Of a stretch of DNA of 32,000 nt, positions 1 to 32,000 are shown one piece after another. Source of the stretch: Crocosphaera subtropica ATCC 51142 (GTDB lineage: Bacteria > Cyanobacteriota > Cyanobacteriia > Cyanobacteriales > Microcystaceae). The notes beneath the pieces are model-generated. The model had not been told where the DNA came from and did not search any database. It saw nothing but the letters and a program-made list of their open reading frames with translations. The translations under genes were made by a program, and so were the position numbers. Where the stretch lies: the NCBI RefSeq assembly GCF_000017845.1, contig NC_010546.1, forward strand, positions 3,390,001 to 3,422,000, written 5' to 3'. Within the stretch, counting starts at the first letter, position 1; each line of letters starts with the position of its first letter.

Positions 1-2499
1 ATGTTATTACGAGATAGGGTTCCCCCTGGTGTGGATGAAGCAGCTTATGTTAAAGCAGGGTTCTTAACCGCAGTCGCTAAAAAAGAAATAACCTGTCCCC
101 TCATCTCTCCTCAAGGCGCGGTAGACTTATTAGGAACCATGATGGGGGGTTATAACGTACAATCCTTAGTAAACCTCCTCAAATCTTCTGATAGTAATAT
201 TGCCGCAACCGCAGCCACCGCATTAAGCAAAACCCTGCTAGTGTTTGACGCATTTAACGATGTTTTAGAACTTTCCGAAAGCAACCCCTACGCTAAACAA
301 GTTATCGACGCATGGGCTGAAGCTTCCTGGTTTATCAATAAACCCCCAGTCCCGGAAGCTATTCGCGTCACCGTCTTTAAAGTGCCAGGAGAAACCAATA
401 CAGACGATCTATCTCCTGCCCCCCACGCCACCACTCGGCCCGATATTCCCCTCCATGCGTTAGCTATGTTAGAGTCAACCATGCCGGAAGGGATCGAAAC
501 CATTGCTAGACTGAAAGAAAAAGGCTATCCTGTGGCTTATGTTGGGGATGTAGTTGGTACCGGTTCCTCCCGTAAATCAGCTATTAACTCCGTTTTATGG
601 CACATTGGTCATGATATTCCCTTCGTCCCCAATAAACGGGCAGGCGGCTACATTTTAGGGGGGAAAATAGCCCCTATTTTCTTCAATACTGCCGAAGACT
701 CCGGCGCATTTCCCATTGAATGCGATGTGTCGGAAATGGAAACCGGTGACGTTATCATCATCTATCCCTACAAAGGAGAAGTCGCTAACGAAGAAGGAGA
801 CGTTATTGCAAATTTCACCCCCAAACCTGAGACTATTTTAGATGAAGTTCGGGCTGGGGGACGCATTCCCTTACTTATTGGCCGCGCATTAACGGATAAA
901 ACCCGTGCAGCGTTGGGACTCGAACCCAGTGATGTTTTTGTCCGTCCAATCCCCCCTTCCCCCCTTAGTAAGGGGGGTGTCGAAGACGGGGGGATACCTG
1001 GCTTCACTTTGGCCCAGAAAATGGTGGGTAAAGCTTGCGGTTTACCTGGGGTTCGTCCGGGAACCTCCTGTGAACCCATGATGACTACCGTTGGTTCCCA
1101 AGATACCACAGGACCCATGACAAGGGATGAGTTGAAAGAGTTAGCTTGTTTAGGGTTCAACGCAGACTTAACCCTACAAAGTTTCTGTCATACCGCAGCT
1201 TATCCCAAACCAGTTGACATCACAACCCACAAAGACTTACCGGACTTCTTTGCAACTCGTGGAGGTGTGGCGTTGAAACCCGGTGACGGTATTATTCACT
1301 CTTGGTTAAACCGGATGTTATTACCGGATACGGTGGGAACCGGAGGAGACTCTCACACCCGTTTTCCTTTGGGTATTTCTTTCCCTGCTGGTTCCGGTTT
1401 AGTGGCCTTTGCAGCAGCTTTGGGGGTGATGCCTCTCGATATGCCAGAATCAGTATTAGTTAAGTTTACTGGAAAGTTGCAACCGGGTGTAACCTTAAGA
1501 GACATTGTGAATGCTATTCCTTGGGTTGCCATTCAAGAAGGTAAGCTAACTGTTGCCAAAGAGAACAAAATTAATGTTTTCAATGGTCGTATTATGGAGA
1601 TGGAAGGATTACCTGATTTAAAAGTAGAACAGGCTTTTGAATTAACCGATGCTACCGCAGAAAGGTCCTGTGCAGGGTCTACAATTAAGTTAGGAAAAGA
1701 CACCATCGCTGAATATTTACGCTCCAATATTTCCTTAATTAAAAATATGGTGGCACGGGGTTATCAAGACTCCAGAACCTTAATGCGTCGGGCTGCAAAA
1801 ATGGAGGAATGGTTAAAAAATCCCGTCTTAATGGAGGCTGATGAAACAGCAGAGTATGCTGATGTTATCGAAGTCAACTTAAACGAGATTAAAGAACCTA
1901 TTGTAGCTGCACCGAACGATCCCGATAATGTTAAATTAATGTCAGAATGTGCAGGGGATAAAGTAGATGAGGTATTCATCGGTTCCTGTATGACCAATAT
2001 TGGACATTACCGCGCGGCTGCCAAAATTTTAGAAGGGGCAGGACGGATTAAATCTGTTTTATGGATTTGTCCCCCCACCCGAATGGATGAAAAACAGTTG
2101 CGTGAAGAAGGGGTTTATGGTGTGTTTGCTGCTGCTGGTGCCAGGACAGAAATGCCGGGATGTTCTCTATGTATGGGCAACCAAGCAAGAGTAGAAGACA
2201 ATGCGACGGTGTTTTCAACCTCTACCCGTAACTTTAATAATCGTATGGGTAAAGGGGCGCAAGTTTACCTCGGTTCTGCGGAGTTAGCTGCGGTGTGTGC
2301 TTTATTAGGAAAAATCCCCACCGTTGAGGAATACATGGAGATTGTCACCCAAAAAATTGACCCCTTTGCTGATGAATTGTACCGTTATTTGAACTTTGAT
2401 CAAATGACAGGATTTGAAGACGAAGGGCGAGTTATTCCCTTAGACGAAATGCCCAAAATCGAAGATATTTTAGGCATTCCAGCAGGAGCTTTAAGTTAA
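1..2499 (+). CDS. acnB: aconitate hydratase 2 / 2-methylisocitrate dehydratase (AcnB-type), 5'-partial at window edge
   Basis: A continuous 832-codon frame runs from the window edge. [21 protein letters not shown] and the Fe-S ligand contexts IGSCMTN and [10 protein letters not shown] are AcnB-like. From memory of E. coli AcnB, nt 1 lies roughly 40-45 codons into the gene, so the ATG at nt 1 is probably internal. Confidence 0.9.
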
Positions 2500-2503
2500 C
2501 ATC

Positions 2504-2528
2504 GTAGGGTGGGCATTGCCCACCTTAC
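2504..2528 (+). terminator. palindromic element / probable intrinsic terminator after acnB
   Basis: GTAGGGTGGGCA-T-TGCCCACCTTAC has 12-nt arms with one mismatch. It starts 5 nt after the acnB stop and is followed by a T-rich tract (tctaaattttt). Confidence 0.45.
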
Positions 2529-2553
2529 TCTAAATTTTTGAGCTAAAATTAAT

Positions 2554-2679
2554 GTGAAGTATCAGGTTAAATTTAAACCCAAAGCTATCAAAGAATTAGA
2601 AAAATTGTCGCATCGAGACAAAACTCGAATTATTGATAAAATTTAAGCAATGGCAGATAATTTATAAGGAGATATTAAG
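2554..2679 (+). pseudogene. RelE/ParE-family toxin remnant (two in-frame TAA codons, 3' end removed by the IS)
   Basis: A single frame reads (GTG)KYQVKFKPKAIKELEKLSHRDKTRIIDKI-TAA-AMADNL-TAA-GDIK. This resembles the N-terminal half of RelE/ParE toxins. In-frame stops lie at 2644-2646 and 2665-2667, and the frame ends at the IS left inverted repeat (2680). Confidence 0.55.
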
Positions 2680-2700
2680 CAGGGTAAGCTCATCTAAAAT
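2680..2700. repeat. IS terminal inverted repeat (left)
   Basis: Perfect 21-nt reverse-complement match to 4019-4039. Confidence 0.9.
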
Positions 2701-3910
2701 CCGCTTGACAGAAGGAATTGAGAACAGTCATCATATAGTTGTTGTTCATAGCAGCTTGCTTCATTTTCTGGCGAAGACTACGTTTAAATGTTTTTTCTTG
2801 ATGGAGAACATTAAGAGCCAATCGTCTTAGAAGAGCAAAGTTCTGTGGACTATATTCTGACCGAATACGGCATTGATCTTCAGAAAAAGTGACATCGAGT
2901 GTCCAATGAAGGTTATTCTCAATGCTCCAATGGGTGCGGATCGCATGGCAAAGGAATTGGGCATTGGGAGGTAAAGAGGTCAGATAAAACTGAATATCGT
3001 GGGTAGTCTTGTTCCACAAGTGACGGATGCGTTCGACTACGACAATAGTTTGCAGTCCATGCCATTGTTGTTGCTGGTAAAGCTCTCCCATAGCTGCTAC
3101 TGGTATAGCCCAAACGTATCGTTTCTCGGTGCGGTGGTGGCCCTTGGTTACACTTTTGTAGTAATCATGTTCAATGCCATCCCAGCCATTGTTTTGGGTA
3201 TCAGTAAACCATTGCTTGACTTGAGAAAATAAAGTAGGATGGTTAGCTTTGAGAGTAACAATGTAGTCAGCTTTTTGCCGACAAATTTGTTGGATAATGC
3301 TGGTTTGAGTTCCCATTGCATCAATGGTAATGATCGAGCCTGTAATGTCTAATAGTTCGAGTAAGGCAGGAATGGCCGTAATTTCATTGGAGTAGTTTTC
3401 AACTTTGACTTGTCCTAACACCAGACTCTGCTGGGATGCCCACGCTGTGACCGTATGTAAAGCGCACTGTCCGGCGTTGCGATCGTAAGAACCCCTTAAT
3501 GTTTTGCCATCGATGGGGATAATTTCTCCTTGAATTGAATTCATTATAGATTGAACCCATTTTTGTAGGCATTTTTGCAGCGATTCTGGATCAATTCTCT
3601 CAAAAACTCTTCTAAATGTGTCATCACTCGGGATTCCGTGAGGGAGTTCTAGAAACTCTGATAACCACTCCTGTTTTGCGATACCATAGTTCTCCATATC
3701 TTCCCAACCTTGGGACCCTGCAATGACTGCCAATATAGCGATCGCCAATACATCTTTAAGGAGGTGTTTTTTGCTTCTTTGTACTCTAGGATCTTCTATT
3801 TCTTTGACATAGCCTAATAAATTGTTTTGGATTTCATCAATAGATGCTATATTTCCCTTTTCCTTTTTTTTCTTACTAGATTGTTTTTGGTCTGCAAACC
3901 CCTTGGCCAT
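2690..3910 (-). CDS. ISAs1-family (H-repeat-associated type) DDE transposase
   Basis: The N-terminal DPRVQRSKKHLLKDVLAIAILAVIAGSQGWEDMENYG, the IDAMGTQ motif and the C-terminal HWSIENNLHWTLDVTFSEDQCRIR are hallmark motifs of ISAs1-family transposases. Confidence 0.85.
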   Translation of the reverse strand: MAKGFADQKQSSKKKKEKGNIASIDEIQNNLLGYVKEIEDPRVQRSKKHLLKDVLAIAILAVIAGSQGWEDMENYGIAKQEWLSEFLELPHGIPSDDTFRRVFERIDPESLQKCLQKWVQSIMNSIQGEIIPIDGKTLRGSYDRNAGQCALHTVTAWASQQSLVLGQVKVENYSNEITAIPALLELLDITGSIITIDAMGTQTSIIQQICRQKADYIVTLKANHPTLFSQVKQWFTDTQNNGWDGIEHDYYKSVTKGHHRTEKRYVWAIPVAAMGELYQQQQWHGLQTIVVVERIRHLWNKTTHDIQFYLTSLPPNAQFLCHAIRTHWSIENNLHWTLDVTFSEDQCRIRSEYSPQNFALLRRLALNVLHQEKTFKRSLRQKMKQAAMNNNYMMTVLNSFCQADFR

Positions 3911-4018
3911 GTTCTGATTCCATAATTACGAAAGTCCTAATTGTACTTTGTTTTTTTATTTTAAGTCCCTTTTTGCCTCACCTAGACTTTACTTTCTTAG
4001 TCAAGTACATTTTATACC

Positions 4019-4039
4019 ATTTTAGATGAGCTTACCCTG
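4019..4039. repeat. IS terminal inverted repeat (right)
   Basis: Perfect 21-nt reverse-complement match to 2680-2700. Confidence 0.9.
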
Positions 4040-5650
4040 GTTGCTGGTGCATATGATCAACATAAATACGAAATTATTGATGGACAACAAAGAATTGCTA
4101 CATTTACTTTATTAGTTGCTTGTTTAATTAAGTCTTATAAAACTTTAGAATTAGATACTAAAAAATCAGGTGATAATAAGAATTTGAAAATCATACAGAA
4201 ACGACATCAAGAATTATTTAGTAGATTTATTGAATTTGAACAAGAAATCCAAAGGCCATTCTCGTCTGTAGAAGTCTTGACACTATCAAAAGCAGATCAT
4301 TCTTTTTATAGTAATTTAATTCGTGATCTTCATCCTGAACCTTCAAGAGATTCACATAAAAAAATGTTATCTGCATATAAAAAAATGAATGAAACATTAA
4401 TATCAATTATGGAGCGATGTACTAATATTGAAGATAAAATAGATGATCTTGAAGTTATTCAAAAAATTTTAGATAATGACTTTACAGTATTACACATGGT
4501 CACAGATAAAAAAGAAGATGCTTTTAGATTATTTCAAGTGATAAATGATAGAGGGACAAATCTTACTGATGGAGATTTATTAAGAGCTAAAACTTTAGAA
4601 CTTTTGGAGCAATTTTATCATGATCAAAGAATTGTTGAAGAAATATGGGATTATATTTTAGCTGACTCTCCTTCAGATACCAGCGATTATTTGAATTGGA
4701 TTTATGATTCTTTTCAAGGAAAGCGACCCAAACAAAATGCTGTGTTTGATATGTTTCTTGATAAATTTTTTCCTGAACATAACAAAACTGATTTACAGGA
4801 AGAAGATGCAGAAAAAATTAGAAAAATGATGCAAGATATAAAAGAATATATTATTAGATGTAGAAAGTTAGTACAAGGACAATGGTTATATCCAGATAAG
4901 CAACCACTAACTGCTTGGGATAGAACTCGTTTAAATCTTGTCATAGTTGAACTTGGTCATACGCTATCCATTCCATTATTGCTTTCAGCATCCCAATTAG
5001 ACGATAAAAAATTTTCAGAAATCGTTCAAATGGTAGAGAGAACATTTTTTAGATATAAATTAGTTTGTAATGAGCATATAACTCCTTTAAAAAATATTTA
5101 TTCACAAGAAGCTGTTGCTATACGTAAAAATGCTCAATCTTATAATCCTGAAACTCTTAGAGAAAAATTAAATAATTTAATCCAATCAAAAACATCTGAC
5201 TCAATATTTAAGAATAATTTAAAAAATCTTAAATATCAAGAAACTGGTACGAGTAATAAACCTCTGAAATATTTTTTGATGTCTATTGAATATTATTACC
5301 AATGGTATAGCAATGGGTCAACGGGCAAGCCTCTATGTCTTGATAAAAGTAGAGTTTATGATTTTGCTGGTACATCTATAGAACATATCTATCCTCGAAA
5401 TCCGAAACAGACTGATAAGGATGATCATATTGAACCTATAAAAAATTCACTGGGTAATCTTACAATTATGGATCCTCAACAAAATGGAATAGGTGATAAT
5501 GAACCATTTTTGAGAAAAAAGACACTTTATCAACAGTCATCTGTTTTCTTAAATAAAGAAATAGGGAATAAACCTCATTGGACACTTGAAGAAATAAGCA
5601 ATCATGAAGACTTCCTGATAGATGCTGCTGTTAAAATATTCCGTCCATAA
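4040..5650 (+). pseudogene. GmrSD-like type IV restriction enzyme (DUF262 + DUF1524), 5'-truncated by the IS
   Basis: The frame is open back into the IS right end, and native sequence begins at 4040. The DGQQR motif (4079-4093, ...YEIIDGQQRIATFTLL) is present, but the upstream part of DUF262 is missing. The C-terminal SIEHIYPRNP...NSLGNLTIMDPQQN (EHIYP at 5381-5395) fits the DUF1524 His-Me finger. The TTG at 4184 in the ORF track is not a credible native start. Confidence 0.7.
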
Positions 5651-5694
5651 CATAAAAATTTGAAGCCTAAAAAATTAATTTAAAATCACTTAAT

Positions 5695-5889
5695 ATGATG
5701 AATTACCAAGATATTATCACCATAGAACCTGGAAAACGTAGCGGAAAACCCTGTATTAGAGGGATGAGAATTACTGTTTATGATGTTCTCTCTTATCTCG
5801 CTTCTGGAATGACTTATGAAGAGATTTTAGAGGAGTTTCCCTACCTAACTAAAGAAGATATTTTAGCTTGTCTTAGTTATCAAAAATAA
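5695..5889 (+). CDS. DUF433 domain protein (antitoxin-like), apparently orphan
   Basis: The 64-aa product contains IEPGKRSGKPCIRGMRITVYDVLSYLASGMTYEEILEEFPYLTKEDILACL, which is typical of DUF433. No DUF5615/PIN-like partner ORF follows it. Confidence 0.7.
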   Translation: MMNYQDIITIEPGKRSGKPCIRGMRITVYDVLSYLASGMTYEEILEEFPYLTKEDILACLSYQK

Positions 5890-5966
5890 TAAGTTTATCT
5901 TCAACTATGACTTAAGTGCGATCGCTTATAATAAACCTATCCCCTAAAATAAGTATCAGGAGGAAA

Positions 5967-6383
5967 ATGCCAGCAAAAGACATTTATCATGATGCGGTTA
6001 AAAATGCTTTAATAAAAGATGATTGGACGATTACAGCCGACCCTTATAGAATAAAATATAAAGATGCTGAATTATTTGCTGATTTAGCAGCAGAAAAACC
6101 TATTGCTGCTGAACGCAGTGGACATAAAATAGTTGTTGAAATCAAAAGCTTTTTAAGTCCTTCTCCTATGAGAGATTTTGAAATTGCTTTAGGTCAATAT
6201 ATTTTATATCGAAACTTAATCAATCTTACTGAACCAGAATACCAAATTTATTTAGCTATTAAAGATAGTATTTATGTAAACTTGTTTGAAAGAGATTCTA
6301 TCAAAGACATTACCAAAATAAATAAATTACTTTTAATTGTTGTTGATATGGAACAAGAGGAAATTTTACAATGGATAAACTAG
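5967..6383 (+). CDS. xisH: XisH family protein (fdxN element excision controlling factor-like)
   Basis: The product starts MPAKDIYHDAVKNALIKDDWTITADPYRIKY...VVEIKSF, a typical XisH N-terminus. I chose the ATG at 5967, preceded by AGGAGGA (5958-5964), rather than the GTG at 5916. Confidence 0.85.
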   Translation: MPAKDIYHDAVKNALIKDDWTITADPYRIKYKDAELFADLAAEKPIAAERSGHKIVVEIKSFLSPSPMRDFEIALGQYILYRNLINLTEPEYQIYLAIKDSIYVNLFERDSIKDITKINKLLLIVVDMEQEEILQWIN

Positions 6384-6712
6384 AAAAGTATCGCCAATCT
6401 ATCAAAAAAATTTTAACAGAATACCATGAATGGGTTTCAGGTTCATCCAATTTAACCAGAGAAAGCTGTCTTATTTTTGATGAAGTACATGACCAATATA
6501 TGTGGCTATTTATGGGATGGGAACGAAAGAAAAAAATTAGAAATATTCATGTTCATATTCGTATAAAAAATGACAAAATCCACATAGAAGAAGATTGGAC
6601 AGAGGAAGGTATCGCTAATGAGTTATTAAGAGAAGGTGTCCCCAAAGAAGATATCGTTTTAGCTTTTTATGATCCCGAAACTCGTAAATATACAGACTTT
6701 GCTACAGCTTAA
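6371..6712 (+). CDS. xisI: XisI family protein
   Basis: MDKLEKYRQSIKKILTEYHEW...HIRIKNDKIHIEEDWTEEGIANELLREGVPKEDIVLAF matches XisI. The ORF overlaps xisH by 13 nt, the usual paired arrangement. Confidence 0.85.
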   Translation: MDKLEKYRQSIKKILTEYHEWVSGSSNLTRESCLIFDEVHDQYMWLFMGWERKKKIRNIHVHIRIKNDKIHIEEDWTEEGIANELLREGVPKEDIVLAFYDPETRKYTDFATA

Positions 6713-6780
6713 ATACTCAATATTTAACGGTAGAAAATAGATATAATTGAATTATTCAAGTTAAACGATGAAAGAGGATA

Positions 6781-7239
6781 ATGATGTATAAAAAAATATT
6801 AGTGGCGTTAGCTTCTACTGATGACTGTCAAACGCTTTTTCCTAAAGCATTAACAATAGCGAAACAAAATAACAGTCTTTTAAAGCTATTTCATTGTATT
6901 AATACAGAGGTTTATTTTACCCCTTACGGAACCTTTACCACAGAAGAAGTGACTCAGCTACTTCCTCAATGGCAAGATAGTTTAGAAGGAGAACAACAAC
7001 AAACAAAACAATGGTTAACAGAATACACTCAAAAAGCATTCTCAGAAGGGGTTACTGCAGAATGGGATTGTACCATGGGAAATCCTAGTTCTTCTATTGT
7101 TAAATTAGCAAAAAATTGGGAAGCAGACCTCATTATTATAGGACGTAGAGGATTAACCGGTTTAGAGGAAATGTTATTAGGCAGTGTCAGTAATTATGTG
7201 GTTCATCATGCAAATTGTAGTGTCTTATTAATTCAATAA
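6781..7239 (+). CDS. universal stress protein (UspA family)
   Basis: KKILVALASTDD is at the N-terminus. The C-terminal DLIIIGRRGLTGLEEMLLGSVSNYVVHHANCSVLLI is the USP ATP-binding motif region. Confidence 0.85.
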   Translation: MMYKKILVALASTDDCQTLFPKALTIAKQNNSLLKLFHCINTEVYFTPYGTFTTEEVTQLLPQWQDSLEGEQQQTKQWLTEYTQKAFSEGVTAEWDCTMGNPSSSIVKLAKNWEADLIIIGRRGLTGLEEMLLGSVSNYVVHHANCSVLLIQ

Positions 7240-7353
7240 CTTTATAACAAGATTCCTCGTTTCCTCGGAATGATAATTTAAACCTAAAAATGATAAAAAA
7301 AGCCATGAGCTATAATAAGTTCATGACTCAATTATCAGAAAAGAAAGATGTTT

Positions 7354-7884
7354 TTAGTTCATAATTCTAACAGCAATGGTACTGGTATTAAAGTTATAAT
7401 CTTTCCCTTCTAACTCGATTAAAGTACCAATTTTAACTTTTTGTTGGCCCACAACTGCGCCGGTATCGGTAATTTGTGCATCCCCTCTTAACGTGAGAAT
7501 CATGTCTTGAAAATAAACAACTTCTGGTCTAGGATCAGGGAGAGCTTTAACGGAGCCATCCGGCTGAGGCACGACGGTGGTTCGAGGAAGGGGTTTAATG
7601 TCTTTAATCTCGAACTCCCCAGAGGGTTGATTACGGATAACGATATTCGTCTTTTTCGTCTCACTAAACTGGTTGATTAGTGCATCAGGATCACTGACTG
7701 CTAAACCCCGTACGATAACATCGACTTCGATGGGTTTACTAGCAACCTGAGCAATGGTACTGGTTCCGGACTTGCCAGGAACGACAAAAATACCCACAAT
7801 TACCAAGAAAATGGCTAAAGCTGCCCCTAAGTCTAGGATACTAATTTTTCCGAATAAACGGCCTTTAGAATCTAATAGTTTCAT
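7354..7884 (-). CDS. DUF4330-like membrane-anchored protein
   Basis: The N-terminus reads MKLLDSKGRLFGKISILDLGAALAIFLVIVGIFVVPG (a TM helix), which I recall as characteristic of the cyanobacterial DUF4330 family. The assignment is from memory only. Confidence 0.55.
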   Translation of the reverse strand: MKLLDSKGRLFGKISILDLGAALAIFLVIVGIFVVPGKSGTSTIAQVASKPIEVDVIVRGLAVSDPDALINQFSETKKTNIVIRNQPSGEFEIKDIKPLPRTTVVPQPDGSVKALPDPRPEVVYFQDMILTLRGDAQITDTGAVVGQQKVKIGTLIELEGKDYNFNTSTIAVRIMN

Positions 7885-8092
7885 AAATATACTTCTGTTT
7901 GTGTGAAAAGTAGGGTTATAACAAGATAGTCAACTGTCTTTTCTATGGACAATAGACAAATTGCAGCAATTCTATCATAGTCTTTACCGATTGAGTATGA
8001 ATGACGGTTATTTAAGTCAAAAGTATCCCGAACCCTAGAGAAATTGCTATGCTAAAGATAAATTAATTAATTAATGAGGAAAAGAAGGTTTT

Positions 8093-8494
8093 ATGAATTA
8101 CTTTAAATTAATGATGTTTCTAGGAATTTTTTCTACTATCCTACCTTTTAGTTTTCCGAGTATTGCTTTAGAAACTAATGTTAATATTAATAGGATAGAA
8201 ATTGCTCAAAACAGAGATCCAGAAACCTATGTTAAAGTTCAAGATATGAATAGTTTAGTGATGCAAATAGACGAAGGAGAATACAGATTTAGAGGTATAT
8301 TAAAACGGGCAGGGTCAACAGAATTTGTCGGGAATGATCGTCAATCTCGCGTAATTTTTAATCCTTACAATGGTCATATACAAGTTTTTAATGTTGCCAC
8401 AGGAACGGAATTTTATAACTATTATATTGATCCTGTTTCTGGTGTAGGAGAAGATCCTAGTACCATGTGTGATCCTGATACAGAACCCTGTTAA
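8093..8494 (+). CDS. hypothetical secreted protein
   Basis: The 133-aa ORF has a signal-peptide-like N-terminus (MNYFKLMMFLGIFSTILPFSFPSIA) and a purine-rich tract upstream of the ATG. I do not recognise a family. Confidence 0.5.
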   Translation: MNYFKLMMFLGIFSTILPFSFPSIALETNVNINRIEIAQNRDPETYVKVQDMNSLVMQIDEGEYRFRGILKRAGSTEFVGNDRQSRVIFNPYNGHIQVFNVATGTEFYNYYIDPVSGVGEDPSTMCDPDTEPC

Positions 8495-8547
8495 ATGTCA
8501 TAATATAATTAGCTCTAAAATTATTGTTTTTAATTAAGACTAAATCT

Positions 8548-9198
8548 ATGCAAACTCAAAATACATCTCGTAGCAATTCTTCTCCTATTATTCCATCTTT
8601 TCCTGATAGAGTAGCTATGGTTACTCGTACCACTAAAGAAACTGATGTACAAGTTAGTTTAAATTTAGATGGTCAAGGAAATTGTACAGCAGAAACAGGT
8701 ATTCCTTTTCTTGATCATATGTTACATCAAATTGCTTCTCATGGCTTAATTGACTTAGAAATTAAAGCAACAGGAGACATTGAAATTGATGATCATCATA
8801 CCAACGAAGACGTAGGAATAACGTTGGGTCAAGCATTAGGAAAAGCATTAGGCGATCGCAAAGGAATTGTCCGGTTTGGTCACTTTTTAGCCCCCTTAGA
8901 TGAAGCTTTAGTTCAAGTTGCTTTAGACTTTTCTGGACGACCTTATTTAAGTTATGGTTTGCAAATTCCTACTGAAAGAGTAGGGACTTATGATACACAA
9001 TTAGTGAGAGAATTTTTTGTTGCTATTGTTAATCATAGTCAGATGACGCTACATATTAAACAACTAGACGGAATCAATTCCCATCATATCATAGAAGCGA
9101 CCTTTAAAGCCTTTGCCAGATCCATGAGAATGGCCTTAGAAATTGATCCCCGTCGCGCCCATTCTATCCCTAGTTCAAAAGGAGTTTTGATGGCTTAA
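8548..9198 (+). CDS. hisB: imidazoleglycerol-phosphate dehydratase
   Basis: [49 protein letters not shown] and [16 protein letters not shown] are IGPD signatures. I prefer the ATG at 8548 over the upstream TTG at 8524. Confidence 0.9.
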
Positions 9199-9213
9199 TT
9201 TTTGATCCTCCCA

Positions 9214-10488
9214 TTATTTACGTTGTTTTGCTGCTGCTTGGAAACAGTTAATATACTGTTGATATCCGCCAGGGAAAGCAATATTTAAAGTTAAGGGATC
9301 ATCTTCATCTCTAGGATCGCCGGGGCCCTCGATAACATAAGTTTGACCATTGTTTTCTTCTAGTTTAAGAGGTTTTCTGTTCTTAACTTCCCCTGCACTA
9401 CTATCAATATAAACTATCAGATTACCAGTGTTAAATTCTTGGCCAATTTCTTGAATAAGTTGTAAAAATCCGCGATCGCTTCCTCCTCTACCAAAACTTA
9501 GTTTTCCATTATTTTTTACTGCTTTACTGGTAACAGTATCCCCTACACCGACAATGGTTGGCATTTGTTCAGGATCAAAATTATCTTTAATTAAAGCAAC
9601 TAATTGATGATGGTTTCGTGGTGCATTTCTCACACTAAAATCTTCTCCTAGGGGATAGTTTCCCGTACGTTGATAATAGTAACGGTTCAAAATTCCTAAG
9701 ACTCCAACCTCTTTAATGCCTCCTTTTAACATAAATTGAAAGTCAGTGGTTCCTGAGTCTTTCCCCTTAGCTTCTTGCATAATTTCTTGTCCTTTTTCAT
9801 CCCTTCCTAAGTTGGGTGCATAATGAATAAAAAAGGAATCTTCTAACCCTTCGTTACCAGCTTTTGCTAATAAATCATCCATTAATTGTTTAATATGTTG
9901 TTGCAGTTGAAAATAATAATCTTCTTCTTCAATAAATACCTCATGAAAGACGTTTAAGTTGGCCGTGGGAGACACTTTATTATCTAAGATGGATGCTTGA
10001 ATATAATTAGCGATCGCAGTATCATCTAAATTGGGATTATTGTTAGCAAAAAAGTCTTTAAAACTTCCTTCAATATACTGAGGAACCCTTGCTAAAAAGT
10101 CTAATTCTTTATCACTAACCCCAGGGTGAGAAACCTCACCATGACAATCTTGCCATTGTACTCCACCTCCTGCTAAACCAGGTAAATAAAACCCTTTTTC
10201 TTTGACTAAATTCGGATCACCATAGGCCCGTTCTATAATTAAATTAACCCCACGTTTTCCGATATGTTCCCCATTGGTCAATACATAAAAATGTCCATTA
10301 AATGATCGGGTTGCTTCGATATAATTACTATCCATCACTCTGGTTAAAGGATCTTTAACTAACCCCATACAAACCCCATCAAGGTCTTGTATAATTAATA
10401 AGTTAGGTTCATTGGCTAATACATTGATTAATCCTTCATGATCCAAGGATAAAGTACGTTCATGGAGGGGTAAAGAAGACATAGACAT
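9214..10488 (-). CDS. stpA: glucosylglycerol-phosphate phosphatase-like protein (StpA/GgpP type)
   Basis: The 424-aa product contains LLIIQDLDGVCM, FYVLTNGEHIGKRGV and YLPGLAGGGVQWQD. It matches my recollection of Synechocystis StpA in both length and N-terminal motifs. I could not align it here. Confidence 0.65.
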   Translation of the reverse strand: MSMSSLPLHERTLSLDHEGLINVLANEPNLLIIQDLDGVCMGLVKDPLTRVMDSNYIEATRSFNGHFYVLTNGEHIGKRGVNLIIERAYGDPNLVKEKGFYLPGLAGGGVQWQDCHGEVSHPGVSDKELDFLARVPQYIEGSFKDFFANNNPNLDDTAIANYIQASILDNKVSPTANLNVFHEVFIEEEDYYFQLQQHIKQLMDDLLAKAGNEGLEDSFFIHYAPNLGRDEKGQEIMQEAKGKDSGTTDFQFMLKGGIKEVGVLGILNRYYYQRTGNYPLGEDFSVRNAPRNHHQLVALIKDNFDPEQMPTIVGVGDTVTSKAVKNNGKLSFGRGGSDRGFLQLIQEIGQEFNTGNLIVYIDSSAGEVKNRKPLKLEENNGQTYVIEGPGDPRDEDDPLTLNIAFPGGYQQYINCFQAAAKQRK

Positions 10489-10764
10489 GATTACGTTAAA
10501 ATTAGAATTCTACAAAGCGATGCTAAAGGCACACTACGCGCACGCAAAGTCTTAAAATTGTTTTTATTGTATCAGAAAATGGTTTTTAAATACTTGTAAC
10601 TAGCAAAAATTACTTATTTTTTCTTAAGAAGATTATTGTTAGGTTAAAGTTATAATAATAAATCATAGCTGATTACATTTCTTGATCAGGATATTTGCTT
10701 CTAAAAGCTTGCCTTTTCAAGAAAATCGTTTTTTTAGAAGTTGGTAACGTATAATTACCAAAAA

Positions 10765-10799
10765 CTTCTGACTTCTGACTTCTAACTTCTGACTTTTTT
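10765..10799. repeat. tandem heptamer repeat (CTTCTGA x about 5), STRR-like
   Basis: The run reads cttctga cttctga cttctaa cttctga ctttttt and ends directly upstream of the hisC ATG (10802). Confidence 0.8.
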
Positions 10800-10801
10800 A
10801 T

Positions 10802-11848
10802 ATGTTACCCATTAGAGACTGTGTTCAACAAACCCCTGGTTATGTCCCTGGAGAACAACCCCAAACCACAGATTATATTAAATTAAATACTAATGAAAAT
10901 CCCTATGCCCCTCCTGATGAAATCTTTAATAATTTAGAAGAAGAATTAAAGAAAGTTAGGTTATATCCTGACCCCGTTTCGACTAAACTCCGTAAAGCAG
11001 CCGGTGAGGTGTTTGGCTTTTCTTATGAGCAAATTTTAGCGGGAAATGGTTCCGATGATATCTTAAATATTGCCTTAAGAACGTTTGTTAACCCTGGGGA
11101 AACTGTCGCATTTTTAGATCTCACTTACTCCTTATATGAAACCATTGCTAAAGTACATGGGGCAACCATTCAAACCATTTCAACGAATGAAAATTTTGAG
11201 TTAGATAGTCCTTTAATTTGTCCTGAAGCAAAACTAATTTTTGTCGCTTCTCCTAACCCTCCTCTCGGCAAACATTTAAACCGTCAATATCTTAAAGAAA
11301 CTTGTGAGCAAGCAACAGGTGTTGTCTTAATTGACGAAGCTTATGTAGATTTTTCTGACGAAGATCACTGGGATTTTATTAAAGAATATGATAATGTAAT
11401 TGTTTCTCGTACTATGTCCAAAAGCTATAGTTTAGCAGGAATGCGGGTGGGTTTTGGAATTAGTTCTAGAGAAATTATTGAACAAATGAATAAGGTAAGA
11501 GACTCTTATAATTTAGATAGAATTGCTCAGACATTAGGGGCTAATTGTTTTCAGTTTCAAGACTATTTTCAAAGTATTTGGCAAAAAGTTAGAACGACTA
11601 GAAACCGTTTAATTGCTTCCTTGAGAAACTTAGACTTTTTTGTGTTTGACTCCGATGCTAACTTTGTCCTTGCGTCTCCTCAATGGATAGAAGCATCAGA
11701 CTTATATACTAAACTAAAAGAGAGAAAAGTCTTAGTGAGATACTTTAAACATCCTCGCATTAGTAACTATATCAGAATCACAGTAGGAACCGATGCAGAA
11801 ATTGACCGCTTATTAGAAGTAATTAAACAGTTAAAAAATGAATCATGA
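10802..11848 (+). CDS. hisC: histidinol-phosphate aminotransferase
   Basis: The 348-aa class-II aminotransferase has IKLNTNENPY, YPDP, GNGSDD, DEAYVDF and the PLP-lysine context SRTMSKSYSLAGMRVG. Confidence 0.85.
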   Translation: MLPIRDCVQQTPGYVPGEQPQTTDYIKLNTNENPYAPPDEIFNNLEEELKKVRLYPDPVSTKLRKAAGEVFGFSYEQILAGNGSDDILNIALRTFVNPGETVAFLDLTYSLYETIAKVHGATIQTISTNENFELDSPLICPEAKLIFVASPNPPLGKHLNRQYLKETCEQATGVVLIDEAYVDFSDEDHWDFIKEYDNVIVSRTMSKSYSLAGMRVGFGISSREIIEQMNKVRDSYNLDRIAQTLGANCFQFQDYFQSIWQKVRTTRNRLIASLRNLDFFVFDSDANFVLASPQWIEASDLYTKLKERKVLVRYFKHPRISNYIRITVGTDAEIDRLLEVIKQLKNES

Positions 11849-12659
11849 AACTTTAGATATAAGAGTAACTTTAGCTAACAAATTAGCCGACGTATCTGGG
11901 AATATTATTAAACAGTATTTTCGTCAAAGTAATCTAGCGTCAGAAACGAAAATAACCGAAGTTTCCTCGATAGTTACCATTGCCGATCGCCTAGCAGAAA
12001 ATGCGATGGTGGATCTGATCAAAAAAGAATGTCCTGATGATGGCATTATTAGAGAAGAAGGAGAGAATATCAACTCCAATAATGGTTATGCGTGGGTACT
12101 CGATCCTATTGATGGAACTTCTTCTTTTGTCAAAGGTTTACCCATTTTTGGCACATTGATCGGTTTAGTTGACCTTAAGAATAACTTATCTTTATTGGGT
12201 TGTGTCAACCAACCCATTTTGCAAGAAAGATGGTTAGGAATAAGAGGCAAACCCACTATTTTTAATGATAAAATTATCAATAATCCCTACAAAAATAACC
12301 ATGATTATCCTTTAGCAAAAGCCTGTCTAACTTCTACAACTCCCCTGATGTTTATTACTCTCCGTCAACAAGCGATCGCTTCTCATTTACAAACGGTGTG
12401 TCGTCGGATAAGTTTTGGGGGAGATTGTTACAATTATGTATCATTGGCTATGGGTTGGACGGCTATGCCCATAATTGTTTTAGAATCAGACTTAAAATAC
12501 TACGATTTTTGTGCCTTAATTCCTATCATAGAAGGGGTTGGCGGAATCATTACAGACTGGACAGGAAATGCTCTTAATAGCCATTCTACAGAAGTTTTGG
12601 CAGCTTCTAACCTAAACTTACATCAACAAGCTTTAAACGTTATTTTAAGCCAAGGTTGA
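11838..12659 (+). CDS. inositol monophosphatase-family phosphatase (candidate histidinol-phosphatase HisN type)
   Basis: The IMPase motifs EEG...WVLDPIDGTSSFVKGLPIFGTLIGL are present. The start overlaps the hisC stop by 11 nt, which suggests translational coupling. Confidence 0.75.
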   Translation: MNHETLDIRVTLANKLADVSGNIIKQYFRQSNLASETKITEVSSIVTIADRLAENAMVDLIKKECPDDGIIREEGENINSNNGYAWVLDPIDGTSSFVKGLPIFGTLIGLVDLKNNLSLLGCVNQPILQERWLGIRGKPTIFNDKIINNPYKNNHDYPLAKACLTSTTPLMFITLRQQAIASHLQTVCRRISFGGDCYNYVSLAMGWTAMPIIVLESDLKYYDFCALIPIIEGVGGIITDWTGNALNSHSTEVLAASNLNLHQQALNVILSQG

Positions 12660-12716
12660 ATAAGATATGATATAGTTTAAATCAGTTTTTCATACAACAC
12701 AATTAAGCGTTTTTTT

Positions 12717-13001
12717 ATGACATCTTCTACTACCGGTGCTGATGCAGTTGATCAAGCAATTGCTCAAGGAATTGATTTAGACGGAACACCTATCCCATCT
12801 AACAAATTAGACCTATATAATGAAGTTATGGCTTTAGAAGGGCAACGTCAACGTAGTGGTGTTACGAATACCATGCGTTCTCGTATCATCCGAATTGGTG
12901 CAAAACATCTGTCTCTTGAAGAACTTAATCAACGTTTAATTTCCGCAGAATTTATTCCACTCAAAGATAAAGAAATTGCCTTTTACTACGGAGGAAAATA
13001 A
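12717..13001 (+). CDS. conserved-looking hypothetical protein (94 aa)
   Basis: A clean ORF with ordinary amino-acid composition and no competing frame. I do not recognise the family. Confidence 0.5.
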   Translation: MTSSTTGADAVDQAIAQGIDLDGTPIPSNKLDLYNEVMALEGQRQRSGVTNTMRSRIIRIGAKHLSLEELNQRLISAEFIPLKDKEIAFYYGGK

Positions 13002-13020
13002 TCAAAACAGAGGGGGTAAA

Positions 13021-13773
13021 TTATTTAATAAAGACCATTTCCTTTTCATTGGATAAACTGTCATCATAATGATATCCTAAACCGTTGTAATCTTTAAGTT
13101 TTGAGGAATCATCAATTTTATTTTCTATGATCCAGTTTGTCATTAATCCTCTACTTTTTTTAGCTATAATACCAATGGTTTTTAGTTTACCGTTTCTCAT
13201 TTCTTTAAAAGAAACTTTGAAGATAGGATAATTAAACTTTTCATTTTTAATCATACGAGAATACTCATCAGAAGCTAAATTAAGTAATACTTGATTATTA
13301 TGTTGTTCTAATTCATTATTTAATTTTTCAGTTACTTTCTCCTCCCAAAACTGATATAGATTATCATTATTTTCTGTTTTTAAACAAGTATTCATTTCTA
13401 AGCGATAAGGACTAATTTGATCCAGGGGTCTTAAAATTCCATATAATCCTGATATAATTCTTACATGGTTTTGAGCAAATAAATAATCATTCTTATTAAA
13501 CTTATTCAATTGTAATTGTTTAAATACATCCCCACGATAAGCTAAAATAGAAGCCTGTTTTTCACTCGTATTAAATGATTGAAATCGCTGATAATTTAAG
13601 TTAGCTAATGATTCACTAACCTTTAGTAATTTTTCTAAGTCTTTCTCAGAGAATTTTTGAAGTAAGTCAACTAAAAACTCACCCTCTTTTTTAAAAATAG
13701 GTTCTGTGATTTTAGGAACAGTAAAAGCATCATCAAACACCAAAGTTTTAGCTGAAGAAAGAATTAAAAGCAT
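13021..13773 (-). CDS. yaaA: YaaA-family peroxide stress protein (UPF0246/DUF328)
   Basis: The N-terminal MLLILSSAKTL, the YRGDVF and ISGLYGILRPLD...PYRLEM motifs, and the 250-aa length all fit YaaA. Confidence 0.85.
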   Translation of the reverse strand: MLLILSSAKTLVFDDAFTVPKITEPIFKKEGEFLVDLLQKFSEKDLEKLLKVSESLANLNYQRFQSFNTSEKQASILAYRGDVFKQLQLNKFNKNDYLFAQNHVRIISGLYGILRPLDQISPYRLEMNTCLKTENNDNLYQFWEEKVTEKLNNELEQHNNQVLLNLASDEYSRMIKNEKFNYPIFKVSFKEMRNGKLKTIGIIAKKSRGLMTNWIIENKIDDSSKLKDYNGLGYHYDDSLSNEKEMVFIK

Positions 13774-13888
13774 GGTAGTAAGTATTAAGAAAAATCGAAT
13801 GTTTCTATAATTAAATTGTTATGCGTTGGTTAATCAGCTTATTGTCCAAAACCCTTTTTTTAAATAACCTTATCAAAGAGATAGTAAA

Positions 13889-14359
13889 TTATATTAAGGA
13901 TGGATACCAATCATCGTCTAATATTTGTTCAATTGTCAATGGGCATTTTAAGGGTAAATTAAAAGATAAATTAGCACTTTCAGCTTTTAAGTTTACCTGT
14001 TTCAAAGCTTTATTATAATTCTTGTCAAGATTATTTTCAAAATGCTGATCATAATTTTTAGAATCTAAAAAATCAGATAAATCATTTCTAAAATTATTGA
14101 TCTCAATCTTCCAACCAGAGAGATAAAAGTCTCGATTAATAGTCCAATAAGCATATAATAATAAATGAATCAATAATTGACGAGTCAGACTGTTAATTGC
14201 TCTTTTATCACTAACTCCCAATGATTCTATTTCCTCTTGTAAGTTACTCCAATCTAAAGCACTAACATCTTTATTTTTGAGTGCGATCACTTGTTGATCA
14301 ACCCATTCTCCAAAGTCTAATTCATATAAGGTTTTATTGTCTTTTTCTACACTTCTCAT
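13889..14359 (-). CDS. DUF29 domain protein
   Basis: LYELDFGEWVDQQVIALKNKDVSALDWSNLQEEIESLGVSDKRAINSLTRQLLIHLLLYAYW fits the DUF29 pattern that is common in cyanobacteria. Confidence 0.8.
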   Translation of the reverse strand: MRSVEKDNKTLYELDFGEWVDQQVIALKNKDVSALDWSNLQEEIESLGVSDKRAINSLTRQLLIHLLLYAYWTINRDFYLSGWKIEINNFRNDLSDFLDSKNYDQHFENNLDKNYNKALKQVNLKAESANLSFNLPLKCPLTIEQILDDDWYPSLI

Positions 14360-14633
14360 AAAGATATTTTCTTGCTAAATAGTATGTTGAGCTAGTTTGA
14401 AATCTACTTTTTTATTAAAGTTATCGTCAACTCAATTTATTGTATCATATCAAAAGTTCTAAATGTTAGGAAAAGATTGCAATTGCTACTCAAGTGAAGC
14501 GATCGCAACTTAGTCGCCATAAATAAATGTTCGTGCTTCTGAAACTTTTGTACCCCTAAAGGAGTCGTAACTTGTTAAACTAGATAGATCAGGTATGATT
14601 ATAGTCTGCAATTAGATTATCCCTACCGCGCCT

Positions 14634-17600
14634 ATGGTTCATGTTAAGCGCATCGAATTATCTCATTTTAAATCCTTTGGTGGCACCACTGCCATTCCTT
14701 TTTTGCCTGGGTTTACTGTCGTATCAGGTCCCAATGGATCGGGTAAATCTAATATACTCGATGCTTTGTTATTTTGCTTGGGGTTGGCTACCTCTAAGGG
14801 AATGCGGGCCGAACGATTACCGGATTTAATTAATCATAATCATAGCAATAATCGTAAGACTCAGGAGGCTTATGTTTCTGTTACTTTCGATGTGTCTGAT
14901 CTAACGGACCTAGAAGAATTTAGTCGAGATAATCCTCCTGTTACTAAGATAGCATTAACCGAAGAAAATAACAATAATGCTAAGGAAAATCAGACAGAAG
15001 AAACCCACATAGAAAATAGTTTAATTACTAGCAGTGAGTGGACGGTTACTCGACGGTTACGAGTGACAAAAGGAGGAAGTTATTCCTCAACTTATTATAT
15101 TAATGAGCAACCTTGTAATGTTAGTCAACTTCATGAACAATTAAACCGTTTAAGAATTTATCCTGAAGGCTATAATGTGGTGTTGCAAGGGGATGTAACC
15201 CGTATTATTAGTATGAATGGGAAAGAAAGAAGAAATATTATTGATGAATTAGCTGGTGTTGCAGAATTTGATCGCAAAATAGAAAAAACAAAAGAAACCT
15301 TAGAAGAAGTTAGGGAAAGAGAAGAACGCTGTCAAATTATTGAAACTGAGTTAAAACGGTCTTTAGAACGGTTAGCGGCTGATAAAATTAAAGCAGAAAA
15401 ATATAAAAAATTAAAACAACAAATCCAAGAAAAACAAGGATGGGAAACGGTCTTAAGTTGGAAGTTATTACAGCAAAAAATCTCTCGCCTACAAACTCAA
15501 ATTACTACAGGAGAACAGGAAGAACAAAAATTAAATCAAGGAATTAATGAACTGGCTGAAAAAATAAAAGAAAATACGGCTAAACTCGAAGACTTAAACC
15601 GTCAGGTAAAAGCATTAGGAGAAGATGAACAGTTAACCGTTGCATCTCAGTTAGCGACACAAAAAGCACAACGTAATCAACGTCAACAAAAACAACAAGA
15701 GTTAGACAATCTTATTCAACAAACAGAACAAGAAATAAAAGAAACTGAAATAATTATCACCCAACAAAAACAAAGCTTATCTCAACTTACCGAAGATAGT
15801 AATAGTCTGCAACAAGAAACTTTACCCCTCTTAAAAGAACAAAGAGATCGCACTTATCACACCCTAGAAATGGTCAGAAAACAAGCAGCAGCCATTGCAG
15901 AAGCATCAGACGCGTGGGTACAAGAACAAGCAAAATTAAGCCGTCAAATTTCTACATTACAAGATACCTTAAACCCTCAGCTAACCCAACAGGCACAGCT
16001 AACAGAACGTTATCAACAGTTACAAAATAATATTAGTGATGAAACACAGCAATTAGAAAATATTGAAGTAGAATTAAACGACCAACAGCAAGAATCTAAG
16101 GGTCTATCCATTCCCCATGAAGAAAAAATACAACAATTAGCCCAACAACTAGCCACCGCAGAACAAGATAAAAGTATCCTCGAAGAAACCCAAATCCGTC
16201 TCGATAAAGAATACCGACAAAAACAACGACAATTAGATCGCTTAGAAGCTTCTCAACAAGCACAACAAGAAGCCCAAGGAACCTATGCCACCCAACTTAT
16301 TTTAAACTCTGATTTACCTGGAGTTTGCGGTTTGGTAGCACAATTAGGACAGGTTAAACCGACGTATCAATTAGCTCTAGAAATTGCTGCCGGATCACGA
16401 TTAGGTTATGTTGTAGTTGAAGATGATACGATCGCTGCTGCAGGAATTAAGCTGTTAAAACAAGGAAAAGCAGGACGAGCAACCTTTTTACCGTTAACAA
16501 AAATTAGACCCTATCGTGGACAAACCGATAATAGTTTACGCCATGCACAAGGGTTTATTGATTTAGCGGTTAATTTAGTGCTTTGTCGCCCTGAACATGA
16601 AAAAATTTTTTCCTACGTTTTTGGGAATACCGTTGTGTTTGAAACCTTAAATGATGCCAGACACCACTTAGGAAAACAACGCATTGTTACCTTAGAGGGA
16701 GACTTATTAGAAACCAGTGGGGCGATGACAGGAGGAAGTCGTCCTAAACGTTCATCAATTCGTTTTGGAACCTTAGTGCAAGGAGAATCTCACGAAATTA
16801 AATCCTTGAAACAAAGATTAACTGATTTAGAAGAGTTACTATCTCGTAACTTAGAAAAATTACAACAAAAATCTGAGCAAATTAAACAATTATCCCACGA
16901 GTTAACCGAAGCAAGACAAAGCGGAAGAGAACAACAATTAAAACGGGAACAGTTAGACAAAGAAATACAACGATTAACCACACAACAACAAAAGTTAAGT
17001 CTACAGTTATCTCGTCATAAACAAGAAGCAGAAACCTTAGACAGTCAATTAAAAATTATGGCTGCTGAAATTCCCCCCTTAACCACAGAATTACAACAAA
17101 AACAAGACAGACTAAGAAAATTAGAAGAATCTCATACTCATAGCGAATGGCAAGAAATTCAAACCCTAATCAAAAGCCAAGAAACCCAACTCCAAGAAAG
17201 AGAAAACGAACTGCGTCAAGGAGAGAATAAAAGACAAGAAATTGAGCGTCAACTGTCTTCTTTAGAGGAAAAAATCAAAGAAAATCAAGACAAAATAAAG
17301 GCACAAAGAGAGCAAATTGTAAAGTTAAATAATGATAAGATTGAGATCGCAGAACAGCTAGAAACTCTTAATGATAAAATTAGTAATTTAGAAAGATTAT
17401 TAGAAGAATTAACCCAAAAATTAGGAGAAACCAAAAAAGAACGGGACAACACAGAAGAACAGTTAAAAACAGTACAAAAAAATCATCAACAAAAAATCTG
17501 GAACTTAGAGAAATTACAAACCACACAACAAGAAAGAAAAGAAACCTTAATAACCTTACAAGAAGAACAAGAAAGCCAACAAGAGGAATTACCTGACCCC

Positions 17601-18299
17601 TTACCCGAAGTCCCCTTACTCTCAGAAATTGATGAAAATACCACAGATTTAACCCCTCATATTGAACAACTACAACAAGATATTCGTAACGGACAAAAAT
17701 GCTTAGAAGCCATGGAACCCGTTAATATGTTGGCCTTAGAAGAACATCAAAAAACCCAAGAAAGATTAAACGAACTCACCGAAAAATTGACTACCATTCA
17801 AGGAGAAAGAACCGAATTATTATTAAGAATCGAAAACTTTACCACCTTAAGATTTAGGTCTTTTAAAGAATCTTTTGATGCGGTTAATGAGAACTTTAAA
17901 AACATATTTGAAACCCTTTCTCAAGGGGATGGATACTTACAGTTAGAAAACGAAGAAGACCCCTTTCAAGGGGGATTAAATCTCGTTGCACATCCTAAAG
18001 GAAAGCCCGTACAACGGTTAAGTTCTATGTCAGGGGGAGAAAAATCCTTAACCGCTTTAAGCTTTATTTTTGCCCTACAAAGATATCGTCCTTCTCCTTT
18101 TTACGCCTTTGATGAAGTAGATATGTTTTTAGATGGAGCTAATGTAGAAAGACTCTCAAAAATGATTCAACAACAAGCACAACAAGCACAGTTTATTGTC
18201 GTTAGTTTACGTCGTCCTATGATTGAAGCCTCCCAAAGAACTATCGGTGTAACCCAAGCTAGAGGGGCTTATACTCAGGTTTTGGGCATTAAAATATAA
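14634..18299 (+). CDS. smc: chromosome segregation protein SMC
   Basis: The 1221-aa product has Walker A GPNGSGKSN, long Q/E/K-rich coiled coils, a hinge (GVCGLVAQLG...AGRATFLPL), the signature LSSMSGGEKSLTALSF and Walker B FYAFDEVDMFLD. Confidence 0.95.
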   Translation: MVHVKRIELSHFKSFGGTTAIPFLPGFTVVSGPNGSGKSNILDALLFCLGLATSKGMRAERLPDLINHNHSNNRKTQEAYVSVTFDVSDLTDLEEFSRDNPPVTKIALTEENNNNAKENQTEETHIENSLITSSEWTVTRRLRVTKGGSYSSTYYINEQPCNVSQLHEQLNRLRIYPEGYNVVLQGDVTRIISMNGKERRNIIDELAGVAEFDRKIEKTKETLEEVREREERCQIIETELKRSLERLAADKIKAEKYKKLKQQIQEKQGWETVLSWKLLQQKISRLQTQITTGEQEEQKLNQGINELAEKIKENTAKLEDLNRQVKALGEDEQLTVASQLATQKAQRNQRQQKQQELDNLIQQTEQEIKETEIIITQQKQSLSQLTEDSNSLQQETLPLLKEQRDRTYHTLEMVRKQAAAIAEASDAWVQEQAKLSRQISTLQDTLNPQLTQQAQLTERYQQLQNNISDETQQLENIEVELNDQQQESKGLSIPHEEKIQQLAQQLATAEQDKSILEETQIRLDKEYRQKQRQLDRLEASQQAQQEAQGTYATQLILNSDLPGVCGLVAQLGQVKPTYQLALEIAAGSRLGYVVVEDDTIAAAGIKLLKQGKAGRATFLPLTKIRPYRGQTDNSLRHAQGFIDLAVNLVLCRPEHEKIFSYVFGNTVVFETLNDARHHLGKQRIVTLEGDLLETSGAMTGGSRPKRSSIRFGTLVQGESHEIKSLKQRLTDLEELLSRNLEKLQQKSEQIKQLSHELTEARQSGREQQLKREQLDKEIQRLTTQQQKLSLQLSRHKQEAETLDSQLKIMAAEIPPLTTELQQKQDRLRKLEESHTHSEWQEIQTLIKSQETQLQERENELRQGENKRQEIERQLSSLEEKIKENQDKIKAQREQIVKLNNDKIEIAEQLETLNDKISNLERLLEELTQKLGETKKERDNTEEQLKTVQKNHQQKIWNLEKLQTTQQERKETLITLQEEQESQQEELPDPLPEVPLLSEIDENTTDLTPHIEQLQQDIRNGQKCLEAMEPVNMLALEEHQKTQERLNELTEKLTTIQGERTELLLRIENFTTLRFRSFKESFDAVNENFKNIFETLSQGDGYLQLENEEDPFQGGLNLVAHPKGKPVQRLSSMSGGEKSLTALSFIFALQRYRPSPFYAFDEVDMFLDGANVERLSKMIQQQAQQAQFIVVSLRRPMIEASQRTIGVTQARGAYTQVLGIKI

Positions 18300-18324
18300 A
18301 AAAATCAAAGCATAAATAATCACC

Positions 18325-18359
18325 CCGAACTCCTAACTCCTAACACCGAACTCAGATTC
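18325..18359. repeat. degenerate tandem heptamer repeat (CCKAACT-like x about 5), STRR-like
   Basis: The run reads ccgaact cctaact cctaaca ccgaact cagattc and starts about 25 nt after the smc stop. Confidence 0.7.
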
Positions 18360-18492
18360 ATTTACCATTGCTCATTTTTGCTAGTATCGTTAAATTGTAA
18401 TTGTGACAAATGTTACTATTTCCTAACATGGAATCTACTTTCCATAATTATGCGTCACCTTTTTTAAAATCCTATTAACCATAAAAATACCG

Positions 18493-19602
18493 ATGAGCAA
18501 ATATAGTTCCATTCAAGCTGAACAAATTAGAAAAATTGCCACTTATCTTAAGGAACAACGAGTTAAACAGGGTTTCAGTATTGAACAAATAGCATCGATG
18601 ACGTTTATCCGTTTACCGATGCTCAAAGCCTTAGAAAGTGCCAATATTGAACAGTTACCCGAATTAATTTATGTACAAGGGTTTATCCGTCGTTATGGAG
18701 AAGCTTTAGGGATTGATGGACACAGCTTATCCCATCAAATTAACGCTTCTCAGGTAGAAAAACCAACTATTTCCCCTAATTTAGTCTCCGCTCCAACTCA
18801 AGAATCTAGCGTAGGTCAAGAGGTTCCTGCGACTTTAGTTAATGAAGATAATAAGAAATCTGTTGCCGTTAAATCTAAACCCCGAACCTTAGTCCATCCT
18901 TCTGAAGAAACTGCTGAACCTTCTGAGGTTTCTTGGCTCAGACAACTAAAATTATACTGGATTTATTTACTGGTGTTAGGAGGAGCGATTGCAGGGTTAT
19001 TTTATCTCTTTTCCCGTCCCCCTGCTACCGAACAAACGGCACAAACGCAAGACACTGAAACGGTTACTCGGTCAACCAAACCAGAAACAACCGTCCCACT
19101 GACGCAACCGAGTTCCCCTATCACCAAACCTGAAGTAACTTCCCAACAGACTCAAACGGAGGAAACCGCCCAAACCACTGAAAATGCTAATACTCTCACC
19201 CAACCCGAAACCATTATTTCTTCTGAGGAACCGTCCCCTATTTTAGAGTCTCCTCAAGCAACTTTAGAAGCCACCACAAGCAACACCTCTGAGGCAACAG
19301 GGAATAGTACAATTTCCCCAGAAACTGCCAATAACACCATCAGCGAAACTGCCACAGAAAAAGCCATTACTGCTGCATTGCAACTCGAAGGAGACTCCTG
19401 GTTACAGGTTAGAGTCGATGGTGAGGTTGAATATGAGGGAATTTTAAAAGAAGGAGAGCAACAAAATTGGGATGCTCAAGAAACCTTAACCATTCGTGCT
19501 GGCAATGCAGGGGCTGTTAAGTTATCGGTTAATAATAAACCAGCAGAAGTTATAGGGGAATTAGGAGAGGTAAAAACCGTTGAAGTCACCCCCGATAGTT
19601 AA
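18493..19602 (+). CDS. rodZ: RodZ-like protein (N-terminal HTH, TM segment, T/Q/E/P-rich linker, C-terminal DUF4115)
   Basis: The HTH region reads GFSIEQIASMTFIRLPMLKALE...YVQGFIRRYGEALG. A TM helix (LYWIYLLVLGGAIAGLFYLF) follows. The C-terminal DSWLQVRVDGE...LTIRAGNAGAVKLSVNNKP is DUF4115-like. Confidence 0.7.
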   Translation: MSKYSSIQAEQIRKIATYLKEQRVKQGFSIEQIASMTFIRLPMLKALESANIEQLPELIYVQGFIRRYGEALGIDGHSLSHQINASQVEKPTISPNLVSAPTQESSVGQEVPATLVNEDNKKSVAVKSKPRTLVHPSEETAEPSEVSWLRQLKLYWIYLLVLGGAIAGLFYLFSRPPATEQTAQTQDTETVTRSTKPETTVPLTQPSSPITKPEVTSQQTQTEETAQTTENANTLTQPETIISSEEPSPILESPQATLEATTSNTSEATGNSTISPETANNTISETATEKAITAALQLEGDSWLQVRVDGEVEYEGILKEGEQQNWDAQETLTIRAGNAGAVKLSVNNKPAEVIGELGEVKTVEVTPDS

Positions 19603-19721
19603 TAGATACCTGGACAAACATCAACGTTATGGTTGAGATGAAGCAGTCCGCAGGAGTAGGGTTAAAATCGTGTTGACAATTGTTTACACAGTTCCCTTTA
19701 TTTATGTGGGACTACTTGATA

Positions 19722-19747
19722 GGGGCGAACCTTCGTTCGCCCTTTTA
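19722..19747 (+). terminator. intrinsic terminator hairpin between convergent rodZ-like and ycf54
   Basis: GGGCGAAC-cttc-GTTCGCCC (8-bp GC-rich stem, 19723-19742) is followed by TTTT. It overlaps the ycf54 stop codon on the other strand. Confidence 0.6.
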
Positions 19748-20128
19748 GATGTCGAGAGAATTGGCTTTTTTGGCCTCTTGTTCTGACATATGTAACGGAG
19801 ACGAAACTGGTTCTAAGGAAGCAAGCGGCTCAGGAATCGTCGGGGAAGGGGCTTCAAATTCTCCTTTAATCACATATTCTAAACGCAGTTTCAACCATGT
19901 AATAAATTCTGAATTTTTAGAAATAATGGCAGCAGAAGGTTGAGGACATTTTGCTCTGATTTCAGCAAATTCAGGGGCTTCAATAAAAGCAGGTTGTTTA
20001 ACTAACCAAAAATCCACTTCTTTGTTTTTTTCTTGGTAGTCTCTGGTTCTTTCTCTCAATACTTCATCAAGGGGTTCTTCTTCTAAAAGAAAACGTTGAC
20101 TGGCTAAAACGTAATAATAGGTGGTCAT
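19745..20128 (-). CDS. ycf54: Ycf54 (Mg-protoporphyrin IX monomethyl ester cyclase complex factor, DUF2488)
   Basis: MTTYYYVLASQRFLLEEEPLDEVLRERTRDYQEKNKEVDFWLV...FITWLKLRLEYV closely matches my recollection of Synechocystis Ycf54. Confidence 0.85.
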   Translation of the reverse strand: MTTYYYVLASQRFLLEEEPLDEVLRERTRDYQEKNKEVDFWLVKQPAFIEAPEFAEIRAKCPQPSAAIISKNSEFITWLKLRLEYVIKGEFEAPSPTIPEPLASLEPVSSPLHMSEQEAKKANSLDI

Positions 20129-20275
20129 TGCTGAATGATTAATTGCTATCTACCCAATTCCCATTATTCAACCCAAGGGGACATTATAGGTCAGGGTTTA
20201 TTAATAATTTATAATTGATAATTGTTCATCCCCTGCTTCCTCTCCCTACACAATTAGATATGGTATGGTCAAATA

Positions 20276-20998
20276 TTACAACTCCCCTCTCATGGCTAGT
20301 TTCATCTCTCTAACCGCTCTTTCCATACCTACTAACACCGCACGACTGACAATCGTATGACCAATATTTAACTCTTCCATGCCTGGTAAACAAGCCACAG
20401 GATAAACATTAATATAGGTTAATCCATGACCCGCATTAACCCGCAATCCTAAGCTTAATGCTTGCTCACAGCCTAGTTTTAAGGATTCTAATTCTTTTTG
20501 ACGAATTTCTGCATTCGGTGCATCGGCATATTTCCCCGTATGAAGTTCGATAAACTTGGCTTGAGTCTCAGCCGAAGCTTTAATCTGTGCCTCATCTGCG
20601 TCGATAAATAGGCTCACAGGGATGTTTGCACTTTGAAGACGATCAACCACGTTTTTTAACTTTTCGAGGCTTCCAGCGATATCTAAGCCCCCTTCTGTGG
20701 TCACTTCTTCCCGTTTCTCTGGCACGAGGGTAACGTAGTCCGGTTTAATATCAAGGGCGATCGCTACCATTTCCTCAGTGGCAGCCATTTCTAAGTTAAG
20801 GTGAGTGCGAACGGTTTCCCTGAGTATGCGAATATCTCGATCTTGCATATGACGACGATCTTCCCTTAAATGGGCTGTAATGCCGTTTGCCCCCCCTAAC
20901 TCTGCTAAGACTGCGGCAGCAACGGGATCAGGCTCTACAGTTCGTCTAGCTTGGCGAATGGTGGCAACGTGATCGATATTAACACCCAGTGTGAGCAA
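20276..20998 (-). CDS. pdxJ: pyridoxine 5'-phosphate synthase
   Basis: [41 protein letters not shown] and NAGHGL are PdxJ signatures. The product is 240 aa. Confidence 0.92.
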
Positions 20999-21112
20999 TT
21001 TTGTGTCTCCTTTTTATTTTAACCCTTGTCTAATTTATCAAAAAAGAGTGAGCTTTTTAACTATTTTTAGGGAATTCTATGATTAATTCATTATTAATTT
21101 CATTCTTTGGCT

Positions 21113-21676
21113 ATGGAGATTTTAATTGATTATCCTGAGGAATACGATTTAGATAAAATTCTACAATTACAAGAAGATTCTATTCGTTTTCTATGCGCTG
21201 ATTTTTATAATACTCAAAAAATTCAGTCTTTAGTGACTAATCAAAAACGAATAAGAACTCAATATTATAATCGGGAACAAATAATTATCGCAAAACTTGA
21301 GCAAGAATATGTAGGATTTGCTAGTTTAGATATGTATTTACCTGAAATTACAGGTATTTATATCCATCCTAATTATGTCCGTCAAAGAATTGGAACAAAA
21401 CTACTCAAAAAAATAGAAGAATTAGCTATTGAACAAGGTTACAAATTTCTCTATACAATGTCATCAATGAATGCGATTAAATTTTATGAAAGCAATGGTT
21501 ACTGTTTGGTGGGATTATCTGGGTTTTGGTCAGATAAGAATGTCTGGATATCTTGTGCCAATATGAAAAAAATTTTAGTCGCTAAAAGCAAACAAGATCA
21601 ATTAACAGAAATAATATCTTGTATTGTCTTTTGCCTGATTGTATTTTTTCTTTTGATACTACCTTATTTAATGTAA
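21113..21676 (+). CDS. GNAT-family N-acetyltransferase with a C-terminal hydrophobic tail
   Basis: The acetyl-CoA motif A region reads IYIHPNYVRQRIGTKLLKKIEELAIEQGY...FYESNGY. A C-terminal TM-like segment reads IISCIVFCLIVFFLLILPYL. I prefer the ATG at 21113 over the TTG at 21107. Confidence 0.75.
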   Translation: MEILIDYPEEYDLDKILQLQEDSIRFLCADFYNTQKIQSLVTNQKRIRTQYYNREQIIIAKLEQEYVGFASLDMYLPEITGIYIHPNYVRQRIGTKLLKKIEELAIEQGYKFLYTMSSMNAIKFYESNGYCLVGLSGFWSDKNVWISCANMKKILVAKSKQDQLTEIISCIVFCLIVFFLLILPYLM

Positions 21677-21785
21677 GATTTTTGACTATTAAATAAATTA
21701 TACTTTAAATCACTTATAATCTATTTTTTCAAAAGAGTTTTTTCTTTATAAGTTTTACTATAATCAGAAATATTTTAAAGCAATT

Positions 21786-22406
21786 TTACTTTAATTGTGC
21801 TACTTGAAAAATGGTATCAGTCGTTAATTCCAGTTCAGGAAAGATACTTGATTTTAAGCGATCGCCTTTAACATACTTTTCCATCTGATATTCCCCTTCA
21901 ATTAACTGACAGATGGTAATCGTTGGTTGCTTGGGTTTACCAATATGACGAACGGCCCCTACACCCCGATAATCAACAATCCAATATTCAATAATTCCCA
22001 TGGCTTCATACTCAACAAATTTATGGCCATAATCATCTCGCCAGTTCATACTAACCACTTCAATGACCAAGGGAACCGTCTGACTATTTTGAATCACTGA
22101 TAATTTTTCCCACAGAGGTTCATTTTTGAGATGTTCTCGATTAATAACGGCTACATCGGGGAGGTATCCAGAACGAGGGGCAAGGGGTTTGATTAGACAG
22201 TTTTTAGGAATAGAATAGGGCAGATTTTGTTTACGAATTTCTAAGTTTAATTCTGCAATCAAAAAACCACTAATGTCTTCATGAGAACCGGTGGGAAGCA
22301 TTTCAACTATTACACCTTCAATTAATTCATAGGTTTTTTCATTTTCTGGATACCATTCTAGAAACTCCTCAAAACTTATCGGTTGAATTTGTAGGTTTGT
22401 AACCAT
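21786..22406 (-). CDS. Uma2-family (DUF820) restriction-endonuclease-fold protein
   Basis: EFLEWYPENEKTYELIEGVIVEM, YLPDVAVI and PLVIEVVSMNW form a PD-(D/E)xK-like arrangement typical of Uma2. Confidence 0.8.
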   Translation of the reverse strand: MVTNLQIQPISFEEFLEWYPENEKTYELIEGVIVEMLPTGSHEDISGFLIAELNLEIRKQNLPYSIPKNCLIKPLAPRSGYLPDVAVINREHLKNEPLWEKLSVIQNSQTVPLVIEVVSMNWRDDYGHKFVEYEAMGIIEYWIVDYRGVGAVRHIGKPKQPTITICQLIEGEYQMEKYVKGDRLKSSIFPELELTTDTIFQVAQLK

Positions 22407-22448
22407 TTCAATCCCTCACAAATATCTTTATCATTTTTTCTGTTAATC

Positions 22449-23138
22449 TTAGCCAAATAAATTATATTTCAAAATACAATAAATCGCTTGAAATCCATCT
22501 TTCCAACCAATTTTTTTACCTTCTTTGTAGGTTCTTCCATAATAAGAAATACCAACTTCATAAATACGACAGCCCATTTTAACCACTTTTGCTGTAATTT
22601 CTGGTTCAAACCCAAAACGACTTTCTTTAATTTTAATAGATTGAATCACTTCTCGTTTAAAGGCTTTATAACAAGTTTCCATATCCGTTAAATTAATATT
22701 AGTCAACATATTGGATAAGGTGGTTAAAAATTTATTACCTACCATGTGCCAATAATAAACCACTCTGTGGGGACGACTTCCCTGAAAACGAGAACCGAAA
22801 ACTACATCCGCTTTACCTTTTATAATCGGTTCTATCATTAAAGGATACTCTTGAGGATCATATTCTAAATCAGCATCTTGAACAATAACAATATCCCCTG
22901 TTACTGCTGCAAAACCTGTCCTTAATGCAGCCCCTTTACCTTTATTTTTATGATGATAAATAACTTGATCAACTTCACTTTCTAGCTTAGCTTGTAGCAG
23001 TTCTCTCGTTCCATCCGTTGAACAATCATCTACTATCACAATCTCACAATTTTTCACAGGAGATGCTTTTACTGCTTCAATCACTTGACCAATCGTCCCA
23101 ATTTCATTAAAACAGGGAATCACAACAGATAATTTCAT
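22449..23138 (-). CDS. family 2 glycosyltransferase (dolichyl-phosphate-sugar synthase-like)
   Basis: KLSVVIPCFNE, IVIVDDCSTDGT and VQDADLEYDP are GT2 GT-A fold motifs. The product is 229 aa. Confidence 0.85.
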   Translation of the reverse strand: MKLSVVIPCFNEIGTIGQVIEAVKASPVKNCEIVIVDDCSTDGTRELLQAKLESEVDQVIYHHKNKGKGAALRTGFAAVTGDIVIVQDADLEYDPQEYPLMIEPIIKGKADVVFGSRFQGSRPHRVVYYWHMVGNKFLTTLSNMLTNINLTDMETCYKAFKREVIQSIKIKESRFGFEPEITAKVVKMGCRIYEVGISYYGRTYKEGKKIGWKDGFQAIYCILKYNLFG

Positions 23139-23187
23139 TTTCTAAACTTCCCACACACCACATTTGAGCAATTTTCTTATTCCCAAG

Positions 23188-23217
23188 ACTATAACAATAT
23201 CAACTCGGATATGTCAA
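23188..23217 (-). promoter_or_regulatory. sigma70-type promoter candidate for the GT2 gene
   Basis: On the minus strand, TTGACA (23212-23217) is separated by 18 nt from TATAGT (23188-23193). The site lies about 50 nt upstream of the ATG at 23138. This is motif evidence only. Confidence 0.35.
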
Positions 23218-23473
23218 TTGAGAAATTTTAATCCAGCAAAACTAAGAGACAGTCATTAAGTATAAATAGTTCCCCTGTTTATAATTTTTTATTTTTCATA
23301 AAAATTAATGTTAAGCTGCTGTACGATTCAAGTTTTGTAAGGTGAGCAATTTTTTTTCATTTATAGATAGTTGAAGCAAGTTTTTGATTTGCCCACCCTA
23401 CGGTTTATATATTTTCTTTATAAATATATAAATCGTCTTTTGTCCTTCTTTTATTTTCTATAATAATCAATAT

Positions 23474-25504
23474 TTATGTTGTCTCCTGAGACTTTAATTC
23501 ATAGCCTTCTAAGATTAAATTATTTTCTTTTAAACAGTCTAACCATCCTAACAACCGGTTGACTTTACGATAGTCATCTAATAATCCTAATTCTTGTTCT
23601 TTTTCCGTTAACTGTTTAAAGGTTTCATGCAAAGGGTAATCAGGAGACACTAAACTATCTTTATAATGTAAAATGGGGGGGTTATCATCCTCTGCATAAT
23701 CAGAATAATTAACTCGTAAATTGCTTAATTGAATTTGCATCCGACTATGAAGACGGGGATGAGCATTATTATCAAAATCGGGATAAAATAGATAAGTAAT
23801 CTTAGGAATACGCCAAGAAAATTGGATAACATTGGCTTCTTCTAATCGTCCCACCGTACGACTGGCGCAACCTTCATATAAACGCAATAAAGGTTCTAAA
23901 GTTTCTAAAACACTAATATGAACGAGGAGAGAATTTTTCAGTTTTCTGCCAATGGTTTGCTTTTGACACAGTTGGGCAATAATTTCTAAATTTCCGACTT
24001 GGTATAACATAGCATCAGCCATGATACAAGCACTATTATAACTGCCAAATAATGACTTAATATCTTGTTTAACTTCTGGGGATAATTCCCGCATTTTTGG
24101 ACGGCGATCAAATTGACTTAAGGCCAAATATAATAATAAATCTTGACGACGTTTTTCTGTAATCATATCCCAATCATCTTCTTGAGTAACTTGTAAAATA
24201 ACCTTAAATGCTTGGCGGAAACTTCTAAATTCTTCTTTTAATGCTACTTCATTTTTTAGTTCTCCTTTAGCTGGTAATCGTCCCCGTTCGGTGTAAAATT
24301 CCATTAAGGGTTGTAGCAAGTATTCATAGTCTTCAAATCGTCTAACTTTGGTGATTAATCTGGGAGTTTTTGCCCTAGAATGGAAGCGAGAGGCACGGAA
24401 TTTTTGCGACTCTAGCTCATCTCGAAACACTAAATAAATACCTAATCCGATGGGTATTGAATCAACCTCTAAAACTTGATCAATATAAAATTTTAGTTCT
24501 TCTTGTTCATAATACTTTTGAAAGGTATTACGATTAGTAATAATCCCATCTCCGTAGGCAATAACACCTCTATCTCGATCATCGATTAAAACCTGTGCAG
24601 AAACAATTAAAACTTTATTAGTTAATTCCCACGCATTTAGTAATGCTTCCCGTCTCTCTTTGATATCTTCAATGACATTAATAACATACCCTAAATTAAC
24701 AATATCGGCGATCGCTTTTTGATTATCGGGACAATAATAAGGGTCCCATCCTTGACTTTTATACCCTGCTTCGGCAATTCTTTCCACATCCCCCCCGTAA
24801 CCGCATCCGTAGTCAAAAAAAGTGGTTTCTTCCTCGAATAATAATAAGTCTAATGCTAAACGAACGGGACGAGATAAGGTATTTCTAACAATAGCGGCTT
24901 TATGTCTTTCTATTTGAATATTAACGGTTTCTTTAGGAAAAATAGGACAATGACACGCCAAATAATGCCCCTCGAAAATAATCCGTTTACGATTTAATCT
25001 TTTTTCCCATTCCTGTTTAGTTCCGATAGGTGCATTTAATGTTAATAATTCTAATGCTTCCTCCATCTTAGTTAAATGGGCAAACATTTCATAATGAGCA
25101 TAATCAGGGGTAATAAAAGTTTCTTTCCTATGAAGAATAGGCGGGTTTCTTTTCTTTTTATAGTCCCAATAACTAACTTGTTCTGTATCCAGATTAATAA
25201 CAATACTTAACGTTAATGCAGGATGAGGATCACTATCAAATTGGGGATAAAATAAATAAGAAATAATGGGCTTATCTGTATTGAATTTTATAATCGTTGC
25301 CCCTTCAATATCTTCAGTTAGTCTGGCTTTTTTTTCGTATTCTTGTAATCTTATGTCAAGACAATTAATGGCACTAACATGAACATATAAAGCCGTGGGT
25401 AACTGTTTACCGATAGAACTTTTTTTACAACAATAAATAATTTCGCTAAAATAATCAGTGGTGAGGAACATAATAGTTTTAAATTTATTCGGATAAATCT
25501 CCAA
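23474..25504 (-). CDS. 676-aa SAM-dependent methyltransferase with duplicated flanking domains; core resembles the 'DNA phosphorothioation-associated putative methyltransferase' family (TIGR04096, from memory)
   Basis: Class-I MTase motif I is FFDYGCGYGGD (24788-24820), with ADIVNLGYVINVIED downstream. A helical region follows (RRQDLLLYLALSQFDRRPK...DIKSLFGSYN). The N-terminal (aa about 18-182) and C-terminal (aa about 504-672) domains are clearly paralogous. An alternative start is the ATG at 25471. Confidence 0.6.
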   Translation of the reverse strand: MEIYPNKFKTIMFLTTDYFSEIIYCCKKSSIGKQLPTALYVHVSAINCLDIRLQEYEKKARLTEDIEGATIIKFNTDKPIISYLFYPQFDSDPHPALTLSIVINLDTEQVSYWDYKKKRNPPILHRKETFITPDYAHYEMFAHLTKMEEALELLTLNAPIGTKQEWEKRLNRKRIIFEGHYLACHCPIFPKETVNIQIERHKAAIVRNTLSRPVRLALDLLLFEEETTFFDYGCGYGGDVERIAEAGYKSQGWDPYYCPDNQKAIADIVNLGYVINVIEDIKERREALLNAWELTNKVLIVSAQVLIDDRDRGVIAYGDGIITNRNTFQKYYEQEELKFYIDQVLEVDSIPIGLGIYLVFRDELESQKFRASRFHSRAKTPRLITKVRRFEDYEYLLQPLMEFYTERGRLPAKGELKNEVALKEEFRSFRQAFKVILQVTQEDDWDMITEKRRQDLLLYLALSQFDRRPKMRELSPEVKQDIKSLFGSYNSACIMADAMLYQVGNLEIIAQLCQKQTIGRKLKNSLLVHISVLETLEPLLRLYEGCASRTVGRLEEANVIQFSWRIPKITYLFYPDFDNNAHPRLHSRMQIQLSNLRVNYSDYAEDDNPPILHYKDSLVSPDYPLHETFKQLTEKEQELGLLDDYRKVNRLLGWLDCLKENNLILEGYELKSQETT

Positions 25505-26156
25505 ACTGTTGACGATATTTTTCTAACATCGATTCCATTTCAGACACCTTTCGTTTTTCCTCTTCTAACTCGGCTTCTTTTTCTTTCAAAGCGGCTGCCA
25601 ACTCTTCAGGAATTAATAATTTTTTTCCTGTATCTTCCCGATAAAAACCAATTAATTGACCTTCAACTTTCAACTGTAGCTGTAACGGTTTACTCCGATT
25701 ATCTTCAATGATTTCATAAACATTATTTCTTAAACGATAACCTATCAATTTTTCGTTAATCCATTCCCCTTTAGGATCAAATAACCAATATTCTTGAACT
25801 CCTAATTGTTCATATAATGTCTTTTTAAATTCTTGATCTTGACTTTTTGTCCCTGGAGAAGTCATCTCAAAAATTACTTGAGGAACCTCTTTTTCTTCCC
25901 ATATTTTATAATTATCCCGTCCCCCCGGTTTCACATTAAAGATTACCATAACATCAGGGGCAACTCGCATTCTAGGAAGTCCTTGACTATAATACACAAA
26001 TTGATTCGCTAATACAGTCGCTTGTTGTCCCGATAAATACTGTTTTAGCACTTCTAACGTGGTTAAAATAGCATATAAATGAATATAAGTTTCTGCCGCA
26101 GGTTCACCGTCTGAACTGGGATAAATAATATCAGTTTTAGAAACTGCTTCTAACAT
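25485..26156 (-). CDS. Uma2-family (DUF820) nuclease-fold protein with a C-terminal coiled-coil tail
   Basis: YPSSDGEPAAET, APDVMVIF and PQVIFEMTSPGT are Uma2 motifs, followed by an E/K-rich helical tail. The 3' end overlaps the downstream methyltransferase ORF by 20 nt. Confidence 0.8.
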   Translation of the reverse strand: MLEAVSKTDIIYPSSDGEPAAETYIHLYAILTTLEVLKQYLSGQQATVLANQFVYYSQGLPRMRVAPDVMVIFNVKPGGRDNYKIWEEKEVPQVIFEMTSPGTKSQDQEFKKTLYEQLGVQEYWLFDPKGEWINEKLIGYRLRNNVYEIIEDNRSKPLQLQLKVEGQLIGFYREDTGKKLLIPEELAAALKEKEAELEEEKRKVSEMESMLEKYRQQFGDLSE

Positions 26157-26294
26157 AAACTGTACACTCGCATTCAGTTTTTTGTTGTCTTCTTAACATT
26201 GTAGGCAAAGATGCCCAATTTGGAGTAGTCAGAGATAGCTAAATCTTTTACAATTGGATTTAGTTACAAAACTTCACACATTAAAAATATAGCC

Positions 26295-26579
26295 ATGAAT
26301 GATCGTAAAAAACGTATTCTCGAACACTTAAAACAGAGTACCAACGGAACGCAATATATTTCACCTAAAAATACCTCTAACCCAACACCAACCCCTCCCC
26401 CTACTCCTGAACCGATTCCTGAACCTAAACCAGTGTCAAAGCCCACTCTAAAAGAAGACCGCAAGCAAAAAATCATGGCCCATGTGAACACCAGTAGCCA
26501 AAACTTTGGTAGCTTCTCTCTAAAAGATGATAGCAAGAAAAAGAAAATTGAGGAACATATCCGCAAAAGTTTAAGTTAA
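26295..26579 (+). CDS. hypothetical 94-aa protein with three basic repeats and a Pro/Thr-rich linker
   Basis: The repeats are RKKRILEHLKQS (aa 4-15), RKQKIMAHVNTS (aa 56-67) and KKKKIEEHIRKS (aa 81-92), plus a PTPTPPPTPEPIPEPKP linker. The overlapping minus-strand ORF (26264-26566) looks like its antisense shadow. Confidence 0.5.
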   Translation: MNDRKKRILEHLKQSTNGTQYISPKNTSNPTPTPPPTPEPIPEPKPVSKPTLKEDRKQKIMAHVNTSSQNFGSFSLKDDSKKKKIEEHIRKSLS

Positions 26580-26587
26580 TAACCTCT

Positions 26588-26615
26588 GTAGGGGTAATTC
26601 ATTAATTATCTCTAC
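26588..26615 (+). terminator. hairpin between convergent genes (palindromic-element type)
   Basis: GTAGGGGTAATT-catt-AATTATCTCTAC forms a 12-bp stem with two G-U pairs when read as plus-strand RNA. It starts 9 nt after the stop of the 94-aa ORF. There is no clear U-tract. Confidence 0.3.
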
Positions 26616-26734
26616 CAACTTCTATGATTTCTGTGTATTCAAACTCATTAGACATCTCCAAGAATCCATAACCCAGTTACAGCAATGAAAACAGGCAGAT
26701 TAAACTTGAAGTCAAAATTAGCCTTCAGAACGAA

Positions 26735-27779
26735 TTAATAAGGGGTTGAAGGAATTAACTCTAATTTGGACATAAAACTATGGCTCATTATAACGTCAAT
26801 TACCTCTCCAGATTGGGAGGATTCTATTATTTTCAAAATCAAGGAACTAATTCTCAACCGAACTAATCCACAAACGGTTAACAAAACCGATTTATATCGA
26901 CTCTTATGTAAGCGAAATCTTTCTTGAACTACTTTAAATACTTTGACAACTCGAATTAAATGCTCAACAAAAATCCGATTAGATGATAAAGCTTTATTTT
27001 CTTTTATTTGAGCTTCAGTTAATTCTCTTTTCTTAGTTTTTTTATGCGGAGTGATAATTTGAGTCTCTCCAATGTAGGCTTTATCAGCACTAAAAGTTTG
27101 GTTTATCTTGAATTTATTTAAAGTTTGCCGACAGATGTTAATGTCACTTGTCGGCCCAGGTTTTCCAATTACTACATCAATAATATCTTCAGCTTTTGGC
27201 AAGACAACGAATTGACTTTTTAAAGTATGTCTTTTCTGCTTACCCTGTCTCTTGGTGCGCGTTCCCTAGGCGATTACGAATCGCCGGGGTCGCACCGCAA
27301 TAATATTTTTTTTGTTCTTGATAATCTGAAGGTCTTTCAATAGCCTGTTCTGCGCTGTCTACAATCAATTCATAATCAGTTAACATTTCAAGAACTATTT
27401 CTTTTTCTTCTTGAAACTTTTTTATTTGTTCTAATAAACTTGGTGGTAACTCTCCTTCAAAAAGTGTTTGCCAATAAGTAAAAATATTATGAGCCGTTGA
27501 CTCACTTACTTGAAAAAGTAGTCCTAAGAGTTGAAAACTTATATTATGTCTTAAATAAACTAACGTTAGAACAATTTGTTCTTCTTCTGCTAATAAAGAT
27601 GGACTTCCCGCACCAGGTTGATTAATTCTAATTTTTGTTTTTTCGTTCTCTTCTTTTTTTTTCTGATGAAGAAGCTTCCCTAGAGCAATCAATTGTTCCA
27701 ATTGATTGTCATCAATTCCTAATAATCTTTTGGTTTGTTTAGGATATTTTTTTAGATAGCTCCAAGTGTAAGTTTCCAT
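26735..27779 (-). pseudogene. IS5-family DDE_Tnp_4 transposase split by a 52-bp insertion
   Basis: The N-terminal part (27297-27779) has an HTH_Tnp_4-like LTLVYLRHNISFQLLGLLFQVSESTAHNIF and IVDSAEQAIERP. The C-terminal part has GKQKRHTLKSQFVV..., ADKAYIG and RIFVEHLI. Removing 27245-27296 joins ...QKKYYC to GKQKRHTLK... as one 330-aa frame. Confidence 0.75.
27245..27296. other. 52-bp GC-rich three-tier hairpin insert inside the transposase gene
   Basis: GGTGCG (27254-59) pairs with CGCACC (27291-96), CCC (27264-66) with GGG (27286-88), and GGCGATT (27269-75) with AATCGCC (27279-85). I count 33 of 52 bases as G/C, within much more A+T-rich flanks. The length is not a multiple of 3, so it causes a frameshift. 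Confidence 0.6.
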
Positions 27780-27806
27780 TCTTTTTTGAACTAATTATTC
27801 ATTTTA

Positions 27807-29873
27807 TTATACTATATTTCTTGATTTTATTAAATTATGGAGATGTCTATTAGGACTTTGTTTAACTAAAGGATAATTAACGCCATTCAAAAAAATATTA
27901 TCTTGTTGACAGTCAGGTTTCGGGGAATAATAGACTAAAACATATTCTTTTCCAATATAATTATTGGTTTCTGCTTGGACTTCACCCCGCCATTGTGTTT
28001 TTGTTACTAAAATAATTAATTGATTGGCTAATTTTGGGATTGATTTTGCCACTTGTCTACGATAAATCTCATCTAAACTACCAAAGGGAGAGTCCATCAC
28101 AACGGGAAAGGTACTACTATCGGGTCCCATTAAGGTATTTTTATGACTCCAGTTTCTCACACTATCAATAATTCCCCCAATAAACGAAAGGCTTAAAATT
28201 TGATTTTCCCCTGTTGACGCTGCTACAGGAACAGCTATTCCTGATGTATTTTCAATCAAGTTTAACTCATAATTTTGGGTTAATCGAGGAATATAAGGTG
28301 TAAAAGAAATATCACAAAAAATAGCTTGAACTCGTTTTTCTAAAGAGAGACGAAATTGTTTTTCTAGACGAATTCTAACTTCAATGAGTCGTTCTCTTGA
28401 TTCTTTGGCTGCCTCACTTCTCCGTTTAGCTAAGATTTGCTTTTCTTCTTTTAGTTTCTGTTTAGCAATGTCTTTATCTAAGGTTTCTATCTGTTTTTGT
28501 AAAGTGGTTAATTGTTGTTGAATTCCCCCTTGTTCTAATTGTAATTCCCGAATTATTTGATTAATTTTATCTAAATTTTCTTGTAGGTTTCTGATATCAG
28601 CATCAGGATAATTGCGAAACTTTTGATTAATGTCATCTAGTTCCACTTCAACCCTAGATAATTCTAATCGAGATTGTTCAAGTTTGGCTTGTTTTTCATC
28701 TACATTTTCCCAAAAAGTAATCACTTTTTCTTCCATCTCATTCACTTGAGATTCTAAGCGAATAGCTGATTCTTCTATGGCTGCTATTCCTGCTTTATCC
28801 ATCCATTGTTTAACTTGTTCGTAATAATGATTTCCCTCGATTAATTCTTGGCCACAAATACAGCTTTTACGATTTAATAATTGTTGCACAAATTGTTGTT
28901 TAATTCCACTGGGTAACTCTCCCCGTTGACGTAAATTAGTGATAATTGTGTTAAATTTAGGGATAACATTACCCAAAAATATTAAGTAACCTTGATTAGA
29001 AATAAACTGTTTAATTTGTCGTTTTAATTCTCTGATTTCCTTTCTTAAGTTTGATTCTTGTTTTTCGAGTTTAATTTTCAGATTTTTTAATTGTTCGTTA
29101 CTGCTTAAAGTGATCAAATTTTCTGAAATTTCTTTTTGCTGTAACTCTTGAGAGTTTATAGTTTCTATGATATTTTTCTTTTTATTTTGTAACTTTTCTT
29201 GCTCTTGTTCTAATTTTATTTTATCTTTAATCTTTTTTTTGATGTTAACATCTCCAATAATTTTTAGTTCTTCTTCTAAGGTTTTTTCTGCTTTTTTTAG
29301 ATGTTCAATAGAACGATCTAACACTTTTACACCTAACAGTTCTTTTGTATCTTCAGCAATACGACTTTTATCATTACTACGAAAAATATGGTCAATATGT
29401 TCTCCATCAAAAAAGAAATATTGATGTAAACTTTTGGGTAAAATACGGTTAATAATATCATCAGGTTGTTGCGAGGGAGGATACCAGCGACCATCTTCTT
29501 CCGCCACCAACATATAAAATTTATTTTCGCTGTATTGAATCGTACCATTTTTATCTAAACAAGCATAACATTTTCGTTTAACTTGATAGTGTTTATGTTC
29601 ATGTTCAAAATAAATTTCCACCCAACACTCCACTGATGTTCCTATATCAGCTTGCATAATGGCACGCTTATTAATTAAGAGTTCAGGAGAGGTAAAAGCA
29701 GCCGTAAATTCTTCATATAACACCCAGGTAAAAGCATTTAATAAGGTGGTTTTTCCAGACCCGTTATTACCGTGAATAATAGTGGTATTTTCCTTACCAC
29801 AGGCTAAGCTAATTTCTGGAGTTTGACCATAAAACTGTCTAAAATTACATAATTTAATCGATAATAATTTCAT
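27807..29873 (-). CDS. DndD-like SMC/Rad50-type ABC ATPase (AAA_23-like); last ~17 codons are IS-derived
   Basis: Walker A is GNNGSGKTT (29745-29771). YFFFDGEHI is at aa 152-160. A K/E/Q-rich coiled-coil region of about 330 aa has a central SCICGQEL (aa 337-344). The signature STGENQILSLSF (aa 553-564) and Walker B FPVVMDSPFGSLDEIYR (aa 589-605) follow. The frame runs into the IS right end at about 27860. Confidence 0.8.
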   Translation of the reverse strand: MKLLSIKLCNFRQFYGQTPEISLACGKENTTIIHGNNGSGKTTLLNAFTWVLYEEFTAAFTSPELLINKRAIMQADIGTSVECWVEIYFEHEHKHYQVKRKCYACLDKNGTIQYSENKFYMLVAEEDGRWYPPSQQPDDIINRILPKSLHQYFFFDGEHIDHIFRSNDKSRIAEDTKELLGVKVLDRSIEHLKKAEKTLEEELKIIGDVNIKKKIKDKIKLEQEQEKLQNKKKNIIETINSQELQQKEISENLITLSSNEQLKNLKIKLEKQESNLRKEIRELKRQIKQFISNQGYLIFLGNVIPKFNTIITNLRQRGELPSGIKQQFVQQLLNRKSCICGQELIEGNHYYEQVKQWMDKAGIAAIEESAIRLESQVNEMEEKVITFWENVDEKQAKLEQSRLELSRVEVELDDINQKFRNYPDADIRNLQENLDKINQIIRELQLEQGGIQQQLTTLQKQIETLDKDIAKQKLKEEKQILAKRRSEAAKESRERLIEVRIRLEKQFRLSLEKRVQAIFCDISFTPYIPRLTQNYELNLIENTSGIAVPVAASTGENQILSLSFIGGIIDSVRNWSHKNTLMGPDSSTFPVVMDSPFGSLDEIYRRQVAKSIPKLANQLIILVTKTQWRGEVQAETNNYIGKEYVLVYYSPKPDCQQDNIFLNGVNYPLVKQSPNRHLHNLIKSRNIV

Positions 29874-30043
29874 TGAATCACTTCTTTAATAATTTGAACG
29901 ATATCATCATTAATATTTCGAGGCGATCGCAAAGATAACTTACTTTTTTCTAAGGATAAAACTCTTTCGATAATCTGATAGATTTCAGGGGGTGCGGTGG
30001 TAATGGGTTCTTGAACTTGACTAACATTAACTTCTTCATTCAT
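29870..30043 (-). CDS. unlisted 57-aa ORF translationally coupled to the DndD-like ATPase
   Basis: The product reads MNEEVNVSQVQEPITTAPPEIYQIIERVLSLEKSKLSLRSPRNINDDIVQIIKEVIQ. Its TGA overlaps the ATPase ATG as ATGA (29870-29873). It is too short for the supplied ORF track, and I do not recognise a family. Confidence 0.4.
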   Translation of the reverse strand: MNEEVNVSQVQEPITTAPPEIYQIIERVLSLEKSKLSLRSPRNINDDIVQIIKEVIQ

Positions 30044-30485
30044 GGTAACTAATCATTGATCGATACTTGTTAGCTCCTTTTATTATAGACAATAAACGTT
30101 ACGGTTGAGACAAGGAAGAAGGTAGGAGTTGGGTTACAGCTTTGTGAACTCATCAACTAATTCATTAGAATGTAATATCAATTCTCACAAGTATTGAAGA
30201 AACGATCCTTCTTAAGAGCTTGGGAATTGATTCAGAACAAATTTTTCTCTCTCTAGACAGATGATCAATAGTCTTAAAGTAAAGAAAATAGAAGGTATCA
30301 AAGTTAATTAAGTCTCATAATAGATTAACTTTGATATAAGCTTTCATGGATTAGAATTATCAAAACGGGAAAAATATGAATACATACAAAATTACGGGTG
30401 CTGGTAGCTGCTTAGAAACTAGAAATATAACAGAATCTATTTTTATACATCGTTACCCTACGTCCCATAATAATTAAAATTGAAT

Positions 30486-30896
30486 ATGAGTAATAAACCA
30501 TATTCAGATTCTTCTTTTTCTCGTCGTTCTTTTCCAGAAAAACTGAGCTTTAGTATTGCGATCGCTCTTTTGGCAGTGCTATTTAGTTTAATTTTTTATA
30601 GTTGGTTTACACAATCAAATAAACCCCCGATCTTATCTGCTAGTTTTGGGTCAACAATTCGTCAAGTTGAGCAACAATACTATGTTCCTTTTACGGTGAC
30701 GAATAAAGGAGAACAGGCTGTCAAATCAGTTCATATTCTTGGCAAGCTAACGATTGGGGAAACTATCGAACAAATAGGACAACAAGAAGTTGATTTTCTG
30801 TCACGAGATGAAACCATTTCTGGGGTATTTATTTTTACCGATGATCCCCGAAAGGGAGAATTAGAAATTCGGGTAACAGGTTATAAGCTTCCTTAG
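30486..30896 (+). CDS. small membrane-anchored protein (TIGR02588-like, from memory)
   Basis: One N-terminal TM helix (LSFSIAIALLAVLFSLIFYSWF) precedes a beta-rich domain ending ELEIRVTGYKLP. I prefer the ATG at 30486 over the TTG at 30480. The family call is tentative. Confidence 0.45.
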   Translation: MSNKPYSDSSFSRRSFPEKLSFSIAIALLAVLFSLIFYSWFTQSNKPPILSASFGSTIRQVEQQYYVPFTVTNKGEQAVKSVHILGKLTIGETIEQIGQQEVDFLSRDETISGVFIFTDDPRKGELEIRVTGYKLP

Positions 30897-30976
30897 AACA
30901 ACATCAAGGAAAAATCTCAATTGGGTGTTAGGTCTTCGGAGTATTGAAATTTTTTTACAGATAGGAGGAAACTCAA

Positions 30977-31810
30977 ATGTGGGTGGAAAAACTAGCAAGA
31001 GTTGGGTATGCTGCCAAAGGCGTTGTCTACGGGACAATTGGTATTTTAGCCATACAAGTTGCTATCAGTGCAGGGGGTAAAACAACCGATAGTTCAGGGG
31101 CCCTGCGTACCATAGCCAGTCAACCGTTTGGTCAGTTTTTATTGATTTTAGTCGCTATTGGCTTATTTTGCTATAGTTTATGGCGTTTGATTGAAGCCAT
31201 CTTTGATCCTGAAAGTCGTAAAACAGACTCGAAAAACATCGTCAAACGGATTGGTTATTTATTCAGTGGTTTAATTTATGGGGCGTTAGGGGTTCAAGCA
31301 GTGCTTTTAGTCACTCAGGCTTCTGTTAGCTCCCAAGGAAGCAGTAACTCTACCTCAGACTGGACAGCTAAACTCATGGCGCAACCCTTTGGTAGATGGT
31401 TAGTGGCTCTTGTGGGAGCGATCATCATAGGAGTTGGTTTCTATCGCTTATATTATGCCTACAAGGTTAAATTTCGTCAGCGACTTAATCTAAGAACAGT
31501 AGATGTGAATACAGAAAAATGGATAATTGGGATTAGTCGGTTTGGCATTGCAGCGCGAGGAGTCATTTTCCTGATTATCGGAGGTTTCTTTTTGCAAGCA
31601 TCTAGACAGTATGACCCAAGTGAAGCCAAAGGCCTCGATGGTGTACTTCAAACCTTAGCCCAACAACCTTACGGAAAAGCACTGTTAGGTATTGTTGCGT
31701 TGGGATTAATTGCCTACAGTATTTATCTATTGGTACAAGCGAGATATCGACAGATTCCAGTGGCTAATGTGTCTGATAGATTACAGCAAGAGTTAGTTAA
31801 TCACCGATAA
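30977..31810 (+). CDS. DUF1206 domain membrane protein
   Basis: The repeated module (A/G)RxGxxAKGVVY...G...A...LWRLIEA occurs about three times (ARVGYAAKGVVYG, IGYLFSGLIYG, SRFGIAARGVIF). A good RBS (AGGAGGA) lies upstream. Confidence 0.8.
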   Translation: MWVEKLARVGYAAKGVVYGTIGILAIQVAISAGGKTTDSSGALRTIASQPFGQFLLILVAIGLFCYSLWRLIEAIFDPESRKTDSKNIVKRIGYLFSGLIYGALGVQAVLLVTQASVSSQGSSNSTSDWTAKLMAQPFGRWLVALVGAIIIGVGFYRLYYAYKVKFRQRLNLRTVDVNTEKWIIGISRFGIAARGVIFLIIGGFFLQASRQYDPSEAKGLDGVLQTLAQQPYGKALLGIVALGLIAYSIYLLVQARYRQIPVANVSDRLQQELVNHR

Positions 31811-32000
31811 ATTGAATGAGGAGTTAGGCGTTATTCGGAGAACAGCATCATATTCCTCAAGATAGAGATAATCTGTTTCTTAAGGAGTAGAAAAACTCTC
31901 ACATATTTGACTCAATTAAAACTGTGATTCACTCCCTGAGAAGATGAAAATAGAGAGAAGAGTTTGCTGAAATAGGGTTAATAACCAATAAAATTTAGCT

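What the first reader, a model, noticed from the sequence alone, without database searches (positions are those of the whole stretch)
23474..26156. Uma2 nuclease-fold gene overlapping a 676-aa methyltransferase whose MTase core is flanked by two paralogous unknown domains
Seen in the sequence: the Uma2 ORF (25485-26156; APDVMVI...VIFEMTSP) overlaps the ATG at 25504 of the 676-aa ORF by 20 nt. If the ATG at 25471 is used instead, there is a 13-nt gap. Either way the two genes form an operon. The large protein has a class-I SAM-binding motif FFDYGCGYGGD (24788-24820). Its N-terminal block (aa about 18-182, nt 24959-25453) and C-terminal block (aa about 504-672, nt 23489-23995) are clear paralogues. 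They share EII..., VH.S, YLFYPxFDxxxHPxL, NPPILH(R/Y)K(E/D), PDYxxHExF, LTxxExxLxLL and ILEGYxL in the same order. Established knowledge, from memory: the central MTase and the following helical region (RRQDLLLYLALSQF...DIKSLFGSYN) resemble TIGR04096, the 'DNA phosphorothioation-associated putative methyltransferase' family. That family has no demonstrated function. Inference: a PD-(D/E)xK-fold protein coupled to a DNA-modification-type MTase looks like a restriction-modification or toxin/immunity pairing. The duplicated domain, with its conserved D/H/K/E positions, could be a dimer-mimicking DNA-reading or catalytic module.
Basis: partly seen in the sequence, partly recalled or inferred. Interest (0 to 1): 0.75.

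Follow-up and report, generated by a model that had tools for sequence, protein, structure and literature searches.

The report
Phosphorothioation-associated methyltransferase beside an unrelated Uma2 gene
The large gene is an already-catalogued but functionally unstudied methyltransferase family that travels with bacterial DNA-sulfur (phosphorothioate) modification genes; its duplicated flanking domain is real, widespread and of unknown fold, but the neighbouring Uma2 nuclease-like gene is not its partner.

Summary
The window is Crocosphaera subtropica ATCC 51142. The ORFs are cce_3305 (Uma2) and cce_3304. RefSeq already names cce_3304 a 'DNA phosphorothioation-associated putative methyltransferase' (TIGR04096, 850 bits). 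The two flanking blocks are true paralogues (38% identity, E=4e-36).

The restriction-modification or toxin/immunity reading is not supported.
- Uma2 sits upstream of the methyltransferase only within the genus Crocosphaera.
- In cyanobacteria generally, Uma2 genes are enriched just downstream of PbeC-type ATPases (14 of 44 dereplicated loci against a 3.8% background). A PbeC gene, clipped by an IS element, lies 1.65 kb upstream here.
- The catalytic core has no DNA-methyltransferase motif IV. It resembles small-molecule and RNA methyltransferases.

The repeated 'X' domain:
- The C-terminal copy belongs to the family model.
- The N-terminal copy comes from one old duplication and is present in 85 of 150 sampled family clusters.
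- It folds confidently (pLDDT 94) but matches no Pfam family and no PDB structure.
- It also occurs as a standalone protein in a 485-kb phage.

Relatives sit in dndBCDE operons, beside sspBCD, or next to DndH-like genes. Best reading: an accessory, probably DNA-directed methyltransferase in a decayed phosphorothioation-related island. Its substrate is unknown.

The parts
23474..25471 (-). Methyltransferase CDS, 665 aa from the ATG at 25471 (cce_3304 / WP_009547927.1). The GenBank model starts at the TTG at 25504 (676 aa). Long-form TIGR04096 member.
24938..25471 (-). N-terminal copy of the uncharacterised 'X' domain (aa 12-189 in 676-aa numbering). Signature NPPILHRKE at 25121-25147.
24380..24916 (-). 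Conserved ERHKAAI..LSRPVRLAL lead-in plus the class-I Rossmann methyltransferase core. Motif I FFDYGCGYGGD at 24788-24820, GWDP at 24740-24751, GYVINVIED at 24665-24691, TFQKYYEQEEL at 24494-24526.
24005..24379 (-). All-helical region with two weak HNH_repeat-like units (RGRLPAKGEL..., ...SLFGSYNSAC).
   Evidence: PF18780 below cutoff in 13 of 36 members
23477..24004 (-). C-terminal copy of the X domain (aa 501-676). This copy is included in the TIGR04096 profile.
25485..26156 (-). Uma2-family (PD-(D/E)xK-like) gene cce_3305 with a coiled-coil tail. Probably a PbeC-neighbourhood passenger, not a methyltransferase partner.
26295..26579 (+). Conserved 94-aa gene on the opposite strand with a threefold (K/R)KKRI.EH.K motif. 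It separates PbeC from the Uma2/methyltransferase pair.
26649..27849 (-). IS element with HTH_Tnp_4 and DDE_Tnp_4 ORFs at 27240-27779 and 26735-27202. Inverted repeats at 26649-26671 and 27827-27849. It is inserted into the 3' end of pbeC.
27807..29873 (-). PbeC-type (CxC) ABC ATPase. Its native last 14 residues are replaced by 13 IS-derived residues.
29870..30043 (-). 57-aa ORF overlapping the pbeC start (ATGA), in the PbeB position. Conserved at -1 of PbeC in 64 of 80 loci.

Best explanation
cce_3304 is a long-form member of the catalogued but uncharacterised TIGR04096 family. This is a SAM-dependent methyltransferase that accompanies DNA phosphorothioation (PT) machinery: Dnd, Ssp and DndFGH- or Pbe-type modules.

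Anatomy: X domain, conserved lead-in, class-I Rossmann core, two helical HNH-repeat-like units, X domain.

Inferred mechanism: the X domains and helical units place the catalytic core on DNA. Each X domain is a compact alpha/beta core followed by a helix-helix-helix-hairpin that looks like a winged helix. The two X copies in one chain would do what a dimer of the short ~480-aa form does. The methyl acceptor is not a canonical exocyclic-amino or C5 base position.

The upstream Uma2 gene is not a cognate nuclease. Uma2 genes recurrently follow PbeC ATPases in cyanobacteria. The stretch 23.5-30.0 kb is a decayed PT-related island: PbeA and PbeD are absent, and PbeC is clipped by an IS. The methyltransferase was juxtaposed with it in the Crocosphaera lineage.

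Shown: family membership, domain duplication, distribution, gene contexts and lack of DNA-methyltransferase motifs.
Inferred: DNA as the substrate, the X domain as the DNA-binding or reading module, and the pseudo-dimer logic.
For: Membership: 849.6 bits to TIGR04096; RefSeq gives the same name.

PT linkage of the family:
- dndA/dndBCDE followed by the methyltransferase, which overlaps dndE.
- Methyltransferase directly upstream of dndBCDE, with a DGQHR gene nearby, on a Pseudoalteromonas megaplasmid.
- PAPS-reductase / two hypotheticals / FtsK(DndH-like) / methyltransferase in Azospirillum.
- sspC-sspD-GmrSD island.
- DndB-like contexts.
- sspB-sspC-sspD next to the methyltransferase in 9 of 80 cyanobacterial loci from at least 7 genera.
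- Synechocystis pSYSM orthologue within 10 kb of DUF4007 and a cysteine desulfurase.

X domain:
- Paralogy E=4e-36.
- 85 two-copy and 63 one-copy proteins among 150 cluster representatives.
- N copies group with N copies and C with C, indicating one old duplication.
- Model pLDDT 94, pTM 0.88.
- Standalone X protein in a 485-kb phage, two genes from a class-I methyltransferase that aligns weakly to this core.

Uma2:
- Adjacency to the methyltransferase is confined to Crocosphaera.
- Uma2 at +1/+2 of PbeC in 14 of 44 dereplicated clusters, against 16 of 426 background ORFs, binomial p=2e-6.
Against: - No dnd or ssp gene lies in this 32-kb window.
- About 85% of the cyanobacterial long-form loci sit among ordinary genes and are syntenic within clades. 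This cyanobacterial subfamily may therefore have a role independent of PT.
- The core resembles small-molecule and RNA methyltransferases, not DNA methyltransferases.
- DNA binding by the X domain is inferred only from the order of secondary-structure elements. Foldseek found no PDB match at all, not even a winged-helix protein.
- In Synechocystis 6803, which carries a 52%-identical orthologue, all five methylome motifs are assigned to other enzymes.
- Uma2 shows weak residual enrichment at +/-1 of the methyltransferase: 5 of 43 clusters against about 2 expected.
Confidence: 0.55

Rival explanations
1. Uma2 (nuclease) and the methyltransferase form a two-gene restriction-modification or toxin/immunity operon.
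For: Same strand with a 13-nt gap. The pair is conserved in 8 Crocosphaera-clade loci. Uma2 models appear in PADLOC candidate-defence sets PDC-S03 and PDC-S17. Uma2 is slightly over-represented at +/-1 of the methyltransferase: 5 of 43 clusters against about 2 expected.
Against: - Upstream, same-strand Uma2 occurs in only 2 of 43 dereplicated methyltransferase clusters. The other adjacent Uma2 genes are downstream and belong to different subfamilies.
- The methyltransferase occurs in thousands of genomes without Uma2.
- It has no DNA-methyltransferase catalytic motifs.
- Uma2 follows PbeC far more consistently.
Confidence: 0.05
2. The cyanobacterial long form is a vertically inherited housekeeping or regulatory methyltransferase. 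It would act on RNA, protein or a small molecule, and its occasional PT neighbours would be a legacy of the family's origin.
For: - The nearest structures are O-, N- and S-methyltransferases for small molecules, plus CmoA, Trm9 and Hen1. Methyltransf_23 is the only Pfam methyltransferase family hit by many members (14 of 36); Rsm22 and AdoMet_MTase are hit by 2 each.
- All 80 best genome hits are two-copy, almost all labelled cyanobacterial (one MAG is labelled Tatlockia and several only 'uncultured bacterium'), at 55-63% identity outside Crocosphaera, with clade-level synteny next to RibD-like deaminase-reductase, a purine/uridine-phosphorylase-like protein and similar genes, identified from sequence only.
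- The Synechocystis methylome has no unassigned motif.
Against: - Recurrent sspBCD adjacency across at least 7 cyanobacterial genera.
- The gene is plasmid-borne in Synechocystis, Trichormus, Picosynechococcus, Pseudanabaena and Leptolyngbya, which is atypical for housekeeping genes.
- A phage encodes a standalone X domain.
- HNH-repeat-like and winged-helix-like elements suggest nucleic-acid binding.
Confidence: 0.22
3. The X domain is itself catalytic, for example a phosphoesterase or nuclease using the conserved His/Lys/Glu/Tyr set. The protein would then be a bifunctional modification-plus-cleavage enzyme.
For: Residues conserved across both copies: H29 invariant and, at 90% or more, H113, K115, E44 and Y126 (A2 numbering); H82 is invariant within A2 but replaced in the phage homologue. 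One-copy versus two-copy forms recall enzymes that build one active site from two halves.
Against: There is no match to any nuclease or hydrolase fold or family. H82 and P109 are not conserved in the phage homologue. After the duplication, the C copies of two-copy proteins diverged markedly, which is more typical of binding modules.
Confidence: 0.1

Closest known systems
TIGR04096 / NCBIfam 'DNA phosphorothioation-associated putative methyltransferase'
   Same: Full-length match at 849.6 bits. Same lead-in motif, Rossmann core, helical region and C-terminal X domain. RefSeq gives it the same name.
   Different: It carries an extra N-terminal X copy that the 478-position profile does not cover. 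This long form is nevertheless common: 85 of 150 sampled clusters. Here it lies beside PbeC/Uma2 rather than dnd or ssp genes.
PbeABCD / CxC-ABC-ATPase systems (Xiong 2019, PMC6459918; re-annotated in PMC10853773)
   Same: The neighbour at 27807-29873 is PbeC (PADLOC E=1e-297), with a small upstream ORF in the PbeB position. Published CxC systems sometimes recruit methylases.
   Different: PbeA (HKD-helicase) and PbeD (DndE-like) are absent here, and PbeC is clipped by an IS. The published associated methylases are cytosine C5/N4 enzymes, not this family. The methyltransferase lies within 5 genes of PbeC in only 10 of 80 methyltransferase loci, and 8 of those are Crocosphaera.
Type II R-M systems (amino-methyltransferase or C5-methyltransferase plus PD-(D/E)xK endonuclease)
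   Same: A methyltransferase gene lies next to a nuclease-fold gene on one strand.
   Different: No motif IV or PCQ. No conserved pairing. The core is closest to small-molecule and RNA methyltransferases.
Sulfur-binding domain (SBD) readers of PT-DNA, as in ScoMcrA and SprMcrA
   Same: A roughly 170-aa module fused to an enzyme and found in PT-related contexts. It is rich in conserved Pro, aromatic, His, Arg and Lys residues. This resemblance is from memory only.
   Different: No structural or sequence match to any PDB entry, which would include solved SBD structures. The fold is mixed alpha/beta.

Membership tests
TIGR04096 (dnd_rel_methyl) | Score above the curated NCBIfam cutoff (150 bits) with end-to-end profile coverage | tested here: met
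   849.6 bits; profile positions 1-476 of 478 map to aa 197-671
TIGR04096 (dnd_rel_methyl) | Intact class-I SAM-binding motifs: motif I GxGxG-like, and an acidic residue at the end of beta-2 | tested here: met
   FFDYGCGYGGD and GWDP are present and invariant in 36 homologues. The Rossmann fold is predicted.
TIGR04096 (dnd_rel_methyl) | Genomic association with DNA phosphorothioation genes | tested here: inconclusive
   No dnd or ssp gene in the 32-kb window; only a truncated PbeC module. Relatives show clear Dnd, Ssp or DndH-like contexts.
Restriction-modification pair (methyltransferase + PD-(D/E)xK nuclease) | DNA-methyltransferase catalytic motif: (D/N/S)PP(Y/F/W) or PCQ...ENV | tested here: not met
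   None of these motifs occurs anywhere in the protein. No DNA-methyltransferase Pfam or structural hit.
Restriction-modification pair (methyltransferase + PD-(D/E)xK nuclease) | Methyltransferase-nuclease adjacency conserved across lineages | tested here: not met
   Upstream, same-strand Uma2 in 2 of 43 dereplicated clusters; the window-type pair occurs only in Crocosphaera.
Restriction-modification pair (methyltransferase + PD-(D/E)xK nuclease) | A sequence-specific base-methylation motif attributable to the enzyme | not testable with these tools
   Indirect only: in Synechocystis 6803, which has a 52%-identical orthologue on pSYSM, all five methylome motifs are assigned to other methyltransferases (PMC6105098).
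Uma2 (PF05685) | Pfam gathering score | tested here: met
   63.9 bits against a cutoff of 27. RefSeq name: 'Uma2 family endonuclease'.
PbeABCD system | All four components present: PbeA HKD-helicase, PbeB small protein, PbeC CxC ATPase, PbeD DndE-like | tested here: not met
   PbeC (E=1e-297) and a small ORF in the PbeB position are present. No PbeA or PbeD was found. The PbeC C-terminus is replaced by IS sequence. Related cyanobacterial loci do carry a PbeA-like helicase.

The most novel reading that the evidence does not exclude
The X domain is a previously undescribed DNA-backbone or phosphorothioate reader fold. TIGR04096 enzymes would then be PT-directed methyltransferases. They would methylate at or next to PT sites, conceivably on the nucleophilic sulfur itself, giving a second-layer modification that tunes or masks PT marks. 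Phage-encoded standalone X plus methyltransferase genes would be a counter-defence version.
Probability: 0.15. Interest if true: 0.8.

Novelty: already known. Interest (0 to 1): 0.4.

Why it matters
TIGR04096 is a large family: 614 clusters at 50% identity with E<=1e-30. It is embedded in Dnd, Ssp and DndFGH-type islands, yet no substrate, structure or phenotype was found for it. Its repeated X domain has no Pfam or PDB relative.

Showing what it methylates would add a missing component to models of phosphorothioation-based defence and epigenetics. Orthologues exist in tractable models: Synechocystis 6803 pSYSM and Cyanothece 51142. That makes the question directly testable.

This locus adds little beyond the family itself, and the proposed Uma2 partnership is not real. 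A side result is that Uma2 genes are preferentially placed downstream of PbeC ATPases in cyanobacteria.

Tried and rejected
- Pfam, NCBIfam and PADLOC scans of the methyltransferase and of the isolated X domain gave only TIGR04096, a weak Methyltransf_23 hit and a weak HNH_repeat hit.
- Profile searches against PDB sequences with the X-domain alignment and the full-length alignment found nothing meaningful.
- Foldseek of the X-domain model against the PDB: best E=0.27. Against BFVD: one real hit, to an unnamed 1232-residue viral protein segment that I could not retrieve.
- I considered an HKD/PLD-like reading of 'HRKE...D'. I rejected it because the spacing is wrong and no PLD fold match exists.
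- Promoter and terminator scans of 22.3-27.9 kb gave counts equal to shuffled controls, so they say nothing about operon structure.
- Literature searches for TIGR04096, the family name, cce_3304/3305/3307 and pSYSM plus phosphorothioate returned nothing functional.
- The phage methyltransferase two genes from the standalone X gene did not pass the cyanobacteria-derived family HMM. It aligns only weakly by BLAST (28% over 102 aa, pairwise E=7e-5), so I treat that link as suggestive only.
- The winged-helix assignment for the C-terminal third of the X domain could not be tested, because no sub-domain model could be searched.
Full report
**1. What is in the sequence**

The two ORFs exist as described.
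- The 223-aa ORF at 25485-26156(-) is a Uma2-family protein (PF05685, 63.9 bits).
- The long ORF at 23474-25504(-) begins with TTG, not ATG.
- The ATG at 25471 gives 665 aa. This is the RefSeq start and the start shared by homologues. The realistic layout is therefore a 13-nt gap.

Exact look-up identifies the source as the chromosome of Crocosphaera subtropica ATCC 51142 (formerly Cyanothece 51142). The methyltransferase is cce_3304 / WP_009547927.1, already named 'DNA phosphorothioation-associated putative methyltransferase'. The Uma2 gene is cce_3305, already named 'Uma2 family endonuclease'.

Motif I, FFDYGCGYGGD, lies at 24788-24820 as stated. The N- and C-terminal blocks are genuine paralogues: 38% identity over 162 residues, E=4e-36.

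**2. Family and domain anatomy**

The protein scores 849.6 bits to TIGR04096 (cutoff 150). The profile (positions 1-476 of 478) maps to aa 197-671. The Rossmann core, the helical region and the C-terminal repeat copy are therefore all part of the family model. Only the N-terminal copy is extra.

An exhaustive HMMER search of 1.84 billion cluster representatives found 3427 clusters at E<=1e-3 and 614 at E<=1e-30. I scanned the best 150 with an HMM of the repeat, which I call X.
- 85 carry two copies (X-methyltransferase-X, about 650-870 aa).
- 63 carry one detected copy: about 50 are C-terminal-only forms (most ~480 aa), 13 have only an N-terminal copy detected, and some are fragments.
- A few are methyltransferase-X-X.

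N copies find N copies as their best hits (83 of 84). C copies find C copies (84 of 88). This indicates one old duplication, not a local event. Single-copy domains are closer to N copies (34%) than to the C copies of two-copy proteins (30%).

AlphaFold2 models are confident for both X copies in the full-length model (mean pLDDT 84.5; blocks above 90). The isolated X domain gives pLDDT 94.1 and pTM 0.88. Its element order is helix, hairpin, two helices, a four-stranded meander, a short strand, then helix-helix-helix-hairpin. I read the last part as winged-helix-like. That is an inference, not a test.

The X domain has no relatives in the libraries searched.
- No Pfam, NCBIfam or PADLOC match.
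- No PDB sequence match even at E<=10.
- No Foldseek PDB match (best E=0.27, TM below 0.25).
- Against viral predicted structures there is one real hit. It is an unnamed 1232-residue segment, E=4e-7, rmsd 1.9 A over 107 columns, covering the alpha/beta core only.

The X domain also occurs on its own.
- It is a 159-aa protein on a Microbulbifer plasmid.

The region between the core and the C-terminal X domain is all-helical. It gives sub-threshold HNH_repeat (PF18780) hits in 13 of 36 homologues.

**3. What kind of methyltransferase**

The core is not a recognisable DNA methyltransferase.
- No (D/N/S)PP(Y/F/W), PCQ or ENV motif occurs anywhere in the protein.
- The only Pfam methyltransferase family hit by many members is Methyltransf_23, weakly, in 14 of 36.
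- Foldseek's best PDB matches (E about 1e-4) are small-molecule O-, N- and S-methyltransferases, CmoA, Trm9, Hen1 and TehB. No DNA methyltransferase appears.
- Synechocystis 6803 carries a 52%-identical two-copy orthologue on pSYSM. SMRT and bisulfite sequencing there found five methylation motifs, all assigned to five other enzymes (PMC6105098).

**4. Is Uma2 a partner?**

I fetched 80 genomic loci of long-form homologues, nearly all from cyanobacteria. I called ORFs and clustered the neighbours.
- The window's Uma2 subfamily lies upstream of the methyltransferase only in 8 Crocosphaera-clade loci, where the methyltransferase is at least 86% identical.
- With an iterated Uma2 HMM, any Uma2 at +/-1 occurs in 14 loci. 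These collapse to 5 of 43 clusters at 85% identity. Only 2 of them are upstream on the same strand.
- Background is 2.3% of ORFs, so about 2 clusters are expected by chance.

I then fetched 80 metagenomic loci around PbeC homologues. These show a conserved module:
- a PbeA-like helicase (PADLOC PbeA E=1e-156);
- a ~60-aa ORF, at -1 of PbeC in 64 of 80 loci;
- PbeC;
- either a Uma2 gene or a DEP-domain protein;
- a 156-aa protein of unknown family.

Uma2 lies at +1 or +2 of PbeC in 14 of 44 dereplicated, informative clusters. Background is 16 of 426 ORFs (binomial p=2e-6).

In the window, PbeC (PADLOC E=1e-297) lies 1.65 kb upstream of Uma2. Two things separate them.
- A conserved 94-aa gene on the opposite strand (26295-26579).
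- An IS element with inverted repeats at 26649-26671 and 27827-27849. It has replaced the last 14 residues of PbeC.

Uma2 is therefore better explained as part of the PbeC neighbourhood. The Uma2-methyltransferase juxtaposition is specific to this genus.

**5. What the methyltransferase associates with**

| Locus (protein form) | Context |
|---|---|
| Metagenomic contig (one-copy) | dndA / dndB-C-D-E followed by the methyltransferase, which overlaps dndE |
| Pseudoalteromonas megaplasmid (two-copy) | Methyltransferase directly upstream of dndBCDE; DGQHR gene nearby |
| Azospirillum plasmid | PAPS-reductase / two hypotheticals / 1771-aa FtsK-domain protein (DndH-like) / methyltransferase |
| Methylibium, Falsirhodobacter plasmids | FtsK-domain neighbour |
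| Metagenomic contig | sspC-sspD-GmrSD(SspE-like) island |
| Metagenomic contigs | DndB-like proteins with helicases |
| 9 of 80 cyanobacterial loci | sspB-sspC-sspD divergently adjacent |
| Synechocystis pSYSM | DUF4007 and a cysteine desulfurase within 10 kb |

The nine cyanobacterial loci are Goleter, Nostoc, Snowella, a Leptolyngbyaceae genome, Mojavia, a Thermosynechococcaceae genome, Egbenema and two Alkalinema. PADLOC confirms SspB (E=1e-123), SspC (E=0) and SspD (E=1e-119).

The remaining cyanobacterial loci sit among ordinary genes with clade-level synteny. This keeps open a PT-independent role for the subfamily. The 32-kb window has no dnd or ssp gene.

The literature offers only a remark that a methyltransferase clusters with dndBCDE/sspB in Fischerella and 'may function independently' (PMC12914056). 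The re-annotation of Pbe as CxC-ABC systems mentions cytosine methylases, not this family (PMC10853773).

**6. Mechanism and confidence**

The most likely reading (0.55) is an accessory SAM-dependent methyltransferase of PT-type DNA-modification and defence islands.
- The X domains and helical units act as nucleic-acid docking or reading modules.
- The two-copy chain imitates a dimer of the short form.
- The acceptor atom is unknown, and canonical base-methyltransferase chemistry is unlikely.

Rivals:
- A non-DNA substrate or housekeeping role in cyanobacteria (0.22).
- A catalytic X domain (0.10).
- The Uma2 R-M or toxin/immunity pair (0.05).

The most novel reading not excluded is that X is a new PT or backbone reader and the enzyme methylates at PT sites (0.15).

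**7. Verdict**

The gene and its family are already catalogued, so this locus is not novel in kind. The proposed Uma2 partnership is not supported. Residual interest lies in the uncharacterised family and its X domain, which matches no solved structure. Both are testable in model cyanobacteria.

Noticed in passing
window 26649-27849 and 27807-29873: An IS element (HTH_Tnp_4 and DDE_Tnp_4 ORFs, 23-nt imperfect inverted repeats TAGACATCTCC...) is inserted in the last codons of pbeC. It replaces the native C-terminal 14 residues (...SPNEFEYTEIIDVGRDN in relatives) with ...SPNRHLHNLIKSRNIV.
   Followed up: yes
L088-L167 (PbeC loci); window 27807-30043: Cyanobacterial PbeC genes sit in a conserved module: PbeA-like helicase, ~60-aa ORF, PbeC, then Uma2 or a DEP-domain protein, then a 156-aa protein of unknown family in the PbeD position with no Pfam or PADLOC hit. 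Uma2 is about four-fold enriched at +1/+2 of PbeC. This Uma2 link appears unreported.
   Followed up: partly
window 26295-26579 (+): A 94-aa ORF has three copies of a (K/R)KKRI(L/E)EH(L/I)K-like motif around a Pro-rich linker. It is conserved on the opposite strand in Crocosphaera and in one Microcystaceae locus (L011). It matches no family.
   Followed up: partly
L171 4944-5516 and about 6108-6635 (uncultured 485-kb phage LR745208.1): The phage encodes a standalone X-domain protein. Two genes downstream is a ~175-aa class-I methyltransferase whose lead-in and motifs align weakly to the TIGR04096 core. This may be a split, phage-borne version of the enzyme.
   Followed up: partly
L168 / L170 (Synechocystis sp. 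PCC 6803 plasmid pSYSM, 17.9-30.2 kb): This model organism carries a two-copy orthologue (WP_011153563.1). It lies in a defence-rich stretch with DUF4007 (SspB-like), a possibly disrupted SspC-like ORF next to a LAGLIDADG gene, a cysteine desulfurase, AAA+DUF4276, HEPN/MNT and HigAB. It was not considered in the published methylome study.
   Followed up: partly
window 2690-6712: A low-GC (~30%) stretch holds a DDE_Tnp_1 transposase, a GmrSD-type (DUF262/DUF1524) restriction endonuclease gene (4184-5650) and an XisH gene (5916-6383) followed by an unscanned 113-aa ORF (6371-6712). It looks like a separate small defence or mobile islet, 18 kb from the finding.
   Followed up: no
window 21786-22406 (-): A second, unrelated Uma2 gene (PF05685 E=5e-34; PADLOC PDC-S03 E=5e-91) lies two genes downstream of the methyltransferase, after a GT2 glycosyltransferase. 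This illustrates how dense Uma2 genes are in this genome.
   Followed up: partly
P0085, P0014, P0021 (~980-1020 aa) and P0181, P0205 (~850 aa): Some family members have a ~290-aa N-terminal extension before the first X domain, or a ~190-aa C-terminal extension after the second. These extra regions were not analysed.
   Followed up: no

Follow-up and report, generated by a model that had tools for sequence, protein, structure and literature searches.

In the cyanobacterium Crocosphaera subtropica ATCC 51142, a gene for a coiled-coil ATPase and a very small gene directly upstream of it (ACB52657 and ACB52658) raise the question whether they belong to a known system, form a module of their own, or are the leftovers of something larger. 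They lie in the window analysed here, a stretch of 32,000 nucleotides. An earlier note, made from the sequence alone, had proposed a DndD-like ATPase in an undescribed two-gene defence module, or else the surviving piece of a larger one. We know of no experiments on cyanobacterial members of the pair.

The ATPase reading frame runs from 27807 to 29873 on the minus strand and encodes 688 amino acids, the native codons 1–675 occupying 27849..29873. The sizes and positions given earlier for both reading frames, their 4-nt overlap and the positions of the motifs were all reproduced by ORF calls and by an alignment of 15 sequences. The Walker A sequence GNNGSGKTT is found at residues 35–43, FFFDGE at 153–158, the STGENQ signature at 553–558 and the Walker B sequence VVMDSPFGSLD at 591–601. 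These four motifs and C-I-C-G are invariant or nearly so in the alignment, in which the ATPases are 59–100% identical; C338, I339, C340 and G341 are invariant. A coiled-coil insert of about 300–340 residues splits the ABC head. In the AF2 model, in which the mean pLDDT is 63.8, the coiled coil alone is confident and the C-terminal head is below 50, helices at 182–316 and 364–521 surround a non-helical apex at 317–363. The CxC motif (C338/C340) lies at this predicted apex and is predicted to bind zinc. The ABC head, the antiparallel coiled coil and the apical cysteine hook are shared with Rad50/SbcC, and by analogy this architecture suggests that the ATPase dimerises via a shared metal ion; the hook, however, is CxC rather than CxxC, the coil is much shorter, and there is no Mre11/SbcD partner. 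A search of PDB sequences with the ATPase gave no match.

Among the PADLOC models, the PbeC model PDLC02753 matched the ATPase over its full length (E 1.1e-297, 986.8 bits, residues 1–648 on profile positions 1–648 of 648). The best 25 PADLOC matches were all PbeC or DndD, and included 21 further PbeC models. The DndD layout read into the protein earlier is imprecise, since the DndD model TIGR03185, although its alignment spans the whole protein, scored 139.1 bits, well below its cut-off of 245.85, and the full-length match is to PbeC. DndD resembles the ATPase in its ABC head and in a coiled-coil insert of similar length, but the CxC hook is absent from DndD (PMC10853773). The CxC-clade ABC ATPases, PbeC among them, have been described by Rakesh et al. 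2024 (PMC10853773). Judged by its sequence, the ATPase is a member of the CxC clade, sister to DndD, and not DndD proper. The original description of the clade is reportedly that of Krishnan et al. in 2020. Models for housekeeping proteins matched weakly, in the N-terminal part: Rad50 at 45.9 bits (cut-off 700), SbcC at 34.7 (478.5) and SMC at 26.6 (729.4), the highest cut-off among the Rad50, SbcC and SMC models tested being 1087 against scores of 27–46 bits. RecN, RecF and SbcC identities were dropped on these model scores. A Lamassu or ABC-3C identity was also rejected, as LmuB, JetC, AriA and GajA were not among the 25 best PADLOC matches; LmuB and ABC-3C systems are alike in using a coiled-coil ABC ATPase as sensor or scaffold with variable effectors in a conflict system, but their partner genes differ.

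The small gene (29870..30043, minus strand) encodes 57 amino acids and shares 4 nt with the ATPase gene (caATGAaa), its stop codon lying over the ATPase ATG. It had been thought unlisted, but is annotated in GenBank as ACB52658.1. A homologue with 52–98% identity is present directly upstream of the ATPase in all 80 related cyanobacterial loci, with the ATGA overlap in 64 of the 80. Its dN/dS is 0.03–0.15 and changes are biased to third codon positions. By these sequence measures it is a real gene under purifying selection, translationally coupled to the ATPase. The AF2 model (pLDDT 79) has two helices, at 19–38 and 44–56, and no strand. No PADLOC model, including any PbeB model there, matched the protein, and its PbeB ('SP') label is positional; an hhalign comparison with the protein in the PbeB position of an alphaproteobacterium (E 0.042) is suggestive of homology to non-cyanobacterial PbeB. 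A cryptic relative of DndE or of RHH proteins was considered and rejected on the predicted fold and on an hhalign probability of 0.2% against PbeD. A PDB search with the small-protein profile returned designed proteins alone, at E ~0.01, which were taken as spurious. Upstream of the small gene there are 436 bp and then divergent, unrelated genes. Scanning for promoters and terminators gave some terminator-like sites, and promoter-like ones no commoner than in shuffled sequence; an Rfam scan of the whole window found no family. The locus had been called A+T-rich by eye, and GC is indeed slightly low (31.7% for the pair, 35.5% for the window), as is partly expected from the K/E-rich codons of the coiled coil.

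PbeABCD (phosphorothioate-blocked DNA exclusion) is a phosphorothioate-linked anti-virus system that depends on DndCDEA modification; PbeA–D were defined by Xiong et al. (PMC6459918), and all four genes are indispensable in Halopenitus (PMC6459918). PbeA is an SF2 helicase (TIGR04095), usually fused to an HKD nuclease, and PbeD is DndE-like (TIGR04062). The operonic linkage of CxC ATPases to this clade-2 DndE cognate has been called universal (PMC10853773). The Crocosphaera pair resembles PbeABCD in the full-length fit of its ATPase to PbeC, with CxC at the coiled coil's apex, in the ORF of about 57–66 aa that overlaps it by 4 nt in the PbeB/SP position, and in having dnd-associated genes nearby. 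It differs in that the small protein, instead of being 'rapidly evolving, mostly disordered', is well conserved (55–98% identity) with a helical prediction, and in that PbeA and PbeD are not found in cis. A PbeA HMM search of the window found none, a PbeD HMM made from 24 cyanobacterial sequences matched nothing in its six-frame translation, and DndB, DndC and DGQHR HMMs had no match in it. A dndC and a dndD gene are listed for NC_010546.1 at 200,722–204,432, the latter of 2,001 nt (supplement, PMC6459918). The window has no dndC, and in C. chwakensis the pair and dndCD are on different contigs; from these two facts we infer that the pair lies at a distance from dndCD.

The only genes conserved in all 80 related loci are the small ORF and the ATPase. 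Of the 46 loci with enough flanking sequence, the pair is bare in 20, accompanied by PbeA alone in 6, and by PbeA together with PbeD in 20. The full PbeA-PbeB-PbeC-(Uma2)-PbeD arrangement with dnd genes is present in filamentous cyanobacteria, so that the suggestion of a remnant of something larger is partly right. The order PbeA, small ORF (with the 4-nt overlap), ATPase and dnd_assoc_4 is shared by 24 loci of filamentous cyanobacteria, by an annotated plasmid of an alphaproteobacterium and by one of Pseudanabaena. A PbeD profile search gave 3,902 matches, and among the 120 matches listed all were from filamentous taxa. Where cyanobacterial PbeA is present it differs from that of the described system in being without the N-terminal HKD nuclease region, matching the profile at about 241–681 of 682. 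Clade 2 comprises 42 loci, mostly of unicellular cyanobacteria (Crocosphaera, Microcystis, Pleurocapsa, Prochloron, Spirulina and others). In clade 2, none of the 32 loci whose downstream sequence extends for 3 kb or more has PbeD nearby, compared to 24 of 31 in clade 1; for PbeA the counts are 6 of 37 and 31 of 34. No dnd genes were found near the pair in clade 2. To be without PbeA and PbeD is ancestral for the clade as a whole and not a recent loss. At bare-pair loci the dN/dS of the ATPase is 0.07–0.13, equal to that in full systems, and it is 0.11–0.13 for the Crocosphaera copy against its relatives. It appears to be a new result that in clade 2 the pair is without PbeD and rarely with PbeA, yet under purifying selection. 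The best matches of the ATPase are not RecN, SbcC or RecF proteins, its homologues do not lie almost always in complete clusters, and the small ORF is conserved throughout; the recurrent, translationally coupled two-gene unit is therefore real. As to its being undescribed, the family is known, through PbeC and the PbeB/SP position, and it is apparently the reduced configuration that had not been described.

At least one other gene in the window is linked to phosphorothioation, contrary to the claim that nothing there resembles dnd. Convergent with the ATPase gene is orf94 (26295..26579, plus strand; ACB52654.1), which encodes a Lys-rich protein of 94 aa with three repeats, and had no Pfam match above cut-off and no PADLOC match. 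In Crocosphaera and a second lineage it accompanies the pair, but whether it belongs to the module is uncertain. A putative endonuclease of the Uma2 family (PD-(D/E)xK type; 25485..26156, minus strand; Pfam Uma2 E 1.7e-17; PADLOC candidate family PDC-S03) is tightly linked to a gene for a DNA phosphorothioation-associated putative methyltransferase, TIGR04096 (23474..25504, minus strand; E 6e-256; 849.6 bits, the cut-off being 150). The RefSeq start of the latter gives 665 aa and would lie at about 25471. The TIGR04096 gene is 2.3 kb downstream of the native stop of the ATPase, or 3.5 kb with the insertion sequence counted. Both genes lie downstream of the pair here and in four other Crocosphaera loci, and loci L001 (C. 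chwakensis), L002, L005 and L006 have a like arrangement of the two; this adjacency is confined to closely related genomes. Since the convergently transcribed orf94 sits between them, the pair and the Uma2-methyltransferase genes are not one operon. About 21 loci have a Uma2 gene directly downstream of the ATPase, and TIGR04096 genes adjoin dnd/pbe clusters in L049 and L076. A further ORF at 4184..5650 (plus strand) matches the PADLOC 'Orf5' model (E 1e-187), which may be dnd-related, judging by the place of its model numbers in PADLOC. The statement that the pair has no dnd partners holds for PbeA, PbeD, dndB and dndC within the window, but not for the TIGR04096 methyltransferase nor for the dndCD genes elsewhere in the genome.

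On balance, the locus is probably the PbeB-PbeC core of the Pbe or 'CxC ABC ATPase' anti-invader system, in the reduced version that unicellular cyanobacteria typically carry. The small protein would be synthesised together with the ATPase and attach to it, serving as a regulatory or adaptor subunit. The ATPase would dimerise via its Zn-hook and its ATP-engaged heads, and so scan or loop DNA. The complex may then act with variable effector or marking genes in discriminating the cell's own DNA from invading DNA; candidates here are the neighbouring Uma2 nuclease and TIGR04096 methyltransferase, the unlinked dndCD phosphorothioation genes, or both.

The 3′ end of the ATPase gene has been damaged. 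As the earlier note had said, the locus is hit by an insertion sequence. It is an element of the IS5 family, about 1.2 kb long (roughly 26652..27848, minus strand), which abuts the end of the ATPase gene and is recognised by its inverted repeats (26649–26671 and 27827–27849), by HTH_Tnp_4 and DDE_Tnp_4 and by comparison with an empty site. The transposase is split in two ORFs (27240–27779 and 26735–27202), which match HTH_Tnp_4 and DDE_Tnp_4, with an NF033581 (IS5) match below cut-off; what splits it, judging by the broken frame and the fold, is an inserted GC-rich hairpin some 55 nt long, near 27245–27300. Homology to the empty site of C. chwakensis (L001) ends at 27849, and the element entered after ATPase codon 675, duplicating target bases within CTAAT. 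The last 14 codons were replaced through the insertion, which supplies a new C-terminus, RHLHNLIKSRNIV and a stop (27807..27848, minus strand). The orphaned native 3′ end (26602..26646, minus strand) is still readable as EFEYTEIIEVGRDN plus stop, and agrees with the FEYTEII C-terminus that the homologues conserve and with the L001 sequence. With this conserved tail gone, the clipped copy has probably been weakened, or else inactivated not long ago.

Such damage would be expected if the locus were a decaying, non-functional leftover of a larger pbe/dnd island under erosion by insertion sequences, an explanation that also accommodates the missing PbeA and PbeD and the truncation, likewise by an insertion sequence, of the GmrSD/'Orf5' defence gene at 4184–5650. 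It is nevertheless somewhat unlikely. The 675 remaining codons are intact, with a dN/dS not above that of intact pairs, and PbeA and PbeD were missing from the ancestor of the clade. In addition, the element is already degenerate and may thus have been in place for some time, yet the ATPase reading frame has stayed open.

A less probable alternative, quite unlikely in our judgment, is that the pair is an autonomous two-gene module of unicellular cyanobacteria, inherited largely vertically and devoted to DNA surveillance, repair or chromosome handling without PbeA, PbeD or dnd, and not to restriction of the Pbe type. It would account for the universality of the small ORF and ATPase alone, for the near absence of PbeA, PbeD and dnd genes beside them in clade 2, and for the constraint on bare-pair ATPases. 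The ATPase tree groups roughly by taxon, no relatives were found on viral contigs, and the downstream neighbours are heterogeneous and often housekeeping genes. In Microcystis the flanks are housekeeping genes, and are less island-like than those of typical defence loci; this and the lack of viral relatives also count against the anti-invader reading. Against it, orthologous pairs lie inside complete PbeABCD and dnd clusters in filamentous cyanobacteria and on plasmids, unlinked partners such as dndCD are possible, and synteny within Crocosphaera ends exactly at the upstream edge of the module, as it would for accessory DNA.

That the ATPase is the canonical DndD of the phosphorothioate pathway, or a housekeeping SbcC, Rad50, RecN or SMC protein, as its labels at JGI ('DNA sulfur modification protein DndD') and UniRef ('Nuclease SbcCD subunit C') and the weak N-terminal matches might suggest, is effectively refuted by scores far below all relevant cut-offs, by a CxC hook without any Pfam SMC_hinge match, by a true SMC with a hinge at 14634–18299, by the lack of dndB, DndC, DndE or SbcD adjoining the gene, and by the separate dndD in the genome.

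To return to the PbeB-PbeC core, the name 'Pbe system' may misdescribe how the pair functions in clade 2, because the indispensable PbeA and PbeD are missing from the window and PbeD from all clade-2 loci assessed. It is unlikely, if a little less so than full autonomy outside Pbe-type restriction, that the clade-2 pair is a self-sufficient, long-maintained DNA-surveillance module without a DndE-type reader or a PbeA motor.

In ATCC 51142 itself this is an ordinary case, a gene pair of a known defence type that an insertion sequence has damaged. The ATPase gene is variously named 'DndD', 'SbcC' and 'AAA family ATPase', and defence finders that demand PbeA and PbeD miss the bare pair. Pbe/CxC-ABC systems are poorly understood, and whether DNA is cut is disputed. 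If half of the cyanobacterial loci keep PbeB and PbeC alone under purifying selection, the pair would be the minimal functional unit, with only two proteins to study by structural and biochemical means, and the model of an obligate ATPase-DndE pair would be called into question. Should the pair prove self-sufficient, this would contradict the published obligate pairing of CxC ATPases with DndE, and the small protein would be the true obligate partner.

The two minus-strand ORFs, an ATPase of 688 aa (27807..29873) and a 57-aa ORF upstream of it (29870..30043), are as the earlier note gave them, and ATGA is the four bases common to both. The ATPase is 100% identical to ACB52657.1; the organism, Crocosphaera subtropica ATCC 51142, formerly bore the genus name Cyanothece. 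The ATPase motifs that the note listed are present, and in an alignment of 15 homologues (59-100% identity) they are invariant or nearly so, C338-I-C340-G341 among them. The DndD-type reading has to be revised, since the protein is not DndD proper: TIGR03185 (DndD) aligns from end to end with 139 bits, below the cut-off of 245.85. Rad50, SbcC or SMC identity was rejected, with model scores of 27-46 bits against cut-offs of 478-1087. The PADLOC PbeC model PDLC02753 is covered over its entire profile (E 1e-297), and the best 25 PADLOC matches are all PbeC or DndD models. In the PbeABCD system (Xiong et al., 2019; PMC6459918) the ATPase subunit is PbeC. It has been equated with the 'CxC ABC ATPase', a sister clade of DndD with the hallmark of a C-x-C Zn-hook atop a coiled coil of ~400 residues (Rakesh, Aravind and Krishnan, 2024; PMC10853773). 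What had been described as a 'hook-like C-I-C-G' is precisely this clade-defining motif. In an alignment-based AlphaFold2 model, in which confidence is limited to the coiled coil, predicted helices 182-316 and 364-521 flank a non-helical apex (317-363) that holds both cysteines; among relatives of the ATPase, no solved structure was detectable by sequence. The assignment of the two genes as PbeB-PbeC of the CxC-ABC/Pbe kind is secure.

The 57-aa ORF, thought to be unlisted, is already annotated as ACB52658.1. A scan of GTDB species genomes yielded 80 cyanobacterial loci, and by tblastn the small ORF lies directly 5′ of the ATPase in all 80 (52-98% identity), so that its conservation is borne out; the 4-nt ATGA overlap is found in 64/80. 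Its dN/dS among Crocosphaera sequences is 0.03-0.15 and changes fall mostly at third codon positions; the ORF is therefore a genuine gene under purifying selection. In the protein, an invariant QEPIT..A motif precedes two predicted helices (19-38 and 44-56; AF2 pLDDT 79). The protein has no match in Pfam, NCBIfam or PADLOC, and no likeness to PbeD or to any PDB sequence. Where the helicase gene PbeA exists, the small ORF occupies the PbeB position, between PbeA and the ATPase. The annotated order on a Pseudanabaena plasmid is PbeA, 57-aa ORF and ATPase, with dnd_assoc_4 farther along; on a plasmid of the alphaproteobacterium Pontibrevibacter it is PbeA, a 63-aa ORF (4-nt overlap), ATPase, dnd_assoc_4 and DGQHR. 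The 63-aa protein aligns weakly with the cyanobacterial profile (hhalign E 0.042, 29 columns), which is suggestive of homology but no proof. The PbeB-position component has been described as 'rapidly evolving, mostly disordered' (Rakesh et al., PMC10853773), whereas the cyanobacterial protein is neither rapidly evolving nor mostly disordered.

When all ORFs of the 80 loci were clustered, the small protein and the ATPase were the only universal genes. Recurrent neighbours were PbeA (TIGR04095, E 2e-201) and PbeD (TIGR04062, E 4e-60), and further a DGQHR protein, DndB, DndC, Uma2 and a MazG-like protein. Cyanobacterial PbeA is helicase-only, matching ~241-681 of the 682 positions of the PADLOC PbeA profile, and thus lacks the N-terminal HKD region. 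Over the 46 loci whose flanks reach at least 4 kb upstream and at least 6 kb downstream, there were bare pairs in 20, PbeA only in 6, and PbeA plus PbeD in 20, 16 of the last with dnd genes. Filamentous cyanobacteria have a gene for a Uma2 endonuclease between PbeC and PbeD, at about +2056 nt and often followed by a MazG-like gene (L037, L048-L051, L058, L059, L061, L066, L071-L073, L075, L077, L079 and other loci); PbeA is without the HKD nuclease region in these loci, and the nuclease function of Pbe systems in cyanobacteria may have passed to Uma2. One PbeA-small ORF-ATPase locus (L039, JBLNEP010000168.1) is labelled 'Actinomycetota bacterium MAG69'; its ATPase nests among those of filamentous cyanobacteria, and mis-binning of a cyanobacterial contig is the probable explanation.

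A neighbour-joining tree of the ATPase has two clades. The filamentous clade (38 loci) has PbeD nearby in 24/31 loci, PbeA in 31/34 and dnd genes in 20 loci. The mostly unicellular clade (42 loci), which includes the window, has PbeD in 0/32 loci with at least 3 kb of downstream sequence, PbeA in 6/37 and dnd genes in none; its downstream genes are varied and often housekeeping. A search with the PbeD family found, among the matches listed, filamentous taxa only. The ATPase dN/dS at bare-pair loci, 0.07-0.13, equals that of complete systems. These unicellular-clade neighbourhoods do not fit the published obligate pairing of the ATPase with a DndE-type protein (PbeD); either the pair works by itself or its partners are supplied in trans. 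That the pair is an autonomous two-gene module needing no DndE-type partner seems rather unlikely. In Crocosphaera, nucleotide homology begins exactly at the start codon of the small ORF and continues downstream; in one locus (L004) synteny stops just past a 94-aa gene, the last syntenic one. No relatives of the pair were found on IMG/VR viral contigs. At six unicellular-clade loci of several sub-lineages (L021, L031, L034, L044, L062, L069), DEP-domain proteins (PF00610, E 1e-23 to 5e-49), one with two DEP domains and one fused to SnoaL, are encoded directly 3′ of the bare pair on the same strand, about +80 to +1400 nt past the ATPase stop. To our knowledge no link between DEP proteins and CxC ATPases has been described.

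The earlier note had seen no dnd genes in the window, but it contains a TIGR04096 'DNA phosphorothioation-associated putative methyltransferase' (23474-25504, minus strand, E 6e-256). This gene and a Uma2-family putative endonuclease gene (25485-26156, minus strand, as the ATPase) form an operon-like pair downstream of an IS; the methyltransferase start (RefSeq, 665 aa), inferred 13 nt past the Uma2 stop, gives them the appearance of one operon. A domain of ~130 aa occurs at the N-terminus of the methyltransferase and again at its C-terminus (...PKITYLFYPDFD..HP.L...NPPILH.K...), flanking a SAM-binding core (FDYGCGYGGD). Between the ATPase and this pair stands the convergent 94-aa gene (ACB52654.1, 26295-26579, plus strand), whose Lys-rich product has three DRKK(R/K)I(L/M)xH(L/V)xxS copies with a variable Pro/Thr linker, no Pfam match above cut-off and none in PADLOC. 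This gene adjoins the ATPase 3′ end, in convergent orientation, at 7 loci from Crocosphaera and at one from 'Unicellular cyanobacterium SU2' (L011); it may encode a third, lineage-specific component. With the 32-kb window translated in all six frames, HMMs built from cyanobacterial sequences found no PbeA, PbeD, DGQHR, DndB or DndC. Supplementary tables list dndC (200,722-202,134) and dndD (202,432-204,432) elsewhere on this chromosome, and PbeA as 'non-existing' (Xiong et al., PMC6459918). In C. chwakensis the pair and the dndCD cluster lie on separate contigs. ATCC 51142 thus probably makes phosphorothioate DNA, but from an unlinked locus.

A GmrSD-type (DUF262/DUF1524) restriction protein gene (4184-5650, plus strand; PADLOC 'Orf5', E 1e-187) lies within a stretch of 29-30% GC and aligns from profile position 119 onward only, its 5′ end having been taken away by a second IS (2677-4042; inverted repeats 2677-2700 and 4019-4042, 96% complementary; DDE_Tnp_1 transposase 2690-3910). 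From the place of its model numbers in PADLOC, 'Orf5' is suspected to be dnd-related; if so, the window would hold two dnd-related defence genes, each hit by an IS. Also present are a XisH/XisI pair (5916-6712, plus), a DUF29 gene (13889-14359, minus) and a second Uma2 gene (21786-22406, minus; PADLOC PDC-S03, E 5e-91), interspersed with housekeeping genes for aconitase B, HisB, SMC, RodZ, PdxJ and Ycf54. XisH/XisI, DUF29 and Uma2 are small families abundant across cyanobacterial genomes.

The IS reported at the ATPase 3′ end is present. It is ~1.2 kb long, has imperfect inverted repeats (26649-26671 and 27827-27849) and encodes an IS5-family transposase (HTH_Tnp_4/DDE_Tnp_4). Alignment to the uninterrupted C. 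chwakensis site places the insertion past codon 675, with the duplicated bases within CTAAT. The annotated ATPase therefore ends in 13 IS-encoded residues, and the displaced native tail, EFEYTEIIEVGRDN and a stop, is still readable at 26602-26646 (minus) and agrees with the FEYTEII C-terminus conserved in all homologues. Since this tail is lost, the ATPase is likely to be impaired in ATCC 51142; the clipped ORF has no excess of non-synonymous change. The transposase is itself broken by a GC-rich insertion of ~55 nt (27245-27300, minus), the frame reading ...QKKYYC, then GATPAIRNRLGNAHQETG and a stop, and farther on GKQKRHTLK.... The insertion, single-copy in the window, folds as a nested hairpin (GGTGCG..GGCGATTCGTAATCGCC..CGCACC; -23.9 kcal/mol, z = -2.25) and might represent a palindromic or miniature mobile element.

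Publications already cover the gene family and its hook motif, as well as the small ORF upstream and the dnd link, and PADLOC has a model that fits the ATPase almost perfectly. In the literature surveyed, no account was found of bare PbeB-PbeC pairs as a conserved state of a whole cyanobacterial clade, or of a well-conserved, helical small protein in the unicellular clade. The small helical subunit would be synthesised in step with the ATPase and bind it; the ATPase would dimerise through its Zn-hook and heads to scan or loop DNA, and the complex would cooperate with variable effector or marking genes. In ATCC 51142 the best candidates for these are the downstream pair of Uma2 nuclease and TIGR04096 methyltransferase, along with the dnd system at its unlinked locus.
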